Part shown: piece by piece, positions 1 to 64,000 of the stretch | How positions within the stretch are numbered: the first letter of the stretch is position 1 | Layout: the number at the start of each line of letters is the position of its first letter | Source: a virus | Direction: 5' to 3' (one strand) | IMG/VR virus record: IMGVR_UViG_3300022745_000018 | Coordinates: 1-64,000 of that record | DNA length: 64,000 nt | Translations under genes and position numbers: made by a program | Notes under the pieces: model-generated | Told to the model about the DNA's origin: nothing | Databases searched by the model: none | What the model saw: only the letters and a program-made list of their open reading frames with translations

Positions 1-129
1 TTTCATTGAAGACGACACCGTGGTCATTGTAATCAATTTTCTTGATCGTTTCACCATTGATTCTAATGATCCCACGGATCTCTTTTGAATATAGTAGGTC
101 ACCTTCTTGACGGTATGCTTTACAGACTT

Positions 130-348
130 TCATTTCTTTACTTTCTTTGATTTCTTTGGAACATCAACTTCAAGAAGATCACTACGAACACCTTCCCACT
201 CACAATCTACACAGTATGAGCGAGAGTCTGGATCATGCGTCTTCACTGAATGACAATAATGATCTCTAGTATTCACCATGAACATCTGGACATGAGCAGA
301 AGTAACTTGGTCACTTCCACAATCAGGGCATGTATATTTCGTAGTCAT
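130..348 (-). CDS. small Zn-ribbon hypothetical protein
   Basis: 72 aa ORF with CPDC and CVDC pairs; ATGA-type overlap with the upstream ORF. Confidence 0.6.
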   Translation of the reverse strand: MTTKYTCPDCGSDQVTSAHVQMFMVNTRDHYCHSVKTHDPDSRSYCVDCEWEGVRSDLLEVDVPKKSKKVKK

Positions 349-756
349 TTTGATTCTTCCAAAATAGATTCGATGTACATGACGAATAGCGCTTTAGATG
401 TTTCCATTTTCGCTTTGGATATCGAATAATCTCCCAACAGTTCATCGTGTTTAGATTGGATATAAAGTAAATCGCTTAACGAAAGCCCGGTCACCATTTC
501 GATGTTCTTTTGTGACGCGGCTCGAGCGACATCTTCGATCAATTTGTGATCGAGACCTCTTTTGGTAATCCACTTCAATTGAGCATCAGAGAAAAGACAA
601 CCAACAGCGCAATTATTTCCAGAATCATAACGATAACTACACCACCCAACATCCTGACTTGTCTTCGCCCCCAACTTTACCAGCTTTTGTCTGTTTGATA
701 ATGTGTCGCAATGACTCGTTACGAGTACGACATTTGATTCCATTAACAATTTTCAT
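345..756 (-). pseudogene. hypothetical protein, paralog of 753..1172, interrupted by a +1 frameshift in a G5 run (668-672)
   Basis: From ATG at 756 it reads MKIVNGIKCRTRNESLRHIIKQTKAGKVG, matching the neighbour's N-terminus. The C-terminal half (CSYRYDSGNNCAVGCLF...YIESILEESK) lies in another frame. May be a sequencing artefact. Confidence 0.65.
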
Positions 757-1172
757 TTCGATTCTTCCAAAAGAGATTCGATGTACTTGATGAATTTCTG
801 TTGAGCAATTTTTCTTTGTTCTGGGTCCATCTCACAAGCTAATATATCATCATGCTCACATTGAATATCGTATAATGTAGTCAGAGGAATACCGGTGACA
901 GCCTCAATGTTCTCCACAGAGACTCTCTGTGAGAGATCAAGAATGTCCGTATTATTCAACAAACGATCATCAATCCACTTCAGTTGTTCTTTTGTGAAAA
1001 GACAACCAACAGCACAGTTGTTACCAGACTCATATTGGTATGAGCATAAATCACCAAACATGACATGTTGATCGGAGGATTTTGGACCAACTTTACCAGC
1101 TTTGGTTTGCTCGATGATATGCTTCAGCGACTCGTTACGAGTACGACATTTGATTCCGTTAATGGTTTTCAT
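753..1172 (-). CDS. hypothetical protein (CSYxYxSGNNCAVGC motif), tandem paralog
   Basis: ORF track; probable start MKTING at 1172; strong similarity to 345..756. Confidence 0.7.
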   Translation of the reverse strand: MKTINGIKCRTRNESLKHIIEQTKAGKVGPKSSDQHVMFGDLCSYQYESGNNCAVGCLFTKEQLKWIDDRLLNNTDILDLSQRVSVENIEAVTGIPLTTLYDIQCEHDDILACEMDPEQRKIAQQKFIKYIESLLEESK

Positions 1173-1617
1173 TTTGTTCCTTTTCAAGGGCTTTCTCAAG
1201 CCAATAGATCATGGGTTCTGGATTCGTGTCATATGTCCATACTCGCCAAGGATCACGAACACTGTTCGTGGGAAACGTTGGATTTTCATCAAGACTGCAT
1301 TTTTCGTCGCACGGATGTCCAGCGCGAACTTTGGAAAGTGGACATTCTCTACACTTAGCCATCCAACCAGACATATTACATAGAGAACAAGAGTTCCCAT
1401 TGACTTTGAATCGTTCGAATGGTGCAACTGCATCTTCAATGCTTGGTATCGTAGTAGGGCCGCACACAATCACCAAGTCATGTTTTTCTAAATTCTCTAC
1501 ACGCAAGCCACGCCATTTCTGAAGGCTGTGTTTGATCGCCGCTTCATTAGAAGCAGCGTTCGCTTCTTCGCTAGACTCAGTTGGATAGAACTCCTCTTTC
1601 CAAGATTTCATTGACAT
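1159..1617 (-). CDS. Cys-rich hypothetical phage protein
   Basis: ORF with CSLC and CRECPL motifs; probable start MSMKSW. Confidence 0.6.
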   Translation of the reverse strand: MSMKSWKEEFYPTESSEEANAASNEAAIKHSLQKWRGLRVENLEKHDLVIVCGPTTIPSIEDAVAPFERFKVNGNSCSLCNMSGWMAKCRECPLSKVRAGHPCDEKCSLDENPTFPTNSVRDPWRVWTYDTNPEPMIYWLEKALEKEQNENH

Positions 1618-1823
1618 GATGTAGATCCTTTGATTGATGACCAAACTTTACGGTCCCATGCTTCGTATCTGCTACGGATATTTTCGGCTTCCATCTTTGT
1701 CTGCCCGTAGTATGGATGCCCAGATTCATTCTCGGCGCACCAATCGTTGATACCGAACTCAATCTGCTTTTCGAGATTGATGTCTGAGAAAGACGGATTG
1801 AGAACTTCGTACGCAGGTTTCAT
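1608..1823 (-). CDS. hypothetical protein
   Basis: ORF directly downstream of the ACTACATG-class promoter at 1843-1882. Confidence 0.5.
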   Translation of the reverse strand: MKPAYEVLNPSFSDINLEKQIEFGINDWCAENESGHPYYGQTKMEAENIRSRYEAWDRKVWSSIKGSTSCQ

Positions 1824-1842
1824 GATAGCATTCCGATTTGTT

Positions 1843-1882
1843 TGTCGATGATTGAATTGTATATCACCAACAAACATGTAGT
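1843..1882 (-). promoter_or_regulatory. ACTACATG-N13-TACAAT promoter with CATCGACA start region
   Basis: One of four copies with identical 13-bp spacing. Confidence 0.7.
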
Positions 1883-2148
1883 CATTTCTTCGTCAGACGC
1901 GGGTCGGGGTAATAACTGGGAAACGTGTCAGCCGACTTTTTGTTGTATGCTACTGCTTTCAAAGACGCAAATGCTTTATTGAGAGCTTTGCGAGCATTGT
2001 CATATTGAATATCTTCTCGCCAAACGCCGTCATAGTGTCCAGAGCATTCGCGCTTTGCTTCGATCAAAGCATCTCGAGCGATGAGGTATTCGTCCAGAAT
2101 ATCGGCGAAATCCAAAGGTGTAGAATCTTCAGTTGTCAACATAACCAT
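1882..2148 (-). CDS. hypothetical helical protein
   Basis: ORF track; resembles the C-terminal half of 3938..4336. Confidence 0.55.
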   Translation of the reverse strand: MVMLTTEDSTPLDFADILDEYLIARDALIEAKRECSGHYDGVWREDIQYDNARKALNKAFASLKAVAYNKKSADTFPSYYPDPRLTKK

Positions 2149-2377
2149 TCACCTTTCCATTAGCATCAAATGTACCATAGTTAAGATTCAGATCAAAAGC
2201 AGCAGACTCAACTTCAGCGATGACAATTCGCGAAATTTCGTGACTAGTACCTTTCGGCCAATTCTGAACCGGCTTAAGCAAAGTTTCCTCAGCGGTTTTT
2301 TTCGTATCGTAGAGGTACTTGGCATACACTTTTGCTGGTGTATCAAAGCTCTTTTCGTGGATGAATTCGTATTCCAT
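2129..2377 (-). CDS. hypothetical protein
   Basis: ORF in a tightly packed minus-strand run. Confidence 0.5.
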   Translation of the reverse strand: MEYEFIHEKSFDTPAKVYAKYLYDTKKTAEETLLKPVQNWPKGTSHEISRIVIAEVESAAFDLNLNYGTFDANGKVNGYVDN

Positions 2378-2383
2378 GATGTA

Positions 2384-2599
2384 TTACCCGTTAAGTGCTT
2401 TTGATGTTGCATTCAAACAGGCATCAACGAGATCTCCCAATGTGGCACCGCTTGGGTCTACATATTCGCCTAAGCTTATACCGGAATGCGACAGCACTTC
2501 ACAAATAGCTTGGTTTAACACCAATGCATCTGAGATCACTTTGGACTGAGGATCTTCACCAACCATCGGTTCGTCACTGATGCGACTACCAACAGCCAT
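2384..2599 (-). CDS. hypothetical protein
   Basis: ORF with an AGGA Shine-Dalgarno-like site upstream. Confidence 0.5.
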   Translation of the reverse strand: MAVGSRISDEPMVGEDPQSKVISDALVLNQAICEVLSHSGISLGEYVDPSGATLGDLVDACLNATSKALNG

Positions 2600-2698
2600 T
2601 TTTCCTGTTCACGGAGAGCATCTTCCATCGTATGAAAGACTCCTTGGATCGTTCCGTTTTCAAGAATGAGTACTTTTGCATATTTCATGTTCTGTTCC

Positions 2699-2980
2699 TC
2701 AAAACAAATTCTGTTGACTGCTGCGAGCAAGTATCTCGGCACTATATGGGCTGCGAGACAGACCAGCTTCGGCAGTTTTCTTTACGAAATTCTTCGCGGC
2801 TTTTGCTGTTTTTGTTCTAGCTATCGCCACAATCATCCGAGCATCATCATAAATGATCGTTTCGATTTGATCATAAGGCGCCCAATCGCGTTCCCGGCTT
2901 TGAGCAAGTTTGTGTTCTACATCAAAAGTGATGCCGTTCTGAATGATTCGTTCATTAGTAGGAGCAACAAGCTTTGACAT
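2699..2980 (-). CDS. hypothetical protein
   Basis: ORF with GAAGGA SD, downstream of promoter 3004-3043. Confidence 0.6.
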   Translation of the reverse strand: MSKLVAPTNERIIQNGITFDVEHKLAQSRERDWAPYDQIETIIYDDARMIVAIARTKTAKAAKNFVKKTAEAGLSRSPYSAEILARSSQQNLF

Positions 2981-3003
2981 TTTGTTTCCTTCGGTTGTTC
3001 GTT

Positions 3004-3043
3004 TGTCGATGGATGAATTTTATTTGGAGTAGCTTCATGTAGT
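3004..3043 (-). promoter_or_regulatory. ACTACATG-N13-TAAAAT promoter with CATCGACA start region
   Basis: Motif copy with 13-bp spacer in an intergenic gap. Confidence 0.7.
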
Positions 3044-3094
3044 AGATAACACCAAAACGGCCATTGAAGACCGTTCTGAAAATTGCGAATTGTT

Positions 3095-3700
3095 TTAGTT
3101 TGACTTCAGATAGTCAATGAGATCCGGAATCTTCTCTTGAGATGCAGGACTAAATGTGTATGTTATACCGTGCTTAGATGACCCTACAATCATACTAGAT
3201 CCTAGGATCTTTTTCCCTGTGGAATACCAATCCGGTGGACTGCGCTTCGTCCAGACGGCGAATTCCTTTGCTACAATGTAATAGTAGCGATACTGACGGA
3301 TGACGTCATCCTCGTCATTGATGTTGAAAACTTTGTAGACATCTTTGCATGCAACGGCTGGACAGGTCCACGTGTCTTCTAAACCGTGCGACGTTTCCAG
3401 ATGCGGCAACAATCTAAGGGAAGCATGTGGCTTCTCCCGGCCTTTACGCCACTTCATTTCAGTCTCTAAAGCAAGAGCGTGGTCAAGGACCCATCTGTAA
3501 TTTTTAGTACCGGATCGAACCCAAACTGAAGATGGATGATTGATGTGCGTCGATTTGTAGAAAACGTCTGGTGTAGGATGACCAGATAGTCGCTGAGATG
3601 TAGATAGCATCTGAACAGATTCCAAGATCATCTTCTGATGCGCATCGCATAACATCGTCGCTGCTTTATAGGGTGACTTGTCTAAATAAAAGATATTCAT
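3095..3700 (-). CDS. pyrimidine-dimer DNA glycosylase / DenV-like family protein
   Basis: Family-typical MNIFYLD...KMILESxQMLST...YKSTHINHPS. Confidence 0.7.
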   Translation of the reverse strand: MNIFYLDKSPYKAATMLCDAHQKMILESVQMLSTSQRLSGHPTPDVFYKSTHINHPSSVWVRSGTKNYRWVLDHALALETEMKWRKGREKPHASLRLLPHLETSHGLEDTWTCPAVACKDVYKVFNINDEDDVIRQYRYYYIVAKEFAVWTKRSPPDWYSTGKKILGSSMIVGSSKHGITYTFSPASQEKIPDLIDYLKSN

Positions 3701-3728
3701 GGTGCTATTGTATCATAGTTTCTTGGCA

Positions 3729-3938
3729 TCAAAGTATGAAACCAGACACCAAGATGAACGCAGCAAGGTACAGATTGACTACTGGAACGAACCCAAGAAA
3801 TGCGACCACTGCAAGCGATATGATTGTTCCTTTGTCATTAGTATACCAGCGCCGACAATCAATAATCCCAGAAATAACTCTCCATTCCACCACAATCATC
3901 GAAATTAAGTACAAGAAATCGATTGATTCTAACATCAT
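3729..3938 (-). CDS. small membrane protein
   Basis: Two hydrophobic segments. Confidence 0.5.
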   Translation of the reverse strand: MMLESIDFLYLISMIVVEWRVISGIIDCRRWYTNDKGTIISLAVVAFLGFVPVVNLYLAAFILVSGFIL

Positions 3939-4336
3939 TACGCACCTTTCATTGAAAGAGATTCAAATGCTTCATCCAAGTCATTCTTTGCTCGAATGTA
4001 AGACCCTTGAAGAGTGAAGTATTGAGGACCGTAACGTGCGTCTGGACTACGCAGCATTTCCTGAGCTGATAGATATGCATCTAAGAGTTCTGTGAATTTG
4101 CGTTTAGGCGGTGTTAGAGGATCACTCATTTGAAAATCCCTATTGTATGTATCAAAGAATTCTTGTAGATTCTCGTAAGGCTCACGCTGCCGGCGTGCTT
4201 CAATAACTACACGTCCGTCATCCAAAATACTAAACGTGAATCTTGTGGTGGACATCACGAACTGATATTCACCAGTCTCTCGCCCATCCTTTAGTTTCTG
4301 GGCTATTGTCAAATACTCGTCTTTAGTCAGAATCAT
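3938..4336 (-). CDS. hypothetical protein
   Basis: ORF track; probable start MILTKDEY. Confidence 0.55.
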   Translation of the reverse strand: MILTKDEYLTIAQKLKDGRETGEYQFVMSTTRFTFSILDDGRVVIEARRQREPYENLQEFFDTYNRDFQMSDPLTPPKRKFTELLDAYLSAQEMLRSPDARYGPQYFTLQGSYIRAKNDLDEAFESLSMKGA

Positions 4337-4337
4337 G

Positions 4338-4772
4338 TCAACAGAACGCTTGGTTGAGGTTTGTGAATGTGATGAAAGTATCACCAGATGCAACTTTGCG
4401 GTGGACACTATATTCTATGTTATACCAATCACCGATTGTATTCTCTTGCCAATTGTCGCAACGCTTACTAACATAAACGTCTTTGTAAGTATATCCAGAC
4501 TCTGTTTGGAACGTCACATAGAAATGCTTCGGTGGATTCATTGATAGAAGTTTGACACGCAGAACTTGATTTATACTAACGACTACAGAATCAGGTTCTT
4601 TAGATTTCACACCACCGATCACAAGCACGATCAAAAGTACACAGAAAACAATCCCAGACAAATCTACATTCGCTGGGTTGTCTTTGGAAATGTTTTCGAA
4701 AAAGAAGTATGCAGTGATTGCAAAGAACGATGCAATCAATAGAGGTACAACAAATTCCACAAAGATTGTCAT
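4338..4772 (-). CDS. membrane protein with two N-terminal TM helices
   Basis: Hydrophobic N-terminus followed by a soluble domain. Confidence 0.6.
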   Translation of the reverse strand: MTIFVEFVVPLLIASFFAITAYFFFENISKDNPANVDLSGIVFCVLLIVLVIGGVKSKEPDSVVVSINQVLRVKLLSMNPPKHFYVTFQTESGYTYKDVYVSKRCDNWQENTIGDWYNIEYSVHRKVASGDTFITFTNLNQAFC

Positions 4773-4978
4773 TTTAGATTCTCCAACTCAACAAAATGTT
4801 TACCATCAGGACCGCACGAACCGGACACTCTCTGAACGGAGCAATGCAGTAGATACTTCTTTCCAGTTACAAGATCGGTCTCAAGATGAGTACAAAGATA
4901 ATGCTCGCCCTGAAGTTTCACTAGAAGTGGGTATTCACTAGGATTGCAGCAATTGACGCAGTTGACACAGAGCTTCAC
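4769..4978 (-). CDS. Cys-rich hypothetical protein
   Basis: CVNC...C...C...CGPDGK pattern; overlapping start and stop codons. Confidence 0.55.
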   Translation of the reverse strand: MKLCVNCVNCCNPSEYPLLVKLQGEHYLCTHLETDLVTGKKYLLHCSVQRVSGSCGPDGKHFVELENLK

Positions 4979-5187
4979 GTTTTGACCTTTGGTGCCGGTG
5001 CTGTCATTTGTTTAGAACCTGGTGTGCTCAACCAGATTTCGCCTGTAGGATCGACTTCGGCTTGCATCTTCCAAAGATCAGCCAGTTTGGCTTTGGCTCG
5101 ATTGCGAGTATGACTGTCGTCTGACATCTCAAATGTCCAATCGAAATTCGCAAGAGCGGTTTTGTATCGTTTAAGTATTTCGTTCAT
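4975..5187 (-). CDS. hypothetical protein (probably leaderless)
   Basis: ATG starts 6 nt after the -10 box of promoter 5194-5220. Confidence 0.6.
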   Translation of the reverse strand: MNEILKRYKTALANFDWTFEMSDDSHTRNRAKAKLADLWKMQAEVDPTGEIWLSTPGSKQMTAPAPKVKT

Positions 5188-5193
5188 GATTGA

Positions 5194-5220
5194 ATTGTAT
5201 TCACCCAACGATCATGTAGT
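5194..5220 (-). promoter_or_regulatory. ACTACATG-N13-TACAAT promoter
   Basis: Motif copy with 13-bp spacer. Confidence 0.65.
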
Positions 5221-5544
5221 CGAATACGGACCGTCTATATCACGCTTCAGTGTTTCGCGATAGAACTCAATCATCTTTAGATCGACTAAACCAAGTGTCT
5301 CTCGGACTATCTGATCTGTTGGTAAATCTCTAATGACACGATCGTAGAGTACATCATGCAATGAAGTTCCCGGTTTGCGATTTAGGAAGATTTTGTTTCA
5401 AAGGTATGGGTTCTCTCTCTTGCTGGTTCTACCTTAGCACCGAAACCACAGATACCGATATTATCTTCACTGATGCGCTCGTCTGAAACACCTAGCCTAT
5501 ACGCATCGGCACATACTTGAGACAAGATTGCGCGAATCCCTAAA

Positions 5545-5991
5545 TCAGACATCACTCTTCCCTCTCCCAATCTCTGCTGCGGCTCTAACGATTGCGCGGC
5601 GTTTGGCGGCAGCAATATCAGAACCAATGGGCTCATGCCACATCGTTCGAATTCCGTTCCGAATTCTAGCGCTCACATAACCTTTCTCCGGAACTTCCAT
5701 GGTATAGATATTCAACTCTTTCGCTAGATGATTTGCACACAAATCATTCTCTAAAGGATTCCAATAGAAATTACCAACAGATTTGTGTTGATATTCGCCG
5801 TTGCCTATTAGTAGATACCCAAGAGCCAACGCCGCGAGATCTGTTAGTTCTCCATCAGATGTCTGATCATCTAGTTTTGAATAGTCGCCGACGTTAGTAT
5901 CACCAAACCACACAACCAGTTCGCACTCCATATACCCTCCCGGGCAACTAACGAATCCACTTTCGTTTGGCTTAGTCATTTTGTATTCCAT
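5545..5991 (-). CDS. hypothetical phage protein
   Basis: Contains WNPLxN and C-terminal RRAIVRAAAEIG, a pattern common in phage small proteins. Confidence 0.6.
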   Translation of the reverse strand: MEYKMTKPNESGFVSCPGGYMECELVVWFGDTNVGDYSKLDDQTSDGELTDLAALALGYLLIGNGEYQHKSVGNFYWNPLENDLCANHLAKELNIYTMEVPEKGYVSARIRNGIRTMWHEPIGSDIAAAKRRAIVRAAAEIGRGKSDV

Positions 5992-6203
5992 GCATCAACG
6001 GCTTCTTTGTCCAACTTGATGCATTCACTCGCTGTTTGCCATTGCTTCCTAGAAGTCGGTGATGGATTCAAGAGTTCAAGATAGATGTTTCTGCATTTAG
6101 GGTTCTTTGGAAATCCCTTAATGACATAGATGTGATTGTAGTAAACCACATAGTCACCACAAACCAGATCTTGATCGATCTTATCTTTCATCACGCACCT
6201 CAT
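5976..6203 (-). CDS. hypothetical protein
   Basis: ORF in the operon. Confidence 0.5.
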   Translation of the reverse strand: MRCVMKDKIDQDLVCGDYVVYYNHIYVIKGFPKNPKCRNIYLELLNPSPTSRKQWQTASECIKLDKEAVDAWNTK

Positions 6204-7165
6204 GCTGGGTTGATTGGAATGACTTTTGGTGTATGTACTGTTGGTTTTCCATTACCGATGGAAGGTTTAGCGACATCGGGGTGCTGACGCATCCATTCTT
6301 GTACGAACCACAATTGACCGCAACCACCGCCAATGTCATCTTGACCTGCTGGATTGAAGCAGCGAGTCGAATATCCACGTTCGACTAGCAGCGTCATGAA
6401 TCCCTCTGCCAGTTCTCGTTGACGCTGGTTCGCAGCAGCCACACTCTCATCACGTTCGCAAACAACAGAAACAGTCGCTTGCCAGATAGCAGGATCAAAG
6501 ATTGTATTCAAACGATCGGCATCACGAACCGAACTGTTGTCTTCATGGGCGCAATAGTTGAAGAATGGTTGGCGGCCAGTTGCTTTGAACCATTCAGCAC
6601 CTTCAATTCCAATTTCATGGAGAGTCATCTTGGCTTTGAATGGAATCAAGTCATTACGAGCTTCATCTGTGCTTTCGTGGACAGAAAATTGTAGACCAAC
6701 TGTTGGAACCTCGACACTCAATTCACGAAGAGGTTTGTAATCAACATCAGGACCAGACGTCGAGATCAATAGAGCAAATCGAGGATACAGTGCATGGAGC
6801 TTGCGAATTGCTTCGCCAAGGTTCTTGAAGTTAAGCATCGGTTCGCCCATACTCATGAACATAATCTGACATTTCTTGACCCTTTCAACATCAATCTGAC
6901 GGTCAGCAAACAGATATTGAACTTGAGCAACAATTTCATCTGCAGTCAAACTACGAACAAAGTTATCACCTGCCCCACAGAATCGACAACCAACTGGACA
7001 ACCGGATTGTGTTGAGCAACAGATGACGGTTCGATCTTCATATGTCGGATATTTGTAGAGGACTGCTTCGGCTACCGCAGGTGTAGAACCCTTGGTAAAT
7101 TCGAACACATATTTGCTGACATTTTCGTCAGAAGAATCAACACGTTTCACATTCATCATATTCAA
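6200..7165 (-). CDS. RlmN/Cfr-family radical SAM (RNA methyltransferase-like) enzyme
   Basis: CSTQSGCPVGCRFC cluster-binding region, FMSMGEP, SVH and C-terminal DIGGGCGQL motifs characteristic of RlmN/Cfr. Confidence 0.85.
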   Translation of the reverse strand: MNMMNVKRVDSSDENVSKYVFEFTKGSTPAVAEAVLYKYPTYEDRTVICCSTQSGCPVGCRFCGAGDNFVRSLTADEIVAQVQYLFADRQIDVERVKKCQIMFMSMGEPMLNFKNLGEAIRKLHALYPRFALLISTSGPDVDYKPLRELSVEVPTVGLQFSVHESTDEARNDLIPFKAKMTLHEIGIEGAEWFKATGRQPFFNYCAHEDNSSVRDADRLNTIFDPAIWQATVSVVCERDESVAAANQRQRELAEGFMTLLVERGYSTRCFNPAGQDDIGGGCGQLWFVQEWMRQHPDVAKPSIGNGKPTVHTPKVIPINPA

Positions 7166-7176
7166 GTTCCTTTAGG

Positions 7177-7992
7177 TTACAGAAGCCCTTTAGCTTTCAA
7201 TTTTGCAATTTCTTTTTCAACATGAGGACGATAGACATCACCGATCTTCCTACCAAATTCATAATCGCGAATCTGACCGTCCATCAATGCATTACCATCG
7301 TTGAAGCGTTCTTCAAATGAGGCAGTTGCCTTTGGTGCGAAATGGTATTCGTCATGTTCCATTGTCATAGCGACTTTCCCGTCACGCACAACGAATGTAA
7401 TGATTGGTTTTGTGTCGTCTTCACATGATTCACCGCTATAAAGAGTCCCTGTCATTTTCAGATATGGGAATGCTTTTGCGATGCGATGAAGTTCTCCATA
7501 GACTTCGGAAACCGATGGCCATTTTCCAATGTTATCTTCATGGAAGATGCGTCCATCTAGCCAGCACCATCCATGTTCACCAAAAATGAACGATGACGAA
7601 ATTTGATTCGTGTAAAGGTATTCTAGCGGCAACTGTTTGGTAGCTTTTGAGATACGACCTTGGATATTCCAGATTTCTCCCAATGTAGCGAACCGATTAG
7701 TTTCTAATTCCTCAGTTTGGTCGCTACAGATCCCAATCGCGGCTCGATTTACCTTTTCGTAAAGGTCATTGATCGGCGTAGATCCCATGACATCTCGAAG
7801 ATACTTGTTCCAAATTCTGTCGTTTCCACCGGAATACGAAGAAAGGAACTCAGTCAAGTAATAATCGCATCGACAGATGATGTCAACAGCTTGCTCTTCG
7901 GTGACAGATTCACCAGTTACATAGAACTGTGGCCACTTAGGCAATCCTAGAGCAAATGCTTCTTTCTTGGATACTCGGTTTTTCATATTCAC
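7177..7992 (-). CDS. hypothetical protein
   Basis: 271 aa ORF; LPKWPQ and NIGKWP motifs; function not recognised. Confidence 0.7.
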   Translation of the reverse strand: MNMKNRVSKKEAFALGLPKWPQFYVTGESVTEEQAVDIICRCDYYLTEFLSSYSGGNDRIWNKYLRDVMGSTPINDLYEKVNRAAIGICSDQTEELETNRFATLGEIWNIQGRISKATKQLPLEYLYTNQISSSFIFGEHGWCWLDGRIFHEDNIGKWPSVSEVYGELHRIAKAFPYLKMTGTLYSGESCEDDTKPIITFVVRDGKVAMTMEHDEYHFAPKATASFEERFNDGNALMDGQIRDYEFGRKIGDVYRPHVEKEIAKLKAKGLL

Positions 7993-7998
7993 TTTCAG

Positions 7999-8805
7999 TT
8001 AGACGGCAACAGGTGCTTTGATTGCTGGATGGTGTTGGTAATTGATAACCTCAAAGTCATCAAATGCATACTGGTTGATATTTTCTGGCTTCCGTTTGAT
8101 ATTCAATTGCGGAAACTTCAATGGCGTTCTAGCGAGCTGTTCCTTCGCTTGATTGACATGATTGCTGTAGAGGTGGACATCACCACCAGTCCAAATGAAT
8201 TCACCTACACTCAAATCGCATTGCTGAGCAATCATATGAGTCAACAATGAATAGCTTGCGATGTTGTAAGGAACACCCAGGAACACATCAGCACTACGCT
8301 GATACAACTGGCATGACAGTTTCCCGTCATTCACGTAAAACTGAAAAAACGCATGACAAGGCATGAGTGCCATCTTGTCCAGATCGGCCACGTTCCAAGC
8401 GCTCACAATGATGCGGCGGGAATCGGGGTTGGACTTGAGCGTTTGAATGACCTGTGAGATTTGGTCGATGTGGCCACCGTTCGGGGTGGGCCAACTGCGC
8501 CATTGAACACCATAGACAGGGCCGAGGTCACCATTCTCATCAGCCCATTCATCCCAGATGGTAACACCATTGTCTTTCAGGAACTTTGTGTTCGTTTCAC
8601 CACGCAGGAACCAAAGCAATTCGATGGCGATGGACTTGAAATGCAATTTCTTCGTGGTAATCAGCGGAAATCCTTCATTTAGATCAAAACGCATCTGATG
8701 GCCGAACTTTGAATATGTACCAGTACCAGTACGGTCAAGTTTGACCTTAGAAGTGGCTGCCAAGTCCACCAGACTCCGTAGCAGTTTTTCGTATTCAATG
8801 TTCAT
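7999..8805 (-). CDS. thyA: thymidylate synthase
   Basis: DRTGTGT, GPVYGx[29 protein letters not shown] motifs. Confidence 0.97.
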
Positions 8806-9341
8806 TCGGTTTCTTTCTTGAACTCAAAAGTCTTCTTGATGTCATCCCACGCTTTTGGGAAGAAGTTCATGTCAGTACAATCACAACTAACATTGAAGTA
8901 ACGGCGGTCACGATCACCATCTGCAAGCTTCACGTAATTTGAATGCAAATGACCGTGTACGCAACCTTTCCATCGTTCCAATTGGTTTTCATGAACTGGG
9001 ATGTGTGTCAGAACGAATCCGTCGTATTCACGAGAACCAAAGACTTTCGTGAAGTACTTTCCCATCAACTCAATCGAATAGAGATCGTGATTTCCAAGAA
9101 TCAGACTCTTGGTTCCGTTCAATCGAGCCACCTTATCAAGATGTTTCTTATTGATCACGACATCACCGAGAACAATGACTTTGTCGTTTGGACCAACAAC
9201 GGAATTCCAATTGGAAATGATGGTTTCATCCATCGTTTCAACATCTGGGAATGGTCGTAGCGGTTGACCGTCTTCTCTAACAAACTTCAGTGCATTTGTA
9301 TGACCGAAGTGTAGATCTGAAATCAGAAATGTAGTGCTCAT
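8802..9341 (-). CDS. calcineurin-like metallophosphoesterase
   Basis: SDLHFGH, LGD, GNHD, HGHLH motifs. Confidence 0.9.
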
Positions 9342-9547
9342 CAATTCACCATGAATGATTGGAACTGCGTACCCAGTAAGCCTGCGCAGATCAAAATAAG
9401 GATGACGAAGATGATGAGCGGCCAAGTGCGCATGAACTGCCCGTCGTGTGGACGGTAGTGTTCAATTGCATTTGCATAGTCGGGACGAAGCCAAGTCTCA
9501 CCAGCGCGGCGAGCAAAGCGGATGTTTTGGTAATCCATTGAATTCAT
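9341..9547 (-). CDS. small membrane protein
   Basis: C-terminal TM helix. Confidence 0.5.
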   Translation of the reverse strand: MNSMDYQNIRFARRAGETWLRPDYANAIEHYRPHDGQFMRTWPLIIFVILILICAGLLGTQFQSFMVN

Positions 9548-9558
9548 TTTGTGTTTCC

Positions 9559-9756
9559 TTAATGAGAACGTTTGACCGTGAGAGTTGTGTCTGTTTTGCT
9601 GATGATGTCAGATTCAGCAATCTCGTACTCGTCATCAACGAGGAGCCAAGTTTTGCCGTCTTCTTTGTATGCATAGACGACAGTACCATGAGGTTCAGAT
9701 GCATCATTATAGATGACTTTCTTACCATCATAGATATTCACATGTTCACAGATCAT
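9559..9756 (-). CDS. hypothetical protein
   Basis: AAGGA SD; downstream of promoter 9773-9812. Confidence 0.55.
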   Translation of the reverse strand: MICEHVNIYDGKKVIYNDASEPHGTVVYAYKEDGKTWLLVDDEYEIAESDIISKTDTTLTVKRSH

Positions 9757-9772
9757 TTTAGTTTCCTTTATG

Positions 9773-9812
9773 TGTCGATGGTGTTATCATAACACACCAT
9801 CGTTCATGTAGT
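9773..9812 (-). promoter_or_regulatory. ACTACATG-N13-TATGAT promoter with CATCGACA start region
   Basis: Motif copy with 13-bp spacer. Confidence 0.7.
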
Positions 9813-9822
9813 TATTATGCAC

Positions 9823-9852
9823 TAGAAACAACAATGGGGCATGAAGCCCCAT
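9823..9852 (-). terminator. intrinsic terminator
   Basis: ATGGGGC-ttcat-GCCCCAT hairpin followed by TGTTGTTT on the minus strand. Confidence 0.7.
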
Positions 9853-9872
9853 CTAATAACAAAGATCGGTTA

Positions 9873-10322
9873 TTACCGCTGCTTGACGACCAATTGTCGA
9901 TTATCAAGAATGACTGGTTTCTCAACAATCGCTTTCTTCTTGATTACTGCAGTAGCTGGGATTGCTAGAAGCATAATTAGAATGAAAGCAACCAACCATC
10001 GTTTGAGATTCCTAACTTGGTCGTCAGTAAGATCATCAAAAACGCATGTATGATCTTCAGGAATCTTCTCACGTTCACGAGTCGCTTCAGATGGCCAATA
10101 GTTTGACCATTTGATGTTCTCGATTGGAATCAGATCTTTAGTGACGGCTGCAATACCAACTTCCTCAAGACTTGCTGTGGATTGTACGGGTGCAGACCAG
10201 TGTTCACCGTTCCAGAATCTCCAGATATCAAGATTCTCGTCAACAGATGCATTCCACCAATCAATGAAAGGTGGTGGACCTGTTCTCCATATAGGTGGCT
10301 GTGGACCCCATAGAGGTGACAT
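9873..10322 (-). CDS. Trp/Pro-rich hypothetical protein with C-terminal TM helix
   Basis: ORF with AAGGAG SD. Confidence 0.6.
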   Translation of the reverse strand: MSPLWGPQPPIWRTGPPPFIDWWNASVDENLDIWRFWNGEHWSAPVQSTASLEEVGIAAVTKDLIPIENIKWSNYWPSEATREREKIPEDHTCVFDDLTDDQVRNLKRWLVAFILIMLLAIPATAVIKKKAIVEKPVILDNRQLVVKQR

Positions 10323-10343
10323 AACTTTCTCCTTTATGTCTAT

Positions 10344-11342
10344 TTAAAGTTGTTTGGGTTTGTTGGAGGATGCCCAAACATCACCCCAAGTTCCAGTCAA
10401 TGAACCCTTGGCATAGTCAGTAACACGGTTCTCAAAGAAATTGGTAACAGACACACTCAACATACCATCAACCCAAGGCAAAGGATTCTTCTTGACTTTG
10501 AAGATACCTTTTAGACCCAATGCAATCAAGCGGCGGTCAGCGATGTAGCGAATGTACTGCTTCATTTCAGCTTTCGTCAGACGTTCTTGTTCATGAACAC
10601 CGTAAGCCAAGTCAATGAATGCGTCCTCGAGTTCAATCATCTTTTCAGCGATTGAATAAAGTTGAGACTTAAGATCATCGGTCCAAATATGACGGTTCTC
10701 TTTAATGAATTCGCGGAACAGACGAATCATAGAATCACAATGCAGACTCTCATCAGCGATCGAATATGCAATTTGTTGACCCATGCCTTTCATTTTGCCG
10801 TTTCTATTGAAGTTCAGCAACATCACAAACGAACTGAATAGTTGCATACCTTCGGTGAATGCTGAAAAGACGGCGACTTGTTGAGCAATCGAATTCTCAT
10901 CCTTTTGAATGAATGACTCAATGTATTCATGCTTTTCCTTCATTTCCTTGTATTGGAGGAATTCAGAATACGTCGTCTCTGGCATCCCTAAAGTCTCAAT
11001 GAGATGCGAATATGCAGCGATGTGAATAGCTTCACGAGCAGCAAAACTCGACAGCATCATTCTAACTTCAGGTTGAGGGAACAATGGCAGATAGTTATTG
11101 ACGTATGCACCAGCCACATCAATGTCACCTTGAGTGAAGAAACGGAAGATGTGTGTCAGGAATCTGCGTTCATTGTCGTCCAGTTTAGTTTCCCAGTCAA
11201 CAATATCTTCATGCATTGGAATCTCTGTATGGAGCCAATGCATTTGTTCCGAGGCCAAGAATGCTTGGTATGCCCATTCATAATTGAATGGCTTGAAGTA
11301 GTTACGGTTATCAGTCAGTTTGAGTTTAGTTTTCATGTTCAT
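10344..11342 (-). CDS. nrdB: ribonucleotide reductase class Ia beta subunit
   Basis: FFTQGDIDV, EAIHIAAYSHL, DESLH, NFFE motifs. Confidence 0.95.
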   Translation of the reverse strand: MNMKTKLKLTDNRNYFKPFNYEWAYQAFLASEQMHWLHTEIPMHEDIVDWETKLDDNERRFLTHIFRFFTQGDIDVAGAYVNNYLPLFPQPEVRMMLSSFAAREAIHIAAYSHLIETLGMPETTYSEFLQYKEMKEKHEYIESFIQKDENSIAQQVAVFSAFTEGMQLFSSFVMLLNFNRNGKMKGMGQQIAYSIADESLHCDSMIRLFREFIKENRHIWTDDLKSQLYSIAEKMIELEDAFIDLAYGVHEQERLTKAEMKQYIRYIADRRLIALGLKGIFKVKKNPLPWVDGMLSVSVTNFFENRVTDYAKGSLTGTWGDVWASSNKPKQL

Positions 11343-11343
11343 A

Positions 11344-13191
11344 TCATCCTTCACAAGCAACACAAGCAGTACCATCAGCAATTGCTTGAATGTCGATTTC
11401 GTCTTCAATTCGTTTGCGTTCAATCCTACGACCGACTTTATCGGCCTTCCGAGCCTTAGACGATCTGCAGTAATATAGAGACTTCAGACCTTTCTTCCAT
11501 GCTTGAAAGTGGACAGCATGCAAGTATTTGATGTTGGTATCTGGTCTGAACCACAGATTGACTGACTGAGCTTGGTCAATGAATTCCTGACGATCACCAG
11601 CCAATTCAACAATCCATAACTGGTTGATCTCCATGGCAGTAGCATAAACTGCTTTAGTGTATTCGTCCATCCAATCCAACGACTGAACTGAACCGTCGTC
11701 TGCGGTGATGACCGCCCAAGTATCGTCATACCACCCTGCTTTATGTTTCTCTGACTCTTTCTTGATGATTACATCCAAGAATTTGTTCTTAGTCACGAAT
11801 GCACCGGATGTAGTATCTTGACGATAGACATTGGCCGTGTACGGTTCAATTGATGGAGATGTGTTGCCCATAATGATTGAACTTGTTGCATTTGGAGCAA
11901 TAGCGGTCATATGGCTGAAGCGGACATTGACTCCATAGTCAGCGGCATCAGGACACGGCCCTCTAAGATTGGCCAAATGTACATTAGTTTCATCCAGTTT
12001 CTTCTTGATATTCTTGAAGATTTGGATATTCAGACCTTTAGTCATCGGGCTCTCGAAGGCGAGATTGTTCTTCTGCAAGTATGCATGGAACCCCAAAGCA
12101 CCGATACCAATTGACCGTTCTCTCATTGCGGAGAACTTTGCACGGTGAATTGAATCTGGTGCATTCTGAATGAAGAACTCCAATGCATTGTCCAGCATCT
12201 CAGCGATATCACTCAAGAATAGCGGCGAATCTTTCCAATCATCATAGTATTCTAAGTTGGTGGATGATAAGCAGCAGACGGCCGTACGTTCAGCCGATGT
12301 AGCCAGGGAGATTTCGGTACATAGATTGCTACCGTGATTGGACAGTCCTGCATCTTTTTGGAACTGCGGCATATGACGGTTAGCTGCATCAATGAACCAC
12401 ATGAATGGTTCGCCATTACCAACACGCAATTCCAACCACTTTTCCCACAAGTACTTCGCAGACACTGTCTCAACGACTTTACCAGTGTTCGGCTGAATCA
12501 ATTCAAACGAATCATCTGCATTTGGATCCATCATACATTTCTGAATGATCTCCATGAATTTGTCGGAGATATTGATGCCATGATTGAGATTCAATGTTTT
12601 CAGGTTCTGATCACCAGTGACTTTGCGCATCTCAGAGAAACGAATGATCTCTGGGTGAGAATCATTCAACCATGTTGCGTATGAACCACGACGTGTGGAA
12701 CCCTGCTTATATGCTAAACAAGATGCATCATATGTCTTCAAGTGAGGCATGATTCCAGTAGACTTCTCATCAGCGCCGCGGATAGCCACATGAATGCCTA
12801 CACCGCCGCCCAACATAGAGAGACGGTTAGTCTCCGATAGATTGTCAATCAAGCCATCTGATGTATCTGCCAAGTAGTTCAGATAACATGAAATCGGCAT
12901 CCCGTTCTTGTTACGACCAAATGATAGCAATGGAGTTGAATACGACAGCCAATGTTTACTAGCATAATCATACAGACGTTGGGCATGAGCCTCGCTTGTA
13001 GCGAATGCCGCAGACACATACTTAAATCGTTCCTGTGGTGACGTCTCACCTTGCTTGAAATACGATTCCTCTAAACGACGACGGCCGAGCTCGTCAAATA
13101 ACATATCACGAGATGGATCCGTCTTGATTGAAGCTAGCATTCTTTCGTGGTGCTCGGCGAATCCTTTTCCGAATTTGTGTGAAATTTCCAT
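11344..13191 (-). CDS. nrdA: ribonucleotide reductase class Ia alpha subunit
   Basis: PISC, SNLCTEI, AIAPNATSS, KSLYY, C-terminal CVACEG. Confidence 0.95.
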   Translation of the reverse strand: MEISHKFGKGFAEHHERMLASIKTDPSRDMLFDELGRRRLEESYFKQGETSPQERFKYVSAAFATSEAHAQRLYDYASKHWLSYSTPLLSFGRNKNGMPISCYLNYLADTSDGLIDNLSETNRLSMLGGGVGIHVAIRGADEKSTGIMPHLKTYDASCLAYKQGSTRRGSYATWLNDSHPEIIRFSEMRKVTGDQNLKTLNLNHGINISDKFMEIIQKCMMDPNADDSFELIQPNTGKVVETVSAKYLWEKWLELRVGNGEPFMWFIDAANRHMPQFQKDAGLSNHGSNLCTEISLATSAERTAVCCLSSTNLEYYDDWKDSPLFLSDIAEMLDNALEFFIQNAPDSIHRAKFSAMRERSIGIGALGFHAYLQKNNLAFESPMTKGLNIQIFKNIKKKLDETNVHLANLRGPCPDAADYGVNVRFSHMTAIAPNATSSIIMGNTSPSIEPYTANVYRQDTTSGAFVTKNKFLDVIIKKESEKHKAGWYDDTWAVITADDGSVQSLDWMDEYTKAVYATAMEINQLWIVELAGDRQEFIDQAQSVNLWFRPDTNIKYLHAVHFQAWKKGLKSLYYCRSSKARKADKVGRRIERKRIEDEIDIQAIADGTACVACEG

Positions 13192-13208
13192 TTGTCCTGT
13201 ATGAACAG

Positions 13209-14306
13209 TCACGTTTTTCTCCATGCATTGAATTTGAGTTGGGCCATGAGCCCGCTGAATGTGTTTTTCTTGATTATGTTTAGAGGATCTTTACCTGACA
13301 GCACCATGTCATTGATATCTTCCTTTTCGTTCACTATATTTGGCCAAATGACTATTCTGTATCCTTCATCAATTGCCTTCTGATATTGTTTATGAATGTC
13401 TTTGTTTCTTGGTTCGTTATCAAGAACAAGAATCATTCTGTTTTGATTTAAACCGCAAAACTTCGTCAGTTTCTTCGCAGTGGAGACCAACGAAGCATTG
13501 ACTGATGCTATGCAATTTGGTAGGAATAGGCTATCCAAAGGACCCTCAACAACAATGACTTCCTCAGACAGATTCAATCTGTCAACACCGAAGATCTTGG
13601 GTGTCTTTGGGTCAACCGTGATTGTGATGTACTTTAGTTTGGATTTACCAGATAAGTCTCTACCTTGGAATGCATAGACATTGCCCTTTCTATCGAAGAA
13701 TGGAATAACTAGACGTCGCTCATCCTTCTTCGGTATCTCCATCTCACCATTGAAAGTCTGCGCAAACTCGTAAAACTTATCCGCAACTTGATACGGGTAT
13801 ATAGGAAGCTTCCTGTTGGCGATGTAGATGTTAGCAGGGTGATCCGACGGAAGGTCTTTCGTGTATGGTAATTCGAGAACGAATTTCCTATTCGTATCGT
13901 CTTCACTGACTTCAGGTTTCGTTTCTTCAACCGATACCGAGTTGTCTTCGACAGAAGATGTGCCGATCTGTATGATTTTGGGTGGTACAAAGCCATCTAC
14001 ATCATCCTTTTTCTTGATAGACTTTGTTCTGTATGTTTCAAAGATCCATTCGTCAAAAAGTTGTTTGAAATTCTCTTTGAGAAAAATAAACAGAGATGAC
14101 GAATGACCGCAGTTATGACAGATCGTATTGATGGATTTGTCGATCTCATACATGTAGAACCGAGTCTTGGTTTTTGATTTCGCGCTATCTCCACAGAGTG
14201 GGCATCTAGCGACGGCCAAGAACGGTGATGGTTTTCTGATCTTGAATCTAGATAGAGATGCACCAACAAGTTTGGCATACTTCAGTTGCAAATAATAATC
14301 TGACAT
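13209..14306 (-). CDS. 61: DNA primase (gp61)
   Basis: RCPLCGDS...CHNCG zinc finger; VEGPLDS and DNEPRN TOPRIM motifs. Confidence 0.93.
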   Translation of the reverse strand: MSDYYLQLKYAKLVGASLSRFKIRKPSPFLAVARCPLCGDSAKSKTKTRFYMYEIDKSINTICHNCGHSSSLFIFLKENFKQLFDEWIFETYRTKSIKKKDDVDGFVPPKIIQIGTSSVEDNSVSVEETKPEVSEDDTNRKFVLELPYTKDLPSDHPANIYIANRKLPIYPYQVADKFYEFAQTFNGEMEIPKKDERRLVIPFFDRKGNVYAFQGRDLSGKSKLKYITITVDPKTPKIFGVDRLNLSEEVIVVEGPLDSLFLPNCIASVNASLVSTAKKLTKFCGLNQNRMILVLDNEPRNKDIHKQYQKAIDEGYRIVIWPNIVNEKEDINDMVLSGKDPLNIIKKNTFSGLMAQLKFNAWRKT

Positions 14307-14312
14307 ATATTG

Positions 14313-14341
14313 ATTCTATATCAGCAATCACGAAATTGAAA
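14313..14341 (-). promoter_or_regulatory. sigma70-like promoter TTTCAA-N17-TAGAAT, probably giving leaderless primase mRNA
   Basis: ATG starts 6 nt after the -10 box; no SD. Confidence 0.5.
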
Positions 14342-14347
14342 ATTTTC

Positions 14348-14776
14348 TTAATGGATGACGATTGGGTAGTTGGCTCCACCTGATTGAATGATCTGTTCAC
14401 CAAATTCAAGCTTGTCCATTTCAATAGACTCTCGAAGGCGCCATTTGCTGTCCTCAATCACTATCTTGCTGATGCTATGGTAGTACTTACGTGTATCGTG
14501 CTCCGAACACTCAACAATAGACACAGCATTAGACAACTTGATGACGACTTCTTGATCAAAATCAACAAACGGCATGTAGAGTGTCGGAATCATTGCCGTC
14601 TGCATTTCACCATTACCCATTTCGATATCGGCCTGCATAAATCTCAATGGAGCATATAGACCGATTTTCGTCTGAGTGTTTGTTTCACCCAGTTGACCGA
14701 CCACATACGAGCCATCAACAAGAACGATAGCAACTACAGGTGCTAGAGTTTCCTCTTCAATCAATTCTTCAACCAT
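14348..14776 (-). CDS. hypothetical protein (Sm-like fold plausible)
   Basis: ORF downstream of uvsW, a position often filled by a small conserved gene in T4-like phages. Confidence 0.6.
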   Translation of the reverse strand: MVEELIEEETLAPVVAIVLVDGSYVVGQLGETNTQTKIGLYAPLRFMQADIEMGNGEMQTAMIPTLYMPFVDFDQEVVIKLSNAVSIVECSEHDTRKYYHSISKIVIEDSKWRLRESIEMDKLEFGEQIIQSGGANYPIVIH

Positions 14777-16259
14777 CTTTTAGTTCCAATGTAATCACTT
14801 TGAATGTATATCCTTCTCTAACATATTCTTTGATACGCTCTGTTAGATGAGTGTACGAAGTGTTTACGCTAGACTTATAGGATATATTATCACTGATATC
14901 GTACAATGTACAAAATTCTTTGCCTTTGAATTTTCGCAAACCACGACCGATAGATTGCAGCAGTGTTATATGAGACTTGATCGGATGAGCGAGGATGATG
15001 TTCTCGATGGCAGGTACATTGATGCCTGTTGAGAATGTTCCATAGGAAGCGATAACGATGTCATTAGTACCACCCAACTGGATACGGATTTCTTCTCTAT
15101 CATCACCAGCAACATCACCATCAACATAGTGGATGTTTCTATCAGAGTCTTTGAGAAGATTGTGGAGATCTTTCCCTTGTTCTTTGTATCTAAACAGAAC
15201 AAGAGTCACGCCTTTGCAAGTCAGCGCAAGTTTCTTAATGAACTTCTGACGCTTAGGTCTACTGATGATGTAAGAAATTTCTTCGTCGTATTCCACTTTC
15301 TGAATTGCTTTTCCGATCTCCGGTGGATACTTCAGAGTGATACAGCGAATCTTAAGTGGTGTCAAGATACCACGAGCAATCAGTTCCTTCGCAGTAGCAA
15401 CTACAAACACTTGCCCGGTCAGACCTCGCATGACCATCATGTTACACAAGGTATTATGTAACGTCCCAGTACATGTTAGTTTGTATGGGGTCTCCAATGC
15501 CTTCTCGTAAATTGCACTGATTGAAGCGGCTTTGATCTTGTGACCTTCATCACCAAAGATGCACATGAACTGGCTGAGCCATTCAGAATCAATCTTCAGC
15601 AGACTCTGGAATGTTGAGACGGTGATTTTCTTTTTCGTGTTCTTCGTGACACCCGCAGTGATTGCATGACAGTTCTCCTCAGCATCCCAATCTGTACCAG
15701 CTGCATATGTAGCGAAATCCGCGATCAATTGTTTCGTTAGACCGATCGTAGGTACAACTATCAATGATTTGCCGTTTAGAACATCACTGATGTATCGACA
15801 TACACAATAGATGATAGCCGATTTCCCGGCAGATGTCACTGCATGAAGAATGCATCGGCGATTCTTGATTGAATCGTAGATCGCTCTCAACTGGTAGTCG
15901 TGCAACTGTAAAGGTTGACCTTCAGAGTTCTTTAGACCAAGAGAGTCAACGAAAGCTTCAATTTCCTCTACAGAAACATCCAGAACATCAGTAGGTTTAC
16001 CGAAATCCGATTCACCGTATTCAATCGGCTCACCAGATTCCTCTAGCATTTCCATCAGTTCTGGCCATAGACCTAAAGGCAGCCTACGTTTGACGATGTC
16101 GAATAGACGAATCATTCCATCCCATTGCCCGGATCTACCTTTTGGTGTGAATCTCCACCCAGGAACCTCAAATGAAAACTTCTCTCTCAAACTGAGAGCC
16201 AAGTCCATTTCGCATTTGATGTGTAAGAATGATTCGTTTAGTTTCGTGACGACTGCCAT
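14769..16259 (-). CDS. uvsW: UvsW SF2 DNA helicase
   Basis: WDGMIRLF, TSAGKS, DEGH, QSIGRGLR motifs. Confidence 0.93.
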   Translation of the reverse strand: MAVVTKLNESFLHIKCEMDLALSLREKFSFEVPGWRFTPKGRSGQWDGMIRLFDIVKRRLPLGLWPELMEMLEESGEPIEYGESDFGKPTDVLDVSVEEIEAFVDSLGLKNSEGQPLQLHDYQLRAIYDSIKNRRCILHAVTSAGKSAIIYCVCRYISDVLNGKSLIVVPTIGLTKQLIADFATYAAGTDWDAEENCHAITAGVTKNTKKKITVSTFQSLLKIDSEWLSQFMCIFGDEGHKIKAASISAIYEKALETPYKLTCTGTLHNTLCNMMVMRGLTGQVFVVATAKELIARGILTPLKIRCITLKYPPEIGKAIQKVEYDEEISYIISRPKRQKFIKKLALTCKGVTLVLFRYKEQGKDLHNLLKDSDRNIHYVDGDVAGDDREEIRIQLGGTNDIVIASYGTFSTGINVPAIENIILAHPIKSHITLLQSIGRGLRKFKGKEFCTLYDISDNISYKSSVNTSYTHLTERIKEYVREGYTFKVITLELKDG

Positions 16260-16699
16260 TAACCACCAGCCAAATATTTTGTATGCTCTACCAAATTCCT
16301 GAAAAGATAGTACCGGTTACCAATATCACGCATGATTGATTCTGCAGATGATATCAGAGTATCCATGTAATTGATCTGCTCTTGAATTCTCTGAATCGAC
16401 TCATCTGCTTCGATCAATGTTTCCATTTCAGATTTCAATGGTCGTTTGAATAGATACTGCTTTAATCCAGCAGCATCCAGTTCCTCTTTTGTAAGTTCGC
16501 CGTTATAATACCTGGTCATGAATTGGCGTTCTTTCTGGAGCTTTAGAACGAGCCGTCTTTGATTCAGTTTGTAATCTTGGAGGATCTCTAAATACTTGGA
16601 ATGCAGAATCGGATGTCTATACATGACATCTAGCAGATTCGCTGGATCCAATTTAGAATCTTCTTTCCAAGATTCAATCAATTCATTATGAGTTAGCAT
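16259..16699 (-). CDS. uvsY: recombination mediator UvsY
   Basis: WKEDSK...LHSKYL...YYNG; adjacent to uvsW. Confidence 0.85.
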   Translation of the reverse strand: MLTHNELIESWKEDSKLDPANLLDVMYRHPILHSKYLEILQDYKLNQRRLVLKLQKERQFMTRYYNGELTKEELDAAGLKQYLFKRPLKSEMETLIEADESIQRIQEQINYMDTLISSAESIMRDIGNRYYLFRNLVEHTKYLAGG

Positions 16700-17185
16700 T
16701 TAAGGATTTGCTGAATTGTTGAGAACGAAGTGTGTATACTTCAATGTCACTGTAGCATGAACTGGGCGCGGTTCGTTGTCGGTTTCAAATTGCAGTTCCG
16801 ATAGACTAACAGGAAATGCATCAACGAATTTGAACTTTAGCAATGGATTGCTTGTGTTATCCAATACGATCAAGAATGCATCAGATAGATGATCTTTGAG
16901 TGTATCTTTCTGCGGTTGTCTATTATCAAAACGATGCGATGTCATCCAATTGAAGACTTCTATGTAATTTTCGCAAGCATCGTCCACAGTGAATTGAATC
17001 TGTAGATTACCAAACTCTGCTTGTGATCCTGGCACGAAGCCAGAATCGTCTATGTAACCTGCTTGCGCTGGCATCACCAATACTTCTGGTAGATTCACAT
17101 CAGTGACGAAAAAACTTGTTTCTGGAATTCGGTCAATCTTGAACACGAATTTGTTTGATTGGAGTACATTGTATGCACAATTCAT
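16700..17185 (-). CDS. 3: tail completion / sheath stabilizer (gp3-like)
   Basis: Tail-tube-fold pattern FxVDD...NY...W...DAFPVSLS; gp3-uvsY-uvsW synteny. Confidence 0.8.
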   Translation of the reverse strand: MNCAYNVLQSNKFVFKIDRIPETSFFVTDVNLPEVLVMPAQAGYIDDSGFVPGSQAEFGNLQIQFTVDDACENYIEVFNWMTSHRFDNRQPQKDTLKDHLSDAFLIVLDNTSNPLLKFKFVDAFPVSLSELQFETDNEPRPVHATVTLKYTHFVLNNSANP

Positions 17186-17336
17186 TAGAAATCCTCAATT
17201 ACAATTTCAATAGAGATTTGTCTATATGTAGAAGTGTGTGGATGCCGCTAGATTCATTTTAGATTGAATGGACATGGTATCCATTAAGCAATGAACAAAA
17301 TGCATCTGGATGCTTCTAACATCAAGACCACAGATT

Positions 17337-17365
17337 ATTTTAATTCACTGATTTGTGAATGTAAA
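17337..17365 (-). promoter_or_regulatory. sigma70-like promoter TTTACA-N17-TAAAAT
   Basis: Recurring AAAATTTTACA -35 context. Confidence 0.65.
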
Positions 17366-17375
17366 ATTTTACTCT

Positions 17376-17413
17376 CTAGAAACAACAAAGGAACCAATGA
17401 AGGTTCCTTTGTT
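17376..17413 (-). terminator. intrinsic terminator after the major capsid gene
   Basis: AACAAAGGAACC/GGTTCCTTTGTT stem followed by GTTTCT. Confidence 0.8.
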
Positions 17414-17448
17414 TGAATTTACATGATAGTTAAGTCATGTTGAAATCA

Positions 17449-18744
17449 TCACAGGATAGATTTCACAGCGGCAATGCGGTAGTAAGCATTGGTACGACCA
17501 GCAGCAGAGTAGAATGGATGGCGAGCGAACGCATATCTCATTCTGTAAGCCATGACAGGAGTCATGGTGTTGTGGTTAGTACCACGAACCATCTGCAGTG
17601 GAACGTATGGGCAGTAGAACATACCGGCATCCCATGCGGATTCACCTTTGTAACCAACCATGAAGAATTGACTGTTTCCAGTGTAAGGGTCAACGTACAC
17701 TTTCATTCCACCGTTCTTCAGAACACCAGCGAATGTGGCGCCGGCTGGATTCACATTCAGGTTACTTTGCAGAGCAGGAGCATAATCCAACACGCCAGCC
17801 ATCGACAGGGCAGATGCCACGTCAGCGGAACAGACTAGGATGTTACCTTTACCTTGCAGAGTTTCTTGAGCGATCTTGTTGGCTTCACGTTCGATTTGGA
17901 ACAACAGACCTTTATGACGTTCTGCCAACCAACGGCCATCAGAATCAGTCAAACAGTTGAACACACCAGGAACGGTAGCTTCTTGAGCACCAACCTTAGC
18001 AGCTGAGTAGCAAGTACGCAGAGCTTCACGGTTCACATCAGCCAGCAACGCAGTAGACAGAATGCTAGACAACTCAACGTCAGCATCCAGACCATGCATC
18101 TTCTGCAGATCTTGAGCGAACTCATGAGTGTAACCAGTCTTCAGAGCACGGGCTTTCGCGGAAACCATCATCTGTTCAACAGTGAATGACATTTCACCGA
18201 AGTCAGTACCACCAACACCTGAACCTAGTTGTTCAGCAGCGGCTGTGGTCATACCAGTACCAGTTGTGTAGGTACCGAATTGGTTGCCAGCTGTACCAGC
18301 ATCTTGGTCCACGAAGTCGGCAGTAGGATCGCTACCTGCATGAGTACCGGTGCCAGAGAAACCAGTATTCACTTCGTTAAACAGAGCTTCGGAACCAGCT
18401 TGTGAACCGTAACGTGAACGCAGAGCGAACACGAGGCCAGTAGGAGCACGCAGAGGTTGCACACCCATGATGTCGTAACCGATCAGCTTAGGAGCAGATC
18501 TACGAACCATAGAGATCAGCACAGGATCGAATTTGCTCAGACCAGTACCGTCGGTTGGATAACCTTGGGTTTGTGTAGTAGGAGCAGCTTCGTTCAACTG
18601 ACCACGTTGTTCGCGAATATCGTTGTCGGTATTCTCAAGCAACACAGCAGTAGTGCGCAAACGATTTGCATCGGTAATTTTGTCTAGACCAGGTGCATTC
18701 AGCACTGAGTCCCATTTTTCAATCAGTTGTTCAACTGTCTTCAT
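17449..18744 (-). CDS. 23: major capsid protein (gp23)
   Basis: KW..L...LLEN, FDPVLISMVRR, GVQP...PTGLVFALRSRY, AQDL..HGLDA, FYCPYVPL. Confidence 0.97.
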   Translation of the reverse strand: MKTVEQLIEKWDSVLNAPGLDKITDANRLRTTAVLLENTDNDIREQRGQLNEAAPTTQTQGYPTDGTGLSKFDPVLISMVRRSAPKLIGYDIMGVQPLRAPTGLVFALRSRYGSQAGSEALFNEVNTGFSGTGTHAGSDPTADFVDQDAGTAGNQFGTYTTGTGMTTAAAEQLGSGVGGTDFGEMSFTVEQMMVSAKARALKTGYTHEFAQDLQKMHGLDADVELSSILSTALLADVNREALRTCYSAAKVGAQEATVPGVFNCLTDSDGRWLAERHKGLLFQIEREANKIAQETLQGKGNILVCSADVASALSMAGVLDYAPALQSNLNVNPAGATFAGVLKNGGMKVYVDPYTGNSQFFMVGYKGESAWDAGMFYCPYVPLQMVRGTNHNTMTPVMAYRMRYAFARHPFYSAAGRTNAYYRIAAVKSIL

Positions 18745-18837
18745 TTCTCATCTCTTTCTTAATTGATGGGTTTGATGTAAATCACAAACCTGTGAAATAA
18801 TTTATCTTATTTCAATTTCACGGTTTGTGCATCGGGA

Positions 18838-20412
18838 TTAACGAGGCTTATTAGAACCAAAGTGAGCGGCGTAAGCAGCAATTCTTGAATCCACGGCATC
18901 AACACGTTCTTCAGTCACAATGGCTGCAGAAGGTTCTTGTTGCTTTGGCTTCTGTGATTCGGTCAGAGTACTGAAGTTCTTCTGAACGATATCCAATTGC
19001 TTCTTGTATTGTTCTTCCGTCACATATTCGATGTTCTTGGTCAGTTGAGCAAAACGATCGAATGCAGTATCAGCCATTTCAGAGCGATATGATTCAAGTA
19101 TAGCGTCAGCCTTCAATGAATTGATTTCTCTGATTAGATCGGCTTGAGCACCGGCACTCTCGTTGATCTTCTGTTCAAGTTCAGCGACTTGTTCTAGCGC
19201 AATTTCCAATGCATCTTCAGCATCTTCGGCGATATCAATATTGTGTTCCTTCAATAGGGAAACAACACCATCCATAAAACTTTCCGCCAATTTAGCTTTG
19301 AATCCAGTTTCAATAGCGACTTTATTATCAATTGCCCATTGCTGAGCAGTTTCAGTCAAAATCCCATCAATTTTATTGGACATTTCAGCTTTCGCTTCGT
19401 CCAATTGGTTTTCATATTCTTCTTGCAGCTCTTCTTTGATCTGCATTACGCGATCGTTCACGGCTGCTTCGAAGATTGTGATAGCTTGAATCTTGAAGTC
19501 GTCAGATAGACCCTCGGCTTCCAATAGAGCAGCAACTTGAGCAGAAACTGTAGGTTTCTGCTCAGTGGCATCTTCTTTCACGGAAGCTTTCTTTTCTTCC
19601 TCTTCGTCGTCGTCGGCTGGTTGATTAGAACCACCGTACTTAGTACCCTTCTTCACGCCTGCACCACCTTTGGCATCTGTCTTCTTACCAAACTTGGCTT
19701 CATATTCTGGTGTACCGGGCCACAGACCCTCAGTAACTTCGTCCACAGATTCATTAGTATGCTCTGGTGTGTACTGTTTACCGTTCTTCCAGTACTGATG
19801 AGAACCATCCGCTTTTATTACTGCGGGTTTATCGCCATCGCGATGACGTTCATTGTTCTTCCAATATTGTTTAGAACCATCACGTCTCTCAATAGCAGGT
19901 TTGTCACCATCGCGATGCAGTTTACCATTCTTGTACCAAAGTTGTTCACCATGAACAGGGTTATCTACAGCGGGCTTGTCGCCATCACGATGGGGCACTC
20001 CGTGATTATACCAATGTCTAGTGCCGTTGGACTCTCTGTAGGCATGATTGTCGTTTACACTATGCTTTTCTCCATTTTCGTCGCGATGAACTTCAATTTT
20101 ATTGAGTACGACACCCTTGAGGTGTTCAGGGGTGTACTGTTTACCGTTCTTCCAATATTCATTGTCTTCAGGGAAATCTTTGTCATGAACGATGGCTGGT
20201 TTGTCGCCGTCACGATGCAGCTTTCCGTGTTTATACCAATGCTTTGAGCCATTCGTGTAAACCATCGCGGGTTTATCACCATCGCGGTGTATCTCGCCGT
20301 CTTTGGTCCAAACTCTAGCATTATAGTGCTCATTTAGTTGACCACCTTCTTCGTCTTCAGTAACTTCGTTAGCCTCCGCCAACATAGCGGCGATCTTTTC
20401 TTCAAGTGTCAT
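18838..20412 (-). CDS. 22: prohead core scaffold protein (gp22) with an inserted repeat domain
   Basis: C-terminal LSDDFK..AITIFEAAV...AESFMDG..SLLKEH; position between gp21 and gp23; N-terminal part carries 6 HRDGDKPA-type repeats. Confidence 0.88.
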   Translation of the reverse strand: MTLEEKIAAMLAEANEVTEDEEGGQLNEHYNARVWTKDGEIHRDGDKPAMVYTNGSKHWYKHGKLHRDGDKPAIVHDKDFPEDNEYWKNGKQYTPEHLKGVVLNKIEVHRDENGEKHSVNDNHAYRESNGTRHWYNHGVPHRDGDKPAVDNPVHGEQLWYKNGKLHRDGDKPAIERRDGSKQYWKNNERHRDGDKPAVIKADGSHQYWKNGKQYTPEHTNESVDEVTEGLWPGTPEYEAKFGKKTDAKGGAGVKKGTKYGGSNQPADDDEEEEKKASVKEDATEQKPTVSAQVAALLEAEGLSDDFKIQAITIFEAAVNDRVMQIKEELQEEYENQLDEAKAEMSNKIDGILTETAQQWAIDNKVAIETGFKAKLAESFMDGVVSLLKEHNIDIAEDAEDALEIALEQVAELEQKINESAGAQADLIREINSLKADAILESYRSEMADTAFDRFAQLTKNIEYVTEEQYKKQLDIVQKNFSTLTESQKPKQQEPSAAIVTEERVDAVDSRIAAYAAHFGSNKPR

Positions 20413-20439
20413 TCTTTACTCCAATGATTCAATTAAGTT

Positions 20440-20447
20440 TATTTATT
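20440..20447 (-). promoter_or_regulatory. late-promoter-like AATAAATA upstream of gp22
   Basis: Resembles T4 late TATAAATA; the same 8-mer sits upstream of other structural genes (22821, 24181, 25779). Confidence 0.55.
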
Positions 20448-20514
20448 CTGACAAGTATTCACGGTAATCATCAATGATGTTTTCAATTGTCTGTTAGCTT
20501 TCCGTTTTCTAGTT

Positions 20515-21171
20515 TTAAAGTTTGCGGACGATAGACATGAAATTGTTGAATAGTTCTAGTTTCTTGGCCTCATCCAACCTCTTCTTATCATATTCATGTT
20601 TCGCGATCTCAGAGATGGTTTGTTCAACGATACGGCCGTCAGCCGTCTTCAGGAACTCAACACCTTCCATGATGCCATTAACAAAACAACCTGGACCCGA
20701 TGGATCCGATACACCATCGATAGCAGTCAAGAAGAAATCATCTCCAACGATCTTCTCACCGTTCATTTCTTTCACTGTGGCCGCACCGCGTGTAGACATA
20801 CCCACTGCACAACCAGACTCAAGAAGACCACGCATGACTTGGCCGATTGGTGTAGTTAAAACGACAGCTTCACCAATCCAGACATTACCGTCGCGAACCA
20901 ACGAAGTCAAACGATGAGATGCGCGTTCCCAATCAACATTCAGACGCGGTGGGTGATTCAGTTCACCTAGTGCTCTATTTGTTGCGATGTACTCATCTCT
21001 ATATTTGTTGACCGCTGCTTCCATGACAGACGCTGGGTATTTTCTACCATTCTTGTTCTTGGTTTCAGCGACGGCCATAGGACCTTTGATTTTCAACAAC
21101 TTCTGTCCGCTAGCATCAGATTCTGTTAGAATCGCTAACGGCTCAAACGTCATTTCAGTAATTAGTTTCAT
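20515..21171 (-). CDS. 21: prohead protease (gp21)
   Basis: NKNGRKYP, RALGELNHP, GMSTRG, DxVSDPS motifs. Confidence 0.95.
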   Translation of the reverse strand: MKLITEMTFEPLAILTESDASGQKLLKIKGPMAVAETKNKNGRKYPASVMEAAVNKYRDEYIATNRALGELNHPPRLNVDWERASHRLTSLVRDGNVWIGEAVVLTTPIGQVMRGLLESGCAVGMSTRGAATVKEMNGEKIVGDDFFLTAIDGVSDPSGPGCFVNGIMEGVEFLKTADGRIVEQTISEIAKHEYDKKRLDEAKKLELFNNFMSIVRKL

Positions 21172-21183
21172 GTTATCTTTCTA

Positions 21184-21549
21184 TTAGGAAACTACAGAAT
21201 ACCCAGAAATCTTTCTTAGACGTAAAAACGCGGTACCATCGCCACCAGTGATATTCACGACGATGTTATATTTACCTTGCTCATCAACGACTGCCGTAAT
21301 GATTCCATCTGTCTGGAATTCATAAGATTCATGAACGCGAAAAACTTCAACAGAATTTCTTGTTAGAACCATGCTAGCGGCATTCGGCAATGATGTAGTG
21401 ATACCGATGATCGCGACAAACGGAGTACCATCCACCGTTTGATTTATTGATGTCAATGTTGTTAGGTCGATGGTATCTGTACCAGACCCAACGTACTTGA
21501 TGATCACTTCACGCGGAGTGACTTGAACGACGTTCTTAGAGAGTGCCAT
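21184..21549 (-). CDS. conserved hypothetical virion-region protein
   Basis: ORF upstream of gp21 ending LRLRKISGY. Confidence 0.7.
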   Translation of the reverse strand: MALSKNVVQVTPREVIIKYVGSGTDTIDLTTLTSINQTVDGTPFVAIIGITTSLPNAASMVLTRNSVEVFRVHESYEFQTDGIITAVVDEQGKYNIVVNITGGDGTAFLRLRKISGYSVVS

Positions 21550-21560
21550 TTAGAATTACC

Positions 21561-22790
21561 TTACTCAACGTTGACGGTAATACGTTTGCCAGAATGGTGA
21601 CGCAGTTCTACTTGTCTACCACGTTCAACATCATGCATTGCTTCGTAGTCACCGCTATTGATGTGTCTAAGAACTTCACTGTATGAATAAGTACCGTTGT
21701 GTTTCAGATTCATTGCTTCGTCCACTCTTTCAAATTCTTCAACTGATTCATTCGCTTGCCCTGGTGTATATCTTCTACCATTCTTGTACCATTCTTTCGT
21801 GCCATCACGAAGCTCAAGGGCGGGCTTATCACCATCACGATGTACCTTCCCGTTCTTATACCAATATTTTGAGCCATTTGAATCTTCAATAGCTGGTTTG
21901 TCTCCATCACGATGGAGCTTACCTTTTTTGTACCATTCTTTATCGCCTTGAGCCGTTTCGAGTGCAGGTTTATCACCATCACGATGCAGTTCACCATCTG
22001 AATTTCTCCAGTATTTAGTACCACGACGGTCAACCGTAGAAGGTTTATCTTCGTCTTTAGACAACTTATCAATTGCTTTAGAAACACCAGACAAACGTTT
22101 GTGAGCTTTATCGTCAGTCTTGATACCAGCACCACGGTCGTCACGCTCAGCATACCCAGCATTAAAACCATGATATTTGGCGTCAGCGGCTGCTTTCTTT
22201 GCGTATGAAGCCAGTGTCGTTTTAGACAGTTCGTCAATCTGTTCTTGGTTAGACTCTAAAATGGAAATTGCGATTCTATCAAGAGCTTCCGTGATGAATG
22301 AAGCATCAAATGATTCTTCAACCGATTCATTTGCTTGCCCTGGTGTATATCTTCTACCATTCTTGTACCAGTACTTGGTACCGTCTGAATGTTCAACTGC
22401 TGGTTTGTCATCGTCACGATGCAACTCACCGTGCTTATACCAACTCTTCTGACCACCCGCCAACACCGCCGCAGGTTTGTCATCGTCACGATGCAACTCA
22501 CCATTCTTGTACCAGTACTTGGTACCGCTAGCATATTCGATAGCTGGCTCGTCACCCTCGCGATGCCGTTCACCATTCTTGTTATACCAGAACTTGTCAC
22601 CATGTTTATTAGTTTCAGAAGGTTTATCTTCGTCTTTAGACAACTTATCAACTGCTTTTGAAGCACCAGCCGCGCGTTTCTCGATCTTCGATAGACCAGA
22701 GATCGATGGTCTATGAATAGCACCTATTGCTTTCTGTGCGTATGAAGCCAATGTCGTTTTAGATAGTTCGTCGATTTGTTCTTTATCCAT
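21561..22790 (-). CDS. modular prohead-core / internal head protein with HRDGDKPA repeats
   Basis: gp67/gp68 position; two EQIDELSKTTLASY modules and two repeat blocks ending YTPGQANESVEE. Confidence 0.75.
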   Translation of the reverse strand: MDKEQIDELSKTTLASYAQKAIGAIHRPSISGLSKIEKRAAGASKAVDKLSKDEDKPSETNKHGDKFWYNKNGERHREGDEPAIEYASGTKYWYKNGELHRDDDKPAAVLAGGQKSWYKHGELHRDDDKPAVEHSDGTKYWYKNGRRYTPGQANESVEESFDASFITEALDRIAISILESNQEQIDELSKTTLASYAKKAAADAKYHGFNAGYAERDDRGAGIKTDDKAHKRLSGVSKAIDKLSKDEDKPSTVDRRGTKYWRNSDGELHRDGDKPALETAQGDKEWYKKGKLHRDGDKPAIEDSNGSKYWYKNGKVHRDGDKPALELRDGTKEWYKNGRRYTPGQANESVEEFERVDEAMNLKHNGTYSYSEVLRHINSGDYEAMHDVERGRQVELRHHSGKRITVNVE

Positions 22791-22820
22791 TCCGTGATCC
22801 GTTTCTTCAATCAATTTTGT

Positions 22821-22828
22821 TATTTATT
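22821..22828 (-). promoter_or_regulatory. late-promoter-like AATAAATA
   Basis: About 30 nt upstream of the ATG at 22790. Confidence 0.5.
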
Positions 22829-22942
22829 CGGCGCCCGCACTCTTTTACCGTTCTTCCAATGCTGCTGCGAACCATCCGCATTGATTATCGCTGGTTTGGC
22901 ATCGTGACGATGAACGATGTATCGAAAGATTCTTCAACCGAT

Positions 22943-24154
22943 TCATTTGCTCGTTTTTGGTGTATACTGTTTGCCGTTCTTCCAGTATTCTTTATAACCA
23001 CTTGCCCCCACAACTGCGGGGTGAGCGTCATCGCGATGACGCTCACCATTCTTATACCAATGTTTAGAACCGTTAGCGTATTCGACTGCGGGTTTGTCGT
23101 CATCCCGATGGATTTTGCCATGTTTATACCAAAATTTATCTCCATTAACATGTTCGATGGCTGGCTTATCACTACTACCGTGAAAGCGTCCCAATTCATC
23201 AAATCGAACCACACCCAATTCGGTAATTTTATTTTCGCTCATGATCTGTCTGGTACACGAAGCCAATGTCGTTTTAGACAGTTCATCAATCTGTTCTTGG
23301 CTGGACTCTAAAATAGAAATCGCGATTCTATCAAGAGCTTCAGTGATGAATGAAGCATCAAAAGATTCATTAGTATGCCCTGGTGTATACTGTTTACCAT
23401 TCTTCCAATATTCATATGTACCATCTTCTCGTTCAACAGCCGGCTTATCGCCGTCACGATGACGTTTATCGTTCTTGTACCAAAATTTGGTACCGGATGT
23501 ATACACCATAGCTGGTTTGTCGCCATCGCGATGAAGCTTGCCATTTTTGTACCAGCGTTTGGTGCCAGCCACTTCATCCATGGCTGGTTCATCACCATCG
23601 CGGTGAAGCTTGCCATTTTTGTACCAGTGCTTAGAACCATCAGCGAATTCTGTGGCGGGTTTGTCGTCATCCCGATGGAGTACACCGTTTTTAAACCACT
23701 GTTTGTTACCACCAACAGAAACAAAAGCCGGTTTGTCATCGACACTATGCAACTGTCCGTTTTCATTATACCAGCGCTTATTACCGTATTTGTCTATCTT
23801 ACTAATGGTTTTACGTGGTTCAGATGATTCTTCGGTCATCGTCTGGCTGTGTTTGACGATTCTATGACCGCCCTTAATACTACCCGGCAACTCACCAACT
23901 GCATTTCCGCCCTTACCATTCACACCTTGATGGAACTTCATTGGTTTTGATAGAAGAGGGTCTGTACTTCCTAAACCAGCCGGGTGAGTAGCATAAACAT
24001 ACGCACTCGTTGCTTTATCTACGTTTGTAGTACCGTGCCTCGTTTTACCGGCGGCATCTACATACTCAAGATAAACGACATCACCAACTTTGAATGTATG
24101 ATGCTGCTCAACCGCGCCCTCTTTTAGAGCACAAATCTTATTGAATTTGTCCAT
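22943..24154 (-). CDS. modular prohead-core / internal head protein with HRDGDKPA repeats
   Basis: Directly downstream of the portal; 8 repeat units; shares a cassette with 21561..22790. Confidence 0.75.
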   Translation of the reverse strand: MDKFNKICALKEGAVEQHHTFKVGDVVYLEYVDAAGKTRHGTTNVDKATSAYVYATHPAGLGSTDPLLSKPMKFHQGVNGKGGNAVGELPGSIKGGHRIVKHSQTMTEESSEPRKTISKIDKYGNKRWYNENGQLHSVDDKPAFVSVGGNKQWFKNGVLHRDDDKPATEFADGSKHWYKNGKLHRDGDEPAMDEVAGTKRWYKNGKLHRDGDKPAMVYTSGTKFWYKNDKRHRDGDKPAVEREDGTYEYWKNGKQYTPGHTNESFDASFITEALDRIAISILESSQEQIDELSKTTLASCTRQIMSENKITELGVVRFDELGRFHGSSDKPAIEHVNGDKFWYKHGKIHRDDDKPAVEYANGSKHWYKNGERHRDDAHPAVVGASGYKEYWKNGKQYTPKTSK

Positions 24155-24180
24155 ATACTAGTAACCTTAAGTCGTTGTTT

Positions 24181-24188
24181 TATTTATT
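24181..24188 (-). promoter_or_regulatory. late-promoter-like AATAAATA overlapping the portal stop codon
   Basis: Recurrent 8-mer upstream of a structural gene. Confidence 0.5.
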
Positions 24189-25731
24189 GAATGGGAGGTT
24201 GATTTGTGTCAATCTCTTCAGGTGGTGGAGCTTCTGCATCAATTTGCTTATTGATTTCTTCAAGTTCGTCATCCGTTAAACGCAGGACTTTTCGTTGAAT
24301 GTATTCTCTTGAAAGATATTTACCAACGAACGCATCGGCCTGGGCGACGGTTTGTAGACGGTCCTTCAGCAAATCGCTGTTCTTTAATTCTGCCCAGAAG
24401 TTGTCGGATGCATAAATGAACTTGATACCTGGCTTGAGGTTATCCCAATCTTCAGGTGAAGTAATTCCCTTGAGAATTAACTGCGTCTTCAAGATGTCTA
24501 ACAGAAGAACATTGAATCTACGACGAATGCCTTCAACGAACTTCGCGAACTTGATTTCGTCTCTAGTGATCTCGGATTGTCTACCCAAAGCAAATGCACC
24601 TTGTTGGGGCTGCAGTCTGCCAATAGGAATATTCAGAGACATGTAAAGTTTGTTCTGGAAATATTCAGTGTTCTCGATCGAACCTAGACCTTGGCCACCC
24701 TGTAGGACGTCGATTGTGGTACCTTTTCCGTTAGCACCACGTGGGAACCAATAGTCTTCAACAATCGCAGTGAACTTCTTGTCTGTTTTCACCACACCAG
24801 AAGCAGCATCATAGACAACTTTATTCTTGTAGCGGTCCATTGTCTGCTGAATATGCTGCTCAGCTTTCGATCTAGTCAATCCAGACGTATCGATGTTGAA
24901 AACTCTACGCTCAGGGGCACGAGTCATTCTGTAGATGACATCAGAATCCTCCATCATCCTCAATTGATTGAGTGGACGTATGGCCTTATAGAGATAACCA
25001 ATTGTGCGATTCAGGTTCCTATCTACATACCCGCATGTAGAATATGCAATTGAATCTGGACTAATCTTCAGACCAGTCGTTTCATTAACTTGAGAATATC
25101 CAGCAGATGCTTTGATCTGCTCGGCATAGACGAAATATTCCTGTTGGCCAGTGATAAGCGTAGCACCAGTTTGATTATCTACAGATTTAGATACCTCAAC
25201 TACCTTCTTGAGTTTAGCGACATCGATCGGTCGAAGCTGGATGATGCCGTCCTTCGGCTTCTTCTCATCAACAATCTTATGATATGCTTTTGCGCCATCA
25301 ACATAGAAGTCGCGAACGATCTCTAGACCGTTTACATCAAATCCCATCAACTTGACAACATTCCTAAACTCAGCGGTAATCAAGTTCTTCGTCTTATCAG
25401 ATAAGCTCTTTGCCAAATCTGGGTGAAAATCAATCTTCAATAGATCGTCTTCAGAATCCGCTGAGACAATTTCATTCACAACCTCGGAGACGGCGATGTC
25501 GATTTCAGACACCAAACTGATCTCTCGATATTTAGAGATGAGGTCTGCGTTTTCGGTGATCGCTGATGGATCTAAATTAACGGAATAGGAATAGAAGCCG
25601 TTAGTTGTTACTTCAGCTGGTGCTGAATCAGATTTTTCTGGTACAAACGACTTTACTTGTGGTTGCTCGGCTCTAGCAATTGTAAAGCCAAATAGCTTGA
25701 AGCCGCTGCTTGTTTGATCTGGAGTTTGCAT
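24184..25731 (-). CDS. 20: portal vertex protein (gp20)
   Basis: YLYKAIRPLNQLRMMED..IYRMTRAPERRVF, EDYWFPR, EITRDEIKF. Confidence 0.97.
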   Translation of the reverse strand: MQTPDQTSSGFKLFGFTIARAEQPQVKSFVPEKSDSAPAEVTTNGFYSYSVNLDPSAITENADLISKYREISLVSEIDIAVSEVVNEIVSADSEDDLLKIDFHPDLAKSLSDKTKNLITAEFRNVVKLMGFDVNGLEIVRDFYVDGAKAYHKIVDEKKPKDGIIQLRPIDVAKLKKVVEVSKSVDNQTGATLITGQQEYFVYAEQIKASAGYSQVNETTGLKISPDSIAYSTCGYVDRNLNRTIGYLYKAIRPLNQLRMMEDSDVIYRMTRAPERRVFNIDTSGLTRSKAEQHIQQTMDRYKNKVVYDAASGVVKTDKKFTAIVEDYWFPRGANGKGTTIDVLQGGQGLGSIENTEYFQNKLYMSLNIPIGRLQPQQGAFALGRQSEITRDEIKFAKFVEGIRRRFNVLLLDILKTQLILKGITSPEDWDNLKPGIKFIYASDNFWAELKNSDLLKDRLQTVAQADAFVGKYLSREYIQRKVLRLTDDELEEINKQIDAEAPPPEEIDTNQPPIQ

Positions 25732-25744
25732 TATTAACGATTCA

Positions 25745-25786
25745 GAAAATAGGCTATAGAAGCATAGCCGCTATAGCCTATTTATT
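25745..25786 (-). terminator. 13-bp hairpin terminator after gp19, overlapping a late-promoter-like AATAAATA
   Basis: AAATAGGCTATAG...CTATAGCCTATTT perfect inverted repeat. Confidence 0.65.
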
Positions 25787-25800
25787 GAGTCAGAGACGAA

Positions 25801-26358
25801 TCAAGAATCTGTTGTCTGGAAGTTCGTGACTGTAGATTCGGTAGTCCAATAATCCAACGACAGTTCAACAGAGAATTCTTCAACTGCCCCTGCATTACCG
25901 AAGTCCAGTCCAATAGAAGACACTGCTTGAGGCCAAACGTCATTGAACTTATAGACCTTCACGATGTTATCGTTTCTGTCCAGTTGGAACACTCTTGCGC
26001 TTGCCACCAAATTACCTGGTGTTAGAATACCGTTAGTACTAGCATGACCAACGATAGCGTTACTCCAAGTTTCGAAAGCATTACGCAAAGTCATCTGATT
26101 GTCATTGATGACTTGGATGTTCCAATTCTCAAAAACACGGTCACCAGGCAACTTTGCATTGCGGCCTCTGAATGGTACTTCCAAAGGTTGAATGATGCTG
26201 CTTGGTAGAGAAGCTGCTTTGATCAAGAATGGGGCTTTGAATGCAGCTAGTACACCCTCAGCACCAGCGATCGTTGGGAAGTTAATTTCAACTCTGAACT
26301 GGGATGGTCTTGCTCCACCTCCAGTTAGATTTGCACGAAAATCATCGATGCGAGCCAT
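25801..26358 (-). CDS. 19: tail tube protein (gp19)
   Basis: GGARPSQF, PFRGR..KLPGDR.F, WP..VS motifs. Confidence 0.95.
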   Translation of the reverse strand: MARIDDFRANLTGGGARPSQFRVEINFPTIAGAEGVLAAFKAPFLIKAASLPSSIIQPLEVPFRGRNAKLPGDRVFENWNIQVINDNQMTLRNAFETWSNAIVGHASTNGILTPGNLVASARVFQLDRNDNIVKVYKFNDVWPQAVSSIGLDFGNAGAVEEFSVELSLDYWTTESTVTNFQTTDS

Positions 26359-26383
26359 TGTTTATTTCCTTTAGATTGATTGA

Positions 26384-28039
26384 TTAAACACCAGCCGCGA
26401 CTTCGAACGTAACGTCCGGTCCAACCGCAGTAAATGTCAGTGAAATGTAGTTGATGGAATAGACAGGCTTCACCAAGATGTTACCTCTAAACTCGTGAGC
26501 AGCAACCACCGACGGTGTATTGTTGGTCTCATCACAGATCACTCTGAAATCTTCGATTCCACGACGACCTTTGATGTCACGCAGGAACGGTTCAACTCGA
26601 GATACAAACAGAGCACGTGTGATTGAATCATTTTGGTCGAACAGATTGCGTTTAGCCGCAGTGGAGATCGATTTCTCCAAAACGATAAACAGTCTACGAA
26701 CATTGATGTGATCGAATGCATCTGGGTTTGTAGTACCAGTCTTATCACCGAACAGCATGGTACCTTCACCCAACACAGACATGACTGGGTTGATACCAAC
26801 TGGATACAAGGTATTGCGTTCTGCGCCGTTCGGATTCCAAGACAATTTGATGACGTCTTTGATGATGCCCTTAGTGTAACCAGCTGGGCTGAACCATGTA
26901 TCGTGAGTGTTATCCACTTTGGCACACAAACCAGCGATATCTGGATTCAGAGCAATCCATCTGTACTTGTCATTGTACTTATCATAGAAGTACTTATAAC
27001 CTGTATCAATGAACTGGTATGTAGAATTACCAACGGCGGTCTTGTATGACAGAGCATCAGTTAGACGCGTTGAAGAAGTACCCATGATGCGTTCATTAGA
27101 AGAATCGCAGATACTAACGAAGGCAACACAATCGCGACGAACTTCGGCGACATTTGAAACCACATATGTAGCCAATGTACGAGAAGCAGAACCAGTAACC
27201 AACAAACTGATGTCGTATTCGTCTGGATTTGTTAGAAGATCCCAACCTAGTTGCAATTGAGCATCAGCAACGGCAGTACCATCTGTACCAGAAGCTAGAG
27301 TATATGTATGATCGTAACCAGCACCAACACCGTCCGTCAGAGTAGCGAACACGGTACCAACTGGACCACCCCAATTAGTTCCTTCAGCTGGATGTTCACC
27401 GATGTAAACATACTCAGATTGAGCCGCGATCACTGTTTTGTAGTAATTACTTGTTCCCTGATATGACACTGCGTTCGACGCTTTATCGACGAACGCATAT
27501 TTCTCCAAAACAGTACCAACAGAACCAGAGAATTGACCAGAACCGTCGATCACAACAACATGCAATTGGTTAGCAGTCGTCGGTGCAGTAAATAGATTCT
27601 TGTAAGGCCATCCAGAGAAAGTACCAGTGTCGGCCATCGAAACAATCAATCCATTACCGGCAGCACCTGGATATCTAGCAATCACGACAGAATCAGGTGT
27701 TGTTGTATTCTGATAGTCATATAGATTATCCAATTGCACAACATCAGTACCGTCACCACCAGCTTTGGCATTCAAAGATGCATTAACCACACGAACGACG
27801 TACATCGCTGAACTGTAAGCCAGAAAGTTTCTTGCTGCATAAAAGTGCTTAAATGTGGAATCCGTTGGCGCACCAAATGTACTAACCAGCTGTTTCTCAT
27901 TACTGATTAGAATAGGTTGCTTCACTGGACCCCAAACAAAATCACCAACATAAGCACCGGTTGTTGATGAGGCGCCTGGAATTGTACCAGACGCGCTTTT
28001 TTCGATTACCTGAACTCCAGGTGATTGCAGAAATGACAT
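26384..28039 (-). CDS. 18: tail sheath protein (gp18)
   Basis: SPGVQVIE, WFSPAG, INVRRLF, CDETNNTP motifs. Confidence 0.96.
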   Translation of the reverse strand: MSFLQSPGVQVIEKSASGTIPGASSTTGAYVGDFVWGPVKQPILISNEKQLVSTFGAPTDSTFKHFYAARNFLAYSSAMYVVRVVNASLNAKAGGDGTDVVQLDNLYDYQNTTTPDSVVIARYPGAAGNGLIVSMADTGTFSGWPYKNLFTAPTTANQLHVVVIDGSGQFSGSVGTVLEKYAFVDKASNAVSYQGTSNYYKTVIAAQSEYVYIGEHPAEGTNWGGPVGTVFATLTDGVGAGYDHTYTLASGTDGTAVADAQLQLGWDLLTNPDEYDISLLVTGSASRTLATYVVSNVAEVRRDCVAFVSICDSSNERIMGTSSTRLTDALSYKTAVGNSTYQFIDTGYKYFYDKYNDKYRWIALNPDIAGLCAKVDNTHDTWFSPAGYTKGIIKDVIKLSWNPNGAERNTLYPVGINPVMSVLGEGTMLFGDKTGTTNPDAFDHINVRRLFIVLEKSISTAAKRNLFDQNDSITRALFVSRVEPFLRDIKGRRGIEDFRVICDETNNTPSVVAAHEFRGNILVKPVYSINYISLTFTAVGPDVTFEVAAGV

Positions 28040-28085
28040 GAGTAAGCCTCTTTAAAGAATGTTCTAACTATGTTTGAATTTATCA

Positions 28086-28307
28086 TCAAACGGAATCAAG
28101 GAAATACATTTCACCCGAACCTTCGTCTACAAGGATGTCGGCGACGATTGAATGCTCAGACATCGCTTCGACTTTACCAAGTTTTCGTTTTTTGACATCG
28201 CGAAACACTGGTCTTTTAACCATCAGTGTCTTCAAAGGTAAAATCGGAGTACCTGGCAAACCACCTGTCGTTGATACCGGTTCACCGTCTTCAAATAAAA
28301 TATTCAT
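28086..28307 (-). CDS. hypothetical protein
   Basis: ORF in the late operon. Confidence 0.55.
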   Translation of the reverse strand: MNILFEDGEPVSTTGGLPGTPILPLKTLMVKRPVFRDVKKRKLGKVEAMSEHSIVADILVDEGSGEMYFLDSV

Positions 28308-28639
28308 AGCTGTTCCAATTTATTCGTAAAATCTACATCATAGTGGCTGAAGTTTGACCAGCCCAAGAAGTTGAAACACGAATTGATGATAGGTAACGAA
28401 TCGTCATCGCATTTGTGAGATATCAATTCAATAGCAGATACACCGAAACAATTTGATGCAATCACGATGCTATTCAAAATTGCTCTGATTTTTGTACCAT
28501 CAGAATCTTCACGATATTTCTTGATTGTCGCGTTTATAGCGCCAAGGCGGCGTAGATCTGCTTCAAATTCATGAACAGTGAATACACTCGGATTATTATA
28601 AGTCTTGAGTGCCAATTGAGTGAATTCAAAATCAGTCAT
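28304..28639 (-). CDS. conserved T4-like phage hypothetical protein
   Basis: YNNP...EFEADLRR...ILN.IVI..N.FG pattern. Confidence 0.7.
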   Translation of the reverse strand: MTDFEFTQLALKTYNNPSVFTVHEFEADLRRLGAINATIKKYREDSDGTKIRAILNSIVIASNCFGVSAIELISHKCDDDSLPIINSCFNFLGWSNFSHYDVDFTNKLEQL

Positions 28640-28642
28640 CTA

Positions 28643-28933
28643 TCAAGCAGTCTGTTTCTTTTTGTTCTTTGTCTTCGTGACTGCTTTTGGAACAGATGGA
28701 GAAGAAGTCACTTCGACCGCCTCTGATTGTTCCGGTTCTTTCTCAAAAACAACTGGAGATTCCTCTTGGGCATCAGAAATACCAAATTGAGTCAGATCTA
28801 CACCTTCTGCACGTAGAAGTTCCAGTAGGTTACCAATTGCAATCAGAACTTCACCGGTCTGTGGGTTAGTCCAACCACGGGCAGTAGGTACTGCCGCTGG
28901 GAACCAGCGCGGTTTTGTATTTAGATGTGACAT
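28643..28933 (-). CDS. hypothetical protein
   Basis: AVPTARGWTNPQTGE motif. Confidence 0.65.
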   Translation of the reverse strand: MSHLNTKPRWFPAAVPTARGWTNPQTGEVLIAIGNLLELLRAEGVDLTQFGISDAQEESPVVFEKEPEQSEAVEVTSSPSVPKAVTKTKNKKKQTA

Positions 28934-29466
28934 TATTGAGATCCTTGTTTAGTAATTGCCTTAATCGTTGCTAAATTTATTAGCACGGAAGGCTTCTTAG
29001 CTTTCTTCTCTTCTTTCGTGGACTTAGTGATTGGATGAGTTGCCTCGGAATCAGCTGCGACGTGAGCAGATTCTTTATTAGCCGCCGTCTCATTCACTTT
29101 GGCCAGTTTCTTGCTTTTCTGTTTCGCCAGTTTTGTCGCAATACCATACATCACAGATTCACCATCTTCGCCATATCGATCTTTGAACTTCTTCAAAGCT
29201 GGCTTCATTGACTTGACATAGTCTTCTCTATAATCAAGTTCGGCTTGTGATAGTTTGCGCTCGTCGACTTGTTCAACAGATTCATTTAGACCACCAACGA
29301 CACTGTGTTTGTATCCCAAATGTTTCACGATCTCTTTGGCTTTATCTAGATTATCTGAATGGACGGTGACCGTGGAATCATCAACTTTGGCATTGATGTC
29401 CTTATCAGCAAGTTCCCTAGCTAGAAAGTCGCTAGTGATAGATTTGTACTTCTTCTTTGGTAGCAT
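28933..29466 (-). CDS. probable internal head protein
   Basis: LNESVEQVDE spacer resembling gp21-type cleavage sites; Lys-rich. Confidence 0.6.
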   Translation of the reverse strand: MLPKKKYKSITSDFLARELADKDINAKVDDSTVTVHSDNLDKAKEIVKHLGYKHSVVGGLNESVEQVDERKLSQAELDYREDYVKSMKPALKKFKDRYGEDGESVMYGIATKLAKQKSKKLAKVNETAANKESAHVAADSEATHPITKSTKEEKKAKKPSVLINLATIKAITKQGSQ

Positions 29467-29480
29467 TTGAGCCTCTTTAA

Positions 29481-30491
29481 TTATTTGGACAGTTTGAATG
29501 ACGCATCAACTATACCACGCATGCGTTTACTGATCTTTTTCTGTTCTTCGTCTGGTGTCATGTCTTTGCGTTTGAATACTGGATTCGCAATTCCCATGCC
29601 CTGTATTCTGGTACGGCCAGAAACATCAAGGGCAGCTGCACTGATGTAATTGCGCAAAGTTGTTTTATTGACTTCGTCTACTTGCTCAGATTCCTCAACA
29701 AAATCACCACGGGTTCTACGATCGGCGCGTTGACCGAGACCACCCCAGACTCCTAGTGATTGCCGTTCAGCTTGTTTGGCTTTTTCCTTCTCGGCTCTAG
29801 CAGTAACAGTAGTTCCTTTTGGACGACCGATAGCTACTTTGGTCTTTCCAATTTCCAACAGATCTTTGTTATGAGCAACATGCGGGTGGTCAACACCAGA
29901 ATTCGCCTTCGCAACTGCTCTAATCAGCATCGCGGCTTGAGACCTAGGCATCTCGTGATATGGTTTATGACCGTTGGAGATATTTTCCTTAGCTTGCGCA
30001 ATCGTATCACCCATGTCATGAATTGACACTCTACCACGACCTTCCATGATGATCTGTTCAATCATTTCGTTCACGAGTTCGTGTTTTTCCATGATATGAT
30101 CGCCTGCTCCAACAGCATTGATGTAATCTACACATTCATTTGTAGCAGCAAAGACGGTCGTGGAATACGAATCTTCAGGAAAATCAATTTCCGTATTCAT
30201 GACTCCCAAATCATATAGACGAGCAACACCAGAAGCAATTGCTTCTTCTAATGAGTCATATTGTTTGTAATCATATGGAGTCATTGACAGATCAATACCA
30301 GCTGCGAACTTGCAGAAGATAGCATCAAACGCAATTCCATATCGTGGGCCATCCGTCGTGTTATCGATGGGAATGCCAATGTCCCGACTCTCTGTGATGT
30401 GGAGCGCTGGCCAACCAGAAATCGTCACGACGATTTCGTTATTTGGCTGCTTTTGAATACCAACGTACTTAGCAACATCTTCTAAATTCAT
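29481..30491 (-). CDS. probable modular head protein
   Basis: Contains EESEQVDEVNKTTLRNY, related to the IDELSKTTLASY module. Confidence 0.6.
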   Translation of the reverse strand: MNLEDVAKYVGIQKQPNNEIVVTISGWPALHITESRDIGIPIDNTTDGPRYGIAFDAIFCKFAAGIDLSMTPYDYKQYDSLEEAIASGVARLYDLGVMNTEIDFPEDSYSTTVFAATNECVDYINAVGAGDHIMEKHELVNEMIEQIIMEGRGRVSIHDMGDTIAQAKENISNGHKPYHEMPRSQAAMLIRAVAKANSGVDHPHVAHNKDLLEIGKTKVAIGRPKGTTVTARAEKEKAKQAERQSLGVWGGLGQRADRRTRGDFVEESEQVDEVNKTTLRNYISAAALDVSGRTRIQGMGIANPVFKRKDMTPDEEQKKISKRMRGIVDASFKLSK

Positions 30492-31081
30492 ACTTTCTCC
30501 GATCGTTTCTTTATAAATTCTACGAAACACTCAAGCATCATTCCTGAACGAGTTGCTTGAAACATTTTGCGATGAGTTTTCATGTCACCTTCAGGTGCAC
30601 CAATTGCAAATTTATTGAAATCATTTTCTTTTGCATACTGCCGCATTTTAGTTGCAGATACACCAGACAATCCGTCTCCATCATCACGTTCACCAGAAGA
30701 AACTACATCAATCTTCTTGAAACTGTGATTGGAGCCATCATTGTACTTATCGAGTAAGTCTTTATATTCACCCACTCTGTCTTTACCGGCCACCATGATT
30801 AGATGTTCTACACCAGAATCGCTAAGATCCTTCACATGATGTATGAATGTTGGCTTTTCTTTCGATGCCAATTTGATGTTGGTATTAGGGAAATATGATT
30901 TCGCGAAAGACAGTTTGTCTTCGGGTTTTAGAGGATTGTTTTTCTTATCGCTCGTATGAGAAAGAACAACCAGATGATCTGCTTGATTAGAATTCGCCAA
31001 ATCAGTCACTTTCTTGATGACAGCTTGATGACCTTTTGTGATTGGCGACATCCGTCCAAAGGCAAATACAGCAGTCTTCAT
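30488..31081 (-). CDS. cytidyltransferase-like (nucleotidyltransferase superfamily) protein
   Basis: FGRMSPITKGH, VAGKDRV, SATKMR motifs, as in T4-like phage homologues. Confidence 0.8.
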   Translation of the reverse strand: MKTAVFAFGRMSPITKGHQAVIKKVTDLANSNQADHLVVLSHTSDKKNNPLKPEDKLSFAKSYFPNTNIKLASKEKPTFIHHVKDLSDSGVEHLIMVAGKDRVGEYKDLLDKYNDGSNHSFKKIDVVSSGERDDGDGLSGVSATKMRQYAKENDFNKFAIGAPEGDMKTHRKMFQATRSGMMLECFVEFIKKRSEKV

Positions 31082-31204
31082 TTCAATTCAAGCAATTTAG
31101 CATATTTTGGTTCATTGGTACATCTAGAACACCCACCAGAAGCATCCAGATTCAAATTTGATGTACCATGCATTACATCAAATTATTTCATCTAAAGTGT
31201 TCTA

Positions 31205-32428
31205 TCAGTCAGCACCGGAAGCAACCGGTTGTTGCGGCTGATGAACTTGGCTGGTCGATTGATGTTGTTGATGTAACCTAGCATTCTGAATTGCACGCAC
31301 TTGAGAAACTAAACGTTGCGCCAATCTAGCAACAAGTGCCTTGCGTCTTGAAGCACCAGCTTCAAATCTTTCTTTCTCTTGACGTGTCATTTCAGAAGGT
31401 TTCTTTCTAAAGATGCGCTTCTTAATCATCGCTAGGGCTAATTTTCTAGCACGATTCTGAATGACGGTAGTAGACGCGGCTGTACGTTCAGCCCTTTCTC
31501 TACGAGCAGTCAATTGAGTTGAATGCGTTCTGACATTTCTTGCTAATGCTCGGCGACCTTGTAGCGTCAGTGTCTCCATCACCAAAGATGCTTGAATACC
31601 TTCGTCATTGTATTCGTCGTCATACCCTTCAACGACATCATCCAAGTCAATTGATTCAAAAATCTCATTGACGTTATTCTCTAACAGATCCACTAGTTTC
31701 TGATCGATGATTTCTTCGTTGGTTTGTTTGGTGACGTTCGATAGACCGAACGGTAGGCCAACCATTGCATTGGCTACACCCATACTCTTAGCGACTCTCA
31801 GAAATGGTACAAGAACAAGCCATTGCTTTTTCTCTTTATACTTTTCTTTGAATGCGTTGATGGAATCTTCCATCGTTTCGTATAGAGAATCTTTCAACTC
31901 TACACCAGCGACGGATGCAATGACTGACACAATACGTTTACGTTCGATGCCGTCCTTCAGTCCTTCAACGATTAGAGGTGTCTCAGTTGACTGTTTTGTG
32001 TAGAAACCTTCGATAGATTCCAACACGGAATATCTGCGATCCAAATCCTCAGATTCGTTCAGAGCAATGTCCAGACACTTGACAATCTGATGTTTGGAAT
32101 ACATATCATCAAACTCATCAAATTGTTCAACGATAGACTCAGCTAACTCAAGATCGAAATGTTTCGTCTCGTAGCCAAATAGCGCAATTTGACCGGATTC
32201 GGTGATTGTGAAATCTGGAGCATCCGATTTTGTTTCTGCTTCCTTCACTTCATTCAACCACTTCTTTTCTTGACCATCTTTACCAACGACAGTAACGTAA
32301 TTACTACCGCGGTCAATGATCTTCAATTGTTCGCCGGTTTGGACATCCTCTACCACCTCACCAACCTTGAGGATTTCGCCAGCCAAATACCGTTCTCTTA
32401 ATGTTGTCATATCAGCTTTATCTTGCAT
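31205..32428 (-). CDS. hypothetical virion-associated protein
   Basis: LRERYLAG...DRGSNYV N-terminus; basic C-terminal domain after VMETL. Confidence 0.65.
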   Translation of the reverse strand: MQDKADMTTLRERYLAGEILKVGEVVEDVQTGEQLKIIDRGSNYVTVVGKDGQEKKWLNEVKEAETKSDAPDFTITESGQIALFGYETKHFDLELAESIVEQFDEFDDMYSKHQIVKCLDIALNESEDLDRRYSVLESIEGFYTKQSTETPLIVEGLKDGIERKRIVSVIASVAGVELKDSLYETMEDSINAFKEKYKEKKQWLVLVPFLRVAKSMGVANAMVGLPFGLSNVTKQTNEEIIDQKLVDLLENNVNEIFESIDLDDVVEGYDDEYNDEGIQASLVMETLTLQGRRALARNVRTHSTQLTARRERAERTAASTTVIQNRARKLALAMIKKRIFRKKPSEMTRQEKERFEAGASRRKALVARLAQRLVSQVRAIQNARLHQQHQSTSQVHQPQQPVASGAD

Positions 32429-32445
32429 AAAAGATTCTGTTCAAT

Positions 32446-32925
32446 TTATTTAGGTTCAACATCAATGACGCTGTCTGGGTCATCGGTGGTTGGTAGTGTC
32501 TTCAACCAATCACCAAGTTCTTTAGTTGAACCGACAAAGACCGTCGTGTTATTCTGAACCATTTGCGTCGGTGTACCATCTGGTTGTTTCTGTTGGTTTG
32601 GTTTATGAGCAACTTCAAGATCCAACAATTGGACATTCGTATCAGCCAATGTTCTAATCAATCCACCAAGAACTTCAAAGTCTCGAGATTTCTCAGTTGC
32701 GTTCGCAATTGTCTGAAGATCAGACAAAGCAGTCATACCAACCTCAAGCAGTTTGACGATGTTACCTTTAACATATTCACGTTGAGATTCCAAACTATCG
32801 ATTGAATCTGCGATAGCACTGGTGCGGACATCGGCTAACGACCGTTCTTCATCCAAGACAGTAGATGGTTCTGTGCCGAAAATCTCGGACAGTTTGTTAT
32901 TCATTTTTGGGGTCATGGTGTCCAA
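32446..32925 (-). CDS. 16: terminase small subunit (gp16)
   Basis: Follows gp15; EKSRDFEV and NNTTVFVGSTKEL match the gp16 pattern of T4-like phages. Confidence 0.8.
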   Translation of the reverse strand: MDTMTPKMNNKLSEIFGTEPSTVLDEERSLADVRTSAIADSIDSLESQREYVKGNIVKLLEVGMTALSDLQTIANATEKSRDFEVLGGLIRTLADTNVQLLDLEVAHKPNQQKQPDGTPTQMVQNNTTVFVGSTKELGDWLKTLPTTDDPDSVIDVEPK

Positions 32926-33689
32926 CTTTCATGAACTGTATGCGGATCATTAGAATCGGCAACAAACGGATCAATCTCAGCAATGAATTGAGAAGTTCCA
33001 TTGACGTCAACGATGACTCGTTTAATGACTCCCTGGACTGGACCTTCGTCGGGGAAATGATTCCCCGTGTCCATAACATCTTCTTCACCAAATAGCGGAC
33101 CGTAAATCAGAGCACGCATAGTGAATGAATATGTAGAAATGATGTATCTACGTTCCTCGTATGATCCATCATATTGATCATCAGAAGTAACTGAATTGAG
33201 GATTAGAGGAATGTCCAAGACCACTTCAGGATCTTTGATCATCTTGATCCGCAAATTCATATCTGGTCCAAAGAACGGAAGAATCTGTTCCATGATCTTG
33301 AGATTATCCTCAAGAGTCTTTGTGTAAGAATACAAATTGAATGTGATATTGTATGGCACCGGAGCAAATGTCTTGATCTGCGTGCCATCTGTTCTGAAAC
33401 AGAGTTTCTTATTCAGTTTATTAAGTTGACGTGAACTGTCATAATCGTAGCTGACGATTTCGTAACTCAATCTGGGTAACGAAATCTCTACGTCTTCTTG
33501 CAGAGAAGGGTCTTGTTGGAGTCTGGTTATGAACTTTTCTTTCTGAGCGAAAGCAATTGGTACTTTGACGATCTTCCTAGTCGCACCAGTGTCATCCTTC
33601 GTTCTAATCATAAGATTGTTGAACAAACCACCGAAAGCAACAATCAGTTTCCTAATTGTGCCATGGTAGAAAGGATTTGTAGTGATCAT
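32913..33689 (-). CDS. 15: tail terminator / sheath stabilizer (gp15)
   Basis: FYH.TIRK.IVAFG.LFN, LPRLSYE, EQILPFF motifs. Confidence 0.93.
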   Translation of the reverse strand: MITTNPFYHGTIRKLIVAFGGLFNNLMIRTKDDTGATRKIVKVPIAFAQKEKFITRLQQDPSLQEDVEISLPRLSYEIVSYDYDSSRQLNKLNKKLCFRTDGTQIKTFAPVPYNITFNLYSYTKTLEDNLKIMEQILPFFGPDMNLRIKMIKDPEVVLDIPLILNSVTSDDQYDGSYEERRYIISTYSFTMRALIYGPLFGEEDVMDTGNHFPDEGPVQGVIKRVIVDVNGTSQFIAEIDPFVADSNDPHTVHESWTP

Positions 33690-33692
33690 CTA

Positions 33693-34427
33693 TTATTTAC
33701 CAGCCAAAGGATTCTTCTTAGAGAAATCCATGATATCCAAGAACTCTTGTTTCAGTTCGTCATCGTCACCAAAACCAAGAACGTCGTCGTATGGGATAGC
33801 AGATGTATATGCTGGATCTGTAACGAATTCTGGTGGAGGAGTACCAACATCAAGCTTGGTATTCAAACGATCCATATTCTTTCCAAACACACTATCCACA
33901 GGAGCATACCCAGTGTTGAACGTTTCGTTGTTCAACTGTGTCAATTCACAACGCAGTTCCCATACATACTTCTTATTTAATTGGTAGAAACTAGGTTCTT
34001 CGTCTTCAACGAATTTGATTTCAAACAGAGATTGCGAATTTGGGATGTAAATAAGATCACCCTCATTTGGTCTCCATTTAACCGTAGCATTCCGTGAAGA
34101 TGGTACGATCGGTACAACGACATCAGTAAATCGTTTGCGAGCGATGATCATCGTACAGGTATCTCGAACTTCAAGACCGAACTTAGCGATCATTTCACCT
34201 TCACCACCATACCCAGTGTAGTCACCAATCCAACATTCAACAATCGCATGAGAATCGAACGATGAAAGATTGTCCTCTCCCAGGACTTGATCTAGTTTAC
34301 CCAGAGTCCTCGGTAAATAGACGCAATCAACACCAGCGATCTGAATTGACTCAATCGCCATCTGTTCTACGATGTTCTGCTCAGACGGTACACCAATCTG
34401 AGCTTGAAAGTACGGGTTTAGTGCCAT
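33693..34427 (-). CDS. 14: neck protein (gp14)
   Basis: NPYF, YLPR, KFGLEVRD, RPNEGDLIY, FEIKFVE. Confidence 0.93.
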   Translation of the reverse strand: MALNPYFQAQIGVPSEQNIVEQMAIESIQIAGVDCVYLPRTLGKLDQVLGEDNLSSFDSHAIVECWIGDYTGYGGEGEMIAKFGLEVRDTCTMIIARKRFTDVVVPIVPSSRNATVKWRPNEGDLIYIPNSQSLFEIKFVEDEEPSFYQLNKKYVWELRCELTQLNNETFNTGYAPVDSVFGKNMDRLNTKLDVGTPPPEFVTDPAYTSAIPYDDVLGFGDDDELKQEFLDIMDFSKKNPLAGK

Positions 34428-35023
34428 TATTGCTTCTTAGGAGGGCGTGAACCGAACCACCATGTAGAACATGTAGTGAAGACGTATGTAATGGTACTAA
34501 TGATCTGCAGTTGAATCTGCATTGCTTGATCAGCTGTCATGTAGACACCATACTTTGAACTCAGATCCTTTACCCAAAGGAACATCATTGTAACCAAGAT
34601 GCATAGATAGATCGTCATTCCCGGGCGAAGGATGCCGCGAACAAAATCAACAATACCCATCATTAGAACAACGGCTGCACCAGCGAAACCTGGTCGCTTC
34701 TGCGATTCGGGTGCTAAGTATTTTGCAGTATCATTCTCGAAACTGGCGGAGAACATCTTTGCATCGGCATCTGCTTCAGCCACACCAATCGCTGCATCTT
34801 TATTACTTGACGCGATCGCTTCGTCTGCCTCTGCTCGTCTTTTCGCCGATTCAGATTCGATAGTCGCCAATTGGATGGAATTTGCATGATTCAACTTCAA
34901 TGTTTCGATGTCTTGATTTCGATGCTGATAATCGAAATACCGCTGAATCAACACACCGATCAAGCCAGTGGCTCCACCGGAAAAAATACCACCAACTATA
35001 GTACCAACAATTTCACCAACCAT
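34427..35023 (-). CDS. holin-like membrane protein
   Basis: N-terminal TM, coiled linker, RG.LRP and C-terminal WWFGSR; adjacent to the endolysin. Confidence 0.65.
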   Translation of the reverse strand: MVGEIVGTIVGGIFSGGATGLIGVLIQRYFDYQHRNQDIETLKLNHANSIQLATIESESAKRRAEADEAIASSNKDAAIGVAEADADAKMFSASFENDTAKYLAPESQKRPGFAGAAVVLMMGIVDFVRGILRPGMTIYLCILVTMMFLWVKDLSSKYGVYMTADQAMQIQLQIISTITYVFTTCSTWWFGSRPPKKQ

Positions 35024-35027
35024 TTTA

Positions 35028-35597
35028 TCACCCCAACAAAATCAATGCTCTAGTGTACAGCGATTGACGATCAGCCAAACCATTGTACCCACCGTTAATT
35101 CTTCTAGTGAGTTCACCGAAGTTATCAATGAACTTATTCAAATTCTTTCTACGCCAATACAAACCAGCAGAGACAGCCGCCCAAAACGGTTTCTCCAGTT
35201 CCTCAGGATGTTCTTCGAAATCAGGAACTTGAACTTTCATTACCTGAACGGCATAAGCACCAAGATCTCTGTAATTGCTTCTACCAGTGATCTGAATGAA
35301 TCCTCTACCATAGTACCGTTTACCATCACCGCTCGTGGTATTACCAAGTCTCTTCGACAAACTCGTCACTGGTTCATATCTGATTTGAGCAGAAGTTGGA
35401 CCCCAAATCTCTTTCATGAAAAGCAATCTACCAGATTCATGACCAATTTGCGCTAGAAAAGCAGCACACTGCTCAACAGTTTCGATCTGCGCAACGGTCA
35501 TTGCAATTCTCAATGGATTGACGAACACAGAACTAACCCTTCGGCCATACAATGACTGAAGGATTTCTGGTGTAATCCGATTGACGATATCTGACAT
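35028..35597 (-). CDS. GH19 (chitinase-like) endolysin
   Basis: FLAQIGHESG, YYGRGFIQITGRSNY, TRRINGGYNGLADR. Confidence 0.92.
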   Translation of the reverse strand: MSDIVNRITPEILQSLYGRRVSSVFVNPLRIAMTVAQIETVEQCAAFLAQIGHESGRLLFMKEIWGPTSAQIRYEPVTSLSKRLGNTTSGDGKRYYGRGFIQITGRSNYRDLGAYAVQVMKVQVPDFEEHPEELEKPFWAAVSAGLYWRRKNLNKFIDNFGELTRRINGGYNGLADRQSLYTRALILLG

Positions 35598-36058
35598 TAG
35601 TACTTACTTACAGATTCTGAAATTTGTTTCGAGGACGTAAATCCTTTTGTGTACATCTCGGCTGCTTTTTCTAGGAACTTTGCACCAGAGAAACTGGCCA
35701 TGATGACTGTAGCCAATTCCCACCAAACACTGAACTCATTGTGTCTGGAAATAGCAAACATCAGTACACCAGCCAAGAAACTTCCTAGCATATGGCTTGT
35801 CGCAAACAACCCAATTCTACTGATTCCGGTAGCTTTGCGCTTCATTTCTGAATCCAGACGGATAACAAGAGCAGTCGCACCAGATAGAATAGCAACACCG
35901 GCCATCACCAAGACTTGCGTCATGCTGATATTAGCGAAAGGATCTGGTGGAGTAGTCGCTACTGCGGCACTAACGGCCATAGGCCATAGGAAAAACAGTA
36001 AGATTTTAGCAATGGCGATTTTTCTAATGAAGTTGTTCTTCTGCATGTTTGTCTTCAA
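35597..36058 (-). CDS. holin-like multi-TM protein
   Basis: About four hydrophobic segments; immediately upstream of the endolysin. Confidence 0.6.
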   Translation of the reverse strand: MKTNMQKNNFIRKIAIAKILLFFLWPMAVSAAVATTPPDPFANISMTQVLVMAGVAILSGATALVIRLDSEMKRKATGISRIGLFATSHMLGSFLAGVLMFAISRHNEFSVWWELATVIMASFSGAKFLEKAAEMYTKGFTSSKQISESVSKY

Positions 36059-36485
36059 AGCAATTCGTCATCTTTACAAAGATGTCATACCCAGCAATGA
36101 TGGTGGCAATTACCCCATCGAGAAAATATCGAGCTATTGACAACGAGTTAAGGTCTTTGATCGTCAAAACAATCGCCGAGGTAACCAAACATATGAATAG
36201 CGCTAAAACCATGTAGATGACATGTCTATTATGCGATATGCTATCTACTACATATTTATTTAGAGATCTGAAGTCCGATGTAAGGGTATCGTATAACCCA
36301 ATCGCGATAACGATAAAGAACGATGATAGAATCGTTGTTGTACTAGACGATATCGCCTCATTAAAGAAATGGTGACCAAATGTGCTGTCGTAGAACAAAC
36401 TAACAACGGTAAATAACATGCTCATCAGAAGGTATAATCTGACACATGTGTATGCATGCCAATGATTCTGTTTACCCATATTCAT
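36024..36485 (-). CDS. multi-pass membrane protein in the lysis cassette
   Basis: About four TM segments. Confidence 0.6.
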   Translation of the reverse strand: MNMGKQNHWHAYTCVRLYLLMSMLFTVVSLFYDSTFGHHFFNEAISSSTTTILSSFFIVIAIGLYDTLTSDFRSLNKYVVDSISHNRHVIYMVLALFICLVTSAIVLTIKDLNSLSIARYFLDGVIATIIAGYDIFVKMTNCFEDKHAEEQLH

Positions 36486-36489
36486 TTCA

Positions 36490-37440
36490 TTACCCCAAGA
36501 AGCCGATAGGTGGAAGTTCATAAGTGTCTCTAATTTCATTTTCTGCTGACTGAATCTCAGCCTCCGCTTGTGCCATCAAAGTACTAGCATCAATCGTCAC
36601 TCCACCCAACAACTGAATGTTTTGGTACTTAGATGTATTGGATGCCCATTGTTTCTTTATCACAGCCGTCACTAATTTCTTCAATAGACGGTCATTGTAA
36701 ATCTTCACATATGTATCTGGATCAAGAATGCGATATGTTTCAAACACGATCGTCGTCCCAATCGTGAAACCCGACATATCAGTATCCAAATAGATACGAT
36801 TCATTTTCTGGTTGAAATTGATCTGTGGAAGAGGTCTAATTGTTTTATCGACCAATTCCATGTATTCACGGACTTGTTCATAGTAGATCAACGATGACGA
36901 ACCCAATGTCGATAATTGGCTTGTTAGATTGAACATCGGATCGAACAAGAAGTTCTGTGACGAGTAGTTTGGAGTCCACGGAACTGCTCTAATGACACCA
37001 GTTACTAATGGCGACACCGAAACATACCCGTTTTCCGTATCACCCTGTACTTTCAATAGAAACGTTGTGGTGAATCCTGTCTGATTTGTCAGTGTTTCGT
37101 TAAGAACTAACGATTGACCAGAAGCACCAATTGGAGAAAATACTCCATTGGTAATGGCGATAGTCGGTGTTTTCATGTCATCGACTATGAAGTAATTACC
37201 GTTAGCCGCCGTCACTTTATCACCCTTCTGCAATCCAGAAGTACTCATGGTGATCTCCGTACCAGTGATTACGTGTTTCAACCAAACGCGCTCAGTTGCA
37301 TCGTAATGGAAGTCTTGGAAAAACTGTAGAGCATCATCAACTCTATCTTGAACTTGAGTCATGTCAACTTCAATGTTGATGACTGGTGCACCTAACTTCC
37401 GTAGTGCATATTCAATCAACTTCTGTCGTGTATCAATCAT
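36490..37440 (-). CDS. 13: neck protein (gp13)
   Basis: LRKLGAPVINIEV, KKQW..N.SKY, ELPP motifs. Confidence 0.93.
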   Translation of the reverse strand: MIDTRQKLIEYALRKLGAPVINIEVDMTQVQDRVDDALQFFQDFHYDATERVWLKHVITGTEITMSTSGLQKGDKVTAANGNYFIVDDMKTPTIAITNGVFSPIGASGQSLVLNETLTNQTGFTTTFLLKVQGDTENGYVSVSPLVTGVIRAVPWTPNYSSQNFLFDPMFNLTSQLSTLGSSSLIYYEQVREYMELVDKTIRPLPQINFNQKMNRIYLDTDMSGFTIGTTIVFETYRILDPDTYVKIYNDRLLKKLVTAVIKKQWASNTSKYQNIQLLGGVTIDASTLMAQAEAEIQSAENEIRDTYELPPIGFLG

Positions 37441-37979
37441 CTATTTACCTGTATGCCTGTCTGTAGAACAAAATACGAATCGACGATATCGGTTAGTGGT
37501 GCCGGGATCTTTTCCAGATCTTGGTGGATGTTGAACCAAGAGAAGATGTCTTCACCAGTTTTTTCAATGAAAGCTTTTGCCATATCACCCTTCTTGGCAT
37601 TACCTTTGCCGGTGGAGGCTTTCTTGATTTCTGTTGGAGCCAACGTGACGATTGGGATATTTAACTCGTAAAGAGACTGTTTCATGACCGAAGTTGCTTC
37701 TGCGATATTGAGCAGCATCCCAGAACCACCAAATGCATATGCTTCAATGTACGCTTTCTCCACGGTACCCAATTTCAGAACGGCATCAAGTAAGGTATTA
37801 CATAGCTTCGAATATCGTTCTTCTGGAGTTTTCCATTCCGGTAATTCCAATAGAGTCACCTTTTTCGACCAACAATCTTGCTTCTTCTTTTGCTTAAATG
37901 CAAAATGTAAAATCTCGTTAACATCCGTTTTCACCGTAATTGCTGGTGAAGAGATGGAATAATCAATACCGATGATCAT
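37437..37979 (-). CDS. RuvC-like RNase H-fold nuclease / resolvase
   Basis: IGIDYS, IEAYAF, KK.STGKGNA.K, DIVDS motifs. Confidence 0.75.
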   Translation of the reverse strand: MIIGIDYSISSPAITVKTDVNEILHFAFKQKKKQDCWSKKVTLLELPEWKTPEERYSKLCNTLLDAVLKLGTVEKAYIEAYAFGGSGMLLNIAEATSVMKQSLYELNIPIVTLAPTEIKKASTGKGNAKKGDMAKAFIEKTGEDIFSWFNIHQDLEKIPAPLTDIVDSYFVLQTGIQVNR

Positions 37980-38185
37980 TTGTATGATATCTCAATGGTA
38001 TGAATCGCGGAAATCGGTGTAGTGAAAGTTAATGTGTTACCAACGAATGTATATGAATTCTTGAATTGGTATACCCCATCAATGAAGACATCGTCCGAAC
38101 CAGTTGCCCTTGAAACTGTCGTGTAAACTGTCCCACCATTTGCAGCGATTCGTTCAGCCGAACTATGATTGCCTAAATATTTCAT
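37976..38185 (-). CDS. small beta-rich hypothetical protein
   Basis: VFIDGVYQ...LTF pattern; GATAAATA upstream at 38219-38226. Confidence 0.55.
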   Translation of the reverse strand: MKYLGNHSSAERIAANGGTVYTTVSRATGSDDVFIDGVYQFKNSYTFVGNTLTFTTPISAIHTIEISYK

Positions 38186-38317
38186 GATTTGTTACTAACC
38201 GGTATGTGTTTGCTGTTGTATTTATCATAGAACGGTTTAGTAAGGAGATGCTAAAATGGTCCGGAAGCACGAAAATGCACTTCCAGACCATCTAGATTAG
38301 AATCTTATATGGTTCTA

Positions 38318-38707
38318 TTAGCTTGCGGTGATAATGACACCATCTCCCTCAGATTCATGGATATCTGCGGCATACATCAACATCCCGCTCAAAATCTCCG
38401 ACAAAGCCAAGTTTGCACTATTGCATAAAGTCGAACCTGGTTGATTTGCTTTGATGATGTCAATGAAGCCGATGCAGTCTAAAAACAAGTCTTTACTGAA
38501 AACCAAATCAAACACAATCACATAATCGCAATCAACATTGGGGTTTTCGATAACGAACTCTCTACCAGCAGCAAGAATTCCCTTCAGAGTCTCTGTTGTT
38601 AGATCATCGCATACTTCTCGGAATGTACCGACTTCGGACAAACCGGCATCAGTTTTCTTAAAGAACGTTCCATTGACATACTGTTGGCCGTTGCTATTCA
38701 AAATCAT
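38318..38707 (-). CDS. hypothetical protein
   Basis: ORF downstream of gp41. Confidence 0.6.
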   Translation of the reverse strand: MILNSNGQQYVNGTFFKKTDAGLSEVGTFREVCDDLTTETLKGILAAGREFVIENPNVDCDYVIVFDLVFSKDLFLDCIGFIDIIKANQPGSTLCNSANLALSEILSGMLMYAADIHESEGDGVIITAS

Positions 38708-38716
38708 ATATCACTT

Positions 38717-40111
38717 TCAATCGTAACTAAAATCGTCAAATGTGGTATTCGATTCAGAGATTTTGGATTTCTCCCAGATCTCATCAGAGAACATTTTTCC
38801 GCTACCTTTTTGTGGTTGAGCCTTCTCCACAGATGGGTTGTCCAAATCATACATCCGCATCTTCGAGTAATCGACACCCATCATGAATTTATTAGGGTCA
38901 TCCAATGATTTGTAGCGATTCTTCAACTGTCTGAACATCAATTGTTTCATTTGCTTCAAATCATCCGTGTTAATGATGGCACAGAACCAGTCAGCGATCA
39001 TCGGTGTACCTAGAGATTCGGATGTAGATGTCATGTCGACATCTGTGTTACCTACACCAGAACGGTTTGTCTGAACCGCAGTAATCACGGCGCAATTTGT
39101 TTCAATCGCCAATGCTCGGAGTTCTTCACCAACTGATTTCTGGATCGTGTATGAGTTTGCACCAGACGAAGGTTTGAATTTCTCTGATGCAACAATGCCC
39201 ATGTAGTCCACAATGATCAAATCGGGGACGAAGTTCTGTTTGGTCTTCAAGTCCTGGAGTAATGATCTGAAATGCCCACAATGAGAAGCACCCGTGGGAA
39301 ATTCCTTGATCTTCAGAACACCTCTGCTTTTCTCGATGACTGATTTGAACTTGTTATTGAAAACTGGTTTCGATAACATCTTGAGTGTTTCTGTGTCCAC
39401 ACCCATCATGTTCAAGTCATGACGTAGACCGATTTCAAACTCAGACATCTCAGCGGAGATGTACAAGACGTTGTAACCAGCCAATAGAGCACCAACACTG
39501 AAGTTAGACATCACAAACGATTTGCCGCCGTGAGGTGGTGCCAACAGAATATTGAGAGTCTTCCTCGGGAATCCACCACCAGTGATTTTGTCAAACATCA
39601 CAGACCCGGTAGGGATCCTAGCTTCAACCGAATGATAGTATTCCCAACGGAGTTCGGCTTCAGTCAAGTAATCGTGGCCTACTTGTGTATCGAAACAAAT
39701 AGATAGAGCTTGTGTGAGGATTGATGGGATAGCATCAGGGGTCATCTTGGACTGACCATCCGCAATCAAAACAGATTCTCTTAGAGCATTGTAGATTGCT
39801 TGATCTTTACAGAATTTCTCCGTAGCATCCATGAGATACTTCAGAGATTCAGTAAACTCCACGGTGGAAGAAATGACGTTCTTCAGTCCAGCATACAGTT
39901 CAGCGGAACCTTTGAGATTCTCAATCTCAACCAACAGTGCTTGTTTTGATGGTAAACCATTGTGCTTGGTGAAATACCGCGAATAGATCTTGAAAAGTGC
40001 TTTATCTTCTTTCTGCTGGAAGTACTCATCACGTAGATGAGGCATCACTCGCCTAGCATATTCCTCATTGGTTATAAGCTGTGAAAAAATTAGATCTTCT
40101 GTACGCATCAA
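38717..40111 (-). CDS. 41: replicative DnaB-like helicase (gp41)
   Basis: APPHGGKS Walker A, IIVDY, EELRALA, SES.G, QLKNRY. Confidence 0.95.
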   Translation of the reverse strand: MMRTEDLIFSQLITNEEYARRVMPHLRDEYFQQKEDKALFKIYSRYFTKHNGLPSKQALLVEIENLKGSAELYAGLKNVISSTVEFTESLKYLMDATEKFCKDQAIYNALRESVLIADGQSKMTPDAIPSILTQALSICFDTQVGHDYLTEAELRWEYYHSVEARIPTGSVMFDKITGGGFPRKTLNILLAPPHGGKSFVMSNFSVGALLAGYNVLYISAEMSEFEIGLRHDLNMMGVDTETLKMLSKPVFNNKFKSVIEKSRGVLKIKEFPTGASHCGHFRSLLQDLKTKQNFVPDLIIVDYMGIVASEKFKPSSGANSYTIQKSVGEELRALAIETNCAVITAVQTNRSGVGNTDVDMTSTSESLGTPMIADWFCAIINTDDLKQMKQLMFRQLKNRYKSLDDPNKFMMGVDYSKMRMYDLDNPSVEKAQPQKGSGKMFSDEIWEKSKISESNTTFDDFSYD

Positions 40112-40132
40112 GCGCCTTCATAACAAAATTAA

Positions 40133-40175
40133 ATTGTAATACCGCCGAGCGGACATGTAAAATAATCCGCTCGGC
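40133..40175 (-). promoter_or_regulatory. TTTACA-N17-TACAAT promoter whose -35 region lies between the arms of a 10-bp inverted repeat
   Basis: GCCGAGCGGA (40144-53) / TCCGCTCGGC (40166-75). Confidence 0.65.
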
Positions 40176-40184
40176 TTCTACCCA

Positions 40185-41246
40185 TCAATTAGACGACGGG
40201 TCGTCCTCAGCTACAAGAGTACCGTGGCTCAGTTGGAATTGTTTCCGTACCCATTCTTTGAATGACGGATTGGAAACAACTTTACCAAGGAACTCTTCGT
40301 TTGCAGTGTCCTTTTCGCGGACTTTACCACCAATGATTTCACCAGTCTCTTTATCAACGAGTTGATACCAACCGTTAGACGGTTTGATGACATGACCAGA
40401 TTCAATAGCCCATTCGAGGATACCAGAATATCGTTGAATGCCGCCCTCAAATGTAACCACAATCGGAATCACTGACTTCTCTTTAACATATCGTGATTTC
40501 TCAACCTTCAACTTGAAGTTCCAACCAACCAGATCTGTACCATCCTTCTCTTGCGACTTACCAATGAAGAAGACCACATCGGAGGATAGCATTCCGCTCG
40601 TCCCACCTGACATGATGGTTTTAGCGAACATACCCTGTTCTTCATAGACGTGTTGAATCGCTAGCAAAGACAAGTCTTTGATTGTTAAGTGCGGTGTAAC
40701 TAAACGCCACAGAGATTTGATCGACTTGGCTCGTGTACCCATGTCAGTTGCAGCAGATTCTTTTTCGGCATCAGAAGTTTCTTTCGTTGATGCAAGATTG
40801 CCGATACTGTCAACCATGAAGATGACTTTCTCACCGCGTTTGATTGCGTCGGCACCAGTCAATTTCTTCATTAGATCGAACTTCAGTTCTTCAACAGAAG
40901 TGATAGGGATATGCAAAACTCTATCTGGAGAGATGCCAGCAGCGACTAAAGTAGCTTCACTGATACCGAATTCGCAATCATACAAGACAAGAATTGCGTC
41001 TTGATGACGTTTTAGATAAGCAGATGCAAGAACGAGAGCATACGTACTCTTAAAATGTCTAGATGGACCAGCCAAGCTAATTAGACCAGAACGGAATCCA
41101 CCATCAATATCGCCAGACAAAGCAACATTGAGTGCATAGATTGGTGTTGGTGTAGTAGACTTATCCACAAACAACGTAGACTGAGACAAGACCTCCGCCT
41201 CTTTGATGGACGAAGCTTTTTTGAGTTTACTCATTAGAGTTGACAT
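40185..41246 (-). CDS. uvsX: RecA-like recombinase UvsX
   Basis: LNVALSG, AGPSRHFKS, DSIGNLAS, SGGT motifs. Confidence 0.95.
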   Translation of the reverse strand: MSTLMSKLKKASSIKEAEVLSQSTLFVDKSTTPTPIYALNVALSGDIDGGFRSGLISLAGPSRHFKSTYALVLASAYLKRHQDAILVLYDCEFGISEATLVAAGISPDRVLHIPITSVEELKFDLMKKLTGADAIKRGEKVIFMVDSIGNLASTKETSDAEKESAATDMGTRAKSIKSLWRLVTPHLTIKDLSLLAIQHVYEEQGMFAKTIMSGGTSGMLSSDVVFFIGKSQEKDGTDLVGWNFKLKVEKSRYVKEKSVIPIVVTFEGGIQRYSGILEWAIESGHVIKPSNGWYQLVDKETGEIIGGKVREKDTANEEFLGKVVSNPSFKEWVRKQFQLSHGTLVAEDDPSSN

Positions 41247-41287
41247 ATATGTTTCCTTTTGTGAAAAATTGTAATGTAAATGTTACT

Positions 41288-43843
41288 TTATGCGAAAATG
41301 CTGATATCGTTTTCCTCTTCAACGGACCACTTTACAGCCTCCATGATTTTAGTTAGCGGATCTAGGAATACTTTCCTGAACTGCAGCTTGTAATCCACGT
41401 ATTCGTCCAATTTGAACTCAGGTGGTAACTTGTCCATAAAAGCAATCACATTCTCTCCCATTCTCATCGTGTTTGGGACAGTCAAATAAAGGAATCTGAT
41501 CTTATCACCTTCATTGATTTTCTGATACTTGCTAACCAGTTGAAATTTATCAATCAGATGGTTATGTAATAGGCTTGCTCTAACCGCGATAGGGCATGCA
41601 ACATCTTTCCTGTAGATCGTTGACTTGCTTGAATATTCTCTAAGGTTGTTCGCGGATCTTGGGAATGCAATTTCATGTGGTTCAAGAGCCATGAATGTAA
41701 CTTCATATTTCTGAATCATTTCACGAACATGTTCAACAGGTTTACCGTCAAGAATAGCGACGATGCATTCCATCAACCATCCGCGGACGACGTCTGGTGT
41801 TGAACTGCGATTCGTCTCAATACCAGTGACTTTGTATTCAGGTTCGGCATAACGAACACCTTCATTATCAATCACCTTAAGAGAATACTTCTTCGGAGCC
41901 ATCCAGAAACCAGAACTTGAGATCGCCTCACGTTTGAACTGCAAGTCATTTGAATAGAAACTCAATTGTTTAGAAATCTTATCCGTGGTCTCTTGTAGAA
42001 CAGGATCGAGCTTGATCTTCACATACTTATCAATTGCGTCGGCAATTTTCTGCGGAGAAGATGCTGGTAATTTCTTCACAAGATCGTCAACCAACAAATA
42101 AGTTGAATCTGTATCGGCATAGATAGAATACAACTTGTTCGGATTGAAGTTCTCTTTCATATACTCATCCAAACGGCGGTTCACGCTACGCACAGCGAAT
42201 CGACCAGTCATCGTGATACCTTCAGCGATACGGTTATCAAAGAACATGAAGAACTTATTACCCGCTGCACCGAACAAGCTGTTTAGAGTAACCTTCAGGG
42301 CCAATTGAAGAACCCCTTGGAACGATGCTTCTTTGTCGCATGCATCAATTTCTTTGCGGAGCTGATCCAATGAAAGTGCTGCGTAGTCCTTAGATGGTTC
42401 CGATCCGCTTTGACGTTTCGTCAATTCTTCCTTTAGAACTTCTTTCCTAGTCTTTGCGGAGAGCATCTTCTTCTTGGCCGCTGATCGTTGCTTGAAAGTC
42501 TGATCGGTTAGCTTCGCCATGATGCCGATCTTCTCTTTGGAAAAGATAGCACCGTTAGCAGCCATCGCATACTTTCCATTGGCATACTTTTCTGGAATCC
42601 GCACGCCTTTTAGACAAACTTCGTCATCAATTCCTTCAATGTAATCAATAAGAGTTTCGGGACTCATATTGAGTGAAGTGATGATCTTAGGATATAGGGA
42701 CGTTGCATCAAAAGCAACGCTGTATCCGTAGATGTTTGGTATCGGATCTGCTACATATCCACCGACGATGTTACGGTCAACCTGTGGTTCTTTTGTAATC
42801 GGACAGAAGATATTCTCGTTTAGCAAAGAATGCTTGATGTAATTCTCCCATAACTTAATCGGAGAATAGACGTCATCGTAATTAACCTTGGTCTTATATG
42901 CAAGAGTGATTGCTAAGTAAATCAGACCTAGCTTATCTTCCAATCGTTCAACAAGAACTGCATCATGCTGGTTGTATTCAACAAACGATTCCCAGTCATT
43001 TGTGTAATGCTCTCTGAATGTACCATCGTATTCCTTCTTGGTATCATCAATCTCAACTTGAGCGATGTATCCAAGTTTGTACCTAGGACGATTCATGAAA
43101 CGATACTTCTTATAGAGATCCAGCATATCAAGCTGGATGCGGCCGACGATGTCATACCGTACCTGTTCTCTACCCATCAAGTTGTCTACTTTGCGGTAAA
43201 CACGACCAAACGGGCTCAGTCTTGATAAAGCACTACTGCTTAGAATCTTTTCAATTCTACCAAAGAGATATGCACCGTCGAAGTAAACAGAATTCCATCC
43301 ACTGATGATGTCTACATCGTTATCGATGATATAAGCAATGACCGACTGCAGAAGAGCCGCTTCACTTGCGCAATGAACATAGTTCGGTCGTTTGCTTGGG
43401 TGGATGCCATACGTGACTTTTTCTTTGGTATTGAAATCAATGAATGTCACTAATTGAACGACTTCATTCGGATCCTCAATGTTTGGGAATCCTGATTCCG
43501 TTTCGGTTTCGATATCGATGATGGCGATGCGCAGCTTCGAGATGTCAACCTCGAGCTCTTCAGGGTGCATCCTGTGAATGCAATCATATTCATATGCAGT
43601 ATTGCCATGAATGTTGAATGCTTTACCGTAATCAGAAGCAAAAGTCTTTGCCTCAGTGATTGAATTGAATCTCTTTTCTGCTACGGGATATCCGAACAAC
43701 GAATTTGATTTACCAGAATCGTCTTTGACGTAAAGGTAAGGTTTGTGTTGGATTGTTTGAGTGATGCGACGACCATCTTTATCATAGCCGCGGTATAGAA
43801 CATTGTTACCTGCTCTACTGAAGTAGGTATAGAACATAGACAA
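41288..43843 (-). CDS. 43: family B DNA polymerase (gp43)
   Basis: DIET exonuclease motif, DATSLYP, K..LNS.FG, YADTDS. Confidence 0.97.
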   Translation of the reverse strand: MSMFYTYFSRAGNNVLYRGYDKDGRRITQTIQHKPYLYVKDDSGKSNSLFGYPVAEKRFNSITEAKTFASDYGKAFNIHGNTAYEYDCIHRMHPEELEVDISKLRIAIIDIETETESGFPNIEDPNEVVQLVTFIDFNTKEKVTYGIHPSKRPNYVHCASEAALLQSVIAYIIDNDVDIISGWNSVYFDGAYLFGRIEKILSSSALSRLSPFGRVYRKVDNLMGREQVRYDIVGRIQLDMLDLYKKYRFMNRPRYKLGYIAQVEIDDTKKEYDGTFREHYTNDWESFVEYNQHDAVLVERLEDKLGLIYLAITLAYKTKVNYDDVYSPIKLWENYIKHSLLNENIFCPITKEPQVDRNIVGGYVADPIPNIYGYSVAFDATSLYPKIITSLNMSPETLIDYIEGIDDEVCLKGVRIPEKYANGKYAMAANGAIFSKEKIGIMAKLTDQTFKQRSAAKKKMLSAKTRKEVLKEELTKRQSGSEPSKDYAALSLDQLRKEIDACDKEASFQGVLQLALKVTLNSLFGAAGNKFFMFFDNRIAEGITMTGRFAVRSVNRRLDEYMKENFNPNKLYSIYADTDSTYLLVDDLVKKLPASSPQKIADAIDKYVKIKLDPVLQETTDKISKQLSFYSNDLQFKREAISSSGFWMAPKKYSLKVIDNEGVRYAEPEYKVTGIETNRSSTPDVVRGWLMECIVAILDGKPVEHVREMIQKYEVTFMALEPHEIAFPRSANNLREYSSKSTIYRKDVACPIAVRASLLHNHLIDKFQLVSKYQKINEGDKIRFLYLTVPNTMRMGENVIAFMDKLPPEFKLDEYVDYKLQFRKVFLDPLTKIMEAVKWSVEEENDISIFA

Positions 43844-43849
43844 GTCGGT

Positions 43850-43903
43850 CCTTTCATGGGTTTGTCATTAGATAATTCTAACCCATGAAAGGTGAACTGT
43901 AAA
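43850..43903 (-). promoter_or_regulatory. TTTACA-N17-TAGAAT promoter plus a 13-bp inverted repeat covering the gp43 SD
   Basis: CCTTTCATGGGTT (43850-62) / AACCCATGAAAGG (43880-92). Confidence 0.7.
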
Positions 43904-43906
43904 ATT

Positions 43907-44140
43907 TTAGTTCTTCACGAAAACCGGAAATACACCGCAACTCAATGATTCTGTGTACCTGATGCGGCGATCGGACAGAATCTCATCGACATACTCATCA
44001 TCGCCGAAATACAGAACGCTACAGAGCTGGAATGCCTCTACACGATCATCTGCAATTTCGGCCAACATGTAATACAGTCTAGACCGTGGCTTCGTTAGGG
44101 AGGCGATCTGCTTCTGGAACAAATTGACGAATTTAGTCAT
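43907..44140 (-). CDS. hypothetical protein
   Basis: Probable start MTKFVN overlapping the upstream stop. Confidence 0.5.
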   Translation of the reverse strand: MTKFVNLFQKQIASLTKPRSRLYYMLAEIADDRVEAFQLCSVLYFGDDEYVDEILSDRRIRYTESLSCGVFPVFVKN

Positions 44141-44438
44141 TGGAATCACCGCGGTTCTGACTCTCTTGGAACAGACGTTCGTAGAGTTCAAACACATTCT
44201 CTTTATCAGCAACTGCTTTTGAGAAATTCTGCTTGTGATAGAACTTCGCGATCTGTGTCAAGTAACCTTTAGGGATCTCAGTGTTCTTTGATAGATCTGA
44301 GAACAATTCCTTTAGGAAATCACGTTCACCTTCAATCCTCGTGTACGAAGCAGACGCTTCACGTAGTGCGTCTTTGATTTTCTTTTGGATTTCTGGAGAA
44401 GAAGGGATGACCACACCAGCTTCTTGATTCTTACTCAT
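44133..44438 (-). CDS. DsbA-like double-stranded DNA-binding protein
   Basis: IKDALREAS...IE.E...KE...K.YHKQ pattern. Confidence 0.7.
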   Translation of the reverse strand: MSKNQEAGVVIPSSPEIQKKIKDALREASASYTRIEGERDFLKELFSDLSKNTEIPKGYLTQIAKFYHKQNFSKAVADKENVFELYERLFQESQNRGDSND

Positions 44439-44458
44439 AATGACCTTTCAAATTGAAG

Positions 44459-44680
44459 TCAAGCCGACTTCAACAAATTGATAAAAGATGCCGCCTTTTC
44501 AGGTTCGACAAAGTACTTCATTCTAAATGCACCCTCAACAACATCTTGCACAGCAACCAGGATTGACGTGTCTTGACCGACTTTGATAGCCGAGCACTTC
44601 ACGAGAAACCTGTTTGCAACAATTTCAGTTGGTCTGGACACAATTTCGTTGGGGTGATTCATGTTTGAATTTATCTTCAC
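44459..44680 (-). CDS. hypothetical protein
   Basis: ORF between hsp20 and the DsbA-like gene. Confidence 0.5.
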   Translation of the reverse strand: MKINSNMNHPNEIVSRPTEIVANRFLVKCSAIKVGQDTSILVAVQDVVEGAFRMKYFVEPEKAASFINLLKSA

Positions 44681-44698
44681 GGATCACCCCTTCTATCA

Positions 44699-45094
44699 TC
44701 ACTCGATACTGAATGTCACTGGTTTAGCCGCATCTGGCAAAACACGTGTCATTACAATCTTCAGGATACCGTCTTCAAGAGAGACCTTATCCACAACGAT
44801 ATCATCGTTCAGAAGATACGAAAGAGTGAAGTCGCGACTTGCAAGTCCGCGATGGAAGAACTCGAACGGTTTATCGTCTGTACTCAATTTCTTACCAGAT
44901 ACTTTCAGTTTCCCGTCTTCACGTTTAACTTCAATTTCCGATTTCTTGAAACCCGCAACAGCGATTTCCGCCACATACTTCAAACTCGATTCTCTATACA
45001 GATTGTTGGGAGGGTAAGATACAAATTTCTTGAAATTACCGATCTCATCAAATAGAGAATCGAAGCCGATTAAAGATAGTGCGTTCCTGTTCAT
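44699..45094 (-). CDS. hsp20: small heat shock protein (Hsp20/IbpA family)
   Basis: IGFD.LF, YPP.N, AVAGF, HRGLA.RDF, L.DGIL. Confidence 0.92.
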   Translation of the reverse strand: MNRNALSLIGFDSLFDEIGNFKKFVSYPPNNLYRESSLKYVAEIAVAGFKKSEIEVKREDGKLKVSGKKLSTDDKPFEFFHRGLASRDFTLSYLLNDDIVVDKVSLEDGILKIVMTRVLPDAAKPVTFSIE

Positions 45095-45173
45095 TTTAAC
45101 TCCTTATAGCAAGTTGAATTTACATGGAGACCCGAATGGCATCTCCACGATTTGAGGAACTCCCTCAAATTAC
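45095..45173 (-). promoter_or_regulatory. ROSE-like RNA thermometer in the hsp20 5' UTR
   Basis: Three hairpins; the last is AACUUGCU-AUA-AGGAGUU, pairing UUGCU with the SD. Confidence 0.6.
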
Positions 45174-45608
45174 TTAAGCCTTGTTCCGTTTACCGATCTG
45201 ATACTTCGGAACAAAAAGCCAATCTCGTTTTTCCTTGAACGGAACAACTTTGATGTCCTGAGCATTGGCAGACATATTGATGTTCTGTCCAACGATCTTA
45301 CATAGTTTCCACTGGTGAAGCAGTTTGACGATGGTATCACGTCTCAAGTAGTCCTCATCAGAAATCGTACTGATCTTCCCGTCCAACATAAACAACTCAA
45401 GAAAATGTACGATTCTGTACGTACCCTTCTTGTGTAGAATGTGGCATGACTGGAATAAAGTGTTCGTCTTCTTGGACTTGATACCAATTCGTGTCAACGT
45501 CTCAACAATAACCAGAAAATCATCTGGTTTCGCCAATTCAATTAACACACCTACATCATCATACTTTTGTTTTTCTAATTCGTCCGTCACGACCGCCTCG
45601 CGATTCAT
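45174..45608 (-). CDS. regA: translational repressor RegA
   Basis: PDDFL.I.ETLTRIGI, QSCHILHKKG, VHF.ELF.LDG, PKY.IG. Confidence 0.95.
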   Translation of the reverse strand: MNREAVVTDELEKQKYDDVGVLIELAKPDDFLVIVETLTRIGIKSKKTNTLFQSCHILHKKGTYRIVHFLELFMLDGKISTISDEDYLRRDTIVKLLHQWKLCKIVGQNINMSANAQDIKVVPFKEKRDWLFVPKYQIGKRNKA

Positions 45609-45972
45609 AAAGTTCTTTTACTTTGTCGTGACCAAGAAGATTCATAACAGACATAGCCCTAGACATTGAACAATTCATTTCCGTAGCAACAAATTCAATC
45701 AACTCTTCATCCACATCAGTTTCGGATTTTTTTGTCCACAACTGCTCATATCGGTTGGATTTAGGAATGCCGTATAGATAGAAATCATACTGCAGTTTCT
45801 TATCCAATCCGGGATATTTATTGATCGCTTCTGCGAAGATACAAAAGTTTGCACTATTGGACAACGAACGGTTCACAATGAACGGTACATATTCCTTCTG
45901 AAACATCTCCTCCGTGGAATACAAATTCTCTTTAGTACGAGTGACGGACTTCACATAGTCAAACGGACTCAT
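45559..45972 (-). CDS. 62: clamp loader small subunit (gp62)
   Basis: PFDY, Y.PFIVNRSLS, QYDFY; synteny. Confidence 0.9.
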   Translation of the reverse strand: MSPFDYVKSVTRTKENLYSTEEMFQKEYVPFIVNRSLSNSANFCIFAEAINKYPGLDKKLQYDFYLYGIPKSNRYEQLWTKKSETDVDEELIEFVATEMNCSMSRAMSVMNLLGHDKVKELYESRGGRDGRIRKTKV

Positions 45973-46925
45973 GCATCACCTGCAAATTGGCATGACTTCA
46001 TCACCTCAACAATGAAAGCAACTTGATTGATTTCTTGATCGATGTCCATCGCTGCTCTAAATTGATATTCAGCAATCAACAGAATCAATTGAGGTACATG
46101 TTGGGTCAGCAGTTTCTTAGAAACTTTGTCATAGAACATCCGATAGAAAGCAGACGAATCCATCTGATTGTTAGCCACCCAAGTACGAGCTTTGCTGAAT
46201 TCTTTGTTCTTAATGAAGTCAGACAATTCGTTGATACCACCCTCATCGATTGTAGCAAGGATGCCAGAATCAATCGTGCCTGAGGAAGAGTAGCGTTGGA
46301 GTTCAACGACTGTGCGGCGGAAGTCAGGAAAATTCTTTGCAACAAGACCAGCAACAGCTTTACGGTCATACTTGACATTCTCAGAATCAAGAATGTAGCA
46401 ACAACGAGCCAACATCTGCTTGGCTGCATCTGCAGCCTCAGCTTTAGTGAACTTGAAATTGACTTCCGTCAATCTGGACAAAAGCGGATCAACCAAACGG
46501 TTCTTGTAATTGCAAGTCAGAATGAAGATCGCTGAACCAGAAAATCCATCCAAGAATCCACGCAGAGCAGGTTGAGCCTTATCTGACAAGTAATCACATT
46601 CATCCAATAGAACAACTTTTGGGCTATCGGTCAGACTCGCTGATGTAACGAACTGTGTGATCTTGGTTCGAATCGTGTCAATGTTGCCTTCAAGTGAAGC
46701 ATTGACGAACAAAATGTCAGCATCAAGTTCTTTAGAGATTGCATATGCCAATGTGGTCTTACCGATACCAGCAGTACCAGAAAATAGCATAGGCTGAATG
46801 TCGCCCGCAGCGACGATCTCTTTGATCATCTTCTTTGTTTCTGGTGGCAAAATTGTATCATCAATTTTTCTCGGACGATACTTATGTTCCCAGACAGCAC
46901 TATCAAATACACTACTCATCATCAA
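45969..46925 (-). CDS. 44: clamp loader large subunit (gp44)
   Basis: WEHKYRP, GIGKTT, LDECD, PDFRR. Confidence 0.95.
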   Translation of the reverse strand: MMMSSVFDSAVWEHKYRPRKIDDTILPPETKKMIKEIVAAGDIQPMLFSGTAGIGKTTLAYAISKELDADILFVNASLEGNIDTIRTKITQFVTSASLTDSPKVVLLDECDYLSDKAQPALRGFLDGFSGSAIFILTCNYKNRLVDPLLSRLTEVNFKFTKAEAADAAKQMLARCCYILDSENVKYDRKAVAGLVAKNFPDFRRTVVELQRYSSSGTIDSGILATIDEGGINELSDFIKNKEFSKARTWVANNQMDSSAFYRMFYDKVSKKLLTQHVPQLILLIAEYQFRAAMDIDQEINQVAFIVEVMKSCQFAGDA

Positions 46926-46934
46926 TCCTCATAA

Positions 46935-46966
46935 TCAAAAAGAAAGGTGGAGCATTTGCTCCACCT
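46935..46966 (-). terminator. intrinsic terminator after gp45
   Basis: AGGTGGAGCA-aa-TGCTCCACCT followed by TTCTTTTT. Confidence 0.7.
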
Positions 46967-46972
46967 GCATCA

Positions 46973-47644
46973 TCATTCTTCCCAGACAGTTGGCTTCTTC
47001 TCGCAACCAATGTAGATATCATAATCTACGGTCTTTGATTTGAAGTGTGCCAATTTGCGCTCAGACAGAGACACGTCGTAGATACCAGCTGGCATTTTCA
47101 AGTTTTCGAGTTTGATGTAAACAGCGAACTTGCGTGGAGACGAACCGACCTCAACGGAATACGTATTGCTTGAAGGATTCTGAGGATCAACGACAGAAGC
47201 GGTGATTGTATTACCATCAGAAGAAAGCAGCAGATCGGTGGATCCCAGAACTGCACCAGCCTTCAGGAGAGCTTTAAGAACCTCTTCAGACAATTCAAAC
47301 GAAGCATCTTTTGAAGGCATCTTGACATTCGATTCGGGATAGTCCAGAATCTCTTTATTTGCACAGACATAACGCAGGACATTCTTACCTTCACTGATAG
47401 TGATCACGTTGTGCGAGATGGAGATATCTGGGTCAGTGAATAGGGACACCACACCCAAGAATTCTGACAGATTGTAGATACCAAATTCAGTATCAAATTC
47501 GTCAGAAGAAGGTACCTCAGCGGTCGCGAAAATATTTTTTGCGACCGTGCGAGTACTCAATTTCGTACCAGGTTGAATCAGAATGTTTTGGTTGATGGTG
47601 GCAAAGTTGCGTAACACATCGAGAGTTTGTTTAGACAGTTTCAT
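46973..47644 (-). CDS. 45: sliding clamp (gp45)
   Basis: MKLS..TL..L.NFATIN, FGIY.L.EFL, ENLK. Confidence 0.95.
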   Translation of the reverse strand: MKLSKQTLDVLRNFATINQNILIQPGTKLSTRTVAKNIFATAEVPSSDEFDTEFGIYNLSEFLGVVSLFTDPDISISHNVITISEGKNVLRYVCANKEILDYPESNVKMPSKDASFELSEEVLKALLKAGAVLGSTDLLLSSDGNTITASVVDPQNPSSNTYSVEVGSSPRKFAVYIKLENLKMPAGIYDVSLSERKLAHFKSKTVDYDIYIGCEKKPTVWEE

Positions 47645-47681
47645 TACGAAGTTTCCTTTCAATTTAGCTAAACCAATTTAG

Positions 47682-47709
47682 ATTGTAAACGGTTTAACCG
47701 GAATGTAAA
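47682..47709 (-). promoter_or_regulatory. sigma70-like promoter TTTACA-N16-TACAAT
   Basis: Intergenic, recurring motif. Confidence 0.6.
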
Positions 47710-47710
47710 A

Positions 47711-48121
47711 TTATTTTAGCTTAGCGAACAAGCCGATGTTATCTGCATGCGATGGAGCAGTCCATCCTTCTGGTTTGATCATATCAGGTAGACCCAAAGG
47801 ATTTGGCCTCGATGGTTTGATGCCAGGTTCTTTCTGCATGTTAGCAGTATGCACACGATCCCAAGCCAAATTAGGATTGACGTCAAATGCATTCATCGTA
47901 CCCAGAGACACCACATTGAGATCGGTTAGACCATCAACAACGCCATCAAAGTCACCCTCATTCCATGCATCCTCAATTTCTTGCATTTCTTCCTTCAGGA
48001 ATTTGAGACGAAATTCGAAGAATGTTCGTAGGGTTTCTTTATCGAAATCTTTGACTCGTTTGTTCACACCAAATTTGGTATGAAGATTCTCGATGTCATT
48101 GACCATATCACTATTACTCAT
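47711..48121 (-). CDS. all-alpha NTP pyrophosphohydrolase (MazG/HisE-like; candidate dCTPase)
   Basis: LKEE..E...D.L.DL, V..ANM.K, KPEGW..P motifs. Confidence 0.8.
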   Translation of the reverse strand: MSNSDMVNDIENLHTKFGVNKRVKDFDKETLRTFFEFRLKFLKEEMQEIEDAWNEGDFDGVVDGLTDLNVVSLGTMNAFDVNPNLAWDRVHTANMQKEPGIKPSRPNPLGLPDMIKPEGWTAPSHADNIGLFAKLK

Positions 48122-48307
48122 TCACTTTCCTTCTTTAAAATAATCACTCATCAACTCAAACACATCACCAAACCTACAATCAAAACAACGCTGTGGTTTT
48201 GATTGTTCGGTCCATGATTTGTATAACCAAGCCGGGACATCAATGGTGACCGAATAGACACTACCATCATCGTTGGCCCTAACATTCTTTACACCAATGC
48301 CATTCAT
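48122..48307 (-). CDS. hypothetical protein
   Basis: SD GAAGGA; downstream of promoter 48331-48359. Confidence 0.5.
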   Translation of the reverse strand: MNGIGVKNVRANDDGSVYSVTIDVPAWLYKSWTEQSKPQRCFDCRFGDVFELMSDYFKEGK

Positions 48308-48330
48308 AACAATTCCTTCACTTATAGTAA

Positions 48331-48359
48331 ATCATATCATCACGGAGGAGATATGTAAA
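48331..48359 (-). promoter_or_regulatory. sigma70-like promoter TTTACA-N17-TATGAT
   Basis: Recurring motif. Confidence 0.65.
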
Positions 48360-48363
48360 ATTT

Positions 48364-49593
48364 TCAAGCGATCTCGAAAATGTCATGTGCTTCGATTTTA
48401 GGCGAAGCTTTAACGAACTTCTGCGATTCGTTGTTCTGCCAGAAATCGCCGTGGCTAGAATCAACTAATTCACCATCAATGAACTTGATTGCTGCGTCGA
48501 TCATGTCTGCTGCGGTACAAACAGGTACGTTCTGACAGATCATATTGAAGTTCTTTACACCACCCAAGAGTTCGAAGTTCTTGGGCATAGCCATGATGTG
48601 CATAGCTTCTCGGATAGATAGACCGCGATCTTCGAATGGGTGAATTGTATCGCAGACATTTCTACCGACGAGAGCATTCATATGACCATCGAAAACGTGA
48701 ATGCTACCGTCCCAGATTCCTTTGTTCATGCCAAATTTCTTGATAGCGTGTGTCATGAATTTGACACCTTTCTCGTCGCTAACTTCTTCAAACCACTTTA
48801 GTGCAGTTGGCATCAATTCATGCATATGAATGTATTGAAATGCAGTACGCACATTTGCCTCAATGATCGCTTGGCGCCAGTCTGCAATACCCAAAGATTC
48901 GTTAATGAATCTTTTGCATGGTTCATTGATGATTGTTTGATTAACAATCAGATCCTGTTGAAGATCTGTAGGGGAGATCTCTTTCAAGTAATCTGTGAAA
49001 TGTAAATGGTCACGATTGTACCAAGGCAAGATTGGTGCGGTCGGATTCTTCCATGCAAAATAGAATGTACGATGCCGTGCCTGTGGGACACCATGATGAT
49101 TTGTTGATGTCTTGTAGAACGAAGAAGAGTACCCATACTCTTTAGCCGCTGCAATCAATCTAGCAGCGACACCTGCGCCTTTGTTCGTTGCAAGAGCTGG
49201 GGCATTCTCCATGATGAACACTTGACATTTGATTTTACCCAGGGCCTCTCTCAATGAATAGTCCATCCATCTAGTAGATGCAGCCATGGCACCGACAGAA
49301 GCAGATTCTTTCCCAGCTGTATTCAAACCACACAGCGCCGAACATGGCGGTGTTGCTACAACAATATCGGCATATTCGATTGGAGGACCTGAAACGACTT
49401 CACCAGATTCGTCCAGTTTCGTGTACTCAATACCATATGAATTTGTTACATTGGCCCAATTGAGATACTGTTCGTCATTCTTAAAACCATAACCAATGAT
49501 CTGCTTCGGAGGAGTCCCAATTCTACGCTCCGCACCCAAAGGGAATCCGCCGATCAAAGGGATAAGGGCCGTCCATGTTTTTGTTTTACTCAT
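48364..49593 (-). CDS. C5-cytosine DNA methyltransferase-like protein with atypical motif I
   Basis: TPPC (IV), MENAP (VI), PQ.R.R (VIII), R.LSIREA (IX), QNVP (X); motif I reads IPLIGG instead of FxGxG. Confidence 0.8.
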   Translation of the reverse strand: MSKTKTWTALIPLIGGFPLGAERRIGTPPKQIIGYGFKNDEQYLNWANVTNSYGIEYTKLDESGEVVSGPPIEYADIVVATPPCSALCGLNTAGKESASVGAMAASTRWMDYSLREALGKIKCQVFIMENAPALATNKGAGVAARLIAAAKEYGYSSSFYKTSTNHHGVPQARHRTFYFAWKNPTAPILPWYNRDHLHFTDYLKEISPTDLQQDLIVNQTIINEPCKRFINESLGIADWRQAIIEANVRTAFQYIHMHELMPTALKWFEEVSDEKGVKFMTHAIKKFGMNKGIWDGSIHVFDGHMNALVGRNVCDTIHPFEDRGLSIREAMHIMAMPKNFELLGGVKNFNMICQNVPVCTAADMIDAAIKFIDGELVDSSHGDFWQNNESQKFVKASPKIEAHDIFEIA

Positions 49594-49627
49594 CATTAAC
49601 CTATTCAAAGGAATTATTTATGGGCTA

Positions 49628-50869
49628 TTACTGAAAGAATTCGTCAATGGAATTAGACGATTCCTCGATAGAGTATTCTGATAGATCCGGTCTGATGTAA
49701 TTTTCGTCAAGAGCCTTCATGACAGTGTCATTGAGCGTTTCACCGGAATAGTCAGACGGTTTGCAGAAGATTTTCTGTAGGTGATCAATCATCCTAGAAT
49801 ATGAACCAGTTTCTTCAAGTTTTGTGATACCCTTGAAAAGATCTTCAGGCGTCTTTGGTAACAGGATGTCTGGGACAAGAGATCTGATCTCAGGGATATT
49901 TGTTGCATAGTTGGGATGGAAGAATGGAACAACACCTGCATGTATCATCTCAATGTACTTTGATGTAGCCCAGCCATTTGCGATTGAGATAATGAACGTG
50001 TACTTTACATTCAGCATCTTCTTCTGCACTTGTTCTAACTTCAATGCACCTTTGAATCTGGTATCAGCTTCGGCTTTAGGATGTTCCCATCTGCCATAGA
50101 TTTCAACATCATCGACCTTCTTCAGAATCCAATCATTCAGCATATCATATCTGCTAGGATCGCCTTCATTTAGAACGATAGCCATTTGCACACTTCTATC
50201 ACGAGATTTCTCTGGACCACCGCGACCATACAGGAAAACACGTTCAACACCAGAATAGGTCATGTTGATAGTATGACTATCACGAGTCTGATCTTCGTAT
50301 GATCGGATTGTCCGCTTCACATATGATCCATTGAACTGAGAGAGTGAACGAATTGGGTTAGGGATGATATCTCTTGACTGAGCCAATGTATAGCGAGGGT
50401 CATTGATGATTTCAATCGCTGGACATTTACTGTCGTTCCACCATTCAGAAATTGGTGTAGTATAACCCAATGTCATATCGATGATAGTCGTCATCTGACT
50501 CGGATCTTTGATCTGTTGGATTCTGTTGGGGATAGAGACGTTACCGACTTGGCCAACCATCCAGACACAATGGTCAATCTCTACGCTCAATTCAACCAAA
50601 CGATTCTTCACATAGTCGCGTTCAGATTTGATCTTTGACTTGGAATGGAGGTCAATGACATTATTGTAGGGAAATCTTGATAGACGTTCGTGTTCCGTCA
50701 TTTTGGAGAAATCAGAACGGCCAATCAGATAGAACTTCTTATCTGGGTTATGATTCGCCAAAAGTTGAATCATCGCTGGCCCTTCATTGTCACCACCGAT
50801 CGGACTGAACGGCGTAACAAACTTCAATGACTTACCAATCTTAGCAAAACCAATGTGCTTCATTATCAA
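49628..50869 (-). CDS. putative GT-B glycosyltransferase (DNA modification)
   Basis: N-terminal GGDNE loop, IYGRW and TSKYIEM..AGVVPFF C-terminal pattern; located in the hmC cluster. Confidence 0.6.
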   Translation of the reverse strand: MIMKHIGFAKIGKSLKFVTPFSPIGGDNEGPAMIQLLANHNPDKKFYLIGRSDFSKMTEHERLSRFPYNNVIDLHSKSKIKSERDYVKNRLVELSVEIDHCVWMVGQVGNVSIPNRIQQIKDPSQMTTIIDMTLGYTTPISEWWNDSKCPAIEIINDPRYTLAQSRDIIPNPIRSLSQFNGSYVKRTIRSYEDQTRDSHTINMTYSGVERVFLYGRGGPEKSRDRSVQMAIVLNEGDPSRYDMLNDWILKKVDDVEIYGRWEHPKAEADTRFKGALKLEQVQKKMLNVKYTFIISIANGWATSKYIEMIHAGVVPFFHPNYATNIPEIRSLVPDILLPKTPEDLFKGITKLEETGSYSRMIDHLQKIFCKPSDYSGETLNDTVMKALDENYIRPDLSEYSIEESSNSIDEFFQ

Positions 50870-51936
50870 AAACCTTTTCTATATTCACAAACCTTGGACC
50901 TTAGATCATCAACGATTTCCAATCGTCTTGATTCTGTCGTACCAAAGTCAAAATTCTTCAGATACAGTGAAGAAAGATTTATCCCGAAAGATTTCTCTAC
51001 ATTTTCGCAGATCACATCGTCATGCAATAGAGGCAAACAACCCGCATGGAGTGATTCGATTAGCCGGTAAATAGAGAATTGTGTTGCATCGTACGCTGGC
51101 ACAACCAGGGTGTATCTAGACCTCCCTATTAACTGTAGATACTGTTCTCTACCAATGAATGACGACGGTTCATCTGAAAACTTATCATGGAGAAACAGTT
51201 TCGCGTTCTTGAAATGTCTGGCGGCCTCTTTAGCCTTCTCAATCTGTTTAGAACGGACTTGAGTCAGAGCAGTCATCCCGAATGTAAAGTCAATGTCTTT
51301 CTTTGGAGCACCGAAGATGTTCTGATCTTGATACATCTCCAAGAAGTATTGCATCGAATCTAAACGCTCAAATGATCTACTCTCATCCGTATAACCATGA
51401 AACAGTTTGTAGTTGTCAATTGGGCGGTACTTCAGATTGATAGCGTTCAACGAAACTTCCTGAGGGTCGTAGATGACTTCGTACAATGGAATACCAAGTT
51501 CACGATTGGCTTTCAACATCGCTAAGACATGAAATATCGTGGAACCAACACTCAAGAAATTGATTTGGCCACGATCTTCAGGAAATTTCATTAGCCTCTT
51601 TGAACCATACTGCAAATATGATTTCTCGGATAGAATGCCACCGAAGATCACCAGTTTCTTGTATTTAGCCAATGGAGTCAAGTCAATTGAATTATATGCC
51701 TCAACCCAATCAGACATCTTGAACACTTTTGTGTGATAGAACTCATGATAGGGCATCACTACTTCATTGATCTGCAAACCAGAAACATCCATGATGTACT
51801 TTGAAACCTTTGTGGTTTTCTGATTAAGCATGATATCGCAAACGCCCAGTGTCTCTGACACCAAGAACTGCTGGATCAGACTCGTGACGAACTTACTAGT
51901 CAAGCCACGAGTTGAATACAAAAGGACATTACCCAT
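50866..51936 (-). CDS. putative GT-B glycosyltransferase (beta-glucosyltransferase-like)
   Basis: IDFTFG, SRYTLVVP.YD...FSIYR..ES...GCLP pattern; cluster context. Confidence 0.6.
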   Translation of the reverse strand: MGNVLLYSTRGLTSKFVTSLIQQFLVSETLGVCDIMLNQKTTKVSKYIMDVSGLQINEVVMPYHEFYHTKVFKMSDWVEAYNSIDLTPLAKYKKLVIFGGILSEKSYLQYGSKRLMKFPEDRGQINFLSVGSTIFHVLAMLKANRELGIPLYEVIYDPQEVSLNAINLKYRPIDNYKLFHGYTDESRSFERLDSMQYFLEMYQDQNIFGAPKKDIDFTFGMTALTQVRSKQIEKAKEAARHFKNAKLFLHDKFSDEPSSFIGREQYLQLIGRSRYTLVVPAYDATQFSIYRLIESLHAGCLPLLHDDVICENVEKSFGINLSSLYLKNFDFGTTESRRLEIVDDLRSKVCEYRKGF

Positions 51937-52017
51937 TGTATGAGTAACCTCTCATGTAGCGATGATATTCGCCGCCATAGACTACTGAATTGAATTCAAT
52001 GCTGAATGTATAAGAGA

Positions 52018-52500
52018 TCATGCTGTACCTTTCGTTTGTACTCGATTTGATTCTGCTGCGGCGACTCGTGATCTCAAATCTGTTGTTGAGAATGAGTGTC
52101 GCCGTTTATTGTAATGGATAGGGCATAGACCAATTCCTGTATGATCTGTGCCTTTGTATTCTTCACCAACGATTCTGATATCGGGTTGGAGTGTCAGAAT
52201 GATATCAACGATTTCTTGTTCCGTGGTGAATGGGATGACTTCGTCGACATACTTACAAGCGGCAATTTGAACATATCGTTCAAACGCAGACTGCACTGGT
52301 CTGTTCTTTGTCTCTTGTCTATCCAATGTGGGATCTATCAGAAGACCGACTACCAAGTAATCGCACAGCGTCTTTGCTTCTTGTAACATCACGACATGAC
52401 CTGCGTGAAACAGATCAAAGGTCGAGCATGTAAAACCTACACGAATGTCGTTGATATCTTTCCCAAGTTTCTTCGCTAGTTCAACCTTGTTGAAAAACAT
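52018..52500 (-). CDS. TagD-like cytidylyltransferase
   Basis: STFDLFHAGH (HxGH), YVDEVIP, R.HSFSTT motifs. Confidence 0.85.
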   Translation of the reverse strand: MFFNKVELAKKLGKDINDIRVGFTCSTFDLFHAGHVVMLQEAKTLCDYLVVGLLIDPTLDRQETKNRPVQSAFERYVQIAACKYVDEVIPFTTEQEIVDIILTLQPDIRIVGEEYKGTDHTGIGLCPIHYNKRRHSFSTTDLRSRVAAAESNRVQTKGTA

Positions 52501-53512
52501 TCTCAATGCACTTTCTAATATGTTCTTTATTTGGGTGATATTTGTAGACACGAGTGATCTCGGCACAAACCAAAACTATCATCGTTGAATGATATAGGTT
52601 ATTGAATGCAACCAATGACCGAAGAGATGTATCTATCATTTTCTGTGGGTATTCATTGATGTACAGAGAAGCAATGAACTTCGCTATATCCAATTCAGTG
52701 GAACCATAGACACTAGTGATAGGATCAATGAGATGCAGCTTCCCATCACCGAACAGCATATTAGTGATACCGAAATCACCATGAGCAAATGTTCTGACTG
52801 GTGGCTTGATCAATTCAAGCTTACTTGCATTATCAATTGCCGCTTGAACACCAGAATTCTTAGCATGGTCTTTGATTCTATCGATGTACGATGAGAAGGT
52901 CAGTCCACCGTCCATGAATGGAATCGCGGACATCTTTGCTAAAGCATCCTGAATCAACCCAAGAGCAATGAATGTATTGTTTCTGAAGAAGTCCACATCA
53001 TGATCAATGTATCTCATTGTGATTGTATCACCAACGATTCTATCTACACAAGGCACATTGAGCGAATAGCAGGCAGTCTTATACCATTCCTTGGTTTGAT
53101 GTGCATTCTTGTCTTGCTTATGGACCATAGCACCATCGGTATAGATATCCGAGCCAGATAGACCACCATGCAACTGACGAATGTCTTGCATAATGAATTC
53201 TTCTGGACTCATTCCTTTATCATCGATGTAGTATGCCGCTAAAGGTTTCTCGAATGAGATTGAATGATACTTGACACCGTGCTTCTCAAGCCAAGTCTTC
53301 ATGCCGCGTTCATACTTCAATCGAGCCTGAGCACGAGTCTGGCATGAAATCGAACCTCTAGCAGTAAAAATGTCGATTTGCCAACCATTATCAAACAGCC
53401 CATTTGTTTTCGTGATCAGTGATCTGTTTGGTACAGCATCATCCCAATTTCTACCTTCAGCGAACGCTAAGGTATCATCAAAGTCTAAAATGATTCGTTT
53501 GTGATAGTTCAT
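52481..53512 (-). CDS. HAD phosphatase fused to an APH/choline-kinase-like phosphotransferase
   Basis: LDFDDTL, FTARG, KP...YIDDK (HAD); HGDF...N.L and LIDP (kinase). Confidence 0.8.
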   Translation of the reverse strand: MNYHKRIILDFDDTLAFAEGRNWDDAVPNRSLITKTNGLFDNGWQIDIFTARGSISCQTRAQARLKYERGMKTWLEKHGVKYHSISFEKPLAAYYIDDKGMSPEEFIMQDIRQLHGGLSGSDIYTDGAMVHKQDKNAHQTKEWYKTACYSLNVPCVDRIVGDTITMRYIDHDVDFFRNNTFIALGLIQDALAKMSAIPFMDGGLTFSSYIDRIKDHAKNSGVQAAIDNASKLELIKPPVRTFAHGDFGITNMLFGDGKLHLIDPITSVYGSTELDIAKFIASLYINEYPQKMIDTSLRSLVAFNNLYHSTMIVLVCAEITRVYKYHPNKEHIRKCIENVFQQG

Positions 53513-54193
53513 TTACTTCGCCAAGTTAAAGTCACAGACTAAACCAAAATGACGCTCATATACATGTAAGCTCGCTGCATTCCAGATGATCTCACCGGGT
53601 TCGATACTCAAACTTTCGGCTAGCATCCTATGAATTTTGTTTTGCCATGCAAAATCACCTTTGTATCCGAAGACGGCGTCGTTCGATCGCATGTAGACCA
53701 AACTAACCAATTTCCCATCACGAATCATGTGTTGTGTTGAATACGTACACATGAAATCTGACATACCATCTTTGTCGAAGTCGAATTGCATCGACGGGCG
53801 ATTGTAAATCATACAAGCACGGCGAGAAGTCGGATCTCTCCGAAGAGTTTCTAAGCAACTCAAATACTGAAAACTGTTCTGGGCTGACCAAATACACCAC
53901 CCATAGTTTGAATTGATTCCACCATCCTCGGATGCAACCGATTTCCAGATCTGGGGAATGGGTGGTGGGATGTCATTAACATTTAGAGATAGAGATTTGT
54001 ACCATTCAAACTCACGACGGTTCCAATCCTCGTTCACTGCACCGAAAATAGTTGGCTCGTCTGCAACAAACGAAGCGCCAACAATCTCAATCGTTTTGAC
54101 ACCAGTCTTGTCTTCAACGAATTCCTTTTTCTCTAAGAGTTCGATTAACTGATTCCTGATTTCGAATGTGTGAGGTAAAGTTTTACTGATCAT
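53513..54193 (-). CDS. 42: dCMP hydroxymethylase (T4 gp42-like, thymidylate synthase fold)
   Basis: INSNYGW, SRRA.MIY.RPSM, DFMCT, MRSND.VFG...D.AW, SLHVYERHF. Confidence 0.88.
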   Translation of the reverse strand: MISKTLPHTFEIRNQLIELLEKKEFVEDKTGVKTIEIVGASFVADEPTIFGAVNEDWNRREFEWYKSLSLNVNDIPPPIPQIWKSVASEDGGINSNYGWCIWSAQNSFQYLSCLETLRRDPTSRRACMIYNRPSMQFDFDKDGMSDFMCTYSTQHMIRDGKLVSLVYMRSNDAVFGYKGDFAWQNKIHRMLAESLSIEPGEIIWNAASLHVYERHFGLVCDFNLAK

Positions 54194-54756
54194 AGTCCAA
54201 TGAATCCTTTGACTTGTGGTAGCAGATTCGCGAAACCAATCTGCGATACATTGTATTTAGCCTTTTTCTCAATTGTACTGAGATCGAACTGCTTTGTAAA
54301 ATTTTCAAGAGTCTCTGTCATCTGCTTCGGATCTGTTTCCAAACTCATACCATCATCACGAGCCATGATTGACTCAACCGAATCTGTTACGAGAATTAGA
54401 TAGACATCAGCGAGTCTGAAAATGTCTTTGTTGTAACCGCTGAAGATCTTTTCTTCAATCGAGGCTGATGTAACCGTGTTCGAATAGTTTCTATATCGCT
54501 GACCGTAAACAGGAACACCGATGTGGAATCTATCTGAAATGAAATTGAATGCAGCATCTTCATGAGCTAACGTTGTGTACGCGGTCACGATCGCTCCATA
54601 ATGGGAAATCTCCCATGCTAACGGATCATCGCATTTGGGTGGAGAACTGGAATGATTACAGAAAACATATGGCCCCAACTCATGGGCTAGATTTGCCGTC
54701 AGTGTGGATTTACCGCAGCGGTCTGGGCCCTCGATGATAACAAACTTCGGTTTCAT
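54190..54756 (-). CDS. thymidylate-kinase-like dNMP kinase
   Basis: IIEGPDRCGKST P-loop and DR motif. Confidence 0.8.
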   Translation of the reverse strand: MKPKFVIIEGPDRCGKSTLTANLAHELGPYVFCNHSSSPPKCDDPLAWEISHYGAIVTAYTTLAHEDAAFNFISDRFHIGVPVYGQRYRNYSNTVTSASIEEKIFSGYNKDIFRLADVYLILVTDSVESIMARDDGMSLETDPKQMTETLENFTKQFDLSTIEKKAKYNVSQIGFANLLPQVKGFIGL

Positions 54757-55337
54757 TTTTTAAGTACTTTCTGCATATACTGTGCTTGGTAAATTGCATC
54801 GTCTAAAGCATTGTGATGGACGCCATCACGAGGATGTTCAATCTTAAACAATTCCTTGAATGTCCTAAAGCAGCGGGAATGACTCCATTTCCATGGAGGG
54901 GAGTTTCCTTCAACGGCATCAAAAACATTCTCCAAGATCACGGTATCAGAATGACTACGCTTTGTTGAAGTAGAGTTTCCTTCAACAGTATCGAAAACGT
55001 TCTCTAGGATCACGATGTCGAAATCAACACCGCATGACCATGTTGGATATGATTTAGGGCCGTACCATTCTCTGAATTTAGTCAAGCCATCTTCGATCTG
55101 AACTCTATTGTTCTTGGTGGCCTCCCAAGCAGCTTGCTTCTGTTCTTTCCACCAATCAACCGTAGACTTTGAAATGTGGAGGCCATATTCCGTCGACTGT
55201 GAACGATAATCCAAATTGATGTAGAACTTATCTACAATCTCTGTATCGTTGAACTTGACGGCCCCAATCGAAATGATGGCTGCGGTCTTTTTGGAAGACA
55301 GTGTCTCCAAGTCAATCATTACATTTACATCACTCAC
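54753..55337 (-). CDS. DEDDh 3'-5' exonuclease (DexA-like)
   Basis: MIDLETL, FD..IL, HNALDDA..QA. Confidence 0.85.
   Translation of the reverse strand: MSDVNVMIDLETLSSKKTAAIISIGAVKFNDTEIVDKFYINLDYRSQSTEYGLHISKSTVDWWKEQKQAAWEATKNNRVQIEDGLTKFREWYGPKSYPTWSCGVDFDIVILENVFDTVEGNSTSTKRSHSDTVILENVFDAVEGNSPPWKWSHSRCFRTFKELFKIEHPRDGVHHNALDDAIYQAQYMQKVLKK
54876..55019 (-). repeat. in-frame 72-bp tandem duplication inside the exonuclease
   Basis: DIVILENVFDTVEGNSTSTKRSHS / DTVILENVFDAVEGNSPPWKWSHS. Confidence 0.85.
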
Positions 55338-55618
55338 GATTCATCCCTTGATTGTTCGCTACGAAGCGCACCGCGTTTTGCAGTGTGATTTTTACGGTCC
55401 TCTTTTACCATCTCTAAATACCGCAAGCAAGAATCTGCCGCTTCTTTAACATCTTTTTCTGTATCTTTTGCTCCACGGCCGCCAGCAACAAGCAATTTCT
55501 TAATTGCGTGAGCGATGCATGGATCTGTCACGTCATATAAACGTAAGATCCTATAGATATCCACATGGTCATAATGAGTGACATCCTTGAAATAATGACT
55601 ATGTTGTTTCTCAGTCAT
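55334..55618 (-). CDS. DUF3310-like small phage protein
   Basis: HY...DIY...HAIKKLL.AG.RG.KD...D..EA pattern. Confidence 0.6.
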   Translation of the reverse strand: MTEKQHSHYFKDVTHYDHVDIYRILRLYDVTDPCIAHAIKKLLVAGGRGAKDTEKDVKEAADSCLRYLEMVKEDRKNHTAKRGALRSEQSRDES

Positions 55619-55641
55619 ACTAATCCTTTCACAATCAGATT

Positions 55642-55670
55642 ATCATATCAAACACCATCACTGATGTAAA
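55642..55670 (-). promoter_or_regulatory. leftward promoter TTTACA-N17-TATGAT for the modification cluster
   Basis: Recurring motif at the head of the operon. Confidence 0.7.
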
Positions 55671-55785
55671 ATTTTCTTGATTATCCTCAGTTTTGATATG
55701 TAAAGTTTTGTAAACACTGTGTGCAAAACTCACAAAGCAAATCTGGATATGGCATCCAGAGAGATTTTTCGCTCGCTAAAAAAAT

Positions 55786-55814
55786 TTTACATTTCCTGAA
55801 GCACTCGTTATAAT
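55786..55814 (+). promoter_or_regulatory. rightward promoter TTTACA-N17-TATAAT
   Basis: Near-consensus sigma70 promoter with an A-tract upstream; no ORF follows for 400 bp. Confidence 0.8.
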
Positions 55815-55819
55815 ATTCA

Positions 55820-56150
55820 TATAGAAGCCCTAAAAGTGATCTACTTTTTCGCTGCGCTCAAAGAGATCGTGTTCTAAATCTATGAGACTTGAATGATATC
55901 TAGAACTGTATAGATGAAATATTGCATGTGTAACATGCCGGTGGCTAGCCACCGTCTCATCCATTACGATAATCTGGATCTGTAATAGAGAATTCTACTA
56001 GATATCTCTAGATCGGAGAATCCAGAACGTAAGTTCAAGAATCCTCAATGAACCGCTTCGCGGTGCAGTGTTTAAACACTGCACTCTTCATTTCTATCTG
56101 TCGATTAGGAATCTATCGTTCCATCTATACAGACATCAATCCAGGGCTTT
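55820..56150 (+). ncRNA. candidate structured ncRNA (or origin transcript)
   Basis: Nested long-range complementarity 55824-30/56143-49 and 55906-16/56122-32, internal palindromes, dedicated promoter. Confidence 0.4.
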
Positions 56151-56179
56151 AGATGCATCCTGGACAATCTTTAGAAAAT

Positions 56180-56208
56180 TTTACAGAAACATATAGTCAG
56201 ATTACTAT
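56180..56208 (+). promoter_or_regulatory. promoter TTTACA-N17-TACTAT, probably giving leaderless helicase mRNA
   Basis: ATG at 56215 starts 6 nt after the -10 box. Confidence 0.65.
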
Positions 56209-56214
56209 AACTGA

Positions 56215-57879
56215 ATGAACAGAACTAACCAAATCAACGAAGCCTTCAAGAAACTTCGTTTCGAACCAAGAAACAACCAAGTCGATATCGTCAACAGAAT
56301 CATCCATGAATTTGTAGATCAGAATAAACGAAACGTGATTCTATGTGCAGATACTGGAATCGGTAAGTCAATTATTGCAGCAGTTACTGCAGAAGTTCTA
56401 TCAACAGAGATTCCTTCTGATGCCAAGAAGGGTATTTATGTCAGTTCGACGAACTCGTTGGTTGATCAGTATGCGAATACGTTCAAGGATGAGCCGATAA
56501 GTGATTGGCATCGTATCAAAGGTGCTTCCAATTATCCATGTGTCTACTTCAGAGAAAAAGGAAATCTGCAGTCAACTGGTGAAGACTGCGTCATTAAAGA
56601 CATTACAGAACAAGAACGTCAGAAGTTCTGCAGTAACTGTACTTATAAGTCAGCGAAAGCAGCGATCTATACGACACAGAACCTCATCACCAATTATTCA
56701 TACTTCATGGTGGGAAACGTCACAACGCATCATTTGCGCAACACAGCTCGTAGATTACACGTCTTCGACGAAGCTCATTTGCTAAACGATCAGTTCTGCG
56801 AACAGTTCTCCATTCACATTTCAGTCGAAACTCTGAACCGTTACATCGCCGAACTGAAAAATCAGAACGGTAAAATGAATTCTTATGCAGATACTCTAAC
56901 AGAAATGAGAGATCGTATTGCTGCGAAGCAGATCAAAGAAACTAACTATGTGAAGTTTATTTCGGAACTTCGAGATCAGTTCATCGGAATACATTCGAAA
57001 ATGATGTGGTTATCTTCCATGATTCCGGATTTGATGGTACGAAAGAAGATGCAGAAAGCAGCATCCAAGTACGATAAGATGGGGTGTAGGATGAAAGCGT
57101 TCTTCAATCCAGGATATGAACATGTGTTTGAAGATAAGAATCCTAACGAAATCACCATCAAACCAATCTTCGTATCTGATTCCATCTCAGATCTTTTGGG
57201 AGAAAAGAATCTCTTCATGACCGCGACGATGTCGATGGCCTATGCCAAGGATACGATGTCTCTACCAGCGAAGGACACGGCTTACATCGATGCAGGTACT
57301 GTATTTTCTCCACAGAATAGACCATTGTTCTTTTTGGGTAAGCGGAATCTGAATTACACGACGATGCAGAATGAAGATACTTTCACGCGATTGAGCGAAC
57401 TGACGAATGCGATCATCTCTCATCATAAAAATGAGAAAGGCATCATGCTGACTCCGTCGTTCTCAGCGACCGAGAAGCTGTGTAGGAATCTGAAAGGGAC
57501 GAAGGTGTTCGAACACAAGTCAGGCACGAAAGTATCCGAGATCATTGATCAGTTCAAATCATATAAGGGTTCAGCGATTCTCATTAGCCCTAGCATCTTT
57601 GAAGGCCTTGATTTCAAAGATGACCATTCGAGGTATCAGATTATCATGAAGACGCCATACCCAAGTCTTGGTGATAAACGGATGAAATACATCTGTGATG
57701 TCTACGGTCATGTCTATAGAGAAATCGGTTTGTATAAGATCATCCAAGGTGTAGGAAGATCAATTCGTTCAGAAACAGACACAGCAACTACATACTTTTT
57801 AGACAAATCGTCCCAGACACTGTTCGAATCAGATCAGAATCTGTGGGCCGATAGATTCGATGTCAAGGTGACCGCATGA
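56215..57879 (+). CDS. DinG/XPD-family SF2 helicase
   Basis: TGIGKS, four Cys suggesting an Fe-S site, DEAH, EGLDF, Q..GRSIR. Confidence 0.88.
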   Translation: MNRTNQINEAFKKLRFEPRNNQVDIVNRIIHEFVDQNKRNVILCADTGIGKSIIAAVTAEVLSTEIPSDAKKGIYVSSTNSLVDQYANTFKDEPISDWHRIKGASNYPCVYFREKGNLQSTGEDCVIKDITEQERQKFCSNCTYKSAKAAIYTTQNLITNYSYFMVGNVTTHHLRNTARRLHVFDEAHLLNDQFCEQFSIHISVETLNRYIAELKNQNGKMNSYADTLTEMRDRIAAKQIKETNYVKFISELRDQFIGIHSKMMWLSSMIPDLMVRKKMQKAASKYDKMGCRMKAFFNPGYEHVFEDKNPNEITIKPIFVSDSISDLLGEKNLFMTATMSMAYAKDTMSLPAKDTAYIDAGTVFSPQNRPLFFLGKRNLNYTTMQNEDTFTRLSELTNAIISHHKNEKGIMLTPSFSATEKLCRNLKGTKVFEHKSGTKVSEIIDQFKSYKGSAILISPSIFEGLDFKDDHSRYQIIMKTPYPSLGDKRMKYICDVYGHVYREIGLYKIIQGVGRSIRSETDTATTYFLDKSSQTLFESDQNLWADRFDVKVTA

Positions 57880-58562
57880 ACTTTCTAGATGGGCCATTCA
57901 CTAAAGGTGATGTAGAGATTCAAGAAGTGAATCTTGATAGGGATGATTCTGGTCCCTATCGCATTTACATTGACGAAGAAGGAAACAAATATGAGTCAGT
58001 GACATCGTTCATTGGTCGCTCAGATCCTTCTAAAGAAGCCAGTCTCCAAGCTTGGAAGAATGCAGTTGGGTTGGAAGAGGCTAATGCGATATCAGAAGCA
58101 GCAGCAACAAAGGGTACTGCAGTCCACCTTGCATGCGAACAGTACATCGCTGGGTTGCGATGGCAGGACATCTCGATGTTCTGCAAAGCAGACTTTCTAT
58201 CAATCAAGAAACTCTTGGATGCAAAACTGTCTAAAGTAATTGGATCTGAGTTGCGGATGTACTCGAAACGTCTTAAGCTGGCTGGTACGACGGACTTGCT
58301 GGCTTCCTGGGACAATGAGATCTCAATCATTGACTTCAAAACATCTGGTAGAATCAAGTACAAAGATGAGATTGATGGGTACTTTCTTCAGATGGCTGCG
58401 TATGCTGCAATGGCATACGAGATGTATGGGATTCGAGTCAAGCATTTAGTCGTTATCATGGCGGTAGATGGTGACCCCAATGCATATGAATACGCCGAGA
58501 CAGTCGGTTATTGGCTGAACAAATTGATAGAGCTTAGAAGGACATATCCAGCTCTCCAGTAA
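57876..58562 (+). CDS. PD-(D/E)xK exonuclease
   Basis: SVT, GT.VH...E, AGTTD, IIDFKT, Q.AAY. Confidence 0.85.
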   Translation: MNFLDGPFTKGDVEIQEVNLDRDDSGPYRIYIDEEGNKYESVTSFIGRSDPSKEASLQAWKNAVGLEEANAISEAAATKGTAVHLACEQYIAGLRWQDISMFCKADFLSIKKLLDAKLSKVIGSELRMYSKRLKLAGTTDLLASWDNEISIIDFKTSGRIKYKDEIDGYFLQMAAYAAMAYEMYGIRVKHLVVIMAVDGDPNAYEYAETVGYWLNKLIELRRTYPALQ

Positions 58563-58592
58563 CTATCGCGATGCTGTCGGTTAAATATATGC

Positions 58593-58865
58593 ATGACAGC
58601 AGTAACAAGATTGGGTGATTTATGCTCTGGTCACGGAGTTTGTTCACCTAGACCATCAACGTCTGGTTCTCCAGACGTCTTTGCGAATTCAAAACCAGTA
58701 CACAGACAACATGATCTGTGGGGACAGCACTGTCTACATACATCTGAACTTTCTGGTGGTTCGTCTACTGTTTTCGTTAATAGCCGTCCACTTGGACGTG
58801 TGGGTGATACTATAGCATGCGGGTCAACCGTCGCGAACGGTTCGCCAAATGTGTTCTCAGGGTAG
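58593..58865 (+). CDS. PAAR-repeat baseplate spike tip (gp5.4-like)
   Basis: RLGD.CSGH, GSPDVF.N, GRVGD...CG...GSPNVF. Confidence 0.9.
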   Translation: MTAVTRLGDLCSGHGVCSPRPSTSGSPDVFANSKPVHRQHDLWGQHCLHTSELSGGSSTVFVNSRPLGRVGDTIACGSTVANGSPNVFSG

Positions 58866-58868
58866 TAG

Positions 58869-59543
58869 ATGAAAAGAAACGAACTGGCTGAAGGTATCCA
58901 ACATTACCTAGGCAATCCTTTATTAAAAGCCGCTAGACAGCCGCTCCAATTTACCATGGAGCAAGCTAAGGAATATGCTAAGTGCGCCCGTGATCCGGTC
59001 TACTTCATTGAGAACTATGTAAGGATCGTTTCGCTGGACGAAGGTCTTGTTCTATTCAAGATGTATCCGTATCAGAAACGAATGATTCGTGCGATGCACC
59101 ATGGTCGAAAGGTCGTGGGTAAGATCTTTAGACAGGCTGGTAAATCCGCGATCTGCGCTGCATACATTTCTTGGTATATCACGTTCAATGGACACAAGAC
59201 AGCGGCCATCTTAGCAAACAAAGCATCGATTGCTAGGGAGATCTTCAGTAGGATTCAAGTCATTCTCGAGAACCTTCCTTTTTGGTTGCAGCAAGGTGTC
59301 TTGGAATGGAACAAGACATCGTTGGAATTAGAGAACGGTTCCAAGTGCTTTTGTGCAGCAAGTTCGCCTTCTTCTGTTAGGGGTAAGTCGATCAATCTAC
59401 TTTTTTGCGTCGCTGGTGAGACAAAAGTTCATCTTCGAAATAAACTAACTGGCGAAATTGTTGAAGTACCTATATCTGACTTGAAGGGTTTGCTTAGAAG
59501 AGAGGAGGAAGATGATGAAGGATTTTCAATTTCCCTCAATTAA
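58869..59543 (+). CDS. 17: terminase large subunit fragment 1 (N-extein, 179 aa) plus split intein-1 N-fragment (59406-59540)
   Basis: YLGNP.LK, DPVYF, RQAGKS Walker A, SVRG.S; followed by CVAGETKV intein block A and a stop. Confidence 0.92.
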   Translation: MKRNELAEGIQHYLGNPLLKAARQPLQFTMEQAKEYAKCARDPVYFIENYVRIVSLDEGLVLFKMYPYQKRMIRAMHHGRKVVGKIFRQAGKSAICAAYISWYITFNGHKTAAILANKASIAREIFSRIQVILENLPFWLQQGVLEWNKTSLELENGSKCFCAASSPSSVRGKSINLLFCVAGETKVHLRNKLTGEIVEVPISDLKGLLRREEEDDEGFSISLN

Positions 59544-60735
59544 AGAAACTGACGATTATCTAAGATTCATAGAAGAATGTATAGAACCAAACGAACATTG
59601 TGAAAAACATCACATATATCCAAAATCGATATTTGGTGACAATTCCTTCATAAAGAAGCTGTCATATAAAGATCACTTCTTTGCTCATTATTTGTTGGTT
59701 AAGCTATATGAAGCCGCTGGGATGAAATCTGAATACTTGAAGATGTCAAAAGCATTCTTTTCTTTCATTCGCTGCAATGAATATCGGTTATCTGAAATAT
59801 CATCGTATTCGGATGATGACATCACTGTGTTAGGGTGTCTATTTGAGGAAGCGAAAATTGAAAACTCTAAATCTTCAAACGGCGAAAACAATCCTTTTTA
59901 TGGTAAATCCCATTCGCCGGAAACTATTGAGAAAATACTGAATACAAAGAAGACACGTAATTCAATGAAATTTTGGACAAATGAGAAGAAAAAACGTCTA
60001 AGCGAAGTCCTCAAATCTCTACAAAATAAAAAGGTCATTTGGGTCACGAATGTTGAGACTAGAGAGAATCGTAGAGTATCTGAAAACGATCTTAACAACA
60101 TTTCAGATGAATGGGTTCTTGGTAGATATACATCAGATGAAGAGCGTCTGCACAGATCATACTCAGCCAAGGAATCCTCACATAATCTAACTTACGAATG
60201 GGTTCGCCGTGGAGATGAGCATGAATGGAGTGGCACCAAACACATAAAGTCGCTAGAGACTGGTGAAAATAGACGTCTAAAGATCAGTGATGAAATACCC
60301 AGTGGGTTTGTGTTAGGGCTCAATTTTTCGCAGTCTCATTTGGATAATCTTAGAATGGCGGCAAGTAAACGTAGAGGTAGACCACAACCTCACGTAATTG
60401 AGATCAATAAAAATCCATCCAAGATAAAGAAGACAGCTGATAAAAATCGCGGCACTACTCGCACAGAAAGTCAGAAATTAAAAATGAGTCTTGGGAGAAG
60501 AAAGTTTATCGCGAACGGGGGCAAAGCTTCGACTGCTGGTACGAAAAGATTGTTCAACAAATTATCTAAGAAGTTCGTATATGTACCTGCGAATGAAGTC
60601 TCCAATTCAATGAAAGAGAATTTGAATCTAACTGATGAAGCAGTAAGATTGGCGACGAACATGAATGGTGATAGATTGTATGTCTGTCAAACGGAAACAT
60701 TACCCAATGGATTTGAATATGTTCTTAGAAAATAA
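59512..60735 (+). mobile_element. free-standing HNH homing endonuclease (NUMOD3-type DNA-binding repeats) between the intein-1 halves
   Basis: EKHHIYPKS...H..AHYLL; GENNPFYGKSHS.ET; AT-rich; overlaps both flanking ORFs in another frame. Confidence 0.85.
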
Positions 60736-61411
60736 TGAATGGGAAGTTTTGACGGATGAAGGGTGGTCCGATTTTTCGGCTCTGAAGATAGGTCGGGGTG
60801 CATTCGTATCAATATCTTTCTCCAATCAAGAAAGCATAAGAGTCACCGCCGATCATTTGTTGATGACGGCTGATGGGTGGGTTGCTGCAAAAAACATCAA
60901 TGTTGGTGATAATGTAAAGTCCATAGATGGCTTCATCGATGTCATTTCAATAAATGATGGTGGCGAAGGTGAGACTTTCGATTTAGTCGGTGTAAAGAAG
61001 AATTCTAGGTATTTTACGAATGATGTTCTGTCACATAATTGCGACGAATTTGCCCACTTGGCTCCAAAATTAGCAGAAGAGTTTATTGCATCGGTTTTCC
61101 CGACGATCTCGTCGTCAATGGAATCGAAGCTGATTATCGTATCCACGCCAAAGGGTATGAATCAGTTTTACAAACTGTGGGTAGATGCTGAGAATGGGAA
61201 GAATGGCTTCATAACGGTTGAGGGTAAGTGGAGAGAACATCCCAAGAGAAACCAGAAATGGGCGGATGAGCAATTAGCAATTCTCGGGCCCGTCAAGTAC
61301 AAGCAAGAAGTGGAATGTCTTTGGGGAAAATCCAAAATAACATTAAGAGATGTTGTGACAGGGGAAATCTTGAATGTGTCTTTAGAAGAAGCATATGATC
61401 TAATTTGTTAA
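60707..61411 (+). CDS. 17: split intein-1 C-fragment plus terminase middle extein (61040-61315, 92 aa) plus split intein-2 N-fragment (61316-61408)
   Basis: VTADH block B, SHN|CDEFAH junction, IVSTPKGMNQFY, KQEVE|CLWGKSKI junction; start at 60707 or 60719. Confidence 0.92.
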   Translation: MDLNMFLENNEWEVLTDEGWSDFSALKIGRGAFVSISFSNQESIRVTADHLLMTADGWVAAKNINVGDNVKSIDGFIDVISINDGGEGETFDLVGVKKNSRYFTNDVLSHNCDEFAHLAPKLAEEFIASVFPTISSSMESKLIIVSTPKGMNQFYKLWVDAENGKNGFITVEGKWREHPKRNQKWADEQLAILGPVKYKQEVECLWGKSKITLRDVVTGEILNVSLEEAYDLIC

Positions 61412-61430
61412 ATACAAACAAAAAGATCAT

Positions 61431-62448
61431 ATGAGAGAACATACTTACATTGGAAATTTGCTTCGTAGTAGATATATTATAGTCGATGAATCGTATCTAA
61501 ATGAATATGTTGATTTGTGTTTATCAAAGGCTCTACCAACAAAGATTAGATTTGAAACGGAATGCCACCACATTCTACCTAAATGCAATAGGGCATTTCC
61601 TGAATTTAGAAAAGCAAAGTGGAATTTAGTTCACTTACGATTCGCTGATCACGTTCACGCTCACTATTTGTTGTATAAAGCAACACGTGCTGCAGAATTT
61701 GCCGCGGCGATGGTGTTTACTCTTGGCAATAGTTGCGCGTTTCCAAGAACTGATGCTGAATTGCTGGATATATTACCGATCATTGAGAAAATATGAATAC
61801 TCGCTATTCATGAATAGCGAGAGAAACCCTAACATTGGCTCAAAACGTTCGCTAGAGACCAAATTGAAAATGTCCATTGCACAAAAGGGTGTCAAGAGAG
61901 AATATGTAAAACGTATTTGGGTTCATAACTACATCGAAGATAAGATGGTGCAGGATGTTGAATTAAACGATTACATAAATGCTGGTTGGCAATTTGGCCG
62001 CACCGAAGCAACAAGAATGAAACTAGCAGACAGTAAATTAGGGACAAAGGACTCGGATGAGACTAGAATTAGAAAAAGTTTGGCGCAAAGCAAATATGCA
62101 AATTCCAGCGGTTCACACTTAAAGACATCTGAGTTTAGAGAATACCGCCGTAACATGTTCATTAAAAATAACCCATCATCATCTATGGAGGCGAGAGATA
62201 AAATTTCTGCTCGGATGAGAAAGCGCTGGGGTAATGATGATTATAGATCAAAAATGAGTGAAATGTTCTCTAACATAAACACGGGAAGTAAATTTTTCTA
62301 TAACATAGAAACAAAGGAATTTCGTAGATTTAAGCTAACAGACGAAATTCCACCAGGATTTCAAGATGCAACAGGTAAAACGCATTGGGTTAAAGATCAA
62401 AACGGAAAACGATTGAAAGTCATCGATGAAACGAAATTCACGGTTTGA
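61431..62448 (+). mobile_element. second HNH homing endonuclease between the intein-2 halves, with a +1 frameshift near 61790
   Basis: ECHHILPK...NLV.L...DH..AHYLL in 61431..61796; NUMOD3-like RSLETKLKMS and DSDETRIRKS in the next frame. Confidence 0.8.
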
Positions 62449-63562
62449 AATTCATGGCCCGCGTGGTTGGTGCAAGTTCGATGGGATTCGAAGAAAGAAG
62501 TCTTCGTCTTTATTAAAAATAGTTTTTGAAGATGGGGCACCATTAGTGTGCACTCGTGATCACCGATTCTTTATTGATGGCAAATTCATACAAGCCGCTA
62601 AAGTGCAAACCGGTAAGGAGATGAACGGGCGTGTTGTTCATGAAGTCGTGCCCATTGATGAATCGATGAGCGTCTACGACCCGGTTAACGTCGCTGATGG
62701 CAATGCGTATATTGCGGATTGTGTTGTTAACCACAATTGCAGTTTCGTCGGTTCGTCGAAGACACTGATTGATGGTGACAAGATTGCTCAGATCCCATTC
62801 ATTGAACCTTTACATGAAACGACCGACAACTTGAAGATGTATGAGGCGTCAATCCAAGGTCATTCGTATGTCTGTGCGGTTGACGTCTCTAGAGGTCAAC
62901 ACTTAGATAGTTCAGCGTTCATTATCTATGATGTGACGGTGATGCCATATAAGATCGTTGCTACGTTCAAGAATAATACGATATCCACACTGACTTACCC
63001 GTTCATGATCATCAATACATGTAAAGCATACAACGATGCCTACTGTCTGGTTGAGATCAATGATGCTGGTGGTGAAGTCGCCAATTCCATCTTCTACGAT
63101 AGTGAATATGCCAATGTCTATTGGACTCATAAGGACGACTTGGTAGAAGGTCTTGGATACCCTGGAGTTCGTTCCACGAAACGTGTAAAGGGCGTCGGTT
63201 GTTCAGTCTTGAAAGAATTGGTGGAACAGAACCAATTGATCGTGAATTCATATGACATCATCAATGAAATGAACAACTTCATTGCCAAGGGTGCATCGTA
63301 TGCAGCCGACGATACTCAGATCAATGATGACTTGATGACGTGTCTTTGGTTATTTGCGTGGCTGACAAAGCAACCGATGTTTGCTGACATCACCAATACG
63401 AACATCAGAGCAGTTCTGAATAGAAAGTATGAGGATTCTATTCTGGAAAGTCTGATTCCGTTTGGATACATTACTGATGGGACGGAAGAAAGTGCAGATC
63501 CAGTGACACACTTGGATCAGATGCGAACACCTGACCCAATGAAAGATTGGTTGTTAGGGTAA
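62426..63562 (+). CDS. 17: split intein-2 C-fragment (62426-62737, 104 aa) plus terminase C-extein / nuclease domain (274 aa)
   Basis: CTRDH block B, NHN|CSFVGSS.TLI junction, VDVSRG...DSSAF, VEIND, DDLMT. Confidence 0.92.
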   Translation: MKRNSRFEIHGPRGWCKFDGIRRKKSSSLLKIVFEDGAPLVCTRDHRFFIDGKFIQAAKVQTGKEMNGRVVHEVVPIDESMSVYDPVNVADGNAYIADCVVNHNCSFVGSSKTLIDGDKIAQIPFIEPLHETTDNLKMYEASIQGHSYVCAVDVSRGQHLDSSAFIIYDVTVMPYKIVATFKNNTISTLTYPFMIINTCKAYNDAYCLVEINDAGGEVANSIFYDSEYANVYWTHKDDLVEGLGYPGVRSTKRVKGVGCSVLKELVEQNQLIVNSYDIINEMNNFIAKGASYAADDTQINDDLMTCLWLFAWLTKQPMFADITNTNIRAVLNRKYEDSILESLIPFGYITDGTEESADPVTHLDQMRTPDPMKDWLLG

Positions 63563-63580
63563 CGAGTACCCTAACTTGGT

Positions 63581-64000
63581 TTAGGCTGTAGTTTCTTCAG
63601 CCATCAATGCAGCCAGTTCGGCCTGCAACTCATCGATGGTTTTGGTACCCAGCGATTCATTGCGTTTGGTTTCGATCAATTCCATGATCTTCTGTGCAGA
63701 AGCATTGCGATGGGCACGACGTTCAGCAGTGACTTTCTCGGCTTTCTTGATCTCGATGATCTCTTTCAAGACATCAAGAGCGATAGCCGATTCACGGTCA
63801 ACTTTCGTCGGTTCACCAGTGACGAACGAAGGAACCTCAGCGTCTTTGCGCTTCTTGAAGATTTCCATTGCAATGGAATCCAAACTGACACGACCACCTG
63901 AAGCAGTCAACGGCAGATCAAACAGATCTTCAACGGTCAAGATGCCTTTGGTTGTCGCAAAGCGAAGTTTCAAACGGGCTGCTTGCAAAAATACATTCAT
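63581..64000 (-). CDS. conserved hypothetical phage protein
   Basis: F.QA.RLKLRF...KG.L.VEDL.DLPL N-terminus and coiled-coil C-terminus. Confidence 0.7.
   Translation of the reverse strand: MNVFLQAARLKLRFATTKGILTVEDLFDLPLTASGGRVSLDSIAMEIFKKRKDAEVPSFVTGEPTKVDRESAIALDVLKEIIEIKKAEKVTAERRAHRNASAQKIMELIETKRNESLGTKTIDELQAELAALMAEETTA

Follow-up and report, generated by a model that had tools for sequence, protein, structure and literature searches.

A cluster that supplies its own sugar donor for cytosine hypermodification has been described on contig 53 of an aquatic metavirome, which yielded 5-HepmC (449 u) and 5-di-HepmC (641 u) when tested in E. coli (Pyle, Lund, O'Toole, Saleh, bioRxiv 10.1101/2023.12.21.572611). 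Each of three components was needed for these products, namely a bifunctional HAD+APH enzyme, a CTP_transf enzyme and a GT-B resembling T4 bGT, and the test drew on E. coli metabolites and on 5hmC from a heterologous MT14+TET43 pair (bioRxiv 10.1101/2023.12.21.572611). A second pathway, of the Afh type, leads to arabinosyl-5-hydroxycytosine in phages RB69, DLP3 and HY126 (Lee et al. NAR 2026, PMC13326640; He et al. Nat Chem Biol 2026; Mahler et al. Cell Host Microbe 2025). The T4 system comprises gp42, gp56, gp1 and the alpha- and beta-glucosyltransferases; it uses host UDP-glucose, and genes for donor synthesis are absent from T4. The bacterial ADP-heptose pathway runs through GmhA, the HldE kinase, GmhB and the HldE adenylyltransferase.

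The operon examined here occupies positions 47711-55618, on the minus strand, of a 64,000-nt window (the whole stretch of DNA that was analysed) from the 172-kb genome of a T4-like freshwater phage. It probably encodes a T4-type cytosine-hypermodification pathway with its own sugar-donor branch. Such a pathway is a variant of the one demonstrated in 2023; the combination has a precedent in contig 53, and the reading of a phage-made donor acting on hmC is less novel than first thought.

Operon layout and the predicted base precursor

The genes form a single tightly packed operon, in which neighbours overlap by 4 nt or are separated by gaps of at most ~80 nt. In the direction of transcription the order is a small ORF, an exonuclease, a Tmk-like kinase, a gp42-type enzyme, a HAD/APH fusion, a nucleotidyltransferase, the glycosyltransferases GTa and GTb, the methyltransferase-like protein MTL, a 61-aa ORF and a MazG-like enzyme. 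All nine gene types that had been named as a co-oriented run were found in place on the minus strand, and the catalytic motifs are all intact.

The gp42-type gene (53513..54193) encodes a protein of the thymidylate-synthase fold with 58% identity to Tequatrovirus gp42. Within 6 A of C5 its active-site string, WYSDCTMRSNDGD, agrees with T4 gp42 at 13 of 13 positions, and its signature comprises Cys146, L143D, a retained Asp169 and N177D. The substitution D169N is the signature rule for 5-hydroxy-dCMP synthases (Lee et al. NAR 2026, PMC13326640); since Asp169 is kept, the product lacks that signature and is predicted to be of the hmdCMP type rather than the 5-hydroxy-dCMP type of RB69. The earlier call of a gp42-like dCMP hydroxymethylase with an hmC-type precursor therefore holds on both signature and identity. 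Judged by its sequence signature, the enzyme would make 5-hydroxymethyl-dCMP. A thymidylate synthase outside the cluster (7999..8805), also noted previously, proved canonical: it shares 69% identity with E. coli ThyA, has the active-site string WYALCHQRSADGN with Leu143, Asp169 and Asn177 retained, and is likewise encoded on the minus strand. Like T4, the phage has a separate ThyA and a separate dCMP deaminase.

Two further genes may serve the same branch. The Tmk-like nucleotide kinase (54190..54756; phrog_761 2e-14, TIGR00041 5.8e-6, PDB YorR 2axp/3kb2 1.3e-3) is a candidate hmdCMP kinase by analogy; for DLP3 gp78, named as the 'nucleotide kinase' in the arabinosylation cluster, 3kb2 is likewise given as the PDB neighbour (Lee et al. 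NAR 2026, PMC13326640). The MazG/PRA-PH-like NTP pyrophosphohydrolase (47711..48121; PF01503 7.5e-9, phrog_671 1e-23) is the genome's sole gene of this kind, and in 26 related loci a homologue is found upstream of the thymidylate-synthase homologue. By analogy it is a candidate dCTPase that would remove dCTP, although it has no detectable likeness to T4 gp56, of which no homologue was found in the genome. The Tmk-like kinase, together with host kinases, would then raise the modified nucleotide to the triphosphate, from which the phage polymerase would build hmC DNA.

Proposed donor synthesis and transfer to DNA

The fusion gene (52481..53512, minus strand, as are all genes of the operon) encodes an N-terminal HAD phosphatase (residues 5-115) and a C-terminal APH-like anomeric sugar kinase (residues 120-330). 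The HAD half matches PDB 1xpj (1.7e-8), 9iqw (2e-8) and TIGR01689 (1.5e-10), while the kinase half matches APH (9e-4) and MtnK 2olc (0.016). The motifs DxDxT, K, DD, HGDxxxxN and IDP are invariant across 32 homologues. The fusion of a kinase to a phosphatase fits a route from sugar-omega-P through sugar-1,omega-bisP to sugar-1-P, in which the APH-like half would phosphorylate a host sugar phosphate at the anomeric carbon and the HAD half would strip the distal phosphate.

The next gene (52018..52500) encodes a 160-aa sugar-1-phosphate nucleotidyltransferase of the HldE-domain-II/TagD/ECT class (PF01467 2.5e-15), which would convert the sugar-1-phosphate to an NDP-sugar. It matches TIGR02199 rfaE_dom_II (4.7e-22), PDB ECT 3elb (3e-22) and TagD 1coz (4e-14), with the HxGH motif seen as FHAGH and the ..STT.. 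motif present. A start at GTG 52566 was rejected in favour of ATG 52500, which gives a 20-nt overlap with the 3' end of the fusion gene. No sugar-phosphate isomerase of the GmhA or KdsD type was found in the phage genome, so the sugar precursor depends on the host.

The order of kinase, HAD phosphatase and PF01467 nucleotidyltransferase resembles that of the bacterial ADP-heptose pathway, and among NCBIfam models the nucleotidyltransferase scores best with HldE domain II. In contrast to that pathway, the kinase is APH-like rather than ribokinase-like, the HAD domain falls in the EcbF/AfhF group and not in GmhB proper, and GmhA is missing. E. coli makes ADP-heptose itself; because the phage enzymes of contig 53 were nevertheless needed there, the contig 53 donor appears to differ from host ADP-heptose.

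Both putative transferases gave confident GT-B models in which T4 beta-glucosyltransferase ranks first, in agreement with the fold proposed for them earlier. GTb (49628..50863, 411 aa, AF2 model pLDDT 88) is the candidate core DNA glycosyltransferase, a T4 beta-GT-like GT-B whose top PDB matches are T4 BGT 1nzd (2.6e-7; 1c3j TM 0.69) and BshA 3mbo (4e-7). T4 BGT and BshA 3mbo are also the top two structural neighbours of GT53 from contig 53 (Pyle et al., bioRxiv 10.1101/2023.12.21.572611). The second GT-B glycosyltransferase, GTa (50866..51936, 356 aa, pLDDT 95), best matches T4 BGT 1qkj (2e-6), 1nzd and 1bgu; only 5 of the 83 related GTb loci have it, and a member of its family, P0269, is fused to a TAGT (TET-associated) DNA-glycosyltransferase domain. 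As in T4, transfer would be post-replicative and carried out by GT-B enzymes structurally resembling beta-GT; unlike in T4, neither GTa nor GTb has detectable sequence similarity to a-GT or b-GT. GTb would glycosylate hmC in the DNA at its hydroxymethyl group, and a further sugar could be added by GTa or by repeated action of GTb.

MTL (48364..49593, 409 aa) resembles C5-cytosine methyltransferases (PF00145 9e-17) and has no counterpart in T4. Its family alignment (A3) retains PPC with an invariant Cys, ENA, QxRxR and RE..GFP, while motif I, the SAM motif, is non-canonical (IPLIGG versus FxGxGG) and PDB profile matches are mostly limited to residues 66-200 and 311-370. MTL is conserved as part of the module and adjoins GTb in all 84 loci.

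Likely identity of the sugar and alternative readings

The 84 GTb-bearing loci carry the donor module in two interchangeable forms, the HAD-APH module of the window in 51 and an AfhE-like one in 29; contigs at the other four were too short for assignment. Where a thymidylate-synthase homologue was long enough to score, it was of the gp42 type (50 of 50).

The architecture of the donor branch is that of the trio essential in contig 53, which supports the earlier proposal that kinase, phosphatase and nucleotidyltransferase supply a phage-made NDP-sugar. The window proteins match TIGR01689 and TIGR02199, both listed in the annotation table for that study (bioRxiv 10.1101/2023.12.21.572611). Set side by side by architecture, profiles and structural neighbours, the two clusters share a HAD+APH bifunctional enzyme, a CTP_transf-type nucleotidyltransferase, a GT-B of roughly 410-430 aa whose structural neighbours are T4 bGT and BshA, a nearby C5-methyltransferase gene and an aquatic metavirome origin. 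They differ in that contig 53 has a C5-MT/5mYOX context, whereas in the window hmC is predicted to be pre-replicative and made by a gp42-type enzyme, the T4-like genome is complete, and GTa is an additional transferase. By analogy with contig 53 the sugar would most likely be a heptose, for which we see about an even chance. However, GTb of the window lies outside the main HAD-APH-donor clade, on a branch separate from most loci with that module, and groups with glycosyltransferases beside AfhE-like (arabinose-pathway-like) donor genes; the sugar could thus differ from the heptose of contig 53.

The main alternative, although a rather unlikely one, is that the same pathway logic uses a pentose such as D-arabinose, derived from host arabinose-5-phosphate or ribose-5-phosphate. 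This would yield pentosyl-hmC (389 u), the equivalent on hmC of the arabinosyl-5-hydroxycytosine found in RB69, DLP3 and HY126. Consistent with this, the HAD half resembles the AfhF analogue RB69 gp51 (30% identity, E 7e-10), whose top structural match is also PDB 1xpj (Lee et al. NAR 2026, PMC13326640), and the HAD half matches 9iqw as well. Remote homology (hhalign probability 95%, E 2.4e-8) links the kinase half to the corresponding half of AfhE-like proteins, the weak neighbours of the kinase are methylthioribose kinases, which phosphorylate pentofuranose C1, and GTb, GTa and MTL are nearest to AfhE-like loci, including that of the cultured Pseudoalteromonas phage XG4. Like the Afh clusters, the locus, a single cluster in a T4-like phage, unites a thymidylate-synthase homologue, a Tmk-like kinase, an AfhF-like HAD phosphatase, an APH-like anomeric kinase, a nucleotidyltransferase and GT-B DNA glycosyltransferases (one to three in such clusters), and it would share their three-step route from sugar-omega-P to NDP-sugar. 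Against a pentose, an arabinose-5-phosphate isomerase was found neither in the genome nor up to 10 kb from the cluster in any related locus, whereas the RB69 and DLP3 clusters have one, and the nucleotidyltransferase is of the HldE/TagD class (PF01467), a fold unrelated to the MurU-like NTP_transferase of AfhE. The kinase in the Afh pathway is fused to the nucleotidyltransferase rather than to the phosphatase, the acceptor there is 5-hydroxycytosine (D169N) rather than hmC, and the window differs further in having MTL and no U32-like gene. The only tested cluster of exactly this architecture, contig 53, yielded heptose.

A sugar donor remains the preferred reading, and the sugar half of the earlier sugar-or-polyol proposal stands. 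It is very improbable that the donor is instead a CDP-polyol or CDP-amino-alcohol (CDP-glycerol, -ribitol or -ethanolamine) from which the GT-B-like pair moves a phospho-alcohol to hmC. Choline and ethanolamine kinases do belong to the APH family, and in the PDB the nucleotidyltransferase finds its best single sequence matches among ethanolamine-phosphate and glycerol-3-phosphate cytidylyltransferases. Against these stand a kinase-fused phosphatase with no role in a polyol-phosphate route, a HAD domain of the AfhF/capsule-phosphatase group, a heptose-1-P adenylyltransferase as top NCBIfam match, the lack of a TagF-type polyol-phosphate transferase among the 50 best PDB structural matches of either GT model, and the sugar products of contig 53.

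Equally remote is a role, unrelated to DNA, in modifying host LPS or capsule against superinfection: GT-B folds are frequent in LPS synthesis and a pelagimyophage survey (2020) linked rfaE-like genes and glycosyltransferases to LPS (its group C having two thymidylate synthases and a dCMP deaminase), but here the genes are flanked in one operon by the predicted hmdCMP synthase and a DNA-methylase-like gene, within a replication module (gp43, gp45, gp44), both transferases best match DNA-modifying T4 BGT, a GTa relative carries the TET-associated domain, and the homologous contig 53 triad modified DNA in E. coli.

A glycosylated hmC would probably shield the phage DNA against restriction and CRISPR nucleases, among them nucleases that target glucosyl-hmC; we infer both product and role.

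Remaining genes of the operon

The first gene, a 94-aa ORF (55334..55618), aligns only to the C-terminal ~80 residues of the 235-243-aa PHROG 2452/13223 profiles; it has no Pfam or NCBIfam match, and in related loci no counterpart was found. The 61-aa ORF (48122..48307) likewise showed no counterpart there and gave no match in family searches. Immediately 5' of the first ORF, a consensus scan placed a promoter-like site with TG, TTTACA-17-TATGAT (55642..55670, minus strand); such sites are no more numerous in the region than in shuffled sequence, and this one is singled out by its position. The second gene (54753..55337) encodes a DexA-type, Rv2179c-like DEDD 3'-5' exonuclease (PF16473 1.5e-39; phrog_255 1e-47). 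A homologue lies directly downstream of MTL in 33 related loci, and its presence may reflect shared gene order rather than membership of the pathway.

Operon and predicted base precursor

The cluster at 47711-55618 (-) is real, and its reading as a pathway supplying an NDP-sugar for DNA is supported. The kind of pathway is already known, since work on contig 53, the metagenomic cluster of Pyle et al., settles most of this reading. What is new is the combination: a gp42-type route to 5-hydroxymethylcytosine (hmC), a donor and glycosyltransferase set of the contig 53 type, an extra glycosyltransferase and an invariant C5-methyltransferase-like protein (MTL). The contig 53-type set is in turn partly homologous to Afh, the arabinosyl-5-hydroxycytosine pathway of RB69, DLP3 and HY126.

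The phage record is 171,909 bp long, about 99% complete and T4-like, and the window is its first 64 kb. Eleven ORFs follow one another on the minus strand from 55618 to 47711, separated by 4-nt overlaps or short gaps, with a promoter-like site directly upstream, no convincing terminator within the operon, and gp45 and gp44 downstream. Families were assigned using Pfam, PHROG and NCBIfam. In order, the ORFs encode a 94-aa protein of unassigned function (55334-55618, -), a DEDD exonuclease of the Rv2179c/DexA type, a Tmk-like kinase, a thymidylate-synthase (TS) homologue (53513-54193, -), a fusion of HAD phosphatase and APH-like kinase (52481-53512, -), a PF01467 nucleotidyltransferase (52018-52500, -), the two GT-B proteins GTa (50866-51936, -, 356 aa) and GTb (49628-50863, -, 411 aa), whose family matches were weak at most, the C5-DNA-methylase-like MTL (48364-49593, -, 409 aa), a 61-aa protein of unassigned function and a MazG/PRA-PH-like pyrophosphohydrolase. 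A canonical thyA lies at 7999-8805 (-), and the genome has a dCMP deaminase gene near 96.7 kb. These ORF and family calls bear out the gene cluster and places of the first-pass annotation, the exceptions being the strand assigned to thyA and the nucleotidyltransferase start codon.

A homologue of the T4 gp56 dCTPase was found neither by BLASTP (E 1.2) nor as a gp56-like frame in the genome, and the MazG-like protein matched solely the general MazG/PRA-PH family in this comparison. A weak Tequatrovirus match of the same protein landed on an unrelated small ORF. The 94-aa ORF matches solely the last 80 or so positions of the PHROG 2452 and 13223 profiles, which are 235-243 aa long, and may either be left over from a longer phage protein or represent the C-terminal domain of such a protein as a gene of its own.

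The TS homologues of the RB69 type make 5-hydroxy-dCMP, not hmdCMP, and Asn at ThyA position 169 has been proposed as diagnostic of 5-hydroxy-dCMP synthases (Lee et al. NAR 2026, PMC13326640). We aligned the window TS with E. coli ThyA, a Tequatrovirus gp42 and RB69 gp48, using E. coli ThyA numbering. The alignments and the column read-out showed the catalytic C146, the N177D change associated with cytosine specificity, L143D and a retained Asp169. At the residues within 6 A of C5 the window TS equals the gp42 in 13/13 cases (WYSDCTMRSNDGD); RB69 gp48 reads AFLECTMRSQNVD at those 13 positions, with RSQN versus RSND in the window TS. The D169N signature of 5-hydroxy-dCMP synthases of the RB69 gp48 and DLP3 gp80 type is absent from the window TS. 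Given its gp42-like active-site residues and its identity of 58% to gp42 (about 27% to gp48), the precursor is predicted to be 5-hydroxymethyl-dCMP. A 5-hydroxycytosine base of the RB69 type is rejected given the Asp169 signature. Position 169 of ThyA offers a cheap rule for sorting such clusters, Asp marking hmC-based and Asn 5-hydroxycytosine-based ones.

Proposed sugar donor and glycosyltransferases

The fusion is a single 343-aa ORF that holds HAD-like and APH-like domains with their motifs intact. Its N-terminal 115 residues match small HAD phosphatases of the 1xpj / 9iqw / EcbF-BcbF group (PDB 1xpj and 9iqw at E of about 2e-8), into which RB69 gp51, the AfhF analogue, also falls (E 7e-10 with the HAD part of the fusion). 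An APH-fold kinase makes up the C-terminal half; methylthioribose kinases are its weak neighbours, and a profile of 32 fusion homologues matched the kinase half of AfhE-like proteins with a probability of 95% (E 2.4e-8). The DxDxT, K, DD, HGDxxxxN and IDP motifs are invariant in the fusion family. The nucleotidyltransferase carries HxGH, and its family matches PF01467 and TIGR02199; the top score was for HldE domain II, a heptose-1-phosphate adenylyltransferase (4.7e-22), followed by TagD, and among solved structures ethanolamine-phosphate cytidylyltransferase is the best match. The nucleotidyltransferase frame starts at an ATG within the fusion gene, 20 nt from the 3' end of the latter. An in-frame ATG (MF[FLI]xK) stands about 20 nt before the upstream stop in 3/3 homologues, which points to ordinary translational coupling; a programmed frameshift joining the two proteins was rejected on the same grounds.

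Together these enzymes would convert a sugar-omega-phosphate, by way of the sugar-1,omega-bisphosphate and the sugar-1-phosphate, into an NDP-sugar. The ADP-heptose and Afh pathways follow the same logic, passing from a sugar-omega-phosphate to an NDP-sugar via a bisphosphate. The phage-made donor had been proposed to be either an NDP-sugar or a CDP-polyol. The architecture of the phosphatase, kinase and nucleotidyltransferase triad supports the first form, while the second is unlikely: there was no Pfam match to TagF / Glyphos_transf, and no TagF was among the 50 best PDB matches of the GTa or GTb model.

Sequence-based searches of PDB, run with MTL and with profiles of GTa and GTb, found no match, so fold prediction was needed for the glycosyltransferases. 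AlphaFold models built from 50 homologues for GTa and 34 for GTb gave confident GT-B folds (pLDDT 95 and 88), and T4 DNA beta-glucosyltransferase (BGT) was the best PDB match of both. The GTb model matched T4 BGT 1nzd at 2.6e-7 and then BshA 3mbo at 4e-7. The structure search proposed for the two putative transferases thus returned, for both models, the predicted GT-B fold.

Relatives of both proteins occur in other settings. P0269, a metagenomic GTa relative of 814 aa, is a natural fusion of a TET-associated DNA glycosyltransferase domain (TAGT, PF20691, 1.5e-38) to a GTa-type GT-B domain, and is thus a two-transferase enzyme that presumably adds successive sugars to a base in DNA. The 86-kb Enterococcus siphophages 9183, TJE4 and Planchet (H22-H25) encode a homologue of GTb (29% identity over 85% of its length), which extends the GTb family to phages that infect Gram-positive bacteria. 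Vibrio phages of about 191-195 kb have a homologue of GTa (27% identity), in phiKT1024 at 8995-10128 (L008). One of them, phiTY18, additionally encodes, far away in its genome, a PF01467 nucleotidyltransferase of 51% identity (59764-60162). These Vibrio phages may likewise glycosylate their DNA with a phage-made donor.

The closest functional precedent is contig 53 (Pyle et al., bioRxiv 10.1101/2023.12.21.572611). It encodes a bifunctional HAD-like and APH-like enzyme, a CTP-transferase and a GT-B protein like T4 beta-GT, and in E. coli the formation of 5-heptosyl-mC (449 u) and 5-di-heptosyl-mC (641 u) from 5hmC required all three. Its glycosyltransferase GT53 has 429 aa, with 3mbo (2.9e-7) and T4 BGT 1bgt (2e-6) as top Foldseek matches; the annotation table includes TIGR01689 and TIGR02199; and in the wider survey GT-B pathways mostly accompany TS homologues, and the neighbours listed as co-occurring include APH, NTP-transferase and dCMP deaminase (bioRxiv 10.1101/2023.12.21.572611). 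The window has the counterparts of all three contig 53 proteins, the nucleotidyltransferase adjoining the bifunctional enzyme; TIGR01689 and TIGR02199 match its fusion and nucleotidyltransferase, and GTb shares the top two structural neighbours of GT53. Placing the window in the contig 53 type rests on this architecture and these family matches. The cluster would put heptosyl-5hmC chemistry, known so far only from metagenomic genes reassembled in E. coli, into the setting of a complete T4-like genome and of a pre-replicative, gp42-type route.

Likeness to the Afh pathway is partial. An AfhF-type HAD phosphatase is common to both, but AfhE is a pyrophosphorylase of the NTP_transferase fold fused to a kinase, whereas the window has its kinase joined to the HAD domain and a nucleotidyltransferase of the PF01467 type. 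The Afh pathway also includes a phage-encoded arabinose-5-phosphate isomerase (SIS), unlike the window's genome: no SIS isomerase (PF01380, PF13580) was detected in its 172 kb, with positive controls in 14/14 and 11/14 control genomes, and no related locus contained a match to RB69 gp55, the isomerase itself.

Related loci and the identity of the sugar

An IMG/VR scan with the GTb profile confirmed 156 stretches with a GTb relative; the module has a wide distribution among T4-like phages of aquatic habitats. We took 80 loci and labelled their ORFs, and those of other loci, using phmmer. Among the resulting 84 GTb loci, window included, 51 have the window's arrangement of HAD-kinase fusion and PF01467 nucleotidyltransferase (type A). 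In another 29 the HAD protein is separate and is accompanied by an AfhE-like protein of about 500 aa that combines NTP_transferase and kinase (type B), and the contigs of the remaining four are too short to tell. No locus among the 84 carries both donor types, and none of the GTb loci has an arabinose-5-phosphate isomerase. All TS homologues long enough to score were gp42-type (50/50). One type B locus belongs to the cultured Pseudoalteromonas phage vB_Psh_XG4, which carries a gp42-type TS, a HAD protein, an AfhE-like enzyme, GTb, GTa and MTL and whose native base would be accessible to measurement.

In a quick IQ-TREE analysis of GTb, 30 type A sequences formed one clade, and the window's GTb grouped with type B lineages that also carry GTa (SH-aLRT 93-96, long branches). 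For its fusion and nucleotidyltransferase, the window has its nearest relatives in L005 and L006. These two loci also have MTL, but their glycosyltransferase is a protein of about 470 aa that weakly resembles AGT. Set against each other, the placement of GTb and the affinities of the donor genes indicate that the cluster is a mosaic and that two interchangeable donor-synthesis cassettes have been exchanged beside the same glycosyltransferase lineage. The sugar can accordingly be named with less confidence than if contig 53 were the sole guide: on this comparison heptose has roughly an even chance of being the sugar, and a pentose is a distinctly less probable candidate.

The module may also bear on earlier annotations. 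Group C pelagimyophages are reported to carry a dCMP deaminase, two thymidylate synthases and rfaE-like genes that were read as LPS-related (PMC7029224). These genes may belong to the same DNA-modification module, and rfaE and glycosyltransferase genes labelled 'LPS-related' in aquatic myophages may in some cases serve DNA modification.

Conserved ORFs of about 220 and 165 aa in related loci gave no informative family. The 220-aa ORF, absent from the window, lies between the dCMP deaminase and AfhE-like genes of many type B loci (L010, 6522-7187; L042, 7519-8187), its sole family hint being a weak Eco57I-methylase match (E 0.006). GIY-YIG/NUMOD3 homing-endonuclease genes were seen inside the hypermodification clusters of L010 (11403-12176) and L013 (5918-6658), and in L010 MTL was called as two pieces of 85 and 300 aa.

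The methyltransferase-like protein

MTL is the one invariant and unexplained component of the module, where new chemistry might hide. It stands beside GTb in 84/84 loci, directly in 81 and with GTa in between in three. The family has 172 metagenomic matches, all about 400 aa. MTL scores 61.9 bits against PF00145 (cut-off 22 bits), and in 30 family members the PPC motif with its Pro-Cys nucleophile (motif IV), the ENA glutamate (motif VI), PQxRxR (motif VIII) and RE..GFP (motif IX) show no variation or almost none; the recognition region also holds invariant residues. The SAM-binding motif I of C5-methyltransferases, FxGxGG, reads IPLIGG in MTL, with Leu in place of the first Gly. In the hhalign alignment the acidic residue of Dcm motif II (E of SEW) lies opposite a gap, and for most solved methyltransferases the PDB profile matches cover residues 66-200 and 311-370 alone, omitting 1-65. 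No Tet_JBP gene was detected in the genome, though controls for this search were weak.

One explanation, which we consider rather unlikely, is that MTL is not a methylase and is instead a re-purposed, base-flipping, Cys-dependent enzyme acting on hmC or glycosyl-hmC in DNA. It might exchange or elaborate the C5 substituent through an exocyclic-methylene intermediate, or it might pick the hmC sites that receive sugar. The explanation draws on the constant position of MTL beside the glycosyltransferase across two donor modules, its retention where that transferase is swapped for an AGT-like one (L005 and L006), its occurrence with a cytosine-type TS homologue in cyanophage S-TIM5, and catalytic motifs that are intact while motif I is altered. 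In addition, with dCTP removed and hmC fully replacing C, the genome would leave an ordinary C5 methylase almost no substrate. Several phage C5-methyltransferase clades were found inactive in E. coli (Burke et al. 2021); no link between them and the MTL family was found. If MTL were such a re-purposed enzyme, it would be an obligate partner of glycosylation, and the final base would differ from simple glycosyl-hmC.

In S-TIM5 (L011, NC_019516.2) the MTL homologue has 31% identity and a motif I of IIPLVGG. The TS homologue carries N177D and L143C, with the string WYHCCHARSNDGD. The two genes, at 5757-6593 and 8977-10194, lie 2.4 kb apart on opposite strands, and no glycosyltransferase was found near them. 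The residues of the S-TIM5 TS homologue suggest a dCMP-modifying enzyme, and S-TIM5 may have modified cytosines in its DNA.

Follow-up and report, generated by a model that had tools for sequence, protein, structure and literature searches.

A gp17-type terminase gene of a T4-like phage lies in three pieces, probably joined by two atypically split inteins

The stretch of DNA analyzed here (64,000 nt, referred to below as the window) belongs to the 172-kb, 99%-complete genome of an uncultured T4-like phage. The large terminase (TerL), which is of the gp17 type, is encoded in this genome by three ORFs located on the + strand (TerL-A, TerL-B, and TerL-C, Table 1), the exteins of which amount to 179 + 92 + 274 = 545 aa, and each of the gaps between the pieces is filled by an HNH-NUMOD3 homing endonuclease gene (HEG1 and HEG2). 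Neighboring ORFs either overlap (by 32 nt in the case of HEG1 and IntN1, 17 nt in that of HEG1 and IntC1, and 23 nt in that of the second HEG2 ORF and the start of IntC2) or are 19 nt apart. The ORFs were re-derived, and their structure and lengths agree to the residue with those given in a preliminary description based on the sequence alone; the family assignment made there was also borne out, since Terminase_6N was matched by TerL-A and TerL-B, Terminase_6C by TerL-C, and Intein_splicing/Hint by both IntC parts. The N-extein gave E-values of 2.2e-6 with Terminase_6N and 7e-57 with phrog_5989, the middle extein, in which the C-motif region VSTPKG is present, 1e-14 with phrog_2, and the C-extein 2.6e-9 with Terminase_6C, its identity to the corresponding region of uninterrupted homologs amounting to 54-61%. 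The genome contains no other TerL ATPase locus; a second terminase was sought throughout it and found to be absent. Megablast searches of the locus against deposited phages gave zero matches. No obvious Shine-Dalgarno sequence precedes TerL-B or TerL-C. The T4 late-promoter motif TATAAATA was not found in the whole window, and since it is missing from the entire window, its absence is uninformative about the expression of the TerL pieces.

Table 1. Features of the terminase locus (positions are those of the window).
Feature	Position	Strand	Remarks
TerL-A	58869-59543	+	179-aa N-extein (...SINLLF), 45-aa IntN1 (CVAGETKV...), stop
N-extein	58869-59405	+	179 aa; Walker A (RQAGKS) and Walker B beta-strand to INLLF
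IntN1	59406-59543	+	45 aa and stop; core CVAGETKVHLRNKLTGEIVEVPISDLKGLL, then acidic tail
HEG1	59512-60735	+	407 aa; free-standing HNH + NUMOD3; GAGGAGG upstream of ATG
TerL-B	60719-61411	+	ATG at 60719, stop at 61409-61411; IntC1, 92-aa extein, 31-aa IntN2
IntC1	60719-61039	+	107 aa from ATG 60719; block B TADH, ends SHN
Middle extein	61040-61315	+	92 aa; Cys+1, Walker B Asp-Glu (CDEFAH), ends KQEVE
IntN2	61316-61411	+	31 aa and stop; CLWGKSKITLRDVVTGEILNVSLEEAYDLIC, starts CLWGKSKI
HEG2, HNH nuclease module	61431-61796	+	separate 121-aa ORF; phrog_12434 E=1.4e-17
Palindrome	61800-61821	.	perfect, 22 nt, CTCGCTATTCATGAATAGCGAG; read from the sequence; encloses the ATG of the second HEG2 ORF
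HEG2, NUMOD3/DNA-binding module	61810-62448	+	212 aa, ATG 61810; NUMOD3 E=0.0039
TerL-C	62426-63562	+	104-aa IntC2 (TRDH...NHN), then CSFVGSS, 274-aa extein
IntC2	62426-62737	+	104 aa; block B TRDH, ends NHN
C-extein	62738-63562	+	274 aa and stop; Cys+1 start CSFVGSS; RNaseH-like nuclease domain

The set of gp17-type features is complete: the Walker A motif occurs in A, VSTPKG in B, and Terminase_6C in C, while the Walker B motif with its catalytic Glu is restored only across the A-B junction, LLF being carried by A and CDE by B. The insertion sites were placed by comparing an intein-less homolog (L010, 544 aa) with the T4 gp17 structures 3ezk/3cpe (E=1.5e-98). Site 1 falls within the Walker B strand, between Y253 and I254 of T4 gp17, and site 2 at the hinge between the ATPase and the nuclease, between T353 and A354. 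Through L010, the exteins were found to be colinear with gp17, the middle extein corresponding to T4 gp17 residues 254-353. The fact that the exteins adjoin without any gap in uninterrupted homologs takes this match far beyond chance. No single fragment can be a working motor, because the Walker B strand is parted from the Asp-Glu and the ATPase is parted from the nuclease. Site 2 may be the equivalent of the site occupied by the AceL-TerL intein, as suggested in the preliminary description.

The sequences flanking the exteins show the architecture of atypically split inteins: the lengths of IntN/IntC are 45/107 and 31/104 aa, the halves are on separate polypeptides, each IntN ends at a stop codon, and each IntC begins after an ATG (60707, giving 111 aa, and 60665 are alternative starts of IntC1). 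The break lies between block A and block B, the latter being in the IntC, and not at the canonical endonuclease-insertion site. The Cys1 residue of class 1 inteins is present in both IntN (CVAGE in IntN1 and CLWGK in IntN2); all 7 aligned relatives share it, as do at least 19 of 23 middle pieces (IntC-extein-IntN). Both IntC carry the block B motif T-x-x-H, and both end in His-Asn followed by Cys+1 (SHN-C and NHN-C); alignment A2 shows no variation at the block B His or at the H, N, and C of this terminal motif. These catalytic residues are all kept even in divergent middle pieces showing at most 50% identity.

IntN1, the acidic tail of which overlaps the ribosome-binding site and start of HEG1, shares 52% identity, in a colinear alignment, with the first 27 aa of the contiguous mini-intein of one relative, L004; for IntC1, the identity to the equivalent part of the contiguous inteins carried by L004 and L036 is 44-49%. 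IntC1 also matched Intein_splicing (E=6e-7), VidaL (6vgv, E=6.3e-5), and CatC (6dsl, E=0.0076). IntN2 can be aligned with the IntN of L006 and of Serratia phage 92A1, both of which are split at site 2, while IntC2 is 33-37% identical to the site-2 IntC of L036 and L006 and matched CatC (6dsl_B) over residues 6-103 with an E-value of 1.9e-9. The Pfam Hint/Intein scores of the isolated IntC parts are below the curated cut-offs, as expected in the case of a Hint domain devoid of its first strands. L004, whose identity to IntN1 is 52% and to IntC1 44%, was used as a proxy for the fold. Its contiguous site-1 intein was modelled with a pLDDT of 95.3; the best structural match was VidaL (TM 0.87) and the top PDB matches were all inteins, which points to the horseshoe Hint fold in this relative. 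The break seen in the window maps to loop 29-34 of the model, which follows two strands (7-12 and 18-22) and a helix (23-28). Judging from these matches, both inteins belong to the atypically split Cat/VidaL family. They are only 23% identical in the IntC and belong to separate site-specific groups, 11 changes of the site label being needed on the tree vs. a mean of 61 upon shuffling, and on this basis they are of different lineages. About 11 of the 30 residues of the IntN cores are common to both, as judged by eye.

HEG1 matched NUMOD3 (E=3.8e-8), HNH_4 (E=0.0036), and phrog_655 (E=8e-16), and in L037 the gap at the corresponding place holds a full-length HEG1 ortholog (43% identity). HEG2 is divided into two ORFs in different frames, a detail absent from the preliminary description. 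The HNH motif of the first ORF aligns to that of HEG1, and the DNA-binding module encoded by the second, which gave no match in tblastn searches against phages, has the element ET.E.RR.K..DEIP.GF in common with HEG1. HEG2 may be either decaying or working as two chains.

The nearest relatives show a protein identity of only 44-59%, and the synonymous sites are likely to be saturated in comparisons with them. Empty-site alleles, in which the exteins abut with zero gap, exist among relatives. A contiguous mini-intein is present exactly at site 1 in L004, L005, L038, and L039, and both inteins are contiguous within a single 809-aa ORF in L036; contiguous alleles thus occur at the very same codons as both split inteins (L004 and L036). 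Other relatives are split at one site alone, either site 1 or site 2, and at least four nuclease families occupy the same intein loop. Single splits were also found in cultured phages, namely E. coli phage kaaroe, Serratia phage 92A1, and Campylobacter phages Los1 and CP21; the terminase pieces of Los1 are 24 kb apart on opposite strands. This allelic series, running from the empty site to the contiguous mini-intein, then to one split and to both, provides an unusually complete record of the origin of split inteins.

Taken together, the data suggest that a single 545-aa TerL is probably assembled from the three polypeptides by double trans-splicing via the two split inteins. The TerL gene is interrupted by two different class-1 inteins, each broken in the loop following the first two strands and the helix (the "atypical" split site), with a free-standing HNH-NUMOD3 gene sitting in each break. 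After translation, the short IntN1 on A would dock onto the long IntC1 on B, and IntN2 on B onto IntC2 on C. In each of the rebuilt Hint domains, the formation of a Cys1 thioester would be followed by trans-thioesterification to Cys+1, Asn cyclization, and an S-to-N shift, yielding a TerL of 545 aa joined at LLF-CDEFAH and QEVE-CSFVGSS. The locus is likely to have originated from a double-intein gene such as that of L036, invaded twice by endonuclease genes. The gene anatomy, the assignment of the inteins to their family, the series of alleles, and the recurrence in further phages are shown by the data, whereas both splicing reactions, their order and yield, and the lack of cross-reaction between the two pairs are inferred. 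The preliminary description had claimed that two atypically split inteins mediate double trans-splicing: the motifs and the CatC/VidaL matches agree with the first part of this claim, and the sequence-level predictions of the second (catalytic set, contiguous alleles at the same codons, sole terminase, no intron) all hold.

The intein halves might alternatively serve as docking domains only, the three fragments working non-covalently without any peptide ligation. Atypical IntN and IntC bind one another in any case, the endonuclease-split NrdA of Aeromonas phage Aeh1 has been reported to assemble non-covalently without ligation, and there are documented cases of fragmented phage genes that function without any ligation (Friedrich 2007; Crona 2011). 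The full catalytic set retained in both inteins and in the divergent middle pieces would be hard to explain, however, if catalysis were dispensable, and in an unspliced protein just a single residue would separate a preceding Hint domain of about 150 residues from the catalytic Asp-Glu of Walker B; we consider purely non-covalent assembly improbable. It is even less probable that the endonuclease genes lie within self-splicing RNA introns, which would give a single precursor with two cis-splicing inteins. Group I introns with endonuclease ORFs do occur in T4-like phages, and the terminase of Campylobacter phage IBB_35 has been described as an RNA-intron case (PMC3322345), but a permissive Rfam scan of positions 58000-64000 detected no intron family at E<=1, and the overlapping or nearly abutting ORFs leave no non-coding room for an intron core; introns were therefore rejected. 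In Los1, the separate pieces of which carry homologous intein halves, protein-level trans-splicing is the sole option. A decaying or mis-assembled terminase giving no functional protein (because of a defective phage or sequencing-derived stops) is just as hard to credit, although the genome was assembled from a metagenome and HEG2 is itself interrupted, since the only terminase of a nearly complete genome is involved, the three exteins are all intact and colinear with gp17, each stop precedes a complete, family-typical endonuclease ORF, and the same layout recurs in independent contigs, on which grounds an assembly artefact was rejected, and in 32 protein clusters.

Middle pieces, defined as proteins with a Met and an IntC at the start and ending 30-40 aa after a Cys1, accounted for 32 of the 154 top cluster representatives in a profile search. 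Scans of viral contigs seeded with two of them (P0096 and P0143) returned 82 loci, none of which was in three pieces. No deposited phage record was found to carry two IntC modules at BLAST sensitivity, but this is a weak test, since for CP21, which has three inteins, it gave one place only. The preliminary description had put the arrangement forward as not known to be described for a terminase: literature searches yielded no published description of natural double trans-splicing or of a natural double split, whereas the recurrence of middle pieces indicates that it is no one-off. The broader proposal that an obligate three-fragment ligation of TerL via two mutually orthogonal split inteins is common in uncultured T4-like phages, and previously undescribed, is in our view evenly poised. 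If it is true, orthogonality would keep the IntC-extein-IntN middle piece from cyclizing or being skipped, and such loci would be a ready source of orthogonal pairs whose IntN tags are very short.

The layout resembles that of the fractured genes described by Dassa, London, Stoddard, Schueler-Furman, and Pietrokovski (2009; PMC2677866), in which a split intein has a free-standing endonuclease gene between its halves, all on one strand, and among which is a single gp17-like terminase locus, its IntC being 122 residues long; this locus has in common with the present one a large terminase of the myovirus type, an unusual split point, and a long IntC. Those genes have one break each, whereas two breaks and three polypeptides occur here, the fractured-gene layout occurring twice in one gene; their endonucleases are of the GIY-YIG or Vsr-like type and their spacers are 27-51 nt long, as against HNH-NUMOD3 and overlaps or 19 nt in the present case. 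AceL-TerL (Thiel et al., 2014), Cat (a consensus; PDB 6DSL), and VidaL (PDB 6VGV), which are atypically split inteins employed in protein engineering, likewise combine a short IntN with an IntC of about 100 aa and class-1 chemistry with Cys1 and Cys+1. Our sequences are directly similar to Cat and VidaL, and VidaL is the nearest structural neighbor of the contiguous allele as modelled. Those inteins were characterized as single pairs, whereas here two diverged pairs would have to function together on one middle fragment, which starts with an IntC and ends with an IntN. In CP21, IBB_35, Los1, kaaroe, and 92A1, homologous inteins occupy these Walker B and hinge sites or positions close to them, with endonuclease genes filling the split, and these phages are viable; each of them has one split intein and a terminase in two pieces, two of the three inteins of CP21 being contiguous.

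As an engineered technique, tandem trans-splicing joins three segments (PMC12707363, PMC11168065, PMC11185735): an IntC-cargo-IntN middle segment is ligated on both sides by two orthogonal split inteins that do not cross-react, and the main limit of the technique is the finding of such pairs. Those systems are man-made, whereas the present arrangement occurs naturally, in the gene of an essential phage enzyme. The locus suggests that nature has solved the problem of cross-reaction between intein pairs in an enzyme of this kind, and the more than 30 diverged metagenomic middle pieces suggest that it has been solved many times; natural pairs with a peptide-sized IntN are candidates for the protein-engineering toolbox. 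As regards phage biology, this packaging motor, which is cut within the Walker B strand and again at the hinge between its domains, indicates the extent to which selfish endonuclease genes may fragment an essential gene in a phage that is still viable.

The large terminase (TerL) is spread over three of the six ORFs located on the + strand between positions 58869 and 63562, here called TerL-A, TerL-B, and TerL-C. Terminase_6N was assigned to TerL pieces A and B and Terminase_6C to piece C, Intein_splicing/Hint to each of the two IntC parts, and families of HNH/NUMOD3 homing endonucleases to the ORFs lying between the pieces (Pfam, PHROGs). The preliminary description had proposed that a gp17 of 545 aa is distributed over these three ORFs: cutting them at the motifs it named, in order to measure the extein and intein lengths, reproduced exactly the lengths it gave, the exteins add up to 545 aa, and an intein-less homolog on another contig (L010) has 544 aa. 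The alignment with T4 gp17 that it suggested was run through L010 and gave E=1.5e-98 against the T4 gp17 structures. The presence of a terminase in three pieces is thus confirmed. The region upstream (56215–58865) encodes a helicase (phrog_2488), an exonuclease (phrog_298), and a PAAR-motif protein (phrog_281). No gene for a small terminase subunit adjoins TerL, in contrast to T4, and the T4 late-promoter motif TATAAATA occurs 0 times in the whole 64-kb window, where 1.75 occurrences are expected by chance; the late promoters of this phage probably have another sequence.

Features of the split TerL locus (IntN1/IntC1 and IntN2/IntC2, intein halves at sites 1 and 2; HEG2, homing endonuclease gene in the site-2 intein gap)
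Feature	Position	Strand	Description
TerL-A	58869-59543	+	179-aa extein ending INLLF, then 45-aa IntN1 starting CVAGETKV
TerL-B, start	ATG 60719 (or ATG 60707)	+	IntC1 of 107 aa (or 111 aa), ending SHN
TerL-B, rest		+	92-aa extein from CDEFAH to KQEVE, then 31-aa IntN2 starting CLWGKSKI
HEG2	61431-62448	+	two ORFs in different frames
HEG2, HNH module	stop 61794-61796	+	121 aa
HEG2, NUMOD3 module	ATG 61810	+	212 aa; ATG within a perfect 22-nt palindrome (61800-61821)
TerL-C	62426-63562	+	104-aa IntC2 ending NHN, then 274-aa extein starting CSFVGSS

Since SRQLGKT sits at 161–167, the chain index in the L010 alignment corresponds to the T4 numbering. In T4 gp17, site 1 separates Y253 from I254; the Walker B strand is therefore carried by fragment A, and Asp255 and the catalytic Glu256 by fragment B, which bears out the split at the Walker B previously proposed. 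Site 2 separates T353 from A354, where the ATPase domain finishes, just ahead of the link to the nuclease domain, and the C-motif region (VSTPKG, versus TTTPNG in T4) lies on fragment B. Judging from this alignment, no fragment could function alone as an ATPase. The genome (171,909 bases in the virus record, estimated to be 99% complete) contains no further Terminase_6N locus, so the terminase gene should be essential; nor does it contain any Hint matches beyond the two IntC parts.

The class-1 catalytic set is complete in both inteins (Cys1, block-B TADH or TRDH, the terminal His-Asn, and Cys+1). In sequence searches, IntC2 matched CatC (6dsl), an engineered consensus atypically split intein, over nearly its full length (E=1.9e-9), while IntC1 matched VidaL (6vgv) with E=6e-5 and CatC with E=0.008. 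As joined sequences, IntN1+IntC1 and IntN2+IntC2 align colinearly with contiguous inteins, the sole difference being the tails at the break; the GAGGAGG ribosome-binding region of HEG1, the endonuclease gene in the site-1 gap, doubles as the coding sequence for the acidic IntN1 tail, RREEEDDE (59480–59520). The contiguous intein of one relative (L004) was modelled using an alignment of these intein sequences (mean pLDDT 95.3): the top PDB match of the model was VidaL (TM 0.87/0.82, E=1e-10), and the next matches were all inteins. The break in the window maps to loop 29–34 of this model, past two strands and a short helix, which on the model is the atypical split site. The CatC and VidaL matches and the position of this break agree with the earlier assignment to atypically split inteins in which the IntN is short and the IntC long.

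The strongest argument for the predicted inteins being real is an allelic series, as every other state of the gene was found among viral and metagenome contigs. In L009–L020 and L043–L049, there is no intein, and the window's three exteins abut without gaps at both junctions. L004, L005, L038, and L039 carry one contiguous mini-intein exactly at site 1 (LLM/CVDGSTEI...SHN/CDEFAH), without any endonuclease gene. Site 1 is split by an HEG1 ortholog (43% identity, 408 aa) in L037, where site 2 is empty, and in L007 and L040–L042 the gap is filled by other endonuclease genes; only site 2 is split in L006 and in the cultured Serratia phage 92A1, by a SegE-like gene in the latter. In L036, the closest relative of the window locus (exteins 58–75% identical), both inteins are contiguous within one 809-aa ORF, exactly at the window's two codons. 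A 132-kb viral contig (L008, 4950–5737) shows an in-frame insert of about 786 nt at N-extein residue 93, in the Walker A region, which is probably a contiguous intein at a third insertion site.

Precedents also exist among cultured phages. The Krischvirus kaaroe, a phage of Escherichia coli, and the phages related to it have a TerL that is split just past Walker B, and the IntC of kaaroe starts the ORF following that of the N piece. Kaaroe would be a handy laboratory model of a terminase split at Walker B. In this RB49-like phage (L057, MN850574, 2239–5353), the IntN reads in frame and stop-free into a TnsA-like/endonuclease-I-like domain, giving a 585-aa ORF. Campylobacter phage CP21 (L056, HE815464, 3100–7407) has three TerL inteins: one contiguous at Walker A, one split by a T5orf172 gene just before Walker B, and one contiguous right after Asp-Glu, the last two being parted by only eight extein residues (CNIIVVDE). 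The CP21 record leaves part of the TerL C piece unannotated. In Campylobacter phage Los1 (KX879627), the N piece (L031, 20–607, – strand) ends with IFIDE/CVAGDTKITVRNKKTG and the C piece (L002, 24983–26311, + strand) opens with an IntC ending SHN/CAFIDKW; the two halves match. The Los1 record opens with its N piece. Overall, the same intein loop has been invaded by at least four different families of nuclease. Cultured phages contain single splits at either kind of site, which are thus compatible with viability. No deposited phage with two split sites was found in a search of low sensitivity.

The pieces might assemble non-covalently, without any ligation, but this would not readily explain why all the catalytic residues have been kept in the two inteins as well as in many diverged relatives. 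If the endonuclease regions were removed instead by RNA splicing, an intron would be expected, whereas a permissive Rfam scan of 58000–64000 detected no intron family, the sole hit being a chance-level PyrG leader match (E=0.63). Nor would an intron core find any space here: HEG1 shares 32 nt with IntN1 and 17 nt with IntC1, HEG2 begins 19 nt past IntN2, and the last HEG2 ORF shares 23 nt with IntC2. Moreover, because the Los1 pieces, which belong to the same intein family, are 24 kb apart and on opposite strands, in that phage they can be joined only as proteins. Three observations contradict an artefact or a pseudogene: the exteins are intact, a complete endonuclease ORF follows each stop, and the layout recurs elsewhere. 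The double trans-splicing interpretation is supported by the sequence comparisons.

No obvious Shine-Dalgarno sequence precedes TerL-B or TerL-C, and their starts lie 17 nt (60719–60735) and 23 nt (62426–62448), respectively, ahead of the point where the endonuclease ORF before them stops. These two features suggest that the translation of TerL-B and TerL-C is coupled to that of the endonuclease genes. HEG2, no relative of which was found among deposited phages, may be an endonuclease undergoing decay, an enzyme made of two chains, or a gene with a hairpin-regulated start. Residues 282–368 of HEG1 are 39–46% identical to segments of L007 (2265–2477) and L040 (1411–1593), the endonuclease genes of which are otherwise unlike HEG1, yet occupy the same intein gap; this would fit a common DNA-recognition module carried by different nuclease heads.

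IntC1 and IntC2 are 23% identical, and about 11 of 30 residues are common to the IntN cores when compared by eye. A tree of 195 IntC sequences requires 11 changes of the insertion-site label, versus a shuffled mean of 61; IntC1 falls in an all-Walker-B clade and the rows nearest IntC2 are all site-2 inteins, although this tree is short and poorly resolved and favours no particular history. These data support the view that IntC1 and IntC2 belong to different site-specific lineages, which makes the orthogonality of the two pairs plausible. Cross-reaction would carry a high cost: pairing of IntN1 with IntC2 would remove the middle extein, and that of IntC1 with IntN2 within one chain would cyclise it.

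A profile built from four middle pieces, i.e., IntC-extein-IntN polypeptides such as TerL-B (alignment A1), was searched against 1.84 billion cluster representatives and gave 7155 hits. The best 150 of these, plus five hits from an earlier search, were classified with HMMs from our own alignments, giving 154 non-self representatives. Of these, 32 were middle pieces, 60 were C pieces, and 10 were N pieces; a further 23 were whole genes containing between one and three contiguous inteins, and the other 29 were partial or remained unclassified. The middle pieces start with Met and an IntC and end 30–40 residues past a Cys1, a tail length too regular for truncation. Their first break lies around Walker B in 22 cases, where the insertion point varies (Cys at –1, –4, or –6 from Asp, or just past Asp-Glu), and at Walker A in 10, several of which carry a further contiguous intein. 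The ten of these clusters looked up were all metagenomic, and their products had no name or were called "hypothetical protein."

Fractured genes have been described, among them one gp17-like terminase whose IntC has 122 residues (PMC2677866); inteins of the atypically split kind are known as engineering tools (PMC10189870, PMC11185735), and three-segment ligation is known in engineered form (PMC12707363). Searches of the open full-text literature turned up no natural gene interrupted by a pair of split inteins, a provisional result, and the earlier statement that no such three-fragment ligation is known for a terminase holds to the same provisional extent. The locus joins known elements in a combination that appears not to have been described, and its value lies in a predicted natural tandem trans-splicing, in short-IntN pairs that are likely to be orthogonal, and in a complete allelic series.

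Follow-up and report, generated by a model that had tools for sequence, protein, structure and literature searches.

The large terminase (TerL) of a T4-like phage is encoded as three separate proteins in the window analysed here (64,000 nt; positions 1 to 64,000 of IMG/VR record IMGVR_UViG_3300022745_000018). This locus raises the question of how one enzyme is made from three polypeptides, and how each of the intein halves that they carry finds its correct partner. All genes of the row lie on the + strand. The N piece (58869-59543) consists of the N-extein (58869..59405; 179 aa), which contains the Walker A region and ends SINLLF, and IntN1 (59406..59543; 45 aa and a stop codon), which begins CVAGETK. 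The middle piece consists of IntC1 (60707..61039; 111 aa), with NEWEVLTDE as its first strand; a TerL extein of exactly 92 aa (61040..61315), which begins CDEFAH, contains the Walker B Asp-Glu and the STP coupling motif, and ends KQEVE; and IntN2 (61316..61411; 31 aa at 61316-61408 and a stop codon at 61409-61411), which begins CLWGKS. The C piece (62426-63562) consists of IntC2 (62426..62737; 104 aa), with SRFEIHGPR as its first strand, and the C-extein (62738..63562; 274 aa and a stop codon), which begins CSFVGSS and contains the RNaseH-like nuclease domain. The middle ORF is listed as 60665-61411 and has usable starts at 60707 and 60719, the latter being that of the gene caller (P0001); the composition that an initial annotation had given it at 60707-61411, i.e. 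IntC1, a 92-aa extein and IntN2, is confirmed from sequence.

Pfam places Terminase_6N (2.2e-6, N-extein), Intein_splicing and Terminase_6C (2.6e-9, C-extein) in the expected pieces, the matches to Intein_splicing (PF14890) being below the cut-off of 35.8 bits in both the middle ORF (29.8 bits) and the C piece (13.6 bits). In intein-less relatives, the sequence continues uninterrupted across both junctions (LLCDEFAH in P0002 and QEVEVEFQGSS in L003), and the intein boundaries are therefore exact; single-intein relatives, too, mark both junctions. The predicted spliced TerL has 545 aa. A 22-aa tblastn match at genome position 88276-88341 was rejected as a chance match within an ORF, and a megablast search against the phage collection gave no match. 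The 171.9-kb genome encodes a single TerL, the three-piece one, and productive pairing of the intein halves must therefore dominate.

The catalytic residues of an intein are all present in both inteins. IntN1 and IntN2 have the class 1 nucleophile, Cys at position 1; block B TxxH is TADH in IntC1 and TRDH in IntC2; and the C-terminal His-Asn is followed by Cys+1 in intein 1 (SHN then C) as well as in intein 2 (NHN then C). Both are split before block B into separate ORFs, with IntN of 45 and 31 aa, each ended by a stop codon, and IntC of 111 and 104 aa. IntN1 and IntN2 are 35% identical (11/31; z 9.6 vs shuffles) and share the core C..G..K..LR...TGEI, and IntC1 and IntC2 are 23% identical; thus, the two inteins are homologous yet clearly different. 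In a sequence search of the PDB, IntC1 matched VidaL (8.8e-5) and CatC (5.9e-3), and IntC2 matched CatC (2.7e-10). A contiguous form of intein 1 occurs in L003/L004. We assign IntC1 to IntN1 on the upstream ORF and IntC2 to IntN2.

In SICLOPPS, IntC, target and IntN follow each other in one polypeptide, and the halves belong to one intein. The middle ORF has the same order, as had been proposed; however, its halves come from different inteins, each 23-35% identical to the partner of the other, and the defining feature of SICLOPPS, cognate halves on one chain, is therefore absent. Since IntC1 and IntN2 belong to different inteins, the middle protein has the geometry of tandem trans-splicing and is not a cyclisation device. 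The topological argument made from this order is nevertheless correct: a cross-reaction between IntC1 and IntN2 would yield circles or concatemers of the 92-aa extein, and one between IntN1 and IntC2 a product that lacks Walker B.

Altogether, these observations suggest that TerL is probably rebuilt to 545 aa from the three polypeptides by two successive trans-splicing reactions, with pairing set by several determinants. The polypeptides would be translated from one co-oriented gene row and most likely joined by two class-1 inteins whose atypical split precedes block B. A single residue separates the insertion point of intein 1 from the Walker B Asp-Glu downstream of it; intein 2 is at the ATPase/nuclease junction, where inteins of the AceL-TerL/GOS-TerL/Cat family natively reside. 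We infer that the two inteins are mutually orthogonal and that correct pairing depends on several weak-to-moderate determinants, not on one charge switch. These may include a co-evolving electrostatic strand pair, strong in intein 1 (+3/-4) and nearly neutral in intein 2 (+1/+1); the last N-extein residues, LLF at site 1 vs EVE at site 2, which differ sharply and are part of the predicted interface; packing of the IntN helix through hydrophobic contacts; and, more speculatively, the order of synthesis, in which the N piece and IntC1 would be made before IntN2 emerges. Published work assigns hydrophobic contacts a larger role in atypically split inteins (PMC11923092, PMC11766414), which weighs against this reading.

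Atypically split terminase inteins are known as AceL-TerL, GOS-TerL and the consensus Cat (PDB 6DSL) (PMC2677866; reviewed in PMC11766414). They share with the inteins described here the host protein and the kind of split, i.e. a short IntN and an IntC of ~104 aa with block B; intein 2 is at the same site (IntC2-CatC, 2.7e-10), whereas intein 1 is more distant and at another site. Intein 2 is only distantly similar to Cat, and the core of IntN2 is LR.xxTGE, as is typical of inteins at site 1. Moreover, AceL-TerL, GOS-TerL and Cat have been described and employed as single two-piece inteins, whereas the source phage has a second, related split intein 92 residues upstream. The very short N-fragments, which had been taken to be of biotechnological value, are indeed present but belong to a known class, with an IntN of 25 aa in AceL-TerL, 37 in GOS-TerL and 30 in Cat (PMC11766414), and 15 in PolB16 (PMC10189870). 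VidaL (PDB 6VGV), which is ultra-short and atypically split, is the best solved match of IntC1, with a weak likeness at the Pfam level; IntN1 has 45 aa (~31 functional), and is thus much longer than the 15-16 aa of the shortest atypical IntN in the literature (PMC10189870). Engineered tandem trans-splicing and three-segment ligation (PMC12707363, PMC7210297, PMC7090010) have an identical design, with a middle segment between IntC and IntN of different inteins; however, they combine unrelated inteins by hand, whereas the source phage uses two members of one family, both with a short IntN.

In the complex of IntN1 and the middle protein, with IntN2 in cis, predicted by ESMFold2, the score was 0.76, compared with 0.00 for the best of 3 controls; this mark is reached by 58/80 solved complexes and 2/110 mismatched pairs, counts that apply only roughly as our own alignment was used. 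The runs agreed in at least 60% of contacts with a partner pLDDT of at least 66. The predicted interface on the middle protein is entirely within IntC1 (7-112), that on IntN1 comprises residues 1-14 and 23-31 only, and N-extein residues -3 to -1 are within it. Because similar complexes have already been solved (6DSL, 6VGV), this result may reflect their memorisation by the predictor and indicates likeness, not binding. In the model, IntN1 docks into its cognate IntC1 even with IntN2 in cis. In an AF2 model of the middle protein alone, IntC1 has a pLDDT of 91-98 and IntN2 forms a confident hairpin and helix (pLDDT 76-83); given the latter, docking of IntN2 in cis on IntC1 may be possible.

The initial annotation had proposed that opposite charge patterns enforce specificity, and the charged motifs that it quoted are present. 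Over whole fragments, the net charges are -4 (IntN1), -10 (IntC1), -2 (IntN2) and +3 (IntC2). We rejected this measure: it says little because almost all IntC domains have a negative net charge, and the acidic IntN1 tail, although present as claimed, is the start region of the neighbouring gene, i.e. the DNA for residues 33-45 (-6, compared with +2 for residues 1-32) contains in another frame the Shine-Dalgarno sequence and start codon of a homing endonuclease gene. Among 80 cognate pairs from the family, charge is inversely correlated between IntN residues 7-13 and the first strand of IntC (Spearman -0.74; within sites, -0.31 and -0.50). Three position pairs covary (IntN9 and strand position 6, z 5.0; IntN11 and position 4, z 4.0; IntN13 and position 4, z 3.4), and these coincide with contacts of the predicted IntN1-IntC1 complex; the charged pair that had been pointed out in intein 1 (basic RNK, acidic EWEVL) sits exactly at this strand pair. 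For the IntN helix and the IntC loop, no charge covariation was detected in the 80 cognate pairs, and the pair proposed for intein 2 (RRKK in the loop of IntC2, EEAYD in the helix of IntN2) is not supported. Judged by covariation, charge complementarity in this intein family is real and is limited to IntN 7-13 and the first IntC strand. The opposite local charges on the interface strands were already noted by Dassa et al. 2009 (PMC2677866), and in the gp41-1 charge network (bioRxiv 10.1101/546465) charges of the N- and C-fragments are likewise used to set partner choice; however, the latter involves canonical split sites and designed mutations, in contrast to natural covariation on one strand pair in the atypically split terminase inteins.

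It could be argued that opposite charge patterns co-evolved in the two inteins of the source phage and are the main enforcer of orthogonality. Without the tail, IntN1 and IntC1 carry +2 and -10, and IntN2 and IntC2 -2 and +3, so that cognate halves are opposite and cross pairs alike; the IntC heads carry -5 and +7; and, in addition to the family-wide strand correlation, inteins at site 0/1 and those at site 2 differ in polarity (IntC head, Mann-Whitney p 5e-6). Moreover, in 8 multi-piece genomes the strand products are -5.56 for cognate and +1.19 for cross pairs (Wilcoxon p 0.016), with cognate pairs the more complementary in 7/8. We nevertheless consider this explanation unlikely. Phages with a single split intein show this polarity to the same extent; it is a lineage trait, contrary to the claim that it co-evolved in the source phage. 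Random draws of site-1 and site-2 halves give a cross product of ~ +1.5 (from site means), which is close to the co-resident +1.19, and there is thus no sign of extra divergence on co-residence; in the L226 genome, the two co-resident inteins have the same polarity. In the source phage, the strands of intein 2 are barely polarised, and the product of IntN2 and IntC1 (-4) is more favourable than that of the cognate IntN2 and IntC2 (+1). At the three covarying contacts, both inteins carry Arg11 facing Glu, and these contacts therefore do not discriminate between them. Strand positions 4 and 6 are E13 and L15 in IntC1, and E8 and H10 in IntC2. Of the proposed enforcement of specificity by charge, the strand covariation at the level of the family stands, but not a discrimination at these contacts in the source phage. 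The charge proposal is partly supported, with complementary charges on one strand pair accounting for some but not all of partner recognition. More generally, it is conceivable, if somewhat doubtful, that a natural charge code (IntN 9, 11 and 13 vs IntC strand 4 and 6), together with the last N-extein residues, sets partner choice and lets two to three inteins of one family coexist per protein; if so, these phages would hold a ready library of mutually orthogonal split inteins with an IntN of ~30 aa.

Orthogonality might also be incomplete, such that some middle extein is cyclised or concatenated and some exon-skipped N-C product is formed, both tolerated or exploited as a packaging brake. T4 gp17 is a pentameric motor, and a subunit without Walker B is expected to poison it, which argues against such a product. 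Moreover, at least 24 divergent clusters retain this layout with their catalytic residues intact, and a sequence feature pointing to regulation is absent; the earlier suggestion that regulated mis-splicing tunes packaging finds no evidence. What favours cross-reaction is the 35% identity of the two IntN with their common core, a strand pairing of IntN2 with IntC1 that is not disfavoured, the interchangeability of the IntN of GOS-TerL and AceL-TerL (PMC11766414), and reports that short atypical fragments cross-react and that, in test panels, they contribute most to cross-reactivity (PMC7090010, PMC3443213). In total, we regard incomplete orthogonality as improbable. Even harder to sustain is the idea that one or both breaks are left unspliced, with a non-covalent complex held by the intein halves or a decaying gene row. 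Genes in pieces that work without splicing do exist, an example being the nrd case cited in PMC10448857, site 2 is at a domain boundary, and the endonuclease gene next to it is already in two frames; however, Cys1, TxxH, the terminal HN and Cys+1 are kept in both inteins and in relatives, site 1 cuts a core strand of the ATPase fold, and a second TerL is absent. We therefore consider it highly improbable, and reconstitution by two trans-splicing reactions remains the preferred reading.

The IntC-extein-IntN terminase layout is not unique to the source phage; it is frequent among uncultured phages. The architecture of the middle ORF is shared over the full length by at least 24 protein clusters (50% identity; 220-268 aa), and further full three-piece as well as four-piece terminase loci are present on IMG/VR and JGI contigs. 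In a 25-row alignment of middle pieces, every row has Cys+1, and conservation is at least 90% for each of three further residues, namely the His of block B, the terminal Asn and Cys1 of IntN; IntN position 1 is Ser in one of the 25. Related loci were scanned with two subsets of this alignment, the full alignment being too diverse. Sinorhizobium phage phiM12 was rejected as a three-piece match, as its TerL is intein-less and accompanied by a short paralogue. Among cultured phages, TerL is split at site 2 in Serratia phage 92A1 and at site 1 in Campylobacter Fletcherviruses. In literature searches, we found no paper describing a natural three-piece terminase. For three-segment ligations, engineers now seek unrelated orthogonal split inteins; inteins with a short IntN serve peptide labelling best but also cross-react most in test panels (PMC7090010). 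Phages, by contrast, appear to combine close relatives of one intein family repeatedly, the Cat/AceL-TerL type included: the natural three-piece terminase of locus L061 has a Cat-like IntC (8.8e-54 to 6dsl_B) at site 2. The two inteins of L061 differ more strongly in charge than those of the source phage (+3/-4 and -3/+2). If strand charges and local extein residues set partner choice, these loci would supply a rule for design, along with numerous test cases from nature.

Both gaps in the gene row contain a homing endonuclease gene on the same strand. Gene 1 (59512..60735, +; 407 aa) is free-standing, encodes HNH and NUMOD3 domains (NUMOD3 3.8e-8; HNH_4 weak) and overlaps the end of IntN1 and the start of IntC1. 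Gene 2 (61431..62448, +) overlaps the start of IntC2 and is in two reading frames, with an HNH part at 61431-61796 and a NUMOD3 part probably running from the ATG at 61810 to 62448. The layout of a fractured gene, i.e. a conserved phage enzyme gene interrupted by split-intein halves around a free-standing endonuclease gene on one strand (Dassa et al. 2009, PMC2677866), thus occurs twice within TerL, and because there are two fractures this TerL, unlike those genes, has a middle piece. The fractured genes have GIY-YIG or Vsr-like endonucleases and spacers of 27-51 nt, whereas the source phage has HNH-NUMOD3 endonucleases and overlapping ORFs. The free-standing HNH-NUMOD3 genes in both breaks are the likely cause of the splits; on this reading, homing endonucleases can fragment an essential gene, into up to four pieces, without killing it.

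The window covers the first 64 kb of one 171.9-kb T4-like phage contig, and its terminase row, at 58869-63562, consists of five or six ORFs, all on the + strand. These are the TerL N piece, which ends in ..INLLF and continues in frame into the 45-aa IntN1; a homing endonuclease gene of the HNH-NUMOD3 type (407 aa); the middle ORF (60707-61411); another endonuclease gene, spread over two frames; and the TerL C piece, which begins with the 104-aa IntC2. By Pfam, the N and middle pieces contain Terminase_6N and the C piece Terminase_6C, and the middle and C pieces each give an intein or HINT signal. The parts of the middle ORF are exactly those of the initial annotation: IntC1 (111 aa; block B TADH, last residues SHN), a 92-aa extein that begins with CDEFAH (Cys+1 and the Walker B Asp-Glu) and contains the STP coupling motif, and IntN2 (31 aa; first residue Cys). 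Intein-less relatives cross both junctions without interruption. Moreover, intein 1 is a contiguous mini-intein in loci L003 and L004 and split in L006 and L031, and TerL is split only at site 2, the ATPase/nuclease junction, in L005, proteins P0002, P0003 and P0005, and Serratia phage 92A1. Because relatives without inteins and with a single intein both exist, the boundaries are firm, and the predicted spliced enzyme is therefore 545 aa.

No second TerL was found when the whole genome was searched with tblastn; the sole match was a short gp17.2-like ATPase paralogue. Its frame (genome 101241-101939, - strand, outside the window) spans 233 codons from stop to stop, and the protein, which lacks an intein, has 26% identity to the TerL N-extein and motifs that resemble Walker A and Walker B, and is similar to gp17.2, a short gene of Sinorhizobium phage phiM12 (L030). 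The second endonuclease (61431-62448) comprises a 121-aa HNH part ending at 61796 and a NUMOD3 part that probably starts at ATG 61810, 13 nt further on; endonuclease 1, which is intact at 407 aa, aligns at its front with the first part and at its back with the second. The gene could be decaying or encode two subunits, or the frame change could be an error in sequencing.

Both inteins are split atypically, since block B lies in the C fragments. IntC2 matched the solved consensus intein CatC (6DSL) at 2.7e-10, while IntC1 matched VidaL (6VGV) at 8.8e-5 and CatC at 5.9e-3. In L061, a multi-piece locus, an IntC almost identical to Cat (8.8e-54) occupies the ATPase/nuclease junction, as intein 2 does, which places intein 2 at the native site of the AceL-TerL/GOS-TerL/Cat family, whose fractured terminase Dassa et al. 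were the first to report (PMC2677866). The window's two inteins are homologous, though distant, with identities of 35% (IntN) and 23% (IntC). In a tree of 62 IntC domains, insertion site was clustered but not monophyletic (7 changes versus 18.9 with shuffled labels), at least two changes of site were forced by well-supported branches, and IntC1 clustered with L031 and P0020 (support 99/95). The closest identity of IntC2, 40%, was to a site-1 (Walker B) IntC. The inteins form one family that has moved among several TerL sites, and the interleaving of sites in the tree implies that such moves within the gene were repeated; for example, the L085 intein, at site 1, is nested within a site-2 clade (support 97/85). 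Around the Walker B Asp-Glu, three insertion points (-4, -1 and +1) fall inside a stretch of five residues.

We co-folded (ESMFold2) the whole middle protein, with a 25-row alignment, and a 51-aa fragment comprising the last six N-extein residues and IntN1. The model scored 0.76, against 0.00 for the best of three controls; 58 of 80 solved complexes and 2 of 110 mismatched pairs also came up to this mark, counts that are only rough because a custom alignment was supplied to the model. Three runs shared at least 60% of contacts, with a partner pLDDT of at least 66. As like complexes have been solved (6DSL, 6VGV), the pass may reflect memory, and it shows likeness rather than binding. The predicted interface on the middle protein was confined to IntC1 (7-112), its tightest contacts joining IntN1 H9-L10-R11-N12-K13 to IntC1 W12-E13-V14-L15, and also included N-extein residues -3 to -1. 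For the middle protein alone (AF2), IntC1 had a pLDDT of 91-98 and IntN2 formed a hairpin and helix at 76-83, so IntN2 may dock in cis on IntC1.

The initial annotation had proposed that opposite charge patterns may keep the two intein pairs apart. At first sight, the raw net charges (IntN1 -4, IntC1 -10, IntN2 -2, IntC2 +3) go against this idea for intein 1. The codons of IntN1 residues 31-38 (RREEEDDE), AGA AGA GAG GAG GAA GAT GAT GAA, form, in another frame, the endonuclease gene's Shine-Dalgarno sequence and its ATG; from Glu33 onward the tail is outside the predicted IntN1/IntC1 interface, and without it (residues 33-45) the charge of IntN1 is +2.

Using the HMM annotation of all fetched loci, we compared, in 80 cognate IntN/IntC pairs with near-copies removed (41 P-loop and Walker B, 38 site 2), the charge of IntN residues 7-13 with that of the nine IntC residues preceding the G[WFY]xx[FYW] anchor. 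The two were opposite over all 80 pairs (Spearman -0.74, p 2.5e-15), as well as within the P-loop/Walker B sites (-0.31, p 0.046) and within site 2 (-0.50, p 0.0015). In a position-pair scan in which partners were shuffled 500 times inside each site class, the top three pairs were IntN 9/IntC strand 6 (z 5.0), IntN 11/strand 4 (z 4.0) and IntN 13/strand 4 (z 3.4), the observed value being reached by 0/500 shuffles in each case; they coincide with the modelled contacts L15-H9, E13-R11 and E13-K13. Site-0/1 inteins (site 0 being the P-loop site) averaged +2.3 in IntN and -3.2 in IntC, with the motifs K-x-T-x-RNK versus [ND][ED]WEVLT, and site-2 inteins -0.5 and +0.7, the Cat-like ones having IEILDE versus KTP-type strands; the polarity of the two lineages is opposite. 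In eight independent multi-piece genomes, the mean strand charge product was -5.56 for cognate and +1.19 for cross pairs, the cross product being the higher in seven (Wilcoxon p 0.016).

However, phages with only one split intein show the strand polarity equally. Random site-1 x site-2 draws give a cross product of about +1.5 (arithmetic from site means) and, therefore, co-resident pairs show no extra divergence; in L226, two co-resident inteins have the same polarity. In the window, the intein 2 strands are barely polarised (+1/+1), and because residue 11 is Arg in both IntN and strand position 4 is Glu in both IntC, the partners cannot be distinguished by the three covarying contacts. IntN1 on the IntC2 strand scores +3, mildly unfavourable, and IntN2 on IntC1, the cyclisation pair, -4, favourable. 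The basic ..RRKK.. loop of IntC2 and the acidic ..EEAYD helix of IntN2, which had been put forward as a matched pair, showed no anticorrelation family-wide (Spearman 0.00 to 0.17), and this part of the proposal is not supported. According to published work, hydrophobic contacts matter more in atypically split inteins (PMC11923092, PMC11766414), and cross-reactivity comes mainly from short IntN fragments (PMC7090010, PMC3443213).

Altogether, the IntC-extein-IntN geometry and the need for correct partner choice are real; the middle piece is most likely a natural tandem trans-splicing module and not a cyclisation device. The strand-pair charges are a genuine co-evolving feature of the intein family and probably aid partner choice, but they are a trait of the lineage and did not co-evolve as an adaptation in this phage, where they can explain only part of any orthogonality. 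The N-extein residues in the predicted interface, which differ sharply (LLF versus EVE), helix packing and synthesis order are plausible further determinants, all three of which we infer.

The arrangement is widespread in uncultured phages. A HMMER search of 1.84 billion representative proteins found 24 clusters (220-268 aa) matching the middle ORF end to end. In the 25-row alignment of middle pieces, Cys+1 is invariant; at least 90% of rows have the block B His, and the same holds for the terminal Asn and for IntN Cys1. Several IntC, including a few rows of this alignment, have Gln for the terminal Asn (..HQ/C, ..NQ/C), one row has Ser as the first IntN residue, and two C-exteins begin with Thr (alignment rows P0075 and P0101; IntC of L067 and L050); these would be variant splice-junction chemistries within the same family. 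Among complete multi-piece loci from IMG/VR and JGI contigs, TerL is split at sites 1 and 2 in L048 and L067-69, at the P-loop site and site 2 in L061 and L227 (in L246 the N and middle pieces are the same and the C piece is outside the locus), at the P-loop site and site 1 in L052 and L226, and into four pieces in L207 and probably L037. All other combinations, with either site contiguous or split, exist too. The gap endonucleases vary, being HNH-NUMOD3, GIY-YIG, absent or fused in frame to IntN. We found no description of a natural three-piece terminase in the literature searched, several key intein papers being subscription-only and outside the search; as far as this search reached, the arrangement is an undescribed variant of fractured genes and atypically split TerL inteins.

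In the four-piece terminases (L207 2656-7322; probably L037 1-3412), split inteins interrupt the P-loop, the Walker B site and the ATPase/nuclease junction. IntN1 of L037 and of L052 shares a frame with a GIY-YIG endonuclease without a stop codon between them, and at site 2 L037 lacks an endonuclease gene. In jumbo-phage contigs of up to 411 kb (L020-L026), a 320-aa TerL N part ends in IntN; the next ORF is not IntC, so the C piece must be elsewhere in the genome. Split terminases are also present in cultured phages. In the T4-like Serratia phage 92A1 from cheese rind (L001 2709-5686), an atypically split intein breaks TerL at site 2, the gap holds a GIY-YIG gene, and the endonuclease and C piece are annotated as hypothetical proteins. 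In the Fletchervirus Campylobacter phage vB_CjeM_Los1, the two TerL pieces are ~24 kb apart on opposite strands (L188 2-718, -; L002 2504-3832, +); the N piece reads ..FIDE followed by a 29-aa IntN, and the annotated 'DNA packaging protein' begins with an IntC1-like domain ending SHN/CAFID. The same C piece is present in ~50 Campylobacter phage records.
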